This document shows, one piece after another, positions 1-64,000 of a DNA stretch of 64,000 nt. Below the pieces are notes generated by a model. The model was not told where the DNA came from. It made no database searches and saw nothing but the letters and a program-made list of their open reading frames with translations. Positions within the stretch are counted from its first letter, which is position 1. Every line of letters starts with the position of its first letter. Source of the stretch: Lophium mytilinum. Taxonomy: Eukaryota. Where the stretch lies: contig MU004184.1 in the NCBI GenBank assembly GCA_010093605.1, positions 2,242,801 through 2,306,800 on the forward strand, given 5' to 3'. A program made the position numbers and the translations under genes.

Positions 1-625
1 TAGAAGCTCTTTTCCTGTAGTAATTTAACCTTGTTAAAATCTAAAGTGCTTAGTAAGGCCCTCGTCCTTATAATAAGGGTAAAGAAGAATATTAAAGACG
101 TATACTAAATCTAGCTCGCTTAGGGCTATAGGGAAATACTATAAAGGCTTTCCCCTTGCTTTTTAAGCCGCATTATAGCCAGTTTTGCCTATATTAGAGT
201 CTATAAGATAGGCGTTAAATTTTGCCCTTATTCTAAGCACCTCTGGCAGCCCTAGCTTTAAAGTAATAAACTTTTCCCCCTAAGACTTAAAGGTAATCTT
301 TATTAGGATAGAAAAAAGCTTAATTAGGCTATTAAGCCTTTTCTAGTCCTCTCTATTAAGCCTTTATTGGGCAATTCTAAGTGCTAGCCGTTAAAAAAAG
401 GGCTTAATAGCCGCCTTTTTTTATTTGGAGGTTTTAAGTATTAAATAGGTAGAATTCCAGCGTATAAGGGTATCTAGAGGGATTATAGGAGGTCCCTTAT
501 AGTTATACATCTTATTATAGCGCTTATACTCTTTAGAAAGCTCGTAATTATACTTTATAGCAAGCACAATAAGGCGAATCTTGTTAAAAGTGCCTTTCTC
601 CTGATTTTCTGCTATTAAAACGTTA

Positions 626-760
626 GCTAGATAGATAGATAGGTAGATAGATAAATAGATGAATTTAGGTAGATAGATAGATAGATGAATTTAAGCAGAT
701 AGATAGATAGATAGATAGATTTGGGCAGATAGATAGATAGATAGATTTAGGCAGATAGAC
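626..760. repeat. Compound (TAGA)n microsatellite with GAATTTAG-type spacers, inside a transposase intron
   Basis: Directly visible. On the minus strand it lies between a GTAAGT donor (764-759) and a CTAAC branch point/TAG acceptor (~626-612). Confidence 0.9.
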
Positions 761-1891
761 TTACCTACTTCTTCTTCTTCTTCTCTTAGCTTTTAGTAGG
801 CATTTAGGGGTGTGGCTTTAAATTACTTAATAGCACTTTGCGCTACTAAATTCATAATATAAGGCAGGCAGGGCATATTAACAAGAAGCCTATGCGTTCT
901 GCAGCCCTCTTAATTAAGAAAATAACGGTATTCTCTTATAATTTCTACTATATTAAAAGCATTATCTCTTATAACACTACTAATACTTTTTTTAATGCTA
1001 AAATCTTCTAGAACTATACAAAAAAGGTCGAACTAATATTTAGATGAATAGGCCTAATTAAGGGGTGGCATAGCAAAGAGAAAGCTTTGCATTTTCTAGT
1101 TCAAATTAATAAATTAATAAGTAATTCTAAAGAACTCTGTTTTGTTGCTTGCAGTTCATGCTCTAAAAGCCGTAGAGATAACGCCTCCTAATTTAATTTA
1201 TTAAGCTAGATTTAACTTAATCTAGGCTTTTTCCACCTAAAATACCTCCTTAATATTCTTTTTCATCTTCCTAGGAGTAGGACAGGTAATATTGCGATTT
1301 AGATACTTAAAAGCATCTTAAAACGCCTTTTTTAAGATAATACTAATAGAAAGATTGCACTCTACAACTAGATTTAGAAGCAGCTTTGAAAACTGGCTTT
1401 AATCTGGTTTCCCTTTCTAAGTAGAAAGGTTTTCTTCCTTCTTCTTGTGCGAAATGCGCAGCCGGTCCTAATTATTAAGCATTTAAGTCGATTAAGCAGC
1501 GTACCAGCCTCTTGCTAAATTAGCTTTAGCTGCAGCTGCTTTTTCCCTAGCATTCTCTGCTATAGCTCAGATTTAGGGGTGTTGGTTGCGATAATAAGTG
1601 AGAAAGTTAGATGTATTTATTAAATCAGCATCTACAACTAAACTCTAGTTGCAATTTGCGCAGCTAACTCTTACTCTCCTCTTTCTGCCCTGTTTAAATT
1701 CAAGAAGGGTTACTGTTAGTAAACCTTCTAAAAATAGATAGCCCTTAAATAATATTGCTGGAAGTGTAAAATTTAGTGAACGATAGATCGATTTGTCCTT
1801 CTTAGGTGGCATGATTAAGATACGCACTTAATACCTTTTCTCTGCGTCTTTCTAGCTCTTCTTGGACCTATCTACTTCTAAATTGCAAAAA

Positions 1892-1960
1892 GATTGCTAT
1901 ATACTGCTTGCTGTGTAGTTAAATTACTATATACTGCTTGCTGTATAGTTAGATTGCTAT
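1892..1960. repeat. Tandem duplication of a ~30 bp unit (about 2.3 copies)
   Basis: attgctatatactgcttgctgtgtagtta versus attactatatactgcttgctgtatagtta. The copies differ by TG->TA changes typical of RIP. Confidence 0.85.
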
Positions 1961-2130
1961 TATATAGTTAATTAGTATAACTAGGGCACAAATAACCTAG
2001 CAAACTAATAAGCAAACTCATTAGCAAATAAATAACAAACAATAAGGTAAATAGCAAATATATACGTAAATATATACGTAAATATATATGTAAATATATA
2101 CATAAACATATATATAAATAAAAGGTAAAC

Positions 2131-2174
<44 letters not shown>

Positions 2175-2184
2175 GGCTAAATTC

Positions 2185-2220
<36 letters not shown>

Positions 2221-2312
2221 CTCTGTCTAAATTCATCTATCTATCTATCTATCTATCTATCTCTCTATCTAAATTCATCTATCTATCTATCTGTCTATCT
2301 ATCTGCCTAAAT

Positions 2313-2396
<84 letters not shown>

Positions 2397-2397
2397 T
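2131..2397. repeat. Compound (TCTA)n microsatellite with CTAAATTCA spacers
   Basis: Directly visible. It has the same compound unit as the 626-760 array, in the opposite orientation. Confidence 0.95.
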
Positions 2398-3195
2398 TAC
2401 CCCCTTTTTATGCTTAATTATCTACGTATCTTAAGTTTAACAGTATTTCCAGTATAATAGTAGCATAATATAGCCGTAGTAAAAAAATCAGCCTAATTGG
2501 GCTTAGTTTCACTTTCACCAACTTTTAGTTACGTGATATTTCTAAATAGGCCTATATTTCTATTTGAAATAACTCTATATAGACCCCTATTTTCTATTCC
2601 TTATAGAATAAAATAAAATAGAATCAAATAGAAATATATTTTCTATCCTGCATAATACTGTCAAGGTATATAAGTTTAAGTGACACTCTACAGTCCCTCT
2701 AGATACAGGAACTTTAAAATCCCAATCTGCATACAGGTACTTTCCCTCCCAATCCAGGAAACCGAGCTGCACTTGCGCAGCTTGAGCTATGGCTGTGCTA
2801 GGGAAGGCGCCTGACAGAGACTGAGCAGCGGCGCTCTTAAATCTAGGGCCGTTGGCAATATCTAAAGTTGCCGCCCAATACAAAGGATTTTTTTTTTTTT
2901 GGCAACAAGCAAGAACCCAATTAAGACAATCGAAAGGGTGCGATTTCTTAAGCGTGTAAAACTGTACCGTTACGGTGAGACTAGAAACAACTTTGAGTTG
3001 TGGTGGACTTGCACGCAGTTGTTAAAGTTGTTGATCTTTCTTGGGTGGTAACTTAAATAACACAAACTCCTTTGTATGTCACCGAAAGGGCCTTTGTTTA
3101 TTACGCTCATTACCCTCTCTGCAATGGCTACCTCATAGAACACGCCCATTCCGCTGGACCCGCCGCAGCCATTATACACCTTGGATAGATCCCAG

Positions 3196-3774
3196 TCAGG
3201 CCTTCAATCCAGCTAGTACGAACATAGACATACAAATCATGGCGCCAACTGCCCATACCTTGAAACGAAGTGGTGCTTGCCCTAGCGCAAGCCTCTCTGT
3301 CCCTTGATGCCAAATGTAAACATAGGTGTACAGCACGCGGCTCGCTAGCCAGCCCAATGAAAGCACATTCATGGTGAGTGCGGAGACGCCTGCAGAATTG
3401 CCTGCTGTCACCGCGGCGGCGAAAAGTGGGAGGGCCTCAAACCCATTTGCTGAACATCCTTCAGCCCGCAGTAAACGACCCCGAAGCTAACTTCAGATTA
3501 GCTCGCATAACTGTCCAGAGTTGCTTGCTAGAACGTACCGCTTCATCTAAATCAGCTTTCTTTAGGGTTTCAGGGAAGCCTCTGGGATCATTTCGATCAA
3601 AGAGTTTTTTCCCAGGTCCTGAAAGCCCTGAATAAAACCGGGCACTAAGGGCAAGAATTAGTGCTGGTGGAATCTGAGCGAATGTTAGCCGTCACCAAAA
3701 AACGACGAGATTGTATATTTTCAGCTCACCGTGAAGTACGAGATATTTTTATCGGAACCTAGTAAACTTAACAT
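3196..3774 (-). CDS. MAPEG-family membrane protein (3 exons)
   Basis: Manual splice of exons ~3774-3730, ~3673-3539 and ~3487-3196 gives MLSLLGSDKNISYFT|IPPALILAL...FDRNDPRGF...|LRGRLLRAEGCSANGFEALPLFAAAV...WLASRVLYTYVYI. The R-A-x3-N-x2-E-x-LPLFAAAV and SRxxY patterns are typical of fungal MAPEG proteins. Introns are canonical with branch points. Confidence 0.85.
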
Positions 3775-4059
3775 AATGGAGTGCAATGATTCTTATCGTG
3801 AACGTTCTGAGGCAATAGCAATGCTGCTATGTAACTTTGCGCGTGGTTTATTAATTATCGTAATTGTTCTCCGTACCGGACCAAATGGCCGGGACACCGT
3901 ATCCATTCATCGGACGGTTCCTTGGCATTAGGCCGTAACTATTCGCCCAGAGCAGGATTACAAACCACCTTCGGGAAATTGAGTTATCCCGGCTCCACGC
4001 CTTCACTACAGTTTCGAGTCGCGGAGCAAAGTTAAGCCGACCTAAGCCGGGACCTAAGC

Positions 4060-5163
4060 TACAATAATATAGAGTTACGTAATTAATAGGCGTTAAGAGT
4101 ATATAGATTAGGGTTAGTGTAATACCTATAGTATAGAAAGGTAGATTAGTATAAGTATAAAAGCAGCACGTAATAAGTAGATAACCCCTTCTTAATTGCA
4201 GATAGTAGCACTTTAGTACCTATTCTAGCTTCTTCTTATATAGTCTACCCTAGATAGTATAAGGGGCGCTGCTAAGTGCATATTCTAGACCCTACTGGTT
4301 ACGTAAGGTAAGGAACATTAGAACTACTATGCCACTAGGTTTTAGAAGGTTGGAGGAGGTATACTACTACTATAATAAATAACTAACTATAATCTAAGTA
4401 GACGGATATATCTAGCTATATCTCTTAATAATAGATATTATAGAAAGTATACTTATTTATTAATACTAGGTACTATAAAGCAACTTTAAAGATTTAGGTA
4501 AAATACTTATAAAACTAGAATATACACTTAGCCCCGCCCCTTATATAATAACAAGAGCTTCTTCTCTATTATAATATAGTAAAGGTTATCCTCTTCTACT
4601 CTCTCTATCTTTTCCTAAATAAACCTAATCCCTATATCTATTAATATACCGCCCTTAACTACTATAATATAGAATTTAACCTATTAAATATTTTAAGACT
4701 TTTTAAAAGAAAAGAAATAGGCTATTAAACTTAAACCCCTTCTTTTAAGGCAAGAGCTTAAAGTTGCGTAATAGATACTTGATAAAAATAACTAAATAAG
4801 GTTTAATACTCTTATTTAGCTTCTATTAATACTAACAGAAATTACTATTTAGTTTTAGGGGGAACGGTATATTACATAAGAGCCTAGACTACTAGAAGTA
4901 CTTAGAATAAGGGAGACATTTAACGCCTATCCCCTAGATTATATTATAGGCAAAATTAGCTATGCTGCGGCTTAAAAAGTACAGGAGAAAATTCCAAAGT
5001 ATTTCCCTAGGCCCTAGGCGAGCTTGATTTAATATGCTTCTTTACTATTCTTATTTCCCTTGTTATAAGGACTAGGGCCTTACTACGTACTTTAGATTTC
5101 TACTAGGTCAAATTACTAGAGGAAAAGATCTCCTATAGCGCAAATTTAAAGAGTAAGTCCCTG

Positions 5164-5195
<32 letters not shown>

Positions 5196-6000
5196 GCTTC
5201 TTATCTATCTATCTATCTATCTAACTATTCCCTTTTATACTTATCTATCTATATTTATTTATATATTAATATACCTTTCTACTATTTTTCTATATCTTTT
5301 ATAGTCTTATTTTAGATTATTAAAAATAGTCCTTTCTATTTTATACTTTACAGGTGAAGGGTTCTAGTATTTATATACCCTTTTTTTAGTAAATATACGC
5401 CTCTACTTCTATCTAACTTAATTACTAACTAGAAAAGCTTAAAGCTTTATGTAGAGCTCTATTTTTATATATATCTATTTTAATTTAAGGCTGTATAGCT
5501 TCTTTACTCTTCTTTTTAATTAATTACTATAGCTATTTATATACCCTTATATTACTACTTATAATACCTATATATATACTAGAACTCTTCTATACTATAT
5601 ATAGCCCTCTCTACTAGCGCCTATTTCTATATAGTATTAATCTCTAGATACCTCTTTTAGCACTCCTTCATATACTATTAGCTAATACTAAAGCTTATAA
5701 TAGCCTAACCTCTTTACCTTAGAATAAGAATAATAATAATAATTAGAATATAACTAAGAATAATAATTAGAATTTAGTTATATATACTTTAGTTTAGAGA
5801 CATTATTATTTTAGGTAATTAGAAATCTATAGCTACACCTCTAAGCTATTTAGAAGATTAGATAGGTAGTAAAGGTATATATTTACTAAGAATAATATAT
5901 ATATCTACTAAAAAGAGAGTGTATAAATACTAGCACTTTAAATAAGCATTCTTTATAGAAGATAAAATAATAATACTACTATTGAGATAGTCTCTATATA
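4060..6000 (+). mobile_element. RIP-degraded AT-rich block containing a second hAT transposase relic (copy 2); 5350-6000 not assignable
   Basis: TAG AAT TTA ACC TAT at 4670-4684 reads as RIP-mutated WNSTY. Bases 4858-5135 align by eye with the reverse complement of 1-280, sharing e.g. CTTAGAATAAGGG...ATTTAACGCCTATC, TGCGGCTTAAAAAG and TTATAAGGAC.AGGGCCTTACTA. A GTAAGT donor at 5153 is followed by (TCTA)n. Confidence 0.8.
5164..5222. repeat. (TCTA)n microsatellite directly after a GTAAGT splice donor
   Basis: Directly visible. Confidence 0.9.
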
Positions 6001-6128
6001 TGAATTTACGGCCTATAAAATACACTTATTATTTGTGCTACCACCGTACTGCTCCTACTATAATACCAATCGCTACACAGAAATACACAAAACAGTAACA
6101 CTCCCTCTTCCAATCCAAAGCTGTCGCG

Positions 6129-8395
6129 CTACACAATCCCATCCAACAGCACTGCCAGTCCTCCCACTTTAGCCAACGTCCCTACCGCACTGCTCCCAAT
6201 GCTCCTCCGACCACTAGAACTCGGCCTTCGCTTGCTGCTGCTTGAGCTTCGTCGGCTTTTTGGTTTGGCCGGAACGTCGCTATCAGACGTCGTCGAGACA
6301 TCAAGATGAGACGTCGAGTACGACGGGTGATTATGCATGCTCGTTCGCGGAGAGGTGTTGCTGAAGGATGTTCTCTGGTGCGCAGAGCGAGGCGTTAGTG
6401 GTGCTTGGGAATATTGCGGCGCGTAAGGAGCTGGGTATGATGGATGCTGCATGTTCGGTGAAGCAGGATTGTATGGGAAGGGGTTGTAGTTTGGGTTTGG
6501 CCCGGGGAACGTGGTTGCACGGTCTAGTGAGGGTGGGTACGTCTGAATTGGTGGCGGGATGGAACGTGGTGTGCGGTCTGCAGCGCTGGAGATCCGCGGC
6601 TGGACTGGGTAGTGCTGGTATGATGAAGAGGAAGAGCGGCGTTTGGGTGAGCGAGGCCGTTGGCGTTTGCGGTACAGTTCTACTGTTCGTTCGACAAGAC
6701 GTTCGACTTCGTCCTTTGAATCTGCATTAGCATTGCGTTGATGTGATGGGCTAGGAGCTGACTTACAAAGGTGAGTGGACGAGGAATCGAGAAGGCGGTC
6801 TCGAGCTTCGTTCGTCCTTCTTCGTTCCGCTCCGTCTTGATTTGCGTGTAATCGTACCCTCCCTCTCTCAACGCTTCCTTACAAACCCAAGATGCTAGAA
6901 TTTCCGTCCAGGCATTTCGATCGGCGAAAGGCGCCGATACTCTAAGCGGGGCGTTAGATCGTTCAACATTGCCGTCAATGAATTCCCAATAATATCTCTT
7001 GTCACATATTCGCCACGGAATTTTCAAATCTACACTTTCGTCCTCGTCTTTAGCAGTCACAGCTGCAGCCGCACGAATAGGGAGACTCGAAATACTAGTA
7101 CGAGGGGACTGTGAAGATTGACTAAGTAGGCTGGGCGACGTTGCTAAGGTCCCTGACGATCGAGGAGAAACGCCGTATTGCGACGAAGGCGGGGATACAG
7201 GCACTGCAGAGCTGACCCTCCTATCCGGGACTCGCATTGGCAGTGTTGGTAGGTCCGGGAAAAGCGGCGGGATACTGCCTGGCCGTTGAGGAGTGGGCGC
7301 TGGAAAGCTTCGTCCAGAGCGGTTGACGCCAGGCAATGTCCCGAGCTGGTCATCACTGTCCTCAGACTCGACTGTCGGTTGCTGGTTTTGTCTCCGATCG
7401 TGTTGCTGCTGCTTGGTCTGCTCTTCAGCCTCGTGTTGCATCCGGTCCATTTCCTCCAAAACTTCCTGAAGCCGGGTCCACCTGGCAATTAAGTGATCGA
7501 TGTGTTCAGTGGAAACACAAAGCACTTGCGCCAACTCTTTGGGGTCGTTGTGTGGTATCTGAGCCAGAGATGGATCCTGATACTGGACCAGACTGGTAGG
7601 CGTTGTCGCGGACAGCTCACACTCTTTTTCAACGACAATGATGCTGTTGGAGGCGTCGCTGTTCTCTAAAAGACGTGGGCTTGAAAAGGCTTCGCTTCGT
7701 CGCAGCTCATCGTAAAGTCTCGATACGGACGATAGGGAGATCTGCTGCTCTATGATGAGTACTTCCATTCGAAGCTTCTCATTTTGGATAGATTCGTCCA
7801 TCCTAGCAGGCGATATTGTTGTATGGGTTCTATAGGGTAGTCAGAAGTTGCAGCAGCACTGATCTAAATGGAAGTAAATGTACCTGGTCCATTGGATTAT
7901 TTTTGCGGTGTACCACGTTTGAAGCATGACAGAAAGTGACAATGTGAGAGACTTAAGGTGACCGAGGAGATAATCTACCCGCGCCTTGGAGGTAAGAGAC
8001 CATTTCAACGCTCGAATCGGTTCAGAAGATGTCAAGTCATCTTCACGCTTCTCATGAAGTTGATTCACAGGCACTAGAGCCTCGATTTCCCTAAAGATGT
8101 TCTGGCATTGATCGAGAACTTCTTGGACGGTTTCAAACGCCTAGAGCTGGTATAAGCATAGGGACATCTTCTAAAGAAGAACGGAAGACCAACTGACCGT
8201 TAGAGAAGGCATGTAATCATCCTCTTGAAGAGAAGCTCCAATTTCTTTCAGCTTTAAGGAGAACAGGCTGACATTGCTCGCGATGCGGTTTATGTCCTTC
8301 GGCACTATAGAGACAGCCCCGACTCTGTAGAGAGCCAACGAGAGCCGCGAACCCAACAACGAGATATGGAATATTGTCGACGTAATTTCTGCCAT
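6129..8395 (-). CDS. Uncharacterised protein with fungal STAND N-terminal (HeLo-like/SesA-like) helical domain and Pro/Ser-rich C-terminal half (4 exons)
   Basis: ORFs 8171-8530, 7841-8074, 6680-7801 and 6129-6452 join through canonical introns. The N-terminus MAEITSTIFHISLLGSRLSLALY...INRIASNVSLFSLKLKEI...LKWSLTSKARVDYLLGHLKSLTLSLSVMLQ resembles fungal STAND N-terminal domains. No P-loop is seen. Confidence 0.7.
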
Positions 8396-9910
8396 ACTTG
8401 AAGCTGTAGGTCTTAGTCCTGAACGCGCATCAACATCGAAATAAAAGAAGGTCCTGCGCGGAGAGATTATACACCGCAGGCAGGCCCGGTCAACTGGAAA
8501 CGAGCGGGCGTTATAGCTGTGCATCATCACCGGCGAGCAAACAAGCCGTGAGCTCCTAAAGGTGACCGGATGCTAGCCATTAAGCGATCGGGCGCAGGCA
8601 GCTAGCGTGGCACAAGGCTGAAAAGATAGGACAAACGACGGGTGTGAGCTGACCCCGTCTGCAGGGGAGCCTGACATGCGCCACCCAGAAGACTGGAATA
8701 AAGCGCGCTGTCCCGCCACCGAGATGCTTGCTACGGGGGTGCGGCCCGCAGAGAACAGCAATCGAACAGTGAGTGGAGACTCCGCACTATGGGGTCTCAG
8801 CCTTACCTACCAAGTACTTCCTGGGTTAGGCCCAATTCGCGAGGCATCACCAACGATCCTACCGACTGTAGACTTTGCTCAAAAATGAAACGTAATAGTT
8901 TCTTGTTTCGCCAGTTCCAGCCCAGCTCTGAATATTCCATACTCGGCTTCTGTATATGTCATCTGAGAAGAGTCATCGAACCTTCCCACAGGCTCCAGCG
9001 AATTACGCTTCTCGAATCTCAGCCTTGCCGGGCCACACCCTACGATATCAGCGATTACCCTCCACCTGCCGCAAACATCCATGATAGCCCAACGCTTTCG
9101 TGGGTTCGTACATACGGTTTGTCCAGGATCAGCACATGGCCTCGACGAGTGACGTTGGGTGGTGGCTTAGACCATTGGGGGGGTCGTTACTTATCTGAAA
9201 GACGACCAATAGCACTGCTTCGCTCTAACCTGAAACTTTCCGGTGAACTGGTGGGTCTGCAGAGGTGTCCGGCTGTCGTTATTGACCATTTGCATCTACA
9301 CCTTCGCATATTCTTCCACTCTATTGGTCCAACGTGCAGTGCTCAAGACCTAGCACGATGGCCGAGAGAAGAACTGTCAACCGAACGCTGCCTACACCGG
9401 TCGAGGAGGAACCACCGGTCACGGGCCCGTGGGATGAATCATGCGGCACGTCAGGGGAGTAGAAATATGTGATGGCGGCCTTTGATAAGAACACGAACAT
9501 AAGATATACCTTCGCTTCTATGGGCATCATGTAGGCGAATGGTGTCTAAGGCCCAGAAAGGTTCATTGAGAAATCAGACAGTATGAAGATGTACAGATGA
9601 AACTCGAGGACAGGAACGGGTCCAGCCCAGAGCATTACGTAGATGTCAAAAGAGAAGAAAAGACTGAAACGACGTGATTGAAACGTGAAAAAGCGAAAAG
9701 AAACACATATGTGCGGCCGTATAATGCAGAGGCCGAGATGAGCTGTCATCCGCAATGTTCACCAAACCAAGCAGCTCGCCAAAGGAATCGGGGTATCATC
9801 CAAGCTCGAAGATCCGTCCACCCTTCCATCCCATGTGTAATGAAGTCGATGTCGCCATCAACATGGTATCAAACTCGCCCCGAATGACATAGAAAAGCAT
9901 GAAGGTATCG

Positions 9911-11709
9911 CTAGACGAAGAGCACGATCTCCCCTCTGTCGTTTCTCTTCAACCGGAGACTCTTCCAAAGCTCCTTCTCCTCATCAGGCTTGCTTAGCTC
10001 GCGATCCCAGCGATCGTAGCGCTCGCGGTGGTAGCGTTTCAGTACCTTGTTCACGCTGCATCCACGTTCAGACTCGGGTCCTTTGTTGATGAACGACATA
10101 AAGAGCTCTGCGCGGGCCCCCAAGTCCTTGGGGAATGCATTGCCGTTACTGTGCAGGACTACCGCCCCGTTGCCGTTGACGTCAGGCGCAGTTGACTCGG
10201 AGTCGGCACGGGGATACTCTATCGCCTTCATCGGCTTCGATTTGCGTTCAGGAGAAGGCGATGAGGACGAGCGGCGACGGCGACGGCGCTCTTCGCGGCC
10301 AGACTTTTCGCGCTTGGTACGGACAAGAGCCCGGGTGCCGTTGATCTCTTTGACCGTGCCATTGGACGTCTTGCGAGGCTTAGGTTCGCGGTCTCGACCT
10401 CTCTCCTTCTGCCGCTCCAGCTTTGCTTCACGCTCACGTTTCTCATCCTCCTCGTACTGGCGCTGGGCGCGCGCAAGGGCTTTGGATGTGCCCTGTTTAG
10501 CCCGTTTCATAGGGCTCAATGGGGACGCTCCAGCATAGTCCCCACCAGAGTAATCTGGGCTGGGTGGGAAATCCGGACGAGCAAGCAGCCTGTTGAGGCC
10601 GCCTGTGAGGCCCGAGTGCAGAATCGGGGGCGTGCCCGCCATGGTAACGTCTCGCTCAGCCTGCGCTCGGACGAGGGACATATCGAGCTGCCCGACATCC
10701 GACCTTTTGCGCTTCTTGTCGGACTGCTTGGACACAGTTGTCTCTTTCTCACGGGCCTGCTTCCGTTCGCGTTCTGGCTTGGGCTTGGGCGCAGGGGTAT
10801 AGTACGCTGAGTCGTGATACTCTGGCTCCCGAACTTCTGCATACGACTCGTAGCGCTCAAATGTGGGAGGCACAGGCTCTGTGCCATACGCAAACCCGTT
10901 CTCAACGTAGTGGTATTCTCGGTCCTCGTCATCCATTTGAAAGTCGAGCGCATTCACACGGACCAAGTCTGAGCTGGACCTGTGGTGCTTGTTCTCCTGA
11001 ATTGTGCTGTTCTCGATCATACGAGACTCTTCTGGCGGTGGCAAGGCGACCTTCGAAGGATTCGGAGTCTCTGCGTCAACAAGGAATTCGAAGACATTGA
11101 CCGAAGGAAGGGCAGCCTGCTCGCCATAATATGCGGCTGGCGGAGGGCTTGGGGCGTGAGGAGGAGCGTCGACGATGGCGACGGCGCCGCTGTCTGGGTC
11201 AATGGCATCTTCGACGTATGCCTTGCGCGGCACGAGAGCCTGCGATGCCTGCTTCTGCTGCTGCGGCTTTGCCTTCTTCTCCTTGTATAGTGCGCCCTGG
11301 TATTTCTGCGCTTCGCTGATGCAGCTCTGTTATTGGGCAATGGATTAGCCCTGGCCACTCAGCGAATGGGGATTCTGCGGCCATGCAGGACCGTCGTTTT
11401 TGTGATTGTTGTTGTGGTTGTTGTTGTCGTCGCAACCACGGAGTGAAGAAACTTCAGCGCGCGAACTTACAGTGTGGGCGCGGTATTCGGTGCCGTAGAA
11501 GTGCACCATGCAGTCGATGCAGGTAAAGGAGGCGCCGCGACATTGATTGCGATGCGGGTCCAGCTTCTTCTTGGTGAGGACGTCCCCACAGTTCTATCCA
11601 AAGGCAGGGCCGGTCAGCTTCATGGCATTCCAGGAGGCGAGGGGCCAATGGAGCGCGGAGAACGGATGGCCCGTGGGGAGCTGCATACCTCGCAGGAGAA
11701 GGAGACCAT
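9911..11709 (-). CDS. LYAR-type C2HC zinc finger nucleolar protein (3 exons)
   Basis: Spliced N-terminus MVSFSCE|NCGDVLTKKKLDPHRNQCRGASFTCIDCMVHFYGTEYRAHT|SCISEAQKYQGALY is the LYAR/YCR087C-A signature. It joins ORF 9911-11233. Confidence 0.92.
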
Positions 11710-12610
11710 GATGATGCTTGCGGGCGTGGGCGAATGCGAATAAAGAGCGGTGTGCGGGTGGTGAGAATGCAACGATGCAGCGGTGAGGCAGCGAAGAAAG
11801 GGATGCCCCGTGGCTGCTCTTCTATCGATTGCGGCGGGGACGAGGGGGAGCTGTGGTTTGGGGACGTGTTGGTGTTGTTTCATGCTGGCCATGGGCCACA
11901 ATCTATTTTGCTCTAGCAAGCCACACGCGCGCCAACTCCCCCTGACCGACCGGCAGCGCGCCCTTGCTGCATGCGAGATCGCGTCGCCGGTATCAGGGTT
12001 AATTATAGGTCACGAGAGCCTGCGCGAGCCTGTGAGAACGCCGAGGGTGTGCAGCCCTAGTCTGTCGCAGAGCCACTCAGCAGGTCCAGCAGTCTGGAGC
12101 AGTTGGAGGCCATCGCAAAGAGGAAGTTCAGCAAGATGCGCTTTGCAGATGTGTACCGCATCGAGGCGAGGTACGGAGTAGTGAACTGTGTATTAGGCGC
12201 CTCGCGCAGACAAAGCGCTACCCCTGGAGCTGCTGGTGTCGCCAGTTCATGGCCGCATATATCGACATATCGCCCCATTGACGAGAGCCATGTTCCCCCC
12301 TAGTTCTGCTGCGGCGGGTTGGCCAGGCGTGCAGCCATCCCATTCGCAGCTGTGGCCAGTGTCTCAGTTGGTGTGCGGCGGTGCCTTTGCCGCAATCCTC
12401 CCCCAGCATTCATCACCGCATCTCAGAGCCGTATCTGCGAGACCTGGCATGACCTATAAACTGCCACGGGTCATCGGGACACTGCGGCCCGCTGATCAAT
12501 CAGATCATCCGCTGCTTTGCCCTCTGGAGCTGTATAGTCCTGGAAATCGACAGATACCGATTGCCCAGTCGCGCCCACCCCTCCACCAAGTTTTGCTCGA
12601 GATAGCGTCG

Positions 12611-13319
12611 TCATCGACGTACAGGTGCTTGCTTTTTCTGCTCGCTCAATACCGGTTTCTCTGCAGAGGCCTTCTTCTCGTCGTCGGCGCACCCGCAGTC
12701 GTACGCGTCCCCTATCTGCTCGCAATCATACTCGGGCTTGTGCAGGCGCTTGTTCACGATGTTGTGCACGTAGCAACCCCACATCGCAGCGGCAGACCGC
12801 GACGACACCTGGGGTGGGTATTTGGCCAGGACTTTGCCAAAGTGCTCGGCGCAGTCTCCACTGTAGTCGGTTGTAAGCTGAGGCATCGCTGGCTGGGGAG
12901 GCAGACTACCATGGATATAGTCTCTGGAAAAGATGGACGTATTGCCGCAGCGCTTCGCTCTCGTCTTTGGTCGGCTTGACGGGGAACCGCGCAAAGGTGG
13001 TGTGCAGCACCTTCCAAGCGGCGCGACCTAGTTCTGCCCTGCACTCAAACACATTAGCATCGCAGGCTGATCACGCGGAGGTGTGGGGCTTCTCCGAGCG
13101 AAGTTTGCTGCTCTCGACGTACTTTGCGGTAGCATTCCCCAGCTTCGGTGCGATCGCATGACCACTCAGCACGGAGCTGTCTGCTGGCTCTGAAGGTGCG
13201 GGGACAATTGAAGCAGGCGTTTCGCTCCCGTTCGAGTCTCGAAGGGAAGTCAGAAACAGGATGGACAGGATGGCGGCCGTGAGCACCAGGAGGAGCGTGA
13301 AACGGCGACTTGCTCCCAT
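12611..13319 (-). CDS. ERV2: FAD-linked sulfhydryl oxidase, Erv1/Alr family, Erv2-like (3 exons)
   Basis: N-terminal hydrophobic anchor, KLGNATAK|AELGRAAWKVLH, LYPC|GDCAEHF (CxxC), WGCYVHNIVNKRL and C-terminal YDCGC. Confidence 0.93.
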
Positions 13320-13727
13320 CTCAAGGGCTGATGAAATCGCGGGGTTTATTAAGGGGCGACGGAGGGAGACTTCCAACACAGCGTGGAAGTGGCACGGCGA
13401 AGGTCATGGAGGTTGTTGTTGTTGAGTCGTGATCGAGGAGCGAAGACAAAGAGCTCCCCCTCGTGTCGCAGCATAGTCTCGCCATGCTGCCTGACAGCCG
13501 GCTCCAAAACGGAAGCTGGCCTTACGATTCGCGCTAGGGCACGTTCAAGAGACCCCGGCCTTCATGCAAGGGCCAGCTTTTTGGCCGCCGCCGATGTCGC
13601 TGGTCCCGGCTCAGCTGTGTGGCATATTCTAAGCACATCACAAAAATTACTGAGCCCTCGCCGCTGAGCACTACATATATCACCACGGATCCCTTCCGTG
13701 CACTCATACCGCCCCTCAACAAGCACC

Positions 13728-15202
13728 ATGGCAGTCTCATTCCCGCCCCCGCCCGTGGACACAATTGGTATGCAAGAACCCTCGGATTGCCCCGCCGTTC
13801 CGTACTTCAAGTTCGATCACGAATTGTGCTGACCACTCAATTCCTCTCAGACTGGAGCAATGTGGGCTTCAAAGTTCGAGAAGGTGAGCAGATGACCTTG
13901 TTATTCCATATTTCGTGCGATCTCGAACACGCGACCTCCAAAACTCGACTTTGTCGGTGTCCATACCGGCTTCAGTCACATAGTGGGATAAGTGGGATTC
14001 GAGATGGAAAGAGGAGACCATGACATTGGAGAACTGGCCTCTGAATACCCAGGCTGACCAATTTCCTCAGTCAATGGCCATGTCGAGTCCCGCTACAGCG
14101 TCAAGACAGGCAAATGGACTGAGCCCGAGTTTATCCAGGACCCCTTCCTCCGCATTCACGGCATGGCGCCGGGTCTGAACTATGGCCAGCAATGCTACGA
14201 AGGCATGAAAGCGTTCCGCTCTCCCACCAACGAGATCAACATCTTCCGAGCCGTCCAAAACGCGGAGCGTATGCAGCACTCGGCCTCCTACATATCCATC
14301 CCAGGAGTCCCGAGCGACCACTTTCTGAAATGCATCCATCTGGCTGTTGGGCTGAATGCGGCTTTTGTGCCGCCGCATGAAACCGGTGCTGCCATGTACA
14401 TTCGGCCTCTGCTATTCGGATCAAGCGCTCAGCTGGGGCTGAATCCGCCCGAGGAGTACACCTTCTGCGTGTATGTCCTGCCTACGGGCGTATACCACGG
14501 CACAAAGCCCGTCGATGCACTCATCCTAGAGGCATTCGACCGAGCCGCTCCTGAGGGAACTGGGTCGGCCAAAGTGGGTGGCAACTATGCCCCAGTTCTG
14601 AAATGGAGCGAGAAGGCGCACCACGACGGCTACGGAATCACGCTCCACTTGGACAGCAAGACTAGGAGCGAGATCGACGAGTTCTCCACATCTGGATTCA
14701 TCGGTGTGAAGAAAGACGGTGAATCATACACACTGGTCGTACCAGACAGCAAGAATGTCATCAAGAGTGTCACAGCAGACAGCATCTGCGAGATTGCGAA
14801 GTCCTTTGGCTGGAAAATTGAAGCCCGGTCGGTAAGCATTATCGTGTCTCTTGAGTGATTTGTGAGCAGCCGAGTCAGATAAGCTGACACGCTAAGATTC
14901 CCTACGCCGAACTGCCCTCCTTTTCTGAGGTTATGGCCGCCGGTACCGCTGCCGCTCTGGTGCCAATCAAATCCATCACTATGGAGTCGAAGGGAGAGAA
15001 GTTCGTGTATGGCGAGGGGTCCGACGAACCAGGCCCGGTCTGCGTCAAGCTACTTACTACCCTCAAAGGCATCCAACAAGGCAAGATCGACGATACCTTC
15101 GGCTGGTTGGGTAAGGTCAAGGAACCTCAAGGATACTCGAATGGCTCTGTCACCAATGGAGACGCCCTAAACGGACCCAACACGGTAGGCAGGCTGCCGT
15201 AA
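13728..15202 (+). CDS. Branched-chain amino acid aminotransferase (PLP class IV; 4 exons)
   Basis: MAVSFPPPPVDTI|DWSNVGFKVRE|VNGHVES...LNYGQQCYEGMKAFR...YIRPLLFG...AKVGGNYAP (PLP lysine)...EVMAAGTAA. Confidence 0.93.
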
Positions 15203-15501
15203 AAGAGGGCCGCCAGCGTCTTTGTCCCGACCTTAGGCCAGTCATCATAGAGGGATTGCCCACGTTGGGTAATGCGCGCTTTCCTCTGGAGTTTCGGTGT
15301 CGATGTCTATTTAGCGTTTTGGATGAAGGACCACAGCTTGCCTGTAAATATGTGGATAGACCAAAAAGTATGACCATTTGATCTCTGCATCTATGTTTCC
15401 CCATCTTTCTTGAGCCAATTCTCCGCTACTGTCATGAAACCTTATACCGAAATGCTTTTATCCCCGTTTTTCATTTCCGCATCACCAAACCGTCCATCGA
15501 C

Positions 15502-16098
15502 TCACAGCCCCACAAGTTCGTCTAACCTGCACGGTCCCGTATGTAGCAGCTCATGCGACGGAATCTTGTTCCCCTCCGTCGGAAACTGTAAAATCACCGT
15601 CTCATCCGATCCCGGGAACTCAGTGACATGGCCCGCCCTCGGTGCTCTGTCTAACGTGTCTGCTGCAATCAAAAACCCATACTTCCCACCCTGGATCCAG
15701 GCCTCAGATTCAGACGCTGGGAGTGTGGAATTGGGGATGCGGATGTGTGCGAGGCCGGAGAGAAAGATGGAGAACCTATGTAGGTGAGCTTTAGTTGCGT
15801 GGTGGCGCGGTGGATGTAGGCGGACGTACTGCACGACCGGCGCATGGCTTATTGTCGAGCTTGCGTAGGTTCGAGGTGGCAGAACACCAATGAATGCGTT
15901 TGAGAAGTTGCCAATGTCGTAGTTCGCTGCGCCGCGGCCTAACTTAGGGATTGAGTCGAGGGCCCAACATTCGAGGCGTGATGCGCCGTTGAAGGCTGAG
16001 AGGGCGGTGAGGTTGAACTTTGACTGAGCAGAGATTTGGGGAATTGAAGTCGCGAATAGGATGAAGAGGGAGTACATGATGGATGTTTGGAGTTTCAT
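15502..16098 (-). CDS. Small secreted protein, probable cupin-like fold (1 in-frame intron ~15778-15827)
   Basis: Signal peptide, NLTALSAFNGASRLECW, HAPVVQ|FSIFLSGLAHI and LIAADT...GHVTEFPG; a recurrent fungal secreted family. Confidence 0.75.
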   Translation of the reverse strand: MKLQTSIMYSLFILFATSIPQISAQSKFNLTALSAFNGASRLECWALDSIPKLGRGAANYDIGNFSNAFIGVLPPRTYASSTISHAPVVQYVRLHPPRHHATKAHLHRFSIFLSGLAHIRIPNSTLPASESEAWIQGGKYGFLIAADTLDRAPRAGHVTEFPGSDETVILQFPTEGNKIPSHELLHTGPCRLDELVGL

Positions 16099-17159
16099 GG
16101 TGCTGAATTTGGCTTAGAAGGTATGAAGAGAAGGTCTTAGTCTTGAGTTCTCTGAGGTTAAGGGAGAGTAGGTGACCTTTAAAAGCCATTCTCTCTTGCC
16201 TTCGCATGCTTACTTTGGAAAAATCTACGCAATCATGCATTCCATATGCAGGCCGGCTCCTATCCCGACACTAGCTCCAAAACTCAGTAGATCGATCCGC
16301 AGTTGGGGATTTTGCCGAGGGGATATGCACCTTGTGTCCCCGTACATCCAAGTTCTCGGGCCGACCCGTGCTTCTCCGGACTCAGGTACACTGATGTCTC
16401 AATAAGGACCTCAATATGTTCAGACTATCTCCTTATTCGCTTGGAACTCAAACAGTCTACAATTGATGGCGGGGGTATTTTGCGGTCTGCTGAGTCTACA
16501 CTGCGTACCGAAAAGTTAATCTCGATCATATCTCGTGAATTAGTGATTGGGGGGCGCACTCATGTCGTTCAAGTTAGTTTGACATTTGCTTCTACTGCTA
16601 CGTAATTATGCTTTTCCGCACTATTTTCACTAACTAGAAGTTAGCGGTCCAGATCAAATTAGATGCAAGCTTGATGTCAAGATTCCCAATGGTGGTGTCG
16701 GCGGCACGATGGGAAAGCAAATGCACACAAAGAGCTTGTTCTATTGAGGGGAGCTTCGGCGTAGCTCGTCTTCAGATCTGACACGGAATCCTTCGGTTTC
16801 TCAGTGGAACAGTCTCGAATCTCGGACCGGCAGCAAGCACATCATGAAGAGAGGACAAACGACAGTTCTGGAACGATTTGAGATTGAAGTGGAAGTCAAC
16901 CTCAAAAAAAGAGGTCATTAAGCTCCGCTTAGACTGGAACTGTTCTGTTCGACTCTAGTAGCAGCCATTTGACTATCATTCAACTGTCCTATAGAGCGAT
17001 AGCCATCCTGCAAGGTCTATAGCGGTACAAAGAAAGCCGTTACTACCGTATACTTCCCTCGTCATGCAGTTACACATATTTGGCATTTCTGGAGGCCGAC
17101 CTAAAGCTTGAACTAGCCACAATCTCTCCACGGAAGTCCTCATTTGAAGCTCCTGGGAT

Positions 17160-17890
17160 TCAATCCGACTGCATCGTGTTGTCATCCTCGTCTCGGTCAC
17201 CATCCTCCTGCTGTGTGTCTTCTCCATGTTCCGAAGGAGGTTTTGGAGTGACTGCTCCGATGAATGTGGCCGCCACAACGACTAGCCTAGTCCCGCCAGC
17301 AAGCACTGAAGCTCCATACCCTCCCATAGCGGCGCTCTGCAATGTGGCAAAGATGCCTCGGGCGGGAGTAGAAGCTGTCTGCAATGCAGCTGCGACAGAT
17401 GCTGGAGGAGGACAGTTAGTAATGAGCGCTGGTACAACACGAAGTTTTCAGGTGAATGAGGATACATACCTGCTTGGGGACCCATAGCAGTCCATCCCAA
17501 GGCACCCAGCACTGGCGCAGTGACTATGCCTGGTGCGAGAGACACAACTCCGCTTGCAACATGAAATCCTGTCTAGTAAGGGTGTTCACGAACCCAAACG
17601 ACTACTTCGCCTGAAGCAGGGCCGACGTGCTTGCCGACTTCTTGTCCAAAGCCATCGGCTACCTTCCAAGCATCTTCGCCCGCAGGTCTGAGGTTCTTGC
17701 CAACTTCCTGGCCAAAGCCATCGGCTGCCTTCCAGACCTCTCCCATAGCAGGTCCAACGTGGTTTGCAATTTCCCGTTCAAAGCCATCCGCTTTTTTCCA
17801 AGCATCCTCAACCGCGGGTCCGACATGTTTGCCCATCTCTTGACCAAAGCCGTCGAGCGAGGCCCATGCCCGACCGAAAAAGTCACCCAT
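17160..17890 (-). pseudogene. Ifi-6-16-like Gly/Ala-rich membrane protein with four 22-aa repeats, interrupted by an in-frame TAG at 17573-17575
   Basis: The frame continues past the stop: ...VREHPY*TGFHVASGVVSLAPGIVTAPVLGALGWTAMGPQA|ASVAAALQ...GIFATLQSAAMGGYG. The LGW-x3-GP-x-A-x-S-x-AA and FATLQSAAMGG motifs resemble Ifi-6-16-like fungal proteins (from memory, not searched). Confidence 0.65.
17620..17870 (-). repeat. Four 66-bp coding tandem repeats
   Basis: The anchor (c/t)caaagcc occurs at 17646, 17712, 17778 and 17844, exactly 66 bp apart. The encoded unit is approximately VGPAxEDAWKxADGFGQEVGKH. Confidence 0.92.
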
Positions 17891-18208
17891 CTCAGAAATG
17901 TCTTGGAGAGTGAGATAGTTGTGGTGAATTAGAGAGTGGTGTTTGATCGATGTGATGCTGTCGGCGGGCTAAGTAAGTGGCTTCAGTGGGAGGAGCGGCT
18001 TGTCCGACGGCCCGCTAGCGAGCGGTGAATGCCACGAGAAGGTAGGAAAAAACCAAGCGCCTGGAGACAGGGTTTCCGACTACGCCGCTCGGGGTTATCA
18101 GGACATTCATTTAAGTCGCTCCTTACGCAGACATAACAACACCACAACAAAGCAAGCAGCTTCTGAGCTCACTGCTGCGAACAGTTCTTCACTATCGCCC
18201 CCAAGAAA

Positions 18209-18654
18209 ATGATCTTTGTAGTCCGCCGCGCGTACAGAGCAGTGAGAAGACGAGTCGCGAGAGCTTACCGTGCCACAACTACCCCAGTAGCTCGATATGT
18301 TGTCGAGCACCCGATCCGCACTACGGCTCACATCGCTAGGGCGGTCATGATACTCTACCCAGGCGCGATGGTGGGACCTGTCTGGATCCTCAAATTGGGA
18401 TTGGGCCGAAGTCGAGCTGGTAAGACTTCAAGAAACTCTTTTAGATGTTTTTCCCTTACTTGAGTCACTGTTTAATGCTGACACACATAGCCATGATTGC
18501 TTCATTGATCAGGTCGTATGCCGTCCTTGGCCCAGCTGGACGACTATTCGCCATCCTACAAACAGCGGCCATTGCAGGGCCCCGCGAGGTGATGCAGTAC
18601 GCAGGGTTTAGATTGCTGAATCAGATCCAGGAGGAGTGGGGACTGTTCCTATAG
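18209..18654 (+). CDS. Small diverged paralog of the neighbouring Ifi-6-16-like gene with Arg-rich N-terminus (2 exons)
   Basis: MIFVVRRAYRAVRRRVARAYR...VVEHPIRTTAHIARAVMILYPGAMVGPVW...RSRA|AMIASLIRS...AGRLFAILQTAAIAG. Phase-1 intron GTAAGA(18420)...GCTGAC...ATAG(18490). Confidence 0.6.
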
Positions 18655-19045
18655 CTTTTGTAACGATGAGACGACGACCCCTTAGAGGTTAGTAAAGACG
18701 CAACCTGGACACCAGAAGCTAGTGCCATCATGTTGCTGACTTTTAGTACCGTCATTTTCAGCGTGTATCGTTAATGTCTGCGGGAACGCGATCATCTGAG
18801 GCGGCGACAAACTCAGTGGGAAACCATCGACAACCGACATGTTTTGACACACGATCGAGAGTTGGACGAGGTGTTGAGGATAGGGTATAAATGTGGAGAG
18901 ATTAGACTGTACATGACATATTCTCAAGATGCAATCACAATATGGAGGGGCAAGACGATAGAAGGAATATAAGACATCAATATTTGTATCGGCAGTATTT
19001 TGAAAGTAGATGAAGGGGAATATTGGAAGAGGATCGAAACTGTTT

Positions 19046-19453
19046 CTAATAGATGTTGCACAGAAAGCTCTGTACCCTATTATTCCAACCCTGACCCGAC
19101 AAATCAGCAATACCGGGGTAGCTCAGAAGGACGGTCGGGTTAGGATGCGCTGCGTAACCCGCTGTGCAACTATCGTTGTCGTATATCCAACAATGTGTTT
19201 TAGGATTGGGGCCGATAGAAGAGACCGATTTGAAGAATTGAGGCTCCAGAGGGTGGCATTGCCCTGGGATGGATTCAACGTACTGGCACGTTCCAGAGAA
19301 ATTAGGGCCGGTGCACATGTATATTCCACCGGGAGGGCCGGGAGATTGGGACTTTTGAGGTCCGACCTGTCCAGCTTTGCATGTTGGATCAGCAACGGTG
19401 ATGCTGAACAACGCAGCTAAGGCGGTAAGGATGAAGTGGTTGGTATACATCAT
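19046..19453 (-). CDS. Small secreted Cys-rich protein with beta/gamma-crystallin-like pattern
   Basis: Signal peptide; IYMCTGPNFSGTC...VSSIGP...CWIYDNDSC...YPGIADL...WNNRVQSFLC, i.e. two F/Y-x-x-x-x-F/C-x-G...S-type Greek-key-like motifs. Confidence 0.75.
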   Translation of the reverse strand: MMYTNHFILTALAALFSITVADPTCKAGQVGPQKSQSPGPPGGIYMCTGPNFSGTCQYVESIPGQCHPLEPQFFKSVSSIGPNPKTHCWIYDNDSCTAGYAAHPNPTVLLSYPGIADLSGQGWNNRVQSFLCNIY

Positions 19454-19986
19454 CGGCGTCTGGGGGATACCGATTGAAAGATTTCGTGAAATGTGTAGCT
19501 GTCGAAGGTTGACGTGAATAGTGTGGTCGTATCTTCGGAAAGGCAGCTGCGTAGAAGAGACACTCGTCAACTAAATAAGTGAGCTCAAAGATCAAGTAAC
19601 AAGTTGTTTGTTCGACTGCGGATAATTTCTTTCAAGCATGCTTAGTCACAAGCATGGCTCAAAGAATCGCACAATCGTGGTGTTAAGTCTCATTGGTTAG
19701 AATGGGTATCAATTTAACTTGCTTTGTTTTGTCTACAGGCCTTCCCTTTCAGGCCGAAGACAATACTAACGGCGAGTCGGTGGCGAACAACATGGGTTGG
19801 AGCAAAAAACGTCCAACATAGGCTTACTGTATAGCATCGACCGCAGGCAGAAGTGATGCAACGTCCCGTGTTTCAGTTGACCAGCGTAGACTCGCCAGCT
19901 CTGCAACAACACAGCTGGTTCTTCTCGACTGGATACCCCAGGTGACATGGGACAGTATCGCTACGGCTGTTCGAATTGAGGAATGA

Positions 19987-20957
19987 TCAAGCGGATATAG
20001 CTTCAGTTGCCGAAGCCTTCGTGACTGACACGACGTCCTTGGACATGATCAAATAGTCCGGCGGCTTTTCTAGACCGTTCCTCAAAACTCTTGGCTCTGG
20101 ACTCGTATCGTCTTTCGAGAAACCTAGCTTTTGGTAAAACTGGGCAGCAGCGACATTGCTCGTGAACACCGTGAGCATGACCTTAACGAGGCCAACTCCT
20201 TGCGCAACTGTCTCTGCAATGTGCATCAGGTGAGCTCCAACTCTGCAGCCCCGGAGACTTGCCGACAGGTGGATTTCGTATATATAGAGAACGGCATACT
20301 CGTAGTCATCATCGTGAGTGATCATAAAGGAAAGAAAGCCATGGACAGGGTGGTGCGAGTCGGCCGAGGAAGAGGCTTCATGTAACGAATCTGGCACACG
20401 CACGATGAGATATCGCATATCTGGATCTCGCATCTCTTCTTTCTTCGCCTTAGGCCTCCAACGGACGACGGACTTCCTGTAGGCTTCTGACGACGTTTCT
20501 TCAATTAGTGAAAAGCATCCTTCAAGGTCCGGTTCGCTCATCTCTGATGACACTTTGAACGATATCATGAGACTGTTTACTGGATTATCCGATCCAAACC
20601 CGGTGTTGGGCGTAAAGCTGAGGAGAGGTGATTCTTGGGGTAGAAAGCGAAACTGGAATTCTGATGCAGACAGCGCATTGATGCTGCATACTAGATCTAT
20701 ATGATCGATCTCTTGCGCTACCGTCGCTTCTTCTGGGCGCGTTTGCAGTGTTGCCCGTTTCTTTCGTGGTTGGACTTGAGATGGTTCATCGCTCATGGGC
20801 GCTATTGCAAAATGGCTTTCGGACCTGGAAGCTTCTGCGTGTGAGAAAAGTATGTTAAGAATTCCTTCCACAGGGAAAACAAAGCGATCATATAGGAATC
20901 AGGCTTACCATCACCGGTGTGAATCTGGTCTGCGCCATCCTCAACGCGTCGCTTCAT
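19987..20957 (-). CDS. NAT4: N-alpha-acetyltransferase 40 (histone H4/H2A NatD), GNAT family (2 exons)
   Basis: W-x-P-x-x-KKEEM-x-DPDMRYL, VLYIYEIHL...RGCRVG...KVMLTVFTSNVAAAQFYQKLGF...YLIMSK. A short first exon MKRRVEDG... splices in frame. Confidence 0.9.
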
Positions 20958-21314
20958 GATCCGGGATTCGGTATGCTCATGGAATATTTTGATGGTGGAG
21001 ATAGAGTGTTTAGTGGTTGAGAACTGTCGTAAACTGACAACGATTTGGTAGCATTCAGCAGTTCTTTTGTCGTTGGCTGTGTGTTTTGCGGATGAGAGAT
21101 GCAGCAGAAGTCGAGGAAGACGCGTTCTGGAATTAAATCTGCACGTGACGTTATTTCCGTTATTTCTTCAACTCGTCAGGGATCGCCCCGTCGACCAATT
21201 TCCCGTAACACATCACACCTAATTGTCGTCTCGAGGGCTCTTTCATATGGTCAATTCTTGAGTATACGGGTTTAAAAATGGCATGATAAGAAGAGCTGCA
21301 AGATCGTAAACCAG

Positions 21315-21841
21315 ATGATCCGAACCTATGCGTCCGCGGCCATCAAACGGCCATCACGATTAAAGGGACCTGCGGTTGACCTTGATCATGTATGCATTCC
21401 TACTCTGCATGTCCCACTGTCGCTGATCTCGAGCTAGTTCATTCAAAGACAACGCGCGTTGGCTCTGTGGCGTGGCATTGTCCGCGCAACGACGGGTAGG
21501 AATTCGTCATTTGAATCGAAGGATCTGGTATTCGTAACACTAACTTTCTGTAGCAATCCCCGATGAGACAACGAAAAAAGAACTGCGCCAATTTGCGAGA
21601 GTGGAGTTCGAACGGCACAAGAATGTTACAGATATCGTAAGCCCACGACGAGGTTCTCTTTGATCTTGTTAGAAACTAACAAGAATCAAGGGACATATCC
21701 GCTATTTGATTTCGGTCAGTACCCAAACCTAGGATGCTCTTCCAGACCTGCGAAATGTAACTAACGAGCCTTTTCTAGGCTGGAAAGACACAGTTTGATT
21801 CTATGCGTAGCTCTCTTATCAATTCTGGCATTCTTTCTTGA
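21315..21841 (+). CDS. LYR-motif (Complex1_LYR) protein, LYRM2-like (5 exons; absent from the ORF track)
   Basis: MIRTYASAAIKRPSRLKGPAVDLDH|FIQRQRALALWRGIVRATT|AIPDETTKKELRQFARVEFERHKNVTDI|GHIRYLIS|AGKTQFDSMRSSLINSGILS*. All four introns are GT-AG with branch points and preserve the frame. Confidence 0.9.
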
Positions 21842-22584
21842 ACAAGTCCATGACTACTTGATGCCTGATCGATCTGAGGCCTACCACCTGATTGTGGTTT
21901 CACCAACCCAAGGTATTAAAAGGTGGCTTGGCGCTTAGAGGTTTAGATCTAGCGACACCAGATGGCTGCGGCCTGCGGGATTGGCGGTCAGAAAACTAGC
22001 GACCTTCAGGTTCCAGATTCACAAGATTTCGATGCTCAAGAATCTGCTCTGATCAAGGTTGGAATTGCAGTTTTTGAGCTCAATATGGGATTTGGCGTTC
22101 CAAGACATCTGACCGAAACCCGAGTCGTGGAATGGTCTCGATCGTTGCCCTGTCAAACACAAATGTAGTAGCCATGGCTTTCAGAGAATGGGCTATTTCT
22201 AGTATATATATGACGAAGTATCACGGGCTTCCCGAACTAAACTGTTTTTTGTTGATCATTCGAAGCTTCTCGCGAGTCACATGAGAAGGGCTTGGCTAAA
22301 ATCATGACTCGCCTTATTCAGCATCCATCAGCACGTCGTTCCAATGTCGGAAACATCACTGACTACCTATACGCTTGATTGGCGCCGCAACCGGATAAGG
22401 GAACATCCAATATGTCGATTTACTGCATATGCTAATCCTCATTTGCCTTACCTGTAGAAACTCTCAAACTCCCTGAGAACTTGACAATTCTCCGCTCGTT
22501 CATCCCCATTAAACGAAGGTCCCCCGTCCTAGTGCTATCTGGTCGCCTCCTCTCCCCGAAGCCCTTCGACAAAATTGGGCAAAG

Positions 22585-25035
22585 ATGAAGTCGGTAGTCA
22601 TCATCGGCGCTGGTCCCGCTGGACTGGTAGCTGCAAAGACGTTCCTCCACACAAAACCTGCCGAACTCGAGATAAAGATCTTGGAGCAACAAGATCGCGT
22701 GGGAGGCATGTGGGCCGTGCAGAAGGGTGATCCTAGAGGGAAGGTAGATCCCGAGATGCCGACGAACCTCAGCAGGTTCACGGTAGCCTTCTCTGATTTG
22801 TCCTGGAACTCTGTAGACCTGGATGATGGGTCGGACAGTGAAAACCGGCATATACCCATGTTCCCGAAAGCCTGGCAGGTCGGTAACTATCTAGAAACAT
22901 ACAGGCGTAGATACATACCCGAGGAAGTGCTCCATCTGAACTCCAGGGTGACAAAGGTAGAAAAGGTATTACAGGGAGGAGCCGACAAGTGGAAGGTTGA
23001 ATATGAAAGCACTCTCGATCCGCAATCCCAAGGTGCAAGTAAATCCTCCGAGACGCATTGTTCTTTCCATGATTTCCTGGTCGTCGGTAGCGGCTTCTTC
23101 TCCTCACCTCGACCCCTGAAAATCGACTACTCTGAAGGAGCCGACAACTTACATTCGTTCCCACCAAGGACCCTGCACAGCTCGGAGTTTCGTCATCTAT
23201 CTTACCTTTTGCCAGATGGACTTGACGAGGGCGGTAACATCGTTGTTGTAGGAGGAGGTATTAGCGGATCGGAGGCAGCAGCAAAGGCGGCTTTTCAGAT
23301 ATCGAACGCCAAATATGGCGCTGTCGAAAATACTAAATTGGGAAACCAAAAGGTCTATCATGTTCTCTCACGTCCATTCTATTGTTTGCCCAGGTATCTG
23401 CCCCAGGATCCTTACAGTCCCAACAAGCAGGACTACAATATCGCTCCTACGTTTCTGCCCCTCGACGCCTGCATGTACAATCTTACACGTCGACCAGCTG
23501 GCCCAATTACTCCAGCGCATGGTCGTATGCCTCCAGAAAGAGCTTTGAAGTCCCATCAATACATTCGATCCATGCTTGGCGGAGACCAAAGAGACTTGGG
23601 ATATCCCGAGCTCGTATACAACCAACAACAACAAGAATATCCTTCCTATACCGGTATCGTGGACACGTACTCTGAATTTGTACGGTCAAAGACCATCATT
23701 CCCGTCCGTGGCAGAGTCAGCCACATGGGTACAAGTTCGAGAACTGAAACCGACTCTGGCACCCCAATCGGCTTTGTGAAAGCGACGGGTGACCCACCTT
23801 GGGATCTACCTGGCCAGCCGGTCCGTATTATTCATCTCCTTCTATTAGGCCCATTCCCCAACATTCCAAAGCACATCTCTGGCGTGGATCGGTTAGATGC
23901 TTCATGTAGCCGTGCACTGGTATCTGAACTGACAGAGTCATAGGAAACCACCATCAGCAACGTGAATGTGGTGATTTGCGCCACTGGATTCACTCCGCAT
24001 ACCTCGATCGACTGGCTACCTTCAGAAGTACACGTCGCAATGGAGCGGTCTCTGCGCTCACATCGGCTACCTCTTCTGCTACAGCGCTATTCCATCTTCA
24101 ATGATAATGCGCCTAACATTGCGTTCGTTGGCTTTTATGAAGGACCATTCTGGGGTGTCATGGAAATGCAGGCTCGTCTCATCCACGCAAGGTGGTCCCA
24201 AACCGGAGAAGAGTCCGTTCCGGTCGCCCCCTCAGCTACTGTCAAAGAATCCCAGGACGAACTCTTGGAGATGCGCAATTTGAGAGATGCCATGTCTCGA
24301 CAGTTGGACGATGTCCCTCAATTCTGGATGAACGACTATGTCGGCTTGATGGAAGCCTGTGCGCGCGAACTCGGGATCCAGCGAGACGATGCCGGGTGGG
24401 GTGAACGACAAGGCCCTTGCACAGCGGCAAGGTATACAAATAAAGGAACTGATCGGCAAGAGAGCGATATGATCACCAGGGGACTTCGAAACATGGTGGA
24501 TGACTCGGTTGGAGAGGGACGATTCGTCGCTGCAGCTGTCTTTAGGGCTATGCAAGGTGCTTGGATCCTGCGTCGAAAACTTGATAGCCGCCTTCCAGGA
24601 TTCCCCTCTGGCACATTCAAAGGGACAGCCAAATTTTTCCCAAGGTCGTCAACCGATCCAGACTTTACTTCTGAATACCTTTACATTGAGGAAGGCACGC
24701 TCAAGACTGATACTGGACTCATTCTCCAAGCTAATCGAAGATACGTTTACCGATACAACGAGAAGCTGGACAAGATCAGTGCTTGGTTCGTAAAAGAAGA
24801 TGGTAGGACAGTGGACTACTTCTTCAACGAAATGGAGTTCCAAATGCCCTCCACAGAGACTGACTCCAAGGGCAAAGGATGGCTTGCCAAGGGATCCCAT
24901 CTCTGTGAGGAAGACATGTATGAATCGAGTTATGAGTTCAGATTTGCCGGGTCAAACTTGCAGAACTTTGGTATCACTTACCAGGTGAAGGGGCCGAAGA
25001 AAGATTACACGAGTGAGGCCTGGTACGAGAGATGA
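22585..25035 (+). CDS. Flavin-dependent monooxygenase (FMO-like) with extra C-terminal domain (DUF6314-like); intron 23821-23943
   Basis: GAGPAG FAD motif, LHSSEF, GGGISG and ICATGF. The C-terminal ~150 aa (GAWILRRKL...YLYIEEG...RRYVYRY...HLCEEDMY...VKGPKKDY) form a distinct domain. Confidence 0.88.
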
Positions 25036-26908
25036 TTTTGTCGAACTGTGTCGACCCTCATCCGAGTTCAGAACCTCTCAATTTCACCCAGCATCCGCAG
25101 CCCCCTCAACACGGCCCAAAGACATAGTCTCCCGCGTGCCCATGGCCATCAACACTACCACTATCATGAAATTAGACGTTGCGCCGAGCATCTTCTGCGA
25201 GGAGCAGTGTGGTGTTCAGTATGTTTTACGTCGTCGAGAGCGCTCCCCGGACGTCGTATGCTAGTATGGAATCGTTCACCCTCTCAGAATGTCTCAATCT
25301 CCCGCCATTGAATCACCGGCTTTTGCCAGTAGTCTGCATCTTTATCATTCGTAGAAAGTTGAATCGTATAGACAGCATGCATTAGGAGTTCCTATTTTCC
25401 AAGCAGTCCATCTCGCAATGCATTTCTTTCCGCGTGTCTCTTGTATAACTAGCTCGTCAGTCCAACGTCAGCACTCAGTAGTACCGCAAGCACACGCGCA
25501 CATCGTTTAACAGGACACTGGATCGCAAATTGACATATCTGACTCTGTCATCTGAGGCCATTCCAGACGAGACCCAATAAAATATGTCGTAAGAGCGCTC
25601 ACTACGTCCAGTCTGCCGCAGACTTCCCATTGTCTCGGGCCTGATACCTGATGGGCCGTACGTCCGACTCCATCCCGTCATTGCGTCCAGGTCGAACCTA
25701 CACAACGCTTCTTTTTGGTCTTTCTTATACCAATGCTATCTGAGTCTGCTCTCAAAGGGGAAGCGACCCCCGATTGCGACCTTACCTCTTCCTATTCCGA
25801 TCATGCAGCTTTGCGGTAGTGTGGCACCAAACTCGGGGTCAACATTAGCTAATTTTGATAGGCTTATCTGGCATATGACTCGAAGCACGTTATGTCACAG
25901 TGATCGCCCCATGTCTGAAGTTGAATGAGACCATCACTGGGCAATGGCTCGACGGTGGATGGAACCTACCGATCGTTGGTTGACATTCTGTTGAAGCATT
26001 GGGTTCGTGTGAACTGATGAGAGGTCCAGTGCTAGCCCAAACCGCGATCTCGAGGTTCTTCCTTGTTAGAATCCACAATCAGACACGACCAGGCTCGTCT
26101 GGTTGCGCAAGACCGGGAACAGCTTCTCGCGGTGCTTCCTGCACAGCACCTACTGGTAAGAGAAGCCAACATTTCGATGGCTCGTCGGTATGCATGCCTT
26201 GGTTGATACCACTATTGATTATTTCCTCCCGTGTCCGGGCTTCCCATCGGCCACCAAATACTGGGACTACTTCAAATGCTGATGACGAAAGATGACGAAT
26301 GAGCTTCAGGCATTTCTGTAATACCACTGCAAATCCAGATCTCAAGAATATGTCGCTAGTACTCTGTGCCAGTTGTCAGGTCTCATAGCCCCCCAAGCCA
26401 ATGAAACAGTCGTAACGTGGTACTATTTCAACGGTCCTTGCATCGCGTACCCGAGATAATTACCACTCTCAGACAAATTTCGACGACATGCTTCCTCTGA
26501 AACACTAGGAGGTGTTTCCAGACGCTTCTATCCACGAGCACAGCGACCATGCTGGTAGAAGGTACACCAATACCGGCCTCGCTTGATCTGAACCTCGTTG
26601 GATGGTGGCTGAAAACGGGCGCTATCATCGGTTCGCTTGACATCTCGTATACTGGTCTGTGTGGGTAGAATCTACTTCGGATCAGATAGTGAGTTCCCGA
26701 TGAGACTTCTTTGGGAGAAGGTCTCTGCTCAGCTGCTTACCGCCAATGGATATATATTCAAGCATTGCCAGGCTTCACCTGAATATGTTTCGTACACGCC
26801 GGATCCTTCACTTGGAATAAGTGTAGTCTTTGCGCATCTTGTCCCTTACGACAAACCTTCTGCCTCGTCCTTGGAAGTTACCGATCCGTGTCTCTAAAGC
26901 GGAAAGCA

Positions 26909-27657
26909 ATGTCATACATCATAAGCATATTGGTGGTTGCGCTCGTTACCTTGGCTGCGGCAAGCCCTACTCCCACGCCTTGTTCTCACAACCTATGTTA
27001 CACCGCCACAAATGAGTGCGGTCAAGGATACGGAGGGTACGCTATTCACAAATTCGTTTTCTTTATTGAAGGCATTAGCTGATCCAGTCTACAAAGCTGT
27101 TGGGAAGCTTGTGATGGTGCTGCGACTAGGTCGCTGAAGACATTCTTGAGGCCGCCATGCTCAGAGACCTCTACTATTACCCACAGCATACCCGTAGTAA
27201 CATCGAACGCGATCACATCTACTACAATGATACCTATCGCGGACAACGCTACCGTTGTCACATCAGTCGCGATTACGCCTACCGAAGCCATAGCTCCTGC
27301 CAACAACTTCACAGCGGTCCCAACTACGACTGCCCCCGAGATAATGCCTGTCCGAATCGAAGAAGCGAAATGCTCACCGTCGACTCTCTGCGTTGATGCT
27401 ATCATGTATTGCGGCGAAGCTACTATGCGATACGGCGGGTAAGATGACCTTCAGATTTAATCTGATTTCTGCTCTAGTAAAGCTGATTACTGACATGTCT
27501 CTGCAGCTGCTACGATGTCTGCACCGCAACTATCACGACGCCTTCATGCTCTGTTACCGCTTCCGTGTCCTCCACGACTTACACGTCTAAGGCAACGAAG
27601 AAATCAAAGGCGGTGAAGGCTGTGTGTACAGCGGGGAGATTTTGTCCAGCTTGGTAG
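26909..27657 (+). CDS. Secreted Thr/Ser-rich protein with two Cys-rich modules (3 exons)
   Basis: Signal peptide; CSHNLCYTATNECGQGYGG|CWEAC...PPC and CSPSTLCVDAIMYCGEATMRYGG|CYDVC...PSC; ends CTAGRFCPAW*. Confidence 0.8.
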
Positions 27658-29613
27658 CTGGAACATGTCTTTTGAAGAGGGTTCGGGTTTGTGGATGAGT
27701 TTCTTTCGTACCTGTATTTCGCTTCGTCTTTTGTCTTAAATAGGAGGTGTTGAGAGAGTAACAGTATTAGTGACTTCTTCTTTGCGCGTTTTAATACCTT
27801 TATGTACCTGGGCGATTGGCGAGCGGAAGGGAAATCTCATTTCTTACTTTTCTATTCATTTCCTGCGCTTCTCGCCTTTACAAGTAGATGCATGGGATCA
27901 AAAGATCAAATTTTCCAAGCACAACCTTCTGGCCTATGAGCAAGTATAAGAAAGTTGCTTGAGAAAGATACTCATGTAAAGGAAATCGAAGATAGCTAAC
28001 GGCATCCGGTACTTGGTGTGCGTTCGGGGCCATGAATACACCTAATCTTTGGATCAACTCTACTAGATATAGCTGGAGATCGTCGTGAGACATCTATCTG
28101 CTCTAGTAGAGAAGACACACTAGGAGCTGAGGACTATTACGCATCTCGAATCACAGTACTCTTCAACTGCTTGCACGATGACTTCGGGCCGCTCGAAGCT
28201 AGAATTGGCAACTTGGCATCTGAAAAGAACCGTTCCTACTTCGCACTCTGGGCTGCATTGAAGTCACTTCTGGAGATCGAACACATTTGGACGGTGTAGA
28301 CCTTCGATACTATCCATTATAGGAAATGCAGAACTCATTGCGTTCAACTAGGTCCTGTTTGGGGTAATTCACTTGAGGCCGCACCTATCCGGCCGAGGTG
28401 CAGGTCAGGCTTCCGTGGAGGGTCTTCATACTTTGCTACTGAATACCCCTGAAGGTATAGAGGCCGGAAAAAAGTCTTTGATCTACGATATGTGGAAGGG
28501 GAAGAATTGGATGTACAATGAAGGTGGAAATGGATTCAAAACGCATGCTACTACTGCCGCTTTGCTCACTGAAGTGACTGGTACACGCACTGTACTATTC
28601 CGAAGAGAAGGGAGGTCACACGAAGCCCTCAAAAGGTCACCCGTACCCTGGGCCAAAATAGAAGTCGCTATAACATCTTTCAAGCACATCTTCCAGCCCT
28701 GACAAAGACAAGAAGCCTGGCCGGTGATAGGCGGGAAGCTCTTAGGAGATTAGATAGCCAAAGGTGACCCCTATCATCCATCCTGGGTGACATGAGAGGA
28801 GGGCTAGAAAACGACGCCTTCTTCTGACATATTCCGTAGCTAAAACTGTGTTAGCGGTGGTGTTAAGAAGATCCAGAAGCATGTATCGGTGATCGTAATC
28901 GACTATCAATCGCTGTTATATTCCGAAAGCGTCGTGCTCATCCCGTGACAGCTGCTGAAGCCTGAAATGTGAATGTTGGGTTTCCTGTACTGTCAGCTAG
29001 ACTTAAACTCTCTCTTCCATGAATGTTTACTCCACAAAACCCTACCAGGAAAGCATTACCCGTAAAACATGGTCTTGACGGACACGACACGTGACCCGGA
29101 GAATCGTTCATCCATCCGTCAATCTCTCTGGGTTGACTTCAATCTCAGTGTGGTCTCTGCCTTTGACCGGTACTAACCTTGGAACTCTAGTCCGGCAGCA
29201 TCTCGAAGTTGCTTCTCCATCAAGATCTTGAGCTGCGGCTTCACGACGGCCAGGCAGGCGGCCTGACAATCCGATTCTAGCCTCAGCCTTGACTCGACCC
29301 CCAGTCGTATCTCTGCCCACAGCCTGATCGTGGCGAAGCGGACTATAGGCACCAGCAACTAACTGCAACGAAGCGCATAGCACACGACAGTTAAGTCAAG
29401 TCTTTCTACCATCTCGTGGTGACGGTGGCAGTGCCGCAGCGAAACTAGGCGGCAGACACCAGGCAACACCGATATCTTCACTGCACTCATTGAGTCACCA
29501 ATCACACCCCGGTCACGGCCAGCGAGCCGAGAGACCTCATCACCTGCTACAAATACAGCCTGATAGTGACTTTTCTCCTTCTCTCCTCCACTCCAGACCA
29601 CCCCTCCTCCACC

Positions 29614-30939
29614 ATGGCTACCCGACACACATGCGCCGTCTGCGGGTCGCGGAAACTCAGCGGAGCTTTCCCTCTGGGCACGTCTGGGAGCAGGGTTACC
29701 GCGACATGCAGTGAATGTCTTGGCAAGGCTCTACGCGGCGACGAGGCTTGGACCGGGCTTGGCTTGCGCGCGGATCAAAACAGCCAGGAGGGCGTTCAAC
29801 CCGCTGGTGTCGCTAACCACGAAGATGGCGGAGAGGCGTCTGATACCAACCCGACCGTGCTCGAATCTACGAGGAAGCGCAAACGCCGAAACCCCACAGG
29901 ATACCCGCCGACCAAACGTCGCAAGCAGCGCAAGGAACCCAAACCGCCTCCACCGCTGTCGGCGACCTGCCGTATCTGTGTCGAAGAAAAAGACGTCAGC
30001 GAGTTCGTCAGGAACGCTCGGAGCCGGAGGTTTGCAACCGCCATCCCCTTTGAATGCATGGCCCACCTAAGCCACAAAATAAACGGCGCGCCTAACAAGG
30101 CCGGTGGTGCTGTCTGCAAGAGCTGTATCGGCAACTCGCTGGCTGCTGGGCTTGAGAGCATTGGCGCTGAGAACCTGGCCTGTCTGGAACCCGATTGCAC
30201 CGCCGGTCCATGGGACTACGACTATATCAGCCAGTACCTGCCGGCGGAGGCTCTAGAGAACTACCACGAGCAGATGTTCACGACCTTTATGGCTACCGCC
30301 TCTACGTTCAAGTGCCTGAACGCCACGTGCGGCGCTGTTGGGCTTCTGGAGCAGACGGCGCCTGGCTTCCCGAACGTCGTTTGCTCTGCGTGCAGCCATC
30401 GTCACTGCGCGCTGTGTGTGGTGGACTGGCATGAAGACATGTCGTGCCAGGCGTACCGTGCCAAGAACCAGAAGGCACTGATCAGCGCCGAAGAGAAGAC
30501 TGCTTTGAGAATGCTCAACAAGCTGGGGGCGAAGCGTTGCCCGCGCTGTCAGCTGGCGATTGAGAAAGACGGAGGCTGCAACTCAATGTACTGTAAGTTA
30601 GATCCCTACCTTTCTTGCTGATTCGTGACAATCTGATCGGTGATGCTAATGGACATCGTAGGCATCAACTGCAAACGGTACTTTGACTGGAACACGGCTG
30701 AGCCCGTCCTTGGGGTGAGCAAGAAGGCGGCGCCTCTCAAACAGCAGCCCGATTACTGGCGCGAGGTCTGCGAGGCTGATGCCCCTGCCGCTCCTCTACT
30801 TCCGCCTCCACCTCCGCCTCCACCTCCCGCTGCAGCTGGTGGCCTGTTCGGCGCCGCAGACGTGATTTTTGGTGGATTAGACCCTGGTTGGGGGGCTTTC
30901 CAGAATATGCCGCTCCCCGATGAAGACGACGGGCTTTAG
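29614..30939 (+). CDS. RBR-type (RING-IBR-RING) E3 ubiquitin ligase (intron 30593-30661)
   Basis: CRIC...CMAH...CKSC...CLEPDC, an IBR domain (CLNATC...CSAC...CALC...WHEDMSC) and RING2 KRCPRCQLAIEKDGGCNSMYC|INC. Confidence 0.88.
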
Positions 30940-32530
30940 TGGCGTGATGGTGAATGTAGGATGGGTGGTGAAAGGATTTCAAGATCTGCAGACTTGGGAG
31001 CAGTCGATGTGTCCCACTGCTTGACTGGAGTGGATTCATAGGTAGGCGTCGGTATAGGAGTTTCGGCTCGGGAAGATTCTCATGGGGTAACTTAACGACT
31101 TTACGAATATAATGCACACCCAAACCATCTACAAACAGACGATATAGTGGCTTGCTCGTCGTTCGGAGTCCTTGGTGTACCTGTAAAGGTTGGACGTCGT
31201 GATGTCGACGGATCGAAAAATCTGTTAGCCGGGCGACCAATGGGCATATCTATTAAGTGTCCGAGAGCTGGAGCCTAGGTACCCCAGGCAGTGGTAAGCT
31301 TGTCCTAGTCCTGTACCAATTGAGCTATCTTTTTTAGTCTTCTCCTCACCAATAGCCCTGCATAAGTCTCCCGCATTTGTCGTATGATTGCGTAGGCCGT
31401 GCATTGGGCAATACCCTGCGAGGGAGAGTGCTCGTGAAGTACGGACGCTGGATTAAGGAGGCGACCAGCACAAGGACTTCAAGTGTAGAGTCCGAGAGGT
31501 GACGAGGAAATGGATGAGATGCGGTGAAGTGAGCTTCTCCACCATGCCTCTTCCGGATAGCAGCAAGCGGAGATTCAATGATTCGTTGGCGCAGATGCGG
31601 AGTTAATATCGCGGGCGCTGATTGGGCAATTGGAAGCATTGGAAAGCTTGTTCTCGCGCCGGTTCGCCATGGAAACGATCACTTGCAGCCGACCGACGCG
31701 CCAGCGCACAACCGGCATCGTGGGACGAGTGGTCGGAGCATCTTGTTTTTCGCGCGCCTCGGCGAGATGAAACGCGAGTCGAGGGCGTGCCGGGCTGTCT
31801 TTGTGCTGGCGATGCCAATTGCTGGCCGGTGGTTCTGGACGAGCGTGGTTCAGACGAGACGAGGGAGGAAGTGGTGGTCTCCAACGACGCGTCGACAAGG
31901 GAGGATGCGGGTAGCAGCTGGAGGTGCTAGCAGCGGGTGTGGCAAGACGAGACGGGGAGATGCTCGGCCGGCCCCATGTCAGTAGTCAGTAGAGCTTTCT
32001 CCAGCTTCGTGGGTTTCGTGAGTTTGAGGTCTGGCGGGCATATTCATGGCTTCAGTCTCATTCCTCCCGGCTCGGCTCTTCGCGCGTTCCTGCAGGTGGC
32101 CGAGTCCTGGGCAGGGCCATGAAATTGCTTCAAATTTGAAAAGCTCCAGGACTTGCCGCAGAGACAGTAGAGCACTGGCGCCCAGACAGGCCGAAAAGCC
32201 GGTCGCCATGCACCAAGGGCACCTGTGATAAGAAACATTGGCAATCACCACCCGCGGCCTAGCTTGATTGCTGCTTCCTTGGGTGGTGCGCGGGACTACT
32301 TAAACTATCTCGTGCCCCGGTCGCCAGCTTCTTCATTCTTCCGCCAGCCACCCCAGAGTCCACCAGCAAGCATCCAGCTTCAGCGTCCAGCAGCGTGCAT
32401 CGTGAGCCTCACCCCATCATCTATCTTCCCGTAAGCTCATCCCAGCACTCCTCCCCGCGCCGTTGCATGCTAACCGGCTCCTCCACGCACAGACATCAAC
32501 ACTCCACACTCGTCGACTCACCCGATCGCC

Positions 32531-33239
32531 ATGCTCTACGCTTCCCTCCTCCTCGCCGCCTCGGCCTTCTCTGGCCTGGTCGCGGCCCAGAACTACTCTG
32601 CATGCTGCGACATCAACCCCGGCAGCGTCGACCCGCAGCTGCGCCAGACGTGGTGTCGCGCCGAGCAGAACACCTGCCCGGAGCTCTGCGGTGGCATCGG
32701 CAACCTCGCGAATAACGGCAACCTTTGCGATTCGGTGCGTGGGATCAGACACCTGCAATTGGGCTGCTGCTGACTCTGTGCTCTAGAATCTGCTCACCTA
32801 CACCTGCGAGTGCAAGGATGGCACGAAGCCCAATGTGACCAACTACCAGCAGAGCTTGCCCGCCCAGATGTGCCTCACCTGGGTCGAGCAGTGCGTGAAT
32901 GCCAATCCCAACGACCTCATCGGCATCACCGCCTGCCGCGCCATCACTTGCGGCAACAAGACTCTTGGTGAGCTCTCTCGTCTGCAGAAAATAGGAGAAC
33001 GGCGTGCTAATTGACTGCCAGATTCCGCTGCTTCCTCCTCTTCCGCCGCGGCCTCTTCAACCGCTGCGCCCTCGTCGACTGGCAAGGCCTCGGGCAGCGC
33101 CTCTGTCACCGCTGCCTCTGCGACCTCGACTACCTCGAAAGGCGCCGCCGCCGCCGCGACCGCTATGGGCCTGGTCAAGGACTTTGGCACCCCGGTCCTC
33201 GCTGCGGGCATGATGGCCGTGTTCGGGCTTGCGCTGTAG
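32531..33239 (+). CDS. Cys-rich secreted, probably GPI-anchored protein (3 exons)
   Basis: Signal peptide; WCRAEQNTCPELC...YTCEC...SLPAQMC..WVEQCV...C...CG; Ser/Thr/Ala-rich stalk; hydrophobic C-terminus VLAAGMMAVFGLAL*. Confidence 0.85.
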
Positions 33240-34289
33240 TTGCTGGAGAAGGATGATGGGACGTGGCGGTAATACGATGGTAATGCGATGGTAATGAGAT
33301 GAGGTGATTACGGCGATGATGGGTTGCATTTTAGCGATCAGGATGACTAGTAGGGGGATTCATTATAATGTTATTTGCAAGTAGCATTGACAATTGGAGA
33401 CTCTGCTTTTGAACGGAACCGAACACGAGTTTTGCTTTCTTTGCTGGGCTTGAACGTGACGGCTGAAGGATCTTTGACTTACTGCTACCTTACTTAGCAG
33501 CTGGATGCAGGTTTCGCCATCCTTTTTTAGTTTACACGTTCTCTGTCGCGTCTCGAATATGTGTACAAGTGATAAGCACGATCTGTTGAGCGTTGGGTGC
33601 TATCAATCATGGCGCTACCGAGAAAGCATCCATGGATGAGTAGAATTCCAAGTGAGATAAGCTACAACGGTTGCCCTCTATTGGCTGACTTTAACAAGGC
33701 TGGATGTCCCGTGTATTGAGCTGCAACCCTCATGTATCGACGTGCCCTTGCATTTGGGCACACGGATGTCGCTGCTTCGGCTCCGTTTTTGCTCAATCGA
33801 CACCACTGGGAGGAATACCCAAGCTAGCACGTATGGGCTTCGTCAAAAGGATGTCCATTCTCCATTGCCTTAGCCATTATATCGTAGTGAGAATTGTATA
33901 AGCCGAGCGAGGTACCCCAAGGAGTGCTGTACGAATTACTCAAGCTTAGACCTTCACAAGCAAAATAAACGTAACAATTGAGCTCATTCGGACGCCTTCT
34001 TCGTGTAGCCGAGCTAGCTCCCGAGGCTCAATTGCGAAAGCCATAATTCTCGCTACGATGCCTAGGTAAACACTCAGAAAACCTCCAAAAGTGACCGCCA
34101 AGTCTCACATGCAGAAGCAAGAATCCCAGGCGGCATTATCGATAAGGGAAGGTGCAGCAGACCCCGGCAGGTGATCGCATTTTTGGGTTCAACGATTCAA
34201 CAAGCCAGGGCGACCTGTTGGCGTTCAACACCTCCGCGTGCCCGCTTCCCCAGACCTTTAGCCTCCGCAATCCTGATCTTCCCCGCCGA

Positions 34290-35772
34290 ATGCTCAATCT
34301 GCTCTCCACGACCGCCAGAGGAATTTCCTGCCCTACGACACAAACTGCTCGTCTGGCACATCGCTTTCGCCACAGGTTTTCGACCCCGACGTCACTGCTC
34401 CAGCCAGGAACGTACAGCACCCAGCACAACATGGCGACTCTAGGAGCTTTGAAGAAGCACAAGGTGACCATTGTGGGGTCCGGCAACTGGTATGCAAGCC
34501 TGTACTTATAATCATGCCCAGCTAAATGATGTAGGGGCACTACAATGGCGAAGCTTGTTGCCGAAAACACAAAAATCCACACGGATCTGTTCGAAGAGAC
34601 GGTGCAGATGTGGGTGCACGAGGAACAAGTCACTATTCCCAAGGAGTCGCGACACTTCGACCCTACCTCCGAGCTGGCCAACAAGCCCCAGAAGCTGTCT
34701 GAACTGGTCAACAAGCTGCACGAGAACGTGAAATACCTACCCAATATCACCCTCCCTCCCAACGTCATAGCAAACGCCGACATCGTGGACGCTTGCAAGA
34801 ACTCTACAATCCTGGTGTTTGTGTTGCCGCATCAGTTCATCGCGCGGGCGTGCGACCAGCTCAAGGGCAAGATCGTGCCGTATACGCGAGCGATATCCTG
34901 CACAAAGGGTGTGGACGTCTCCGAGAAGGGCATTCGTCTACTCTCCGAGTCCATAGGAGTTCGTCTAAGCATCTACTGCGGAGCTCTGTCTGGTGCCAAC
35001 ATTGCCTCAGAGATTGCCCAGGAAAAGTACTCCGAGACCACTGTTGCCTATGATCCTCCACCTCTGGATTCCCGTGCGCCCACCCCCAAAGGCTCTCCTA
35101 CTTCCTCTAACGTCGACTTGATCTCACCGAGTAATCCCAATCCGTCTGCTCGCTCTGCCAGATTGCAGGCCCTACCGTCAGACTATCCACCTCTGTCCCA
35201 CGAGAACGTCCGCAAGCTATTCCATCGCCCGTACTTCCATGTGCGCCTGGTCTCGGACGTGGCAGGTGTATCTCTTGGCGGCGCTCTCAAGAACATCATC
35301 GCTCTAGCTGCCGGCTTTGTCGATGGTCTCGGCTGGGGTGACAACGCGAAAGCTGCCGTGATGCGTGTGGGTATCTTGGAGATGGTGGCGTTCGGCAAGG
35401 CATTCTTTGAAGACTCCGTCCACGCCAGTACCTTTACCGAGGAGAGCTGTGGTGTTGCCGATGTTGTGACTAGCTGTATGGGCGGTCGCAACTTCAAGTG
35501 CGCAAAGATGGCTATTGAGAAGGGGATCAGCATTGATGAAGTGGAGAAGACGCAGCTGAACGGACAGAAGCTGCAGGGAACGAGCACGGCGTATGAGGTG
35601 AACAGCTTCTTGAAGAGCCAGGGGATGGAGGCCAAATTTCCGTTGTTCACTGCGGTCTACAGTAAGTTCAGACTCCTGTCTTGACATGACAGGTTGACTA
35701 ATGAATGCAGATATCCTGGAAGGCAATGTGAAGCCTGAACAGATCCCGGATCTTATTGAGTCAAAGAGCTAA
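34290..35772 (+). CDS. GPD1: NAD-dependent glycerol-3-phosphate dehydrogenase (alternative start at 34431; 3 exons)
   Basis: [58 protein letters not shown] and GGRN motifs; last exon ends PDLIESKS*. Confidence 0.96.
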
Positions 35773-36104
35773 GTTACTGAAGCACGATATCGTTTCCTCA
35801 GCATTGCATAGTATGAGAAGGACCTCGGGAGGCGTCGAAAGGTCAGTGGGCAGGATTGGCAATACCCCAGTGTTGGCCTTGGGCGGACATGCACTTTGAC
35901 TAGTAGCGTTCGTAGAAACAGCAAATATGAGCAACCATTAGCACTACTGTACACATCGAAATGCCCATAATCATCCACCAGGCTTCCAATCTCGAAGAGC
36001 AGGGGTGCTTGCATATAATACTTGCATCTGGAGGAGTCATTGTCTTGACAGGGATCTGGTTGGCCAGCATTCTGCCCCACTAACGCCGACGCTTGTGGGA
36101 GACG

Positions 36105-39100
36105 ATGTCCCGTTTCGCCATCCCAGAGTTCCCCGTCCTTCCTCTCTCACACCTCCCCATCATGGCGTGTCTGAATGCCGTGGCCACGGTACACGGCGTG
36201 CTATCAGAAGGCGCCCAGGATGCCACAGAGGACTCTTCTACTGCCTGCTCGAAGACTTTCCTGACTTTCATTACATCGCATTGCCCCACGCTCTTCAATA
36301 GCGTCGATCTGATGCATGCAGACCTCCCCGAGCGCATCGCATCCAAATCTTCCACCCAGCCAGGCAGAAAGAGATCTTCGCCTTCTCCAGGTTCTGAACC
36401 TTCCAGCTCGGCCCAGATCCCGGGAGCAGATGGGGATCTCAATCTTGTTGACGCCGGTATCGAATCGCCACAGAAAAGAAGACGGCTGAATACTACTGTT
36501 GCTAACACCGCTCACTATACCAGCATTGTTCTGGCCAGAATCTCCATAGATTTGGTATGTCGTTGTACTATTATTGAATCCCTCACTTCTAATACAATCC
36601 AGCATTTTCCAAACGACCCCTCGCTATTTTCCAACAAAGCTGTTTATGAACCTGTAGAGCTCTCTCTTCGGGACTTCATCCGGACCGAGAAAGAGCAGTT
36701 TTCTATCACCCTTCCAGCTGGCTCTGAGCCTGGAATTGTACTTACCGGCTCCTCGATTTCGCTAGATGAGATCGAGGACCACATGAAGAAGGCCTTGAAC
36801 CTCCCTTCGCCGAAAGGCAAGGCTGCACCTATCGCGTTCTCACGCTGTATCATCCAACCACCTCGAGGTTCCCGACCATGTTTCCGACTTGAGACTCAGA
36901 TTGGCTGGAATGTGGGGCTCTCAGTCGTCAATTCCACCGGCCGTCGAAGAGAGGCCATGAGGGACTATGAGCTTCTCAGTTATTATCTTCCCGTTGAATC
37001 CACCCGCGAATCTACTCCGTGGTCACTACAGGATTTTTACGAGACTGTTCATGTCCCTGCGATGGACCGCAAAGTTTCTTCTGCAATACAGACTCCACTG
37101 CTTGAGAGCAAGCTCTATCCATTCCAGCAGAGGGCCGTCGATTGGCTATTACGACGAGAGGGAGTAGAGTTCAATGGCCAAAGCCTAGCGCCTTATCAAG
37201 CATTTGACAAAGCCAATATCCTTCCAGCTTCCTTTCACGAGAGTAAAGACGCCATGGGTACTCGGTGTTACGTTAGCCATTCAAGAGGTCTGGTCATGAC
37301 GGAAATGCCTTCATTTCAAGATCTGCGCGGAGGTATTCTTGCCGAGGAAATGGGCCTGGGAAAGACGGTCGAGCTCATTGCTTTAATCTGCCTCCACACC
37401 CGCACAATGCCCACAGTACCCCATTTTGTCGACCAAATCACTGGAAACGATGTCACGGCTTCTGGTAGCACCTTGATCATCACCCCCAATTCGATCCTGC
37501 AGCAGTGGAAAAACGAGCTCAGCATTCATGCCCCTCATCTGAAAGTATTCCACTACCAAGGCCTGCCAACGGGATCGGCAGACAAACCAGGCCAAAGCCC
37601 GACCGTAGACCAGCTGTTAGAGTACGATGTGGTCTTAACGACATATTACGTTCTTTCCAAGGAGATCCATTACGCCAACGCACCGCCGAAGCGAATCATG
37701 CGACACGAGAGGAGGTTCGAACTACGCCGGAGCCCCTTGGTCCAGATATCGTGGTGGCGTGTTTGTCTTGACGAGGCTCAGATGGTGGAAAGCGGAGTTA
37801 GCAATGCTGCAACCGTGGCCAAGCAGATTCCTCGTTGCAACGCTTGGGCAGTTTCCGGTACTCCACTGCGCAAGGATGTCCAGGATCTTCGCGGACTCCT
37901 CATATTCCTGCGATACGAACCCTACGCTAGCTCCAAACAACATTGGAGTCGGGTTGACAAAGCGACGTTCAAGCAGATCTTTGGTCGCATCGCGATGCGC
38001 CACACAAAAGACAAGATCCGACATGAGCTGAGGCTGCCTCCTCAAAAGCGAGTAGTCATCACCGTTCCATTTACCACCATCGAGGAGCAGAATTACTCCG
38101 AATTGATCAAGCAAATGTGCCAGGCTTGTGGCTTTTCATCAGATGGAGACTTCTTGGACGAGCAAGGGAACCCGTGGGATCCGACTGTCCTCGAGAAGAT
38201 GCGTGAGTGGCTGGTGCGTCTCAGGCAGACCTGTTTGCATGCTCAGGTTGGCCGTCGAAACCGCAGGGCGCTTGGTCGCGGCAATGCCCCGCTCCGCACT
38301 GTCGAGGAAGTTCTGGAGGTCATGATCGAGCAGAACGACACTCTGGCAAAAGCTGGAGAGCGTGAAGTGATTCTCTTATCGCTAGGAAAAGGTCATGCTC
38401 TCGGAAACGTCAAGTTTCACGAGATGCGCAGTGTGAGAGCACAAGAAGTGTATCTTGAGGCCCTGAAGGAGGCGAGCCGATTCGTTCAAGAATGTCGAGA
38501 CGAGCTGGAGGCCGAGATTGTGAAGCAGGGGACTGCATCCATCGCGAGGGGCCGTTCTGTCTCCGTTGCCGCTGACCAAGAAAGTGATGGCGACGGTGAA
38601 GACAAGAACAAACAAGACGAGGGATCCGATCGCCTTGCGCGACTGGCCACCATCAAGAAGAGCCTTCGATCTGCACTGGAACTGGAGCACGCCTGCAATT
38701 TCTTCGTCGGCACATCCTACTTCCAAATCAAAGAAAACAAGACCTTGACGGTGCCTGACTCTGAAGAGTTCCATCAGCTGGAAAAGTCGGAGACGGAGTA
38801 CTACGCGAACGCAAAGGCCATCCGGAAAGAGCTGCTTCGCGAGTCACAAGAAAGCGCGATGAGGCGAATGAAGAAGATCGAGGCAAAGGTAGAGAAAGAG
38901 AAATTCGCGAAAGTGCCGCACATCAAAGAACTGGCCGACTATGGAGGGATCGAGAACCGCAAGGTGCTAGACATGATGGATCGACTCAGCGATGTGATGA
39001 ACGAACAGACCGCGCAAATTGACGAATGGAGGATGAAAGTAGTCAGCATCCTACTTCTGCCGCTCGTCGATGAAGATGAGGGCAAGGAAACTACCGGAGA

Positions 39101-40946
39101 TGAATACGAGGACTCCACCAAGGTCCAAGACGATCTCTACGTCTACATCGCTGCTCTTAGAGCGATTCTTGCGGATAGGAACCTTGCCATCACCGGATTG
39201 AGTAACGAGTTGATCGACCACGAGATGCGAACTTCAAAGAAAATGGCACTTGAAGGCAAAGGACACGCCCCAGAGCTTACTTTGAAGATAATGGACATCC
39301 GCGACAAGCTGAAACCCAACGCACAGGACGGATCCCTCAAAGGAGCAATCTCGTCGGTTCGGACCCTGGTGACGAATCTTCAATGGCAAGCAGATGGTGG
39401 AAACGACCGCGCTCGAACCGAGTTGAAGATTGTCGAGAAAGAACTAGCTCAAATCCAGGCGATTTCAACCGCGCAGACAAAAGCACTAGCGGAACTGGAG
39501 AAGGAGCAAGAGCTGTTCCGGACGACGATGAACCGACGACTGGAGTTCTATCGTCAACTGCAGCATATCTCAGATACCGTGGCTCCATGGAAAGAGGAGA
39601 TGGACGAGCAGCTAGATGTGGTCGCTCTCGCAAGACAGCAGAAACTAGAAGTGACAGCGAAGAACAGCTTAGCCAGGACTAAAGCCAAGCAGCGGTTCTT
39701 GCTCCATTTGCGTGAAGAGAACAAGCAAGAGGGCGAGCGAATCTGCGTCATCTGCCAGAGCGAGTTTGAGAATGGAGTGTTGACCATCTGTGGACATCAG
39801 TTCTGCAAAGAGTGCATACAGGAGTGGTATAAGGCTCACCGCACATGCCCAGTAAGTCACATACTTTTAGTTTGAGTTCTGCGGCTAATACGAAAGATTC
39901 AGATCTGCAAGCGGAGGCTACATAATAACGATTTCCACGACATCACGTACAAACCCCAAGAGATTAGGGCACAAGAGGAAACGCATGAAAACGAAAGCCA
40001 GTCGCTACCATCGTCTCCTGGATCAGCACAGAGCTCTATCTACTCTGACATCAGCAGCACCGTCATGAACGAAATCAAGAGCATTGATCTTCCAGGAGCG
40101 TCATACGGAACAAAGGTGGACACGATTGCAAGACACTTGCTTTGGATCCGTAAGAACGACCCTGGGGCTAGATCCATCATCTTTTCCCAGTTCAGCGACT
40201 TCCTCGACGTACTGCGAAAAGCATTCGAGTCTTGGAAAATCGGCTGCAGCAGTATTGGCGAGAAGCACGGCATCGAGAAGTTCAAGGCAGACGCTAGCAC
40301 CGAATGTTTCCTCCTGGATGCCAAGTCGGACTCGTCTGGCCTGAATCTCGTCAACGCGACGTATGTCTTCCTCTGCGAACCACTCATCAACCCGGCCATC
40401 GAGCTCCAAGCGATAGCGCGAGTCCACAGGATTGGACAAGAACGACCCACGACGGTGTACATGTATCTGGTCAGCGACACGGTGGAAGAGGCTATCTACG
40501 ACATCTCCGTCTCGCGACGGCTAGAGCATATGAGTCAAGGACGAAAGGCAGCTTCCAGCGAATCGAGCTCGGGTACAGCCACGCCGAGTCTCCAGGAGAA
40601 CGCGATTGATGCGGCGAACTCGCTGGAGCTACAGCAGGCGCCACTCAAGCAGCTGATGCGCAAGAAGGGCGACGGGGAGGTTGTCGGGCAGGACGATCTG
40701 TGGAAGTGTTTGTTTGGTAAGCCGCGGAAGCACCAGACGGAGCCAAGCGAAGCGGCACAAGCGCAGGTGGATCGTCATTTGAGGGCAACGGCGGCGGAGG
40801 GGAGGGCTACAGCAGGGGAGGGTAGAGCTACGGTAGGGGAGGGTAGAGCTACGGTAGAGGAGGGCAGGACTGAAGCAGCGCGCAGCAGGTTGACGACTTG
40901 GTCCACCCCTGTGATCCGTTCGCTGTACTACAATACTCGCGAGTAG
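36105..40946 (+). CDS. IRC20: SNF2-family helicase with RING finger, Irc20/SHPRH-like (start codon uncertain; introns ~36555-36602 and 39852-39902)
   Basis: GGILAEEMGLGKTVE, WWRVCLDEAQMVE, AVSGTP, RING CVIC...CGHQFCKEC...CP|IC, IIFSQF, GLNLVNA and QAIARVHRIGQ. Confidence 0.9.
40782..40871 (+). repeat. 21-bp coding minisatellite (about 4.3 copies; RAT-x-x-EG)
   Basis: agggcaacggcggcggagggg / agggctacagcaggggagggt / agagctacggtaggggagggt / agagctacggtagaggagggc. Confidence 0.9.
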
Positions 40947-41113
40947 TTGGGCGTATGAGAGGGCGGAGTGTTCTGGGCGGATCTGGCTATGATTTATAGG
41001 AGTATATTAGCTGATCTGTCTAGATGTGGATGGGATCTAGGATCAATGATCATGCATATGTGGCGTCTGATTGTAGCGCTTGTAGATGTATCTGCTTATT
41101 CCCCTGCTCTTTC

Positions 41114-41550
41114 AGTCGTATAGTGTAGACCGTCGGTGTTGATCTTGCTTGCCCGCAATTCACTCGTTAATTACTTATGAAAAAACCCCACTAAGGACAC
41201 ACAAGGGTGTTTATTTCTTAGTCTCCCAATCTTGGGTGTGGTCTACCTGTGCTGCTCTTGTACGCCGTTAATACCCTTGATTACACAAACCAAATAACCC
41301 CAAAAAAAACTTCTCAGCTGTTGCTTGGATTTGAACTAGACTTGAGGCCCTAGTTCGAGTCCGAGTGCAGTTGAGGAGCTTTTTGTCCTTTTCCCTTTTT
41401 TAGGGGGTGGAAAACCCGTTTAGCCCCTCGCACGCCTTGCAGCTAGAGGGCTGCTTAAGCTGGTTGTAGCCTTAAGCAAGGCTCTGCGAAATATCTTGAA
41501 TATAGTACTGTGGTCAAATACATTTTTGGTGATGCCAAGCCCTTTATCAC
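41114..41550 (+). ncRNA. Putative structured non-coding RNA or structured UTR element, family unknown
   Basis: A 29-bp hairpin at 41310-41378 in which every non-Watson-Crick pair is G-U on the + strand, additional stems, a three-way junction at 41428-41489 and an Sm-like ATTTTTGG at 41522-41529. No ORF. Confidence 0.5.
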
Positions 41551-42578
41551 GTGATGTATCGCAATCGAAGCGTTGTAAACGAACGCCAGCCTTTGGATGT
41601 AGCTCAGGGTTCTTATTACGGAAAGGTAGCAGTCTACGAACCCTACCTAGAGCTCTCTACTAATGCACGAAGGGAGGCCGTACCGTTGATTCAGTTTCAG
41701 CTCACCAAACCCAACTTTTGGTCAGCACGATCGGCCCAATTTCTAGTTCATATCTCACGCCAAACTAGGTCTCATACCTCGTAAATACGCGTCCAACCGG
41801 AGGATAGCGGGGAAAGTTGCCTACGCAGCGGCAGCTCAGTGACGGGCCCAGAACTCACAAGGCGACGGGTTCGGGACTCTGCCACGATGCACAAGCTTTT
41901 GCTAAGGGCGAGCTTGGCGGGGCTTGATTTGCGAGGGGAATTGTGGGGACGGCTGGGACTGGGGCCCCGACGGCGGCGTGTCGTTTCGCTGCTTTTGTGT
42001 TGGCTGCGTGTCGCGTGCTGTCATCTGTCACCGTGTCACCCAAGTCTGTCCGCCGTCCGAAGGCTCCGGCGCCGCGGTGGTGGAGAGCGTAGGGAGAGAG
42101 GGGAGCTGAGGTTGAAGCGGAAGAGGGTGCTGAGTCGATGGCTGCGGTGTAAGGTGTGAGAGAAGCACGACGTCGAGGATCCGGCGAAGAGATTCCTGCA
42201 CGTTTTCCTGCCTGTGTCGGTGGCACGAATGCTTTCACATTTAGAGGCACGCCAGGCTGAGCTTGTGCCCGAGAAGGAGCGCCAGCGCAGCGGACGGCCA
42301 ATGGGAGGACGGCCGTGGTCGACGCAAGCTTTTCTTGGTGTCATTCCAATGACAGGGGCCATATTCCATCCCATCCCCTCCCGCCGTCGCTCTCAGCTGT
42401 GAAGAACGACCATTGACAACTTCTGACCCTCTTTCCCACTGCTCCCTCGATACAGACACGAGACGCGACCACCTCCTCGCTCTTTACCACGACGCCCTGC
42501 TACCAACGCTCTATACAGCTCCCCACGAGTCTCCCGTTGACTGTCTTTTAAACTGCGGGCTCTCAAGTCCCAACGTTC

Positions 42579-42591
42579 CTTGGCAGCCAAG
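42579..42591. promoter_or_regulatory. Inverted pair of PacC/Rim101 consensus sites (CTTGGC-A-GCCAAG) upstream of palF
   Basis: GCCARG on both strands, 1 bp apart. Further GCCARG matches at 41534, 41913 (minus) and 42251. Confidence 0.4.
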
Positions 42592-43054
42592 CAGCAGCGA
42601 ACTGCCCAGGTGCTTGTCTCGGCATCAACGACATCGTGCATCCGTAAGTGCTCCGCCTCGTTTTCCCCAGACGTCGTGCGCGTCCAAAGGACAATCCGAC
42701 TTGCTGCTTTCTGTCGCCCGCAACATGGGCCAAATGCACCCTCTCTCCGCCGCCCGAGTCCAGACCCTACGACGACACCACCTCGAGTCTGCCAGCCGGC
42801 TTCTTCTTGTCCTGCTGTCGCCAATTGCCGCACTGCGAGGACACAGCCAGACCCGTCGCTGACAGCAACACAGCAACTCTAGCAAAAGCATCTCCCTCGC
42901 GCTTCAGTCGCCGTTACAGCCCCGGCATCCTGTTACGCTTGCGTGGCCGCGACCCCTCCAACCCCACCTATACCTCCACGTCGACAACCTCCCTCTCGAG
43001 TCTCTCGGGCTATTCGACGCGGCTAGCCGCATCATGTAAACGGCGCATAGGAGC

Positions 43055-45469
43055 ATGAATCCCCCCGCTGCCCATCCCTCGCCCGCGCACACCTCGACGC
43101 CCACCCGATCGCTGCTCTCCCGCCTAAAGTCGCCCCTGCAGTCCAAGACGCGCAACTTCACCGAGTTCTACATCCAGGCCGACGACCCGCATCGCCGATA
43201 CACCCCGGGCGATGTCATAACCGGGAGCGTGATCCTGAAGGTGTTGAAGCCGTTCCGGGTCACCCATCTCGTGGTTTCGCTGCATGGGTACGTGCAGGTC
43301 TTCAAGAACCCGAACTCGCCCGGGGATGGATTGCGCAGTTACAGCAGCACCATCGCGTTGGGCAAGGGGAAGAAGGGAGGGAGCTATTTCGGGAATGGCT
43401 TTGCGTCGCTTTTCGAGGACGAGTACGTGTGTTGTGGTGAAGGGAGGCTCGCTGAGGGAGTCTACCATTTCAACTTCGAGCTGGAGTTCCCGTCGAAGGG
43501 GCTGCCGAGCAGCATTGATGTGCGTACTCTCGAATTGGCATTTGGACATCACTGACAAGCCTAGTTTGAGCGCGGCACTGTGTCGTATATGCTGACTTCG
43601 ACGCTGACTCGACCCACGACCATCTCCCCCACCACCTCCTGCGACACCAAGGTCTACCTCATCGAGACTATTGACATTGCGCCCATCCACGACCCGAAAC
43701 CGCGGACAATCACGCTGGAGGCAGTCTCGCGCGGATCGAGGAAGAAGAGGAGCGTCAAGACGGTCGCATCGACATTCAAGTCCCCCCCAAAGAGCTCCGA
43801 CACCTCCGAACCCGCCCGGAATAGCAGGGTGTCCGAGCTGGGCAGTGTGACGGAAGAGAGTGACACGCCCGAAAGCCCCTCGCCCAGCGACGTTAGTTTC
43901 GACAGTCAGCTCAGCAGTGGCGGCGGGACCGAGTACGGGGTGCGGTCTGTGGCCACTGCTGACAGCGCCACGGTCTGTGGGAGCAAGCTGTCGCTACGAG
44001 GGAAGTCCATTACGGCGAAGATCGAGATCGCGAAAGGTGGCTTCCTGCGCGGAGACAACATACCGGTCAAGATATCGGTCGAGCACACCAAGCACATCAA
44101 GAGCGTGCGGGGCATCATCGTCACGTTGTACAGGCAAGCCCGCGTCGACATGCACCCGGCTTTACCCGTTGCGCCTCACAGCAAGGGCGACAAGACCAAA
44201 TCGGAGGACTACTACCCGAAGTCGAGGACGGGGCTTGGCGGCTTGTCCTTGTCTTCCGCTGGGTCTAGCCACTTGTTTCGGAAGGACCTGTCTCAGTCTT
44301 ACGCGCCGCTCTACGTGGATCCAAAGACACTCACAGCCGAGGTGAAGTGTTCGGTCAGGGTTCCAGACGAAGCGTTCCCGACCATCTCGTCCGTTCCCGG
44401 TGCCATGATCAGCTTCAAGTACTACGTTGAGGTGGTGGTTGATCTGCAAGGCAAATTGACCGGCCTCGACAAATATTTCTCGAACAGCGGTCTTCTCAGC
44501 GTGCCGAACATGTACGGCAACACCCCAGAGATGGGACGGGCCGAGGACGCCAATGGGAGCATCTTCGCTGCGTGGGGCGGCAACTTCATCGACACTGAGT
44601 CTATTCGACGGGACAAGAGCGTCGTCTGCTCTGTTTTCGAGGTTGTCATTGGCACGAAAGACAGCGATCGGAATGGCAAGAGGAGGCAACAGGCACCCCC
44701 GGAAGTCGAGCCGAGCGTTGTCCAGGACCCAATACAAAACACTCACCACATTCCCCTGGCGGCTGGCGATCCACGATACTATCCTTCCCTCGAGGAGCAG
44801 GAGTACTACGGATACGAGCATCAAGACCATTATTACGGGAACTACGCTCCGGGCGAGGGCTATCAAGAGGGTGACTACCACGATGGCCAGTACTACGACG
44901 AATATGACGACATGCTACGTACTTCACACTTCCCGCCCCCGAATCCCGAACAGGAGGAAGAACTGCCGGAGAAAGAGCGGTTACGAAGAGCAGAAGCACG
45001 GCTATTACCGAGTCAGCCGCCTGAAGCTCCAGGAACGTCTGCTCAAGCCTCCCATATCATTCCACCCTCGGCGCCAGCCATTCCAGAAGACGATGCGCCG
45101 TATCACCCTAGTCCACAGCACCGGAATTACGAAGACGACAATATACCGGGTCGCTCTAACCTTTCTGGGCCGCCAATGCCATCAACGCCGTCTACAGTCA
45201 TCGCCGCCCCTCAATCCAACAGCCAGCTCGCACCGAGCTACTCCCCGCCCTCCTTGAACTCAGCACATCATCCGCACACGGAAGACAAGCAGGAGCTTCA
45301 GCGCCGGCGGTTGGAGATGGAACGAAGCGACCCCAACGACGTGCCAGACGATATGGGAGAAGCGAGCCGGTCACCTCACCCGGTCGTCGCTCCCTCGGCG
45401 CCTGTGCTGGACGAAGAGGACTTGGGCCAGCAGGCGGGGCATTCGGATCTACCGCGGTATGAACGGTGA
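43055..45469 (+). CDS. palF: pH-response arrestin PalF/Rim8 (intron 43520-43564)
   Basis: Arrestin N/C domains (PHRRYTPGD, LPSSID|FERGTVSY, EDYYPKSRTGLGGLSLSSAGS, ISFKYYVEV); EKERLRRAEARLLPSQPP; C-terminal PSAP...LPRYER. Confidence 0.93.
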
Positions 45470-46930
45470 TGATTTCGGGAGAGTCATTCGGCGCTGGTGG
45501 GGAAATGGCGTTTTGATCTTTAGCATTTGTTCGGCGATTTAAAACTTCATTTACGCATCGGGGGTTTTGGGTTGGGGGATGGCGTTTCAGATACTCGCGT
45601 GGATAGGTTGTTGCTTAGAGAAAGGGGCTGATAGGAGTAGAGAGGAGAATAGATACCCGAAGCCTGGGAGCTGAATGCACCGTATTATTATCGTTCGTCA
45701 TGGATCTGTCTCCGCTGCGTCTGCGTGCGAGGCTTCTCACCGTTCATCCCTTGTGCTCTGTTTCTTCGTCTGTTTGTCGGGCCACATGACCCCCCTTGTC
45801 GTGAAGGATCACGGGGCTCACGTGCTGGCCGTCCGATTTTTTTGCTGGGGAGGTATAAAACCCCGTCCCCCCTCCTCGTTTGTGTCGTTCTGCAGAGAGG
45901 GATTGGGAGCGGGCTCGATCAAAAAGCACACTCAGCAACTAATCATGGTCTGGTCGAGCCTGCGGGGAGTGGGATCAAAAGCGGCTGGTTCTGCCCGTGT
46001 ATGTGGGTGCTGGCTGCTGGAGGGTGGTGTCAAAACCCATGTATCGTACTCTCAATGGTGCGGTGGGTGGGGGAGTGGTGTTCAAAATTGGCAGCACCCA
46101 AACATCATGGGGTGGGTGGAGAGGGCGTGCTCGCAACATCACGCGTAGGAGTATGGTATGGAGAGAGGGGGAGAAGGGGTGGTGTTCAACAATGCAAAGA
46201 TGGACGAGATGATGTGGGGGGAGGAGGTGGGAGTAGTATCGTTGCTGATGATGTGAATTGGGGTGGGAAAGTGGTGGACAGCTTCAACCTAGATGCTATA
46301 TGAAAGGTGGAGCGCCTTGCTGGTTATCAGCGGGACGAGGAAGATGGTGAATACGAAGTGTGGAGGGAAGAGATGATTAGCATCATCAAGCTGGCTTCGA
46401 ATCGAGAGCACCACTCCTTCCCCCACCATAAGTACTTGAAGAGTCTCTGTTTGAACTTGAAGTTCTCTTCCTCTTCCATGAAAGCTCTTTTCCATCGTTT
46501 TGGATTCAATTCCTCCAGCGGCCATGTGAAAGTTCTCGTCCTCCGGTTTGAACCCCCATTCTAGACACCTCTGATCAAAGGAAGTCCTGGTGAGCTCGAG
46601 ACATGAGATTTATACCTAGCGAAGGGAAGAAATTTAGCAGCGATCACGGGACTCACGTGCTTCACACCGCCTAGCCATCTCAGTCTCAAAGAAAGAATAC
46701 CACGTTGAAGATTCTACAGCCGATGCTCTACATCCGAATCTACCCTGCCAGCTCCTCTACGTCTTTTCTTTTCAACCCCAATGTCAAATGAACGAGTGCC
46801 TCAGATCTTATACATAAAAGCAATGATCAAGGAAAGAATAAAAACAACTACACAAGAAGAGAAACCCACCTCGCCTCGATCTCAGACGAGGCCCATCCAT
46901 TCCAACGTTCTACCACCTCGCAGGGAACCC

Positions 46931-48341
46931 CTACGAAGCAGCAAAAGTGCTGTTCAGCGCACCCCACTTAATGTTCGAGTAAGTGACCTGCGAATCGCCC
47001 TCACTCGCCTCAATGTCACTCGGCACGCCCGAAGTCGTCGCACACGTTCCTCTCGCAACACCAGGGGTGCTCGCATCCTTGTCTGTCGGGTAGCTCGAAT
47101 CCAACCACAGCATGTTAACCGCATGGTCATCCCACACGCTCAACGCCAGCACCATACCACGGCTCAGCGAAGCGCCCATCGCAGCCAGACCACCGAGTTT
47201 CTCAAAGCTGTTGGTATCGCCGAACGCCGTCTTCTGCTGGTTGCAGTATTTGTCGGTGATGCTGTTGACGGCGTCCACGCCGGTGATGCTGACGGCGGAG
47301 TTCGCGATCACTTTCCCGCCCTGCACGTAGAAGCGCTTGATCTCGTTCAGCGGGCTGCCGATGAACTGCGTGACGACCGTGAACTTGGAGGCCGTGTCGA
47401 CGGTGCCGCCGGGCCCGTAGAAGGTCTTGTCACCCATGCGGTAGGAGTTGAAGTCGCAGCCGTCTTTGTCGCAGATGCCGTCGTGGCGCTCGTCGCCGTC
47501 GCCGCAGTCGGTGCCTGAGCAGCGCGTTTGCCCGTCGACCGAGCATACGTGGGGGGTGTAGGCGGCTGAGATGGAGTTGGCTTCCCAGATGTCCATTTCG
47601 TTGCAGCAGGAGCCGTAGGTGCCGGAGCCGGCGTTGGCGTCGTTGGTGGAGGGTGCCCAGCCTTCTACGTTGGCCTTTTACAATTAGTATGCGATGGTTT
47701 GAGAGTGGGAGTTGGTAGTGGCTTACCTCGCCGTCAATGAACTTAATGTCATGGGGGCACTGGGTATCGCAGTATCCGGTACCGTACTTAGCACCCGCCT
47801 TGTTGGTAGGGTATTTGGCCATGCCGCCATCTTCGTCCATCTCAATAAGGTAGAGAGCGCCGTTCAATCCGCAAGGCAGCTTAGAAACGTCGACGTCGAA
47901 CGAGAACTCTTGGTTTACCAGCTTGAACATCTGGTACTTGGTGTCGGACGCCAGAAGGTACATCCGGGAACCAATGTTCTTCGAGTAGGAGCCATCGGTG
48001 ACGAACTTGAGGGTGAGAGCATTCCCGCTGGCAGTAACACCATATGTGGCGGCATAGTCGGCTCCATCGAGGGCGCAGTTGGCAGCACAAGTAGCGCCAT
48101 CCGGGCAAATAGTTGTGTTCCATTCATTGCCGGTGTAGCAGTTGGTGTAGCCGGATGTGGTGTGCAGCCATCTCCAGTTGGCATCCATAGTGACCTTGGT
48201 GGCGACAGTCGAGCATGATCCAGCAGCTGTGCAGCTCTGCGCGGGAAGCGAAGGATGCGTCTCGGTTGTCAAAGTCCCTGCCTGCTGGCCTGAAGCCACG
48301 GCGGCGAGGACGGAAGAAACGAAGGCAGTCTTGGAAAACAT
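46931..48341 (-). CDS. cbh1: Glycoside hydrolase family 7 cellobiohydrolase I, no CBM1 (1 intron ~47676-47726)
   Basis: Signal peptide plus [23 protein letters not shown], catalytic [23 protein letters not shown] and [10 protein letters not shown]; ends directly after SNIKWG...STF. Confidence 0.95.
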
Positions 48342-49969
48342 AATGAGCGACTTTGGGAATGAAGCTGTGGGATGATGCTTGGAGGGTACTGGCAGCTATC
48401 GTATATATACTCCATCGATGGCAAGCTACTGCACCGCATGATATCCCCTACAGGAGTTGACGAGATGAAGGTGGCAGAATTTCCCATGGAGGTCTCTCAA
48501 GATCTCGAGTTGATATTGGACAATATCCGCCGGTTCGAGCTCCCGTGATGGTCTTGTGGAACCAGAGCGCTATCTTTCCTGGTTTCGAAACGAATTGATT
48601 AAGTGCACCCGGAGGATATGTCATGAGGACCTGCATTTGGTGCGGCGTTGGCGCGGAGAGGGGGCTCTTTCGGAGCGACGGGTTGGGAGTCCGTCTGAGC
48701 CTCCGAGCGTCCAAACCTTCTAGAAAACGAAAAGAAAAGGTACATATTGAATGTGGATGCAAGGACGCCTTGGCCGTTTCTAGAAACAAGGATCAAGTCA
48801 GGGTATTGTGGATTAGAGGCGCTAGCAACGATCTCACGAAACAACTGGAGAGGCAATATGGCACATGAGCCGGCTACGAGTGGTGGATATTGTTGGGCCC
48901 TGCGGAGATGGCTAGGATGGAGGTTTCGCCTAGCTGGGGCGGCGGACTTAACAAGTCGTGATATTAAAAGTGACGGTGATGTATGAAAGAGACAGATGAG
49001 ACAGCCAACCAGAGATGAGGTGGGGAGATCAAGGCCCCTCGGCTTTTCAATCTCTTACAAAGTTACCCGGATAACGATCGAACATCAAGGGTGGTTATGC
49101 ATATGACTCTGCGCCGTAGAATTCGATGTCTTGCGAAACCGTTTGTCGATTCTGAGCTTCCCGTCACGTGTGGGTAGAACACACGGTGGCCTTGCCAGTT
49201 CATCCTAATGCAGGCACGCGACTTCCCCGTGGGGTACTCTACGGCCACGGAAGATCTTCGCAGCTCTGCAGCTCACGAGGTCAGCAAACTAACCCTTTTG
49301 TCCCTCATCCCGCAGCAAAGCAGGGATGCTGCATAGATGACGGGGAGGCATATCTCAGCGGCGCCACTTCATCGACTCTGCCTGGCGATATTGACAGAAG
49401 ACGATCATACTACGAGACCGGCATAAAGGGACGCAGCCCAATCTCAGCGGAGACTGTTCTGTCGGGCGAGATAGGAAGGACGATGCAATCTCGTGATATT
49501 GAAGTGGCCGAGTCGCTGAGATAGCGGATGGAGACCAGAGAGCGAGGTGGGTCGCAATGCCGGGCTATAAGATGATAATGACATGATTAAAAGCGCACAT
49601 TCCAGGGGCTTTTGAGGCTCGTGGCTGTTTCCTGGTAGTGGGTGCTCAGTGTCCTGGTTGCGGGTTCATCAATCTGTGACGACGAGATAGCCGCAGCATT
49701 TAGCCGGTTACATAAGCATATCCACGTCACACAAAGGAAGATATACCCATTATTTCTGTGTTTGTGTGCACTTTTATAGCACCGTCGGAGGTCCTCTAGT
49801 ACCCCACTGTCGTTCATGAAATAGCAGCTTTGGCAAGCCTGATAGCTCTCCAGGCCACCTCAGACGGTGTTGAACTGCTGAAATATACTAGGTCATACAC
49901 AAATCGACTTTGGTACATCATATCAGACTTCAAAAGGCTCTCAGACCTCGGAATGCAGTCAAAATCCAA

Positions 49970-50923
49970 TCAAGCCTTCTTCTTAAGCACGCCCCAAATC
50001 CTAGGCAAGCAAGTATACGGATCATCGCCCACCTCAATGTCACCAGGGTTCTCCCACTCCCCAGCAGCAAGGATATCTGACTTGATATCCCGATGCAAAT
50101 GGCACCCGACGAATACGCTCCAAGCAGGATTCAAACAAGCTATTCTCACGTTAGCCCCTCCACACAGCTGTTTAAGCACACCACTGATGTAAGGTCCAAG
50201 ACGTACCTTGCGCCACAGCCGTAGCAGTATCCTGACTCCTCTCATGCTCCCAAAACACAAAGCTGCCTCCTGGCTTCAACAACTTCCACACCTCCCTCAT
50301 CACACTCTTCACATCCCCCACCGAACACAAGACCTGGATACTCAGCACAGTATCCATACTCCCTTCTGTAATCCCCTCACTTCTTAAAATCTCACTGTCT
50401 TCAACCCCACACGCGAGAAACTTATACTTATCCTGGAGATTAAGTTTCTTGACCTTTGCGGCAATAACGTATGCATAGTGGGGGTTGGGGTCAACAGCAT
50501 ATATAAAATCTACGAGGGACGGATCATAGCGTTGGATCTGGTTGCCTGGTCCGGGGCCGAGTTCGAGGATCCTGCCTTGAGCGGGGCCGACAAGCGAGGG
50601 GACAACGGTGGTGTTTTCATAGGCGATGAAGCCGTCGGCTGTGCTCGAGGATTAGAATAATATATAAGGGGTTGAGTTGAGGATAGAGAAGTTACCAGCT
50701 ACAATGAGGAGTTTTGCTTTTGCGGCGTCTCGGATTCGTGTGGGATGTGTAAGTGAAGCGAGACCGTCTTTGCGGAGGGCTTCTTTGAAAGCGGCGTAGT
50801 GAACTGTTTTGGGAGTTAGTATATTGGTGCAGGTGAGGATAAGATGGGAGAACTACATTGAACGGATAACCAGATGAGCTGGAGTGGTCTGATGATGTTT
50901 CTGAGGCGGTCTTGTAAAGCCAT
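49970..50923 (-). CDS. Class I SAM-dependent methyltransferase (METTL7-like; 4 exons)
   Basis: Manual splice gives AQGRILELGPGPGNQ...YAVDPN...SMDTVLSIQVLCSV...LLKPGGSFVFWEH...GCHLHRDI. Confidence 0.88.
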
Positions 50924-51246
50924 GGTGTTTCCCTCAATATGACTGAGAATGATGAGAATGATGATATGGGGTGGCCAGCTCGCTTATATAGTCAGCTCGC
51001 TTGTGGTGGAGGAGGTACGTTATCATTCTACCCAATTGCGAAATGCACGACCCCGCCTAAATCTGAGGGGGAAGGTGCCGTGGTTACCTTGAACAGCTTT
51101 GCATACCAATGGTCGGTTTCTACATATACACACTGGAAAGTATGGCACCGCGTCGTTCTGTATGTCCATGATCTTACAAGTTGCGATCAACATCCGCTAC
51201 TATGCTACAAATATCCAACCCAACTCTTACACCATCCCTCACGTCC

Positions 51247-52702
51247 TCATGCCCTCATTTTCACGCTTCCCTTCTCGAGCTCTCCAATGTTCCCATTGCC
51301 AGCCAATGTCCACCAATGGCTTACTAGCGGCTCGTCGACTTGTTTCCTCAGCATGCCACTGGCGGCATAGTACTCCATGATCGTTCTAGAGTCCTGCTTG
51401 TCAAGGCCGTGCAACTTCAGGGTATCCACATCCGTCAGAACCTCCATAACGCGCTGATCGACCAATTCGTACGGGTTCCACATAGGAAGATCGGTAGCGC
51501 CCTGTGCCCGAGCTTCGGCCAGCTGGACAGAGAACTTCAAGGCGGGTGAGGCTGGTTGGTTCGAGCCGGAAGTAGCAGCAAGGACCATGCCACCATTTGG
51601 AAGGACGCTCTTTCCGGAGAGGTGGTCTATAAAGTGACGAACAACAACCAAGTCGTGGGCGTGAATGGGCTTGGCCTCCGCAGAGAGGTAAGCGGAGGGG
51701 GTCATGATGTGTGCTAAGCCATCCACGGCGAGTATTATAGGCGGACGCCCAGGTTGAGTGAGCTCTGTCCATAGAGCGTTGAAGATGGGCCACGACAGCT
51801 CTGGGTTCTTGCTTCCAAGCACCGCCAGGTCCGCTAAAGTGGTTTTACGAGTCGTAGGAATTGGGAGTCTTAAGTCGGTACTAGGGACTATTGTTGAAAG
51901 TACAGCAGAGTTGGCTTTGGCGATCTGAGCAAGGAGGTTTGCGGTGTAAGCGTTTTGGGTGTATTGTAGAGGGTTCGATCCAGGTAGAGGGGCATATTCT
52001 GTGTGTGCGCTGACAATGTCCTTGGCTATCATCAAGTTAGAGCTGCTCAGGTACTTCAGAGTCTTGCAAGGACATACCATCTGGAAAATTGATAACAACC
52101 CACTTCCTCATGAAGGCCATTGCCAATCCCTGAAGAAGCAGTGTACTTTTCCCGCTCGCCCTGTCTCCGACAAGTATCCTCCGCACTGTCTTCTTTTGTG
52201 CCTCAACATCCCCCATTAACGCCGACAGCTGCGCCGTCTCCTTCCGCATCAGCATAGCTGGCCGACGAAACAGATACCAGCCCTGAGTAGCCTTGAAAGC
52301 CTCCACAGCTCTTAACTGATCGATAACGGGTTCCGAGAGCCCAACAACCTGCCCTTGCATATCCCCAGTTTCAATGTTGCTGACAGTGAGGTCATTGAGA
52401 CCTTCCACGACAAGGGCATTTGTATTGCTGAGAACAACACGCTTCCGGAGAGCTTTGCGCTCGCCGGGAGCTGGCCGCTTTCCCATATCCCGCTGAACCT
52501 TCTTATTCTTTCCGAGATTCAGTGTCCTTTCTCCTCGCGCCGGCCCAGCAGGTTTCCCTTGTCCAGGCTTGGCCGAGAGGGATGCGGAGTGCGAGAAGGA
52601 GGTCGTCTGGGTATATGCGAGGAGGCTCCGCGATGCCATTGCGTGCGCTGTAAGATCCGAGGGTGCTAGCGAGAGCCGGCGGAGACATATTGACGGAGGC
52701 AT
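51247..52702 (-). CDS. RSM23: Mitochondrial small ribosomal subunit protein mS29 (DAP3/Rsm23); intron ~52028-52077
   Basis: Presequence-like N-terminus, PAPGERKALRKRVVLSNTNAL, P-loop GDRASGKSTLL, PPIILAVDGL, EYYAASG and GNGNIGEL. Confidence 0.92.
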
Positions 52703-52913
52703 GTTTGACGGAAGAGTTGAGAGCAAGGAGCTCTCGCAATAGATGGACGGGGACGAGAGGGCGGATGGAGTCGTCAATCGTGAATTGATCGTCGGCCTTT
52801 CCTCCTCCAATTCGCCGATCCACTCAATTTTCTTCGGATGCCAAGACAAAAAGTTCCCTCCAACTTTGATATTTCACCCGCAAGCTCTGCTATATCAACA
52901 TTTCCACCCCAAA

Positions 52914-53631
52914 ATGCCAAAGTCAAACTCCCCAAGCAAGCTGGCCGAGAGCATCGACGACGGCGCCATGGACGTGTCCACACCCGTAGAGACTGCGGCT
53001 ACAAAGTCTAAGAACAAGAAGTACGTCCACCTGCATATCCAGCTCTTCATACCAATGCGCGAGTCTAAAAAAGTACAGAAAGGTCGTAACAGTGGACAAG
53101 CCAACCCCCTACTCCTTCGATCTCGGAAACCTCCTCGCCATCGATCCCAACCCCGTCCCCGCCGACGCCGACGAAACCGCAATCACGGCCATTGCTCGCG
53201 ACGCCGCCCAAGTCCTCATCAACCAGCTCCTCACCACCTGCGACATCAAATCCACTTCTGACGGAGTGACGCTCAACTTGCCCGCGCCCTCGACTCCCAT
53301 ACCCCGTGAGAAACCCGTACCCGAGGCGAAACCGCCCACTACGTGGGAGAAGTTCGCTGCGAAGAAGGGGATCAAGGACAAGAAACGCGGCGAGGGCAAA
53401 ATGGTGTACGACGAGGCCACGGGCGAGTGGGTGCCGAAGTGGGGGTACAAAGGGAAGAACAAGGATGGGGATGACCAATGGCTGGTTGAGGTGGATGAGA
53501 AGAAGGAGATGGAGACGGGCATAGCGCATAATGCGCGGGCAGATGGTCGAAGAGAGCGAAAAGAAAAGGTCCGCAGGAACGAGAGGAAACAGAGGGCGAA
53601 TGAACGGAAGGCTGGGAAGGGGGGTCGTTGA
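52914..53631 (+). CDS. RRS1: Ribosome biogenesis regulatory protein Rrs1 (1 intron)
   Basis: KPTPYSFDLGNLLAIDPNP, ARDAAQVLINQLL, PREKPVP...TTWEKFAAKKGI and WVPKWGYKG. Confidence 0.95.
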
Positions 53632-55446
53632 GCTGAGATGAGGGAAAGGGCTGGTGTAAAATTTGCTTCATTGGGGCGTTCGGACCCAGGCGTTTTGCGG
53701 TGGGGATCTGATGGGTACTTGGTCTTGTATGATGAGATCAGATCTTGTTGTTCACGGGTATGAGGACGATTCCCGTCTTTGGCACTTCCGGATGGGTGCT
53801 CAAAAGTTGTCTGATCTGGGGACGAAGGTTGAGTCGAAGATTGCTCATAAGATATCAAGAGAGAGCCATAAACTTCGTCATCTAAAGGCGAAAACACAAT
53901 ATACCCTCTATTCACGAGTCTACAGCATCTTGACACGTCCGGTGAACTAGCGTCGATTTGAAGCCACAGGTGGAATAGCTGGGATTAGGACGGAGGAAGC
54001 CCTTTATGGACAGATTCTTACCCAAGGCTGACCAGAATCTGCTAAAAGCACGGTACCGAGAGGCGTTACTTTCTGGATTATCCTACTTTTGTGCCTACCT
54101 TTCGTGGCTTGGTTTCTGCGCTAGTTCGTCGGACGTGTCAAGATGCTGTACAATCAAGTCCGTAAAAGATCATTATTTGCGAGAAGCTACGATCTTAAAA
54201 GAACGAAAAAATATTCTGCTACTTTCTCAATCCAACATCAGCACACGACGTTCCGCACCCCACACTCATACTTCAAGACATGCCTTTCATAGCCAATCCA
54301 TAGAGTAGTAAAACTACATCTGCGGATCTACTTCTGGAACATCTTCCTCACTTCCAATCCATCGCCGACTAAGCATTCGTAGCGTGCTCAGATGAGTCAA
54401 CGAAGATGCTGCGTGTCTGTTGCTTTTGTCTTATTCGACGGAAGCTGAGATGACGGGAATGAGGGCACGGACGAGCATCGTTAAGGGAGGAAGAGTGCAC
54501 AGCTGATAGGAGATGTGTGGTTGAAAGATGAAGCAGATGGAGCGGCTGTCCATAGGAGATGCTTATGCCGTTGTCCTGATATAATGATACTAGAGCAGAT
54601 AATCTGAAGACGAAGTTCCGACAAGATGGCATTGCGAGGAGGAAATTACGGGAAAAGCTGCCGTAAGATGAGCGAGGTACCCCGAGTCGAACAGATTGAA
54701 CGCTACTTCAGATAGCACTGAGAGCTATAAAGTTACAATTTGATACATTTACATTCGTTTGCTTCTTAATCGTGAGACTGTATTGGCGTTGGATCGAAAA
54801 CCGAGGTCTAGCATTGGGAGAGTGAATTCGAGAGATAGGAATCGACGTTGTATAACAACAGGAACAATATTAGAGTCTAGTTTGTATAAAATCCAGGCAG
54901 AACTGCTGAAAAAATAGAAGCAAAAAAAAGCACCTGCACATCTCGGCACTGCAGATCCAAGACTTCTACAAGATCTCACAAGAACTCCATGAACCTCCCC
55001 CTTGCAGCCATCGCTAAATATTGACTTGGAGCTAGGAAGGTGAGCCTAGGTCAGAAACTATCAGTTCTAATCAACTTTAAAGCGTAAGACAGCTCATAGA
55101 AGACAATGTTGAAGCAGCCCTCAGGTATCTGGCATCAGCGAAGCTATCCTCAAAAGCTCAAAGCATCAAATTGAGTACTCAGCAACCTCGTAGTCAAGAA
55201 ACAATGACAAACATTGACACGGACCCCAGGTTCGTAGATGCTCGAATAGGTAGTAAGATGGATGGTCGTTGGGTCCGAGGAGATACGGAACAAAGGGCTG
55301 AGAACTCGGGGTAAGGCCTCCACTCCACCTCGGATGACCATCATCAAAACATTAACATCGACCTTCATCCACAAATCAATGGAACGGCTCTCTATACATT
55401 ATCAGCTTTCATTGCGCAATCCAAGACGTCGATAGCAGTAACAAAA

Positions 55447-56790
55447 ATGGCTCCGAACCTTTTGAAGCAAGCGTATCCTTGGATCAAGACGCCGCTGATC
55501 ATTGGTGCGCCGATGCGGTTGATATCGCTGGCCCCATTGGCTGTTGAGGCTTCGAGAGCTGGTGAGTGACAATTCTGTATACCGGTTTTTCTATCGTGTG
55601 AAGAAACATAAGATGCTTCATACGTATCAGACTTCCTTTTATTGAGTTTTTACATCGTATAAATGTTTTCGCCCCTCAACTCTCTACGCATCACAGGCAG
55701 TCTTCAGATCAATGGAATATCTTGGCTTTATTCATATATCTCTACCCTAAGCACATCAACCTTCCAATCACGTTCTCGCTCTCACTCTTCTCATCACTCA
55801 TTTCTCACCCCCTCCCTTCTCTCCCATCTCTAACACCCCACAGGCGGCATCGGCTTCATAGGCTCAGGCACCGACACCTCAAACCTCGAACACATCCTCC
55901 AGCACGCCCAATCCCTCCTCTCTGCCCACCCCATCCCCAACTCCCCCACCACCACCCTCCCAATCGGCATCGGCTTCATAAACTGGGGCGCCTCCCTCCC
56001 CATCGCCCTGCCCCTAATCGCCCGCTTCAAACCCGCCGCCGTCTGGTTCTTCGCCCCCTCCTCTCTCACCTCCCTCGTCGAATGGACCACCGCCACCCGC
56101 GCCGCTTCCCCAGCTACCAAGATCTGGATCCAAATCGGCAGCGTCGCGGCGGCGCTCGAGGTCACGACGGCGTGTCGCCCAGACGTACTCGTCGTGCAGG
56201 GCACGGATGCCGGCGGGCATGGGCTGGTCAAAGGCGCGGGAATAGTAAGTCTACTACCGGAAGTTGCGGACGCGCTCGCCAACCTCGGAGCCGAGGCGCC
56301 GTTGCTGGTTGCGGCGGGTGGGATAGCGGAAGCCCGCGGAGCCGCAGCGGCTCTCGCGCTTGGGGCTGATGGGGTGGTGATTGGGACGCGCATGCTGGCT
56401 TCCCCCGAAGCGAATATCGCGGCTGGGTATAAGAGGGAGGTGGTGCGGGCGAGGGATGGGGGACAGACCACGGTGAGGACGAAGGTTTATGATATGGTGA
56501 GGGGGACGACGGGGTGGGGGAAGGATTATGATGGAAGGGCGGTTGTGAATCGGAGTTTTGTGGATGCGGGGAATGGGATGTGGGAGGAGGAGAATAAGAG
56601 GTTGTATGAGGCGGAGATCGAGAAGGGGGATGATGGGTGGGGGGTGGAGGGGCGGATGACGACGTATGCGGGGGCAGCAGTTGGGCTGGTGACAGAAATC
56701 AAGGGGGCGGCGGATATTGTGGAGGAGGTTAGGGAAGGCACGGTGAGGGTGTTAGAAGGCTTGAAAGGAGAGGCGAAGAGTAAGCTGTAG
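55447..56790 (+). CDS. Nitronate monooxygenase (2-nitropropane dioxygenase family); intron 55562-55843; C-terminal SKL
   Basis: PLIIGAPMR...SRA|GGIGFIG, VVQGTDAGGHG, AAGGIAEARG...LGADGVVIGTRMLAS.E and TYAGAAVGLV. Confidence 0.92.
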
Positions 56791-56853
56791 ATGGATGGAT
56801 GAAAGAGTAGGTAGTATAAAAAGATCCATATCGTTACATTGGACTCGCCTCGA

Positions 56854-59018
56854 CTATATTTTGACCTCTTTTATACTTTCCATCCCTTCTTGCCTATTCT
56901 GCTTTTCGCTATCAGTCGCACTCGGCTGTATTGCTTCGAAATTTTCTTCGCTCTTCTCCTCATCATTAGCTGCACACTCACTAGTCACCACCTTCTCTTC
57001 ACCACCCTCTATCTCCCTCGTCGTTGCTGACTCTCCCTCCATCGCCGGCATCGTATTGAACGTCCCATCTCTCTTTCTTACCCACACAAGCATCAAACCC
57101 GTCAGCAAATTCGCCCCAGCAAACGCAATCAGCACCTGGAACTGCTTATTATAGCTCTGTCCATATATCTTCCCTACCCTGATCCTCTTATCAGGGGACA
57201 GGATATTCAAGCTCGCAATCGAATCATCCAGCGCCTTGGTTTCGGCAGGCGAGAGGAAGGCGGGGAGGTCGGTGTGAAGGGTGTCGTGAAGGAGGGCGGA
57301 GCAGATTGCTACACCGATGGTACCGCCGAGGGTGCGGAACATGTTTAAAGAGCCTGTGCCTATGGCTGTTCACAGAGTAAATTATCAGCTAGATGAAAAC
57401 TGCAGGGGTTTGGGAAGTAGAGCCTAAGGGGTAACGTACCAATATCCTCCTTATCAACCGTCGTTGCTAGTAGGAAGTAATACGGCGGACTCGACAGCCC
57501 TACTCCAAACCCCAGTATGATCTCATACCCGAACGTCGCGTCCGCGAAAGCATGTGTGGTTGGCAGGCTGCTGACGAGGCCAATACCTACCACGATGAAC
57601 ACGTTTGCGATGATGATGAGGTACTCGGCTGCGATAAATTTGTGCATTAAAGCCCCTCCTGTCAAAGCCCCGACAGGAGCGAAGAGAGTCAGGGCGAGGA
57701 TTAGAATTCCAGCGCGAGAGGCAGATGTGCCATTGACGGCTTGGAAGCGTTGTGGGAGTTCGATTATAGCGACGTAGGATCCGAAGCCAAGGAAGAACAT
57801 GCCACTGGAAGACGTAAAGCAATCAGTCAGTCGTGTACCACAATAGCTCAGAAGGTGACAAGCAATCTTACAGAAGGAGTAGAGCCATCGACGGCTTCTT
57901 GAAGAACATGATGTTGAGAACCGGATCTTTTGTAGTCCGGAAAGTGACCCACGTCTCATAAGAGATGAAGACGATGAACCCAACAATTCCACCCGTAAGT
58001 GTGCCAACGATGACGCTGCTATTCCATTCCCAGCGGGATCCTCCTTCCTGGAGGGCGAATAGGAGGGGGATGGGCCATACTATAGATAGGATACCGCCGA
58101 GAATGTCAAAATTCTTGATGCGCTCTTTATGGGATTTCACTTCAGTCATGCCAGGCAAGGCGAGCCAGAGAGTGATGAAGGCTACACCGAGTATAGGTCC
58201 ACTGCATGGTCTAGCGTCAGTAAGGTTACGGCAATAGGATGAAAGGTAAAAGGCACTTACTTCATAAAGAATATCCACCGCCACGTCGTATCGTCGGCGA
58301 TGACACCACCTGGAAATCAATGAGCTTATAAAACTTGGAGAAAGCGGCGTATAGATGACCAGAGCTCTAAATAGCTTACCAAGAACTGGCCCAAGCAAAT
58401 TGGCTATGGCAAACACGCTACTGATAATCCCAGAGTAGAAGCCCAGCTTCTCGGGAGACATGAGCTTCATGATGGCCACGAAAGTAAGGGAGTACAGCCC
58501 CGAACCTCCTATTCCTTGGAATGCGCGAAAGACGATCCTTGAGGCTTGGTCAGTATTGACCCGGATATTTAGTGGATGTAAGAGTGAGACATACAGCTGG
58601 TTCATTGTTTGAGCTCCTCCACTAGCCATCGAGAACACGAGAAAGATAAATGCACAAGTAAGAATCACCGTTTTGATACCCCACACATCACTGAGTTTGG
58701 AAGTGATCAAAAGAAAGGAGTTGTAAGTTAGAAGGTATGTAACGATGAGCCAGGCTGAATCCTTCAAGGAGCCGAAATCGCTGGAAATTTTGATTAAAGC
58801 AGTCGTGACAATAGTGGTGTCCAACGCGGAGACAAAAAGACACAGCCATAGTCTGCGGCAGATGTTAGATGTATTAAAACGTCGGAAATCCAAGGAGCCT
58901 TAATCTACCCAACAACAATGATGTTCAGTCTTATAGGGCTGAGTGCAGCTGCGGCCTCGGCCGGCTTTGGAGTAGTTCCGGCCTCCAGCGTCTTCTCCCG
59001 GTCGTTTTCTTTAGGCAT
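56854..59018 (-). CDS. MFS drug:H+ antiporter (DHA2/14-TM type), multi-exon
   Basis: LFVSALDTTIVTTAL, WLIVTYLLTY, KLSDVWG, FRAFQGIGGSG, LPQRFQAVNG and FRTLGGTIGVAI. Confidence 0.92.
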
Positions 59019-60828
59019 TACGATTATGAGGGTAATGCAAGCGCCGAAGTTAAGAACATATCAATAAAGAACGATCCAAGACTAGGGGAGCTGTTGACGG
59101 TGTTACAAGAAGGCTTTAATGAAGATGGCATGTTGCGTTCTACGGCCGTATTGTATGCAGGACGGCTGCGCTAAAGAGCTCCATTTGACTCACCTGCGCA
59201 CTAGGCCCTAGAAAGGTGCATTTCGCGCGCCCCTATAAAGGTCGGATATAACGGCCTCGGGTAAGCGCTCGGACATGTGGCGTTGTCCAGGGCAGTGGGG
59301 AGATGTTGGGAGTTGGGGCCAGCTTGGCCGGGAGGAGGCTTGCATCTATCGCAATCCTTCCCCGTTTAGTCCCAGTAGCCGAGTGTCAGTAGGGCTTTGG
59401 ATATGTAGGATTCGGGGAGTCAAGCATCTTAGGAGCATATCGGAATTGTGATTACATGATCCTGGAGGCCTTTCATAGGTTTCCGGGTCCAAGAATAAAA
59501 GATTCATCTGCAGCTGCCTTGCATATATCCCTGAAAGAATAGGCACTCTCGGGAAGAGTCGTCAGAATTAGGCTGTCAATGAAGTTCGGGCACGGAGCAA
59601 TGATTTCCGATTATGCGGTTGTAGATGTGGTGGAGGTAAGTAGAGTAATTTACTAAAAGCAGAGTTTCTTGAGGGCGTGATCCCGAGGGCTTGATAAAGT
59701 CTTTGGGCCAATAGCGAACCGATTTCTTTCATTTGGGCAGATATGAAAAAGTAGTGTCAAGAAGTTATGAGAGTAGAATGTACTCTCTCCAGTGCTGACA
59801 TGCTATACACACTCTAGAAGCCATTGCCCTATCTTGCGATAGTAGAAACCTCGTCTTCGTCGTCCACCACATCTCGTCCGTCAGGCTGGCAGCTTGCATA
59901 GAACCGAATGGCTTCTTTGGGAGCATATCCGGACCCTGAGATTGGTAATCAGTACGCCTAGTTCGCTTCCTAGGAATCACTGACCCACGAAGACGAACAA
60001 TTCAAGTCTTTGCTTTGTCTTTGGAGTTGTGGTAGGTGAATGAAGCGAAGTGTGCTATGATAGGAAGGTCGAGTCGGGCCGAAGTTCGGCCTGCTTGTAG
60101 CCACCAGGACTTCACGGCATTCCTCCGAGTACGAGTCTTATCGACAGCACTAACACCGTCATCACCTCCGCCATGTACAATACCACCATCTCAGTTATCA
60201 TAGCCATCACCAACGCTATCAGAATCTCGATGAGAGTCTCGATCATGATGCAAAGGAAAGCTTCAGAGGATGGCTTCGATGGACTGCGTAATTCAGTTGA
60301 GGGAAAGAGAGTAAGATAATGAATGCAGCTCGACGGGGCCCGATGGGAAGATAGGGAGAGTTTTCATGATGGACGCGATACCTTTAGAGAAAGCAAGACA
60401 TGTAAGTTGACCGTAGGTAATCTCGCAGGTAGGCAACTCTCGGAGAAAGAAGATTCAAGTATGGCGAACGTTTTCAAGTAGTAAATTCGGCCGCTTGCTC
60501 GTCGTCGATTCGACGAGGCTGCGCGTGAATTGGTGCTGCTGGTGCTTTGAATGTGCAAATGGTCGAACGCAGCGTAGGAGTGAAAGTGATCTGTGACGTT
60601 GGTGATGTGATCGTGAAGCAAACGCGACTTCCCTTTCTCAACTTTCTCAACTTTCTCAAAACACCACCTCGGGAACTTCATCCAACCCAACCCCAACTGC
60701 TTTTCGCAACCACCACACCTCCACTTTCATACTCCTCAATTATTGCAGAAACTCTCCATCGTCGCATCGCTCTCTTCTATCTGCCCACCACCCGCTTTCC
60801 TCTGTGCGATACGCCTCCCTTACCTCGC

Positions 60829-63800
60829 ATGGATGCCCGCGCTTTTGAGGCCGCGCTCACCAGCTTCGGCGACAATGCCTCTTGCAGGCGGTTGTACGAG
60901 CTGATGGTAAGTCCTCACTTCTGCAGTGATGCGCCCGATGGACTGACAAGGCGCAGACCGCTGTCGCGACGGGCTCTTACGGAAAAGGCGTACTCGGCCC
61001 ATCCGTCGCGGAAGCCTACCTTGACGCATTTACCCACCGCACACTCCCCAATCGGAACCGAAGATGGGTAAGTTAGCACCTTGCGCTCCATAGAAGGCGG
61101 AAAGTCGGCTTAGGGAGAACCTAGAGCTAACGGATGCGGTCTGACAGGTCGGACTCGTCCTATACCAACTCATCGAATCTTCCAACGACGTTTTGGAGCA
61201 TCTACGATCACTTTCGAAAGAGGTCCGATTGCTGAGCAACGTCATTCTCAATGAGCCGGAGGACTTGAAGATGGTCGCGGGAATAATCATTCGCACTATG
61301 ATCCTCGGTGGCATGCAGTATGCCGATTTCTGGTCCAACGGCGCCCCCTACTCCGTTCCGTTTCCCACCGACGAAACCCAGGTGTGGATGCAAGACTTTC
61401 AGGGCTTTATGGATGAGCTGCATCGTCTGAAGTTCCTCGAAGATGATGGCGAGGCTGGGATTATATTCGCCCTTTCGATCTCAGCCAAGGACACTCACGA
61501 CTTTATTCGGGAAACTGGTGCCATGGTCTTGTTCTTTGACAGCAGATACTTGACCGCTTTCGTCCTCGGAACAGCTGGCCGTATTCCGCAAGTTATCGAC
61601 GTTCCGATTTCTCACATCGTTGACACAGACACCAGGACAGCGATCATTCGTAACAGTGATGACGACACTTCGGGGCTTGAAACCGGTCAGCTCGTCATAT
61701 CTCTCCGACCCCTTCCTTGGACGTATCTTTTCAATGCGGAGGAACGAGACGCTAAGCAGATGACGATTACGCTGGACAACATGGCCGATGCACTGGAGGC
61801 GCAGAGCATCATCCAAGAGATACAGCGCCACAAGGCCAAGAAGAAAATGTCCATCAGCCAAGTGTCGTTAGATATCAGTCAAACTCCTCAACAGGGAGAG
61901 ACTTCTGATGCCGAGGTACCCGCTGCCGAAAAGCCTGCAAATGAGGAACCGGCCATCAACCCAGTTGCCGAGGAATTGAGCGTCATACCAGAATCATATC
62001 CGCTTTATGCTGCAGATGCAAACGAAACTCAGGGACAGGATCCGGACATATCTGGCGCTGAATCAAGCGCAAACCAAGAACAGGAAAACCTGAAAGAACA
62101 ACACAATGCCGCCGAGTCTCCAAGTGGCAGACATGCTTCACAGGACAATGTTGGGAGCAATGAAAAAGAGCATTCAGTGACCGAATCACCTCGCGGTACG
62201 CCCGTGGGTGTAAACCAGGATGCCCCAGATGAAACCGTTCCTGCTGCTTTGGCCAAAGCAGTCGATCTTCTAGCGATGGTCACCAAAAGTATGCCCGAAG
62301 CATCTGTACGGACAGGAAAGCTAAAAAAGCCGACTCTTGGAGACCCCGCTAGTCCAGCCAAAAAGAACCACCATGAAGCGAGCGTGTTTGATGTGCCGGA
62401 TACACCGCCGAGAGCTTTCAAGGCCAGATTGAAGAAAACCATTACATACCACAAAAAACCAGCCAAGGACGCGGCCAAACCGAAGACAACTCGAATACCT
62501 ATGAAGAGCGTGGTTCCCAAGAAGAAAGCGCCGCCACGAGGTCTGAAGTCGAAGCCCGTACCACCAAAGAAGAACGCGCAACCAGCGAAAGAGAACCATA
62601 ACAGTAACAATATCGCTCCGGAGAGCTCCGAACCTTCCTCAGACAAAGTGAAGACGAAACCGAGCACGTCAAAGGCGAATGAGAAAACGCAGGATCGGGC
62701 TGGAGGGGCAACACCGTCTAAGTCTACACTGCCCAAGCGCAAACCGACCGCCCTTTCACGTGCAACGGACAAAGCAGCACCCTCCGAGGCTGATCTTACT
62801 ATCTACGATATCCCGCCAGACGAGCCAGAGAAAGCTGGCAAACTGAAAAGACCTGTGCGACGCTCTGTAGCAAAAGTGTTCAATTACAACGTGGAGGAAG
62901 AGTCGGGCTATAGAAATGAAGAATCGGAATATGCGAACCAGGGGCCTACCCAAGAGTCGACCCAAGAGGCTCCACCGAACCCGAAGAAGCGCAAGCTCCA
63001 AGAGCCTCCAAAGACGACTGTAGCAGGACCGGGGAAGAAACGAAAATCTAACAATCAAATTCCAATACCTGCATCTGAGTCAGGTAAGAAGGGATTGGCC
63101 GGTCGGCTTGTGGGAATATCGCCACCCGTCACAGCGGCAAAGTCTACACCAATCACCGAGAAGCAAGCATCATTAGTAGTAGGAAATGATGGTTCTCAGA
63201 GTGATGATTTTATGCCTCTCATTGCGTCTTCTCCTCCGGTCTCTCAAGCGTCACCGACTCAATCGAAAGCCGTCGATCATGCTCACGGCAAAAAGCGCCC
63301 GGCAGAAACACCTCCAGTAGAAACACCCAAGGCAAAACGAAACAAACTATTGGAGTCATCGCAGCGTCTCGAGTCCACTAAGACACAGCGAAGTGTACGT
63401 AGCCGGACACATTCAAGTCAAGTTCACGTCAATGAGGCGGGGAGCCCATGTGCGGCTGATACCGAAGAGCGATCAGGAAAAACCTTGCTCGATGGCTTAC
63501 GAAACAGAACGACTTCTGAATGGTCTACAAACTCTAGACCTGGGAAACGACGAGGATCTGAGTCTCCTACCAGGGAGCACAATAACGCCCTATCGAAGGC
63601 CGCATTCATTGTAATCAGCGACAACAAGGGCGAGGCAGTAGAATCGGATTACGGCAGCTCATCTGAAGCGGATGAGCCTAGTTCACAGCAAGTTTTCTCA
63701 AGCAACACCAAGCCTGCACCGGCCTCACCAAACGCTGCCTCTCAGGCATTATCAGGCTATGCCGACGAGGAGGAGCTCAGGACGATAGGAGTAAGAGCAG

Positions 63801-64000
63801 AGGAGGCCAACGCGGCCAGTGACCCATTTAATCCACGACATCGGGCCTACGCCAAGGGACGTAATGAGAACTTCACGAGACGTCTCAGTGGACAGAATCC
63901 GTACGCAACGCCAGTCCCACCGCTTCGAAAGAAGGCGATGCCACGGAAGCCATTGTCTGAGCGTGTTGCGGAGAAGTCGCTTGGAGAGCTTGCAGTGCCA
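60829..64000 (+). CDS. Large uncharacterised protein, truncated by the window end; helical plus beta-rich N-terminal region followed by a long low-complexity region (possible Red1/Rec10/SYCP2-like)
   Basis: Exons 60829-60906, 60957-61067 and 61148 to the window end: MDARAFEAAL...|TAVATG...RNRRW|VGLVLYQLIESSNDV...EDLKMVAGIIIRTM.... The last exon appears to stay open to the window end (translated in part by hand), which would explain its absence from the ORF track. Confidence 0.7.

Follow-up and report, generated by a model that had tools for sequence, protein, structure and literature searches.

The intergenic DNA between an IRC20-like gene and a palF-like gene of Lophium mytilinum harbors what looks like a small gene. 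Four copies of it occur in the genome, and it appears built to produce a folded RNA of ~155 nt, possibly a precursor of microRNA-like RNAs. Judged from its sequence, it is fairly probable that this unit is an RNA polymerase III (Pol III) gene that is under selection as an RNA. We analyzed it within a 64-kb stretch of one contig (hereafter, the window) and against the rest of the assembly, which comprises 43.4 Mb in 49 contigs and has TTAGGG telomeres. The element lies between the IRC20 stop (40946) and the palF start (43055), both genes being on the + strand.

A sequence-only reading of the locus had proposed an uncatalogued structured RNA at 41114–41550, and all the strings it quoted are found where it had placed them. 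When this region was folded as + strand RNA, its stability exceeded that of shuffled sequences (z −5.03, 0 of 100 shuffles as good), while the − strand gave a z of 0.03. The long hairpin that had been described as a 29-bp element was recovered by itself with a z of −7.4, and removing it left the region no better than shuffles (z −0.61), so that the fold signal is local to the hairpin. Consistent with this, the stretch 41400–41550 alone and the part upstream of 41227 gave z values of −0.59 and 0.78, respectively.

Comparison with the rest of the genome defined a conserved unit, 41227–41401 on the + strand, that is smaller than the element first reported. A DNA search of the genome identified paralogs on three other contigs, C20, C18, and C8, with identities of 82%, 83%, and 74%, respectively. 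Using the most diverged copy as the query returned the identical set of four, and two sequence patterns allowing up to three mismatches gave three matches each, all among these four; the two DNA queries and two patterns together set the copy number at four at least. Alignment of the four copies revealed a sharp onset of conservation at 41227 and an end within the T-runs near 41390. A gene ends 270–470 bases before the element in all four cases. The genes next to the copies on C20, C18, and C8 are unrelated, and one of these copies faces the end of its neighbor head-on, which makes the earlier suggestion of a structured 3′ UTR element of IRC20 unlikely. The head-on copy is that on C20 (L002, 1501–1797), and a contig of a putative RNA run enters it from that side; RNA of the neighboring gene may overlap this copy in antisense. 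In the copy in the window, the contigs of that run leave 41149–41239 uncovered, a gap that carries no information about expression.

The four copies have been duplicated together with DNA beyond the transcript, as the upstream flanks shared among them indicate. In addition to the flank common to the unit in the window and its C20 copy (Table 1), the C18 and C8 copies share an upstream segment at −89 to −63 from the inferred start (1 of 300 shuffles as high), and local alignment of the upstream flanks found nothing significant in the remaining four of the six copy pairs. Shared flanks thus occur upstream in two of six pairs, and homology extends ~110 bases past the terminator in one of six. Genome DNA search found no separate copies of the latter, downstream flank, and we read it as co-duplicated DNA lying outside the RNA. 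The C20 pair allowed the unit to be compared with its own flanks: 146 of 157 positions (93%) are identical within the unit, as against 59 of 100 (59%) in the shared flank upstream and 74 of 110 (67%) downstream (unit versus downstream flank, Fisher p 7e-8).

Table 1 Features of the IRC20–palF interval and its neighbors (window coordinates)
Feature	Position	Strand	Remarks
IRC20-like SNF2/RING helicase, last exon	39876..40946	+	From the ORF list; Helicase_C in this exon, SNF2 and RING in the preceding exon
Upstream flank common to the C20 copy	41151..41184	+	−77 to −44 from the inferred start; local score 30, 0 of 300 shuffles as high
Upstream Pol III-type region	41197..41219	+	TATA position at ~−31 to −24; TTATTTC-type motif at ~−18 to −11; putative function
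5′ stem-loop domain	41228..41282	+	Ends pair with each other; loop nearly invariant
A-box-like motif, weak	41239..41249	+	At +12; 4.0 bits
A/C-rich unpaired linker	41283..41309	+	No pairs in the consensus fold; invariant at 17 of 27 columns
Long hairpin, candidate Dicer substrate	41310..41378	+	29 opposed pairs; loop of 8–10 bases
B box	41352..41362	+	Within the 3′ hairpin arm, at +125; 13.1 bits
Pol III-type terminator	41380..41401	+	T5 41380–41384, T4 41389–41392, T6 41396–41401
Downstream flank common to the C20 copy only	41402..41508	+	74/110 identical; contains the U-rich linker with AGGGG/CCCCT stem and the three-way junction of the sequence-only reading
palF-like arrestin gene	43055..45469	+	Arrestin_N and Arrestin_C; downstream neighbor of the element

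The unit contains a set of Pol III signals that were absent from the earlier description, as were the three paralogs. We scored A and B boxes with matrices built on tRNA genes of this genome (30 of the 42 listed). The B box of the unit has counterparts of 14.6, 13.6, and 8.6 bits in the C20, C18, and C8 copies, which compare with 13.6 bits in the gene for signal recognition particle (SRP) RNA and 7.9–18.7 bits in the tRNA genes. A B box of at least 12 bits followed by T5 occurs only once on either strand of the 64-kb window, namely in the unit; the same combination was found in 23 of the 30 tRNA genes, on which the matrix had been trained. Among 168,000 flank positions it occurred at three sites, two of which are tRNA genes and one of which is unexplained. 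A B box followed by a T-run lies on the − strand in the first 1,400 bases of L029, the flank of a tRNA locus (C15 near 900,700), where no tRNA was apparent by eye; a further orphan Pol III gene may be present there.

The A box is weak. Its score of 4.0 bits is shared by three copies and is lost in C18 by a one-base gap; it lies below all 30 tRNA genes (6.4–10.7 bits) and above the best score within the SRP gene (−1.0). The TATA position is degenerate in the copy in the window and TATA-like in C18, C20, and C8. A TTATTTC-type motif precedes the SRP gene of this genome as well, and the upstream regions of the tRNA and SRP genes contain TATA-like strings in 14 of 31 cases and WATTYY in 15 of 31. 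From the C-A step and the onset of conservation, we infer A41228 as the transcription start. T-runs are present at the matching place in all four copies, with the first run of four or more Ts at +150 to +165 and none inside the unit, and the closest match to the terminator among 31 Pol III downstream regions is that of the SRP gene.

The SRP gene (RF01502, C8:1274773–1275042) resembles the unit in its TTATTTC-type upstream motif, its weak A box, its internal B box of equal score and similar context, and its near-identical terminator. The body of the RNA is different: with the B box masked, local alignment scores were 14–15, compared with a shuffle mean of 16, and the unit gave no SRP match. 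Since the bodies are unrelated once the B box is masked, the unit and the SRP gene share a promoter design rather than descent, and we rejected an SRP-derived origin of the unit.

The RNA of each copy is predicted to fold better than shuffled sequence, with z values for the unit of −6.3, −3.5, −8.7, and −5.3 and the reverse strand always worse. The 5′ domain is nearly invariant in its first part (36 of 40 columns over the four copies); its closing stem has a pairing probability of 0.76–0.97 within the unit, and z values of the domain are −2.9, −3.2, −0.5, and −2.7 in the four copies. No pair in this domain is changed on both sides over the four copies, so it gains no support from covariation. 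In the hairpin, 22 Watson–Crick and 7 G-U combinations make up the 29 opposed pairs; over the four copies 94.8% of its cells are paired, four of the 29 pairs being changed on both sides and eight on one side only. For the whole structure, 96.7% of cells are paired, and five measures of pairing were reached by 6–19 of 500 shuffles, which amounts to weak support because the test compares four related sequences with a structure derived from those same sequences. Conservation is higher in the 5′ core than in the hairpin arms (36 of 40 versus 38 of 61 invariant columns, p 0.002), and the arms of the C8 copy are just 61–73% identical to those of the other copies.

A fairer test of selection on the RNA strand came from the mismatches in the hairpin. 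Aligned as a plain DNA palindrome, the arms contain 22 G-T but only 2 A-C oppositions (10 versus 2 distinct positions, p 0.04). Selection on a + strand RNA would be expected to produce such an excess, whereas a palindrome kept as DNA would not. This bias, together with the far greater conservation of the unit than of its co-duplicated flanks, points to selection acting on the + strand RNA.

Searches of the window and of the four copy loci assigned the unit to no known RNA family. Rfam gave no match in the 64-kb window at gathering level; at E values up to 10, the four copy loci gave five weak matches, none of them on the unit, and ARAGORN found no tRNA gene in the four loci. The earlier proposal of an uncatalogued structured RNA gene on the + strand is supported. 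The TAACCC hexamer in the linker, which the sequence-only reading had noted, is not a telomerase template and is altered in the C8 copy. The ascomycete telomerase RNA (RF02462) resembles the unit just in having this hexamer within an unpaired stretch, and differs in that the unit contains no full template. The telomerase RNA gene of this genome is located at C8:2051942, where the template TAACCCTAA precedes the Rfam match by ~1,050 bases; as the window contains no match and the pseudoknot pairing is not conserved, we rejected telomerase RNA as an identity of the unit. An snRNA of the Sm class was likewise rejected, since the Sm-like octamer lies outside the conserved unit, is missing from the flanks of all three paralogs, and is unaccompanied by an Rfam match at the copy loci, and since U4, the Sm-class snRNA covered genome-wide, lies elsewhere. 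Elsewhere in the genome, Rfam matches were found for SRP (1), U4 (6), and U6 (21). Seven of the 21 U6 matches are ~150 bases long (for example L094, L096, and L097 at C1:1758966, C23:111887, and C4:341535), and the three U6 loci that we aligned contain a spliceosomal intron of 49–51 bases just after the ACAGAGA box.

Small nucleolar RNA of the H/ACA type was also considered. In three of the four copies the first hairpin is followed by an ANANNA string, but in the alignment the second hairpin has neither a pocket nor an ACA behind it, and the internal loop of the first is variable; we rejected this assignment. The conserved intergenic structures 1–4 and H/ACA candidates of Pezizomycotina are stand-alone structured elements of 92–177 nt, as is the unit in kind; according to the available text of their description (PMC8216456), they are mostly single-copy, are present in hundreds of genomes, and in three cases have an H box and a guide pocket. 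The unit differs from them in its four copies and in lacking a conserved pocket and a 3′ ACA. For intergenic structure 2 (144 nt), the comparison extends to this published description.

We looked for relatives of the unit outside the genome. DNA pattern searches found none in viral contigs and none in metagenome contigs, the pattern demanding 19–20 exactly specified bases, such that diverged homologs would be missed. The same kind of search gave 10 matches in prokaryote genomes, which corresponds to chance level; one scored 12.4 bits by the model (E 0.13). Among 28 related IRC20 loci (50–76% identical in the best segment), neither the model nor nhmmer detected the unit (0 of 28 each). palF adjoins IRC20 in two of the 28, L063 and L065, which are 92% identical to each other and represent one lineage. 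Their IRC20–palF intervals contain no unit, no B box with T-run, and no long hairpin. L063 and L065 are distant from the locus in the window, with 61–78% protein identity and mostly unalignable intergenic DNA, and the absence hence shows no more than a lack of deep conservation of the element at the IRC20–palF locus.

Motif strings of the unit were absent from the full-text literature searched and from the readable supplements of two surveys of fungal small RNAs (PMC9757828, PMC5640933, as far as these sources were accessible). A topic-level literature search returned nothing on this gene family, the supplement of PMC8216456 lying outside the comparison. Nearly all top-tier hairpin small-RNA loci of fungi are lineage-specific, according to the available part of PMC9757828; this fits the lack of homologs and also makes one more such locus less surprising.

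How might such a gene work? The explanation that we tentatively adopt, giving it a little less than even credence, is that the unit belongs to a Pol III small-RNA gene family whose members function like the milR precursors of Neurospora, with the status of a candidate member. TFIIIC would bind the B box inside the hairpin along with the weak A box and place TFIIIB on the AT-rich region upstream. Pol III would then start near 41228 and stop in the T5 at 41380–41384, giving a putative RNA of ~155 nt that consists of the conserved 5′ stem-loop leader, the unpaired linker, and the 29-pair hairpin ending in U residues. The leader is probably a protein-binding or processing signal. The hairpin, a near-perfect helix of 29 pairs that has a small loop and carries a U tail, is likely a Dicer substrate, given that two Dicer genes are present in the genome. 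Its cleavage into microRNA-like RNAs, as for Neurospora milR, would be a guess by analogy, and the same applies to loading of the small RNAs into Argonaute and to their targets. The constant leader and changing hairpin would fit an expression cassette, comparable to the tRNA-plus-hairpin arrangement of milR-4 but with a leader that is not a tRNA.

The Neurospora precedents are informative in both directions. In Neurospora crassa, Pol III transcribes milR-1 to milR-4 from intergenic sites, each of them has a T-stretch immediately following the small RNA, and pri-milR-1 is ~170 nt long; milR-1 has neither an A nor a B box, and milR-4 is cut by RNase Z from a tRNA-containing precursor (available text of PMC3547838). 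They use different mixes of Dicer, QDE-2, and QIP (PMC3759863, in its accessible part). The unit resembles them, as so described, in its intergenic site, its Pol III signals, its stem-loop followed by a T-stretch, its similar length, and its TATA-like upstream elements; it differs in having no tRNA, a B box inside the hairpin, four copies, and a leader that is more conserved than the arms. The likeness is one of layout, and small RNA production is putative here. Several observations argue against the milRNA reading. The arms are less conserved here than the 5′ core, and conserved microRNAs normally show the reverse. The 22-base 5′ arm has no site in the genome within three mismatches except in the copies, and for the 5′ end, too, no near-perfect target was found besides the copies. 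The weak A box and the degenerate TATA position of the copy in the window also speak against a milR-like Pol III gene. The earlier idea of a small-RNA precursor is supported as a possibility; one feature expected of a milR gene, conservation concentrated in the duplex, is lacking. A bolder version of the cassette, which we think rather unlikely, is that the near-invariant non-tRNA 5′ module recruits a processing or partner protein while the variable hairpin, with its own B box, is the payload. If this were true, promoter and product would overlap, and the Pol III transcriptome of filamentous fungi would be much larger than catalogued.

The same Pol III gene could instead produce an RNA that works whole in a ribonucleoprotein, with the 5′ stem-loop binding a protein or pairing with another RNA; we rate this as less likely than the milR-like reading. 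The 3′ hairpin and U tail would then shield the RNA end and serve as a binding site for La or a La-related protein, as such elements do in other small Pol III RNAs. A conservation peak in the 5′ domain and its loop that exceeds what an A box needs is what this explanation expects, and so are arms that vary in sequence yet keep their pairs; moreover, other housekeeping RNA genes, U6 and U4, are dispersed in multiple copies in this genome. It is less easily reconciled with the near-perfect 29-pair helix, which would likely be cut in a genome with two Dicers, with the lack of an Rfam match, and with the lack of any homolog outside the L. mytilinum genome in the searches of contigs and IRC20 loci. 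Somewhat less probable still is that the copies have no function for the host and represent a low-copy Pol III repeat, SINE-like or otherwise selfish, or else a gene family in decay. Its A and B boxes, T-rich end, and dispersed intergenic copies, its absence from the syntenic interval of two related loci, and the degenerate TATA position of the copy in the window would all suit such an element. This explanation stays under consideration because low-copy SINE-like elements are known in Aspergillus: those of Aspergillus fumigatus measure 140–493 bp, occur in one to five or more copies, and have degenerate boxes (available text of PMC5063351). The tRNA-related SINEs AfuSINE2, MgSINE, and Foxy of filamentous fungi are, in that account, short like the unit and have A/B boxes and a T-rich end, and AfuSINE2 has few dispersed copies, as does the unit. 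What separates the unit from them is the absence of a target-site duplication and of a recognizable tRNA-derived head, homology beyond the transcript, and conservation above that of the flanks. Homology that begins 77–89 bases upstream of the inferred start and continues ~110 bases past the terminator argues against a SINE, since copying through a Pol III RNA would not carry flanks along. The longest flanking direct repeats are 6–7 bases long at scattered offsets, though target-site duplications of old insertions can decay. ARAGORN called no cloverleaf, and no clear match of the unit to tRNA bodies emerged (best local scores of 14–21 against 30 of the at least 42 tRNA genes, scored without a shuffle control). 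Conservation of the unit well above its flanks is likewise not expected of a repeat without function.

The remaining explanations dispense with the Pol III RNA or alter it. TFIIIC-binding sites of the extra-TFIIIC or boundary type occur in yeast, and the unit might be such a DNA-level site, or else a small palindromic mobile element, that gives little or no RNA; we consider this improbable. The B box is indeed the strongest promoter motif, the hairpin also yields a B-box-like site on the opposite strand (10.7 bits in the copy in the window and in C18), and all four copies follow a gene end at a similar range of distances. Against it stand the strand-specific excess of G-U over A-C and the conservation of the 5′ stem-loop and terminator as well. 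A multicopy MITE, which the sequence-only reading had named as one case that would speak against an RNA, matches the data in so far as the element is multicopy. However, the two DNA queries found just four copies (a lower bound), the inverted repeat is internal and not terminal, and the 22 to 2 bias argues against a palindrome maintained as DNA, so we rejected a MITE. There is also a very slim chance that the Pol III RNA contains a spliceosomal intron of 58 bases (41260–41317, GTACGC ... CAG), which would leave a mature RNA of ~100 nt. The donor-like hexamer is invariant in all four copies, a YAG acceptor is present in three, the length ranges over 56–60 bases, and U6 genes of this genome do have introns (three of the four loci fetched were aligned, each with one). 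By contrast with the U6 introns, this stretch has no CTRAY branch site in any of the four copies, and it lacks an acceptor AG in C8; it includes the invariant 3′ strand of the 5′ stem, and similar look-alikes occur at 43 of 244 donor-like sites in the 64-kb window. The look-alike probably arose by chance, and we set it aside. Equally remote is the original proposal of a Pol II RNA of ~440 nt with a pseudoknot, a junction, and an Sm site, resembling a telomerase RNA or an snRNA, or of a structured IRC20 3′ UTR. Its long-range stem (41118–41132 with 41239–41252) does form in the 437-nt fold, which it dominates, and was better than chance in this copy (3 of 300 shuffles as good), although the segment was chosen after the fact. 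The upstream partner of this stem is missing from all three paralogs, with duplex energies of −20.1 in the copy in the window and −6.4 to −7.7 in the others. The proposed pseudoknot (41202–41211 with 41270–41279) is lost in the three paralogs (−14.2 versus −0.2 to −3.3); its pairing probability is 0 in the nested fold, which by its nature cannot show pseudoknots, and in each of the four copies the bases assigned to it are paired instead with the 5′ terminal part of the unit. The supposed three-way junction (41428–41489) is predicted as one hairpin with internal loops, and the homologous C20 flank folds differently. The Sm-site-like octamer (41522–41529) occurs three times in the window on both strands, the looser pattern A-T(4–6)-G-R occurring 15 times. 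The downstream flank common to one paralog could be cited in favor of a longer RNA; folding outside the hairpin is at chance level, the telomerase RNA with its full template, U4, U6, and SRP all reside elsewhere in the genome, nothing similar is present in the syntenic intervals of L063 and L065, and the conserved unit carries Pol III signals. Two upstream segments, 41118–41132 and 41202–41211, are complementary to the 5′ domain solely in the copy in the window; any role for these would require a transcript that reads through from IRC20.

To our knowledge, few Pol III RNAs other than tRNA, 5S, U6, SRP, and RNase P RNA have been described in filamentous fungi. The unit probably represents an undescribed Pol III-type small-RNA gene family that is under selection and is known from one genome. 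With four copies in which the leader stays constant while the hairpin diverges, the family offers a direct test of how such genes originate, spread by DNA duplication, and diversify; the Neurospora work did not settle where Pol III milRNAs come from or what they do (PMC3547838, in its available text). For now, its value is bounded by its standing as a candidate gene family of a single genome.

Other features of the interval and its neighbors were noted in passing. The IRC20 reading frame ends in a short tandem repeat with a unit of ~21 bases (EGRAT-type, 40800–40870), beyond the part matched in relatives. Between the element and palF, the − strand contains a canonical 63-base intron (41715–41777) with a GTATGA donor, a CTGAC branch site, and an AG acceptor, and one contig of the putative RNA run (depth 4) has a joint at 41710–41777 that fits it roughly. 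This intron is a hint that a spliced transcript may leave the palF promoter in the direction of the element, to which it would be antisense. Further downstream, a 31-base motif upstream of palF (42931–42961) is 87% identical in L063 (8397–8427) and L065 (8455–8485), the rest of the palF-upstream intergenic DNA being unalignable with these loci. A mini reading frame consisting of ATG and a stop (43034–43039) precedes the inferred palF start by 15 bases, and its spacing is equal in L063 (about 8770–8778); such a start-stop element would be compatible with a possible translational control of palF.
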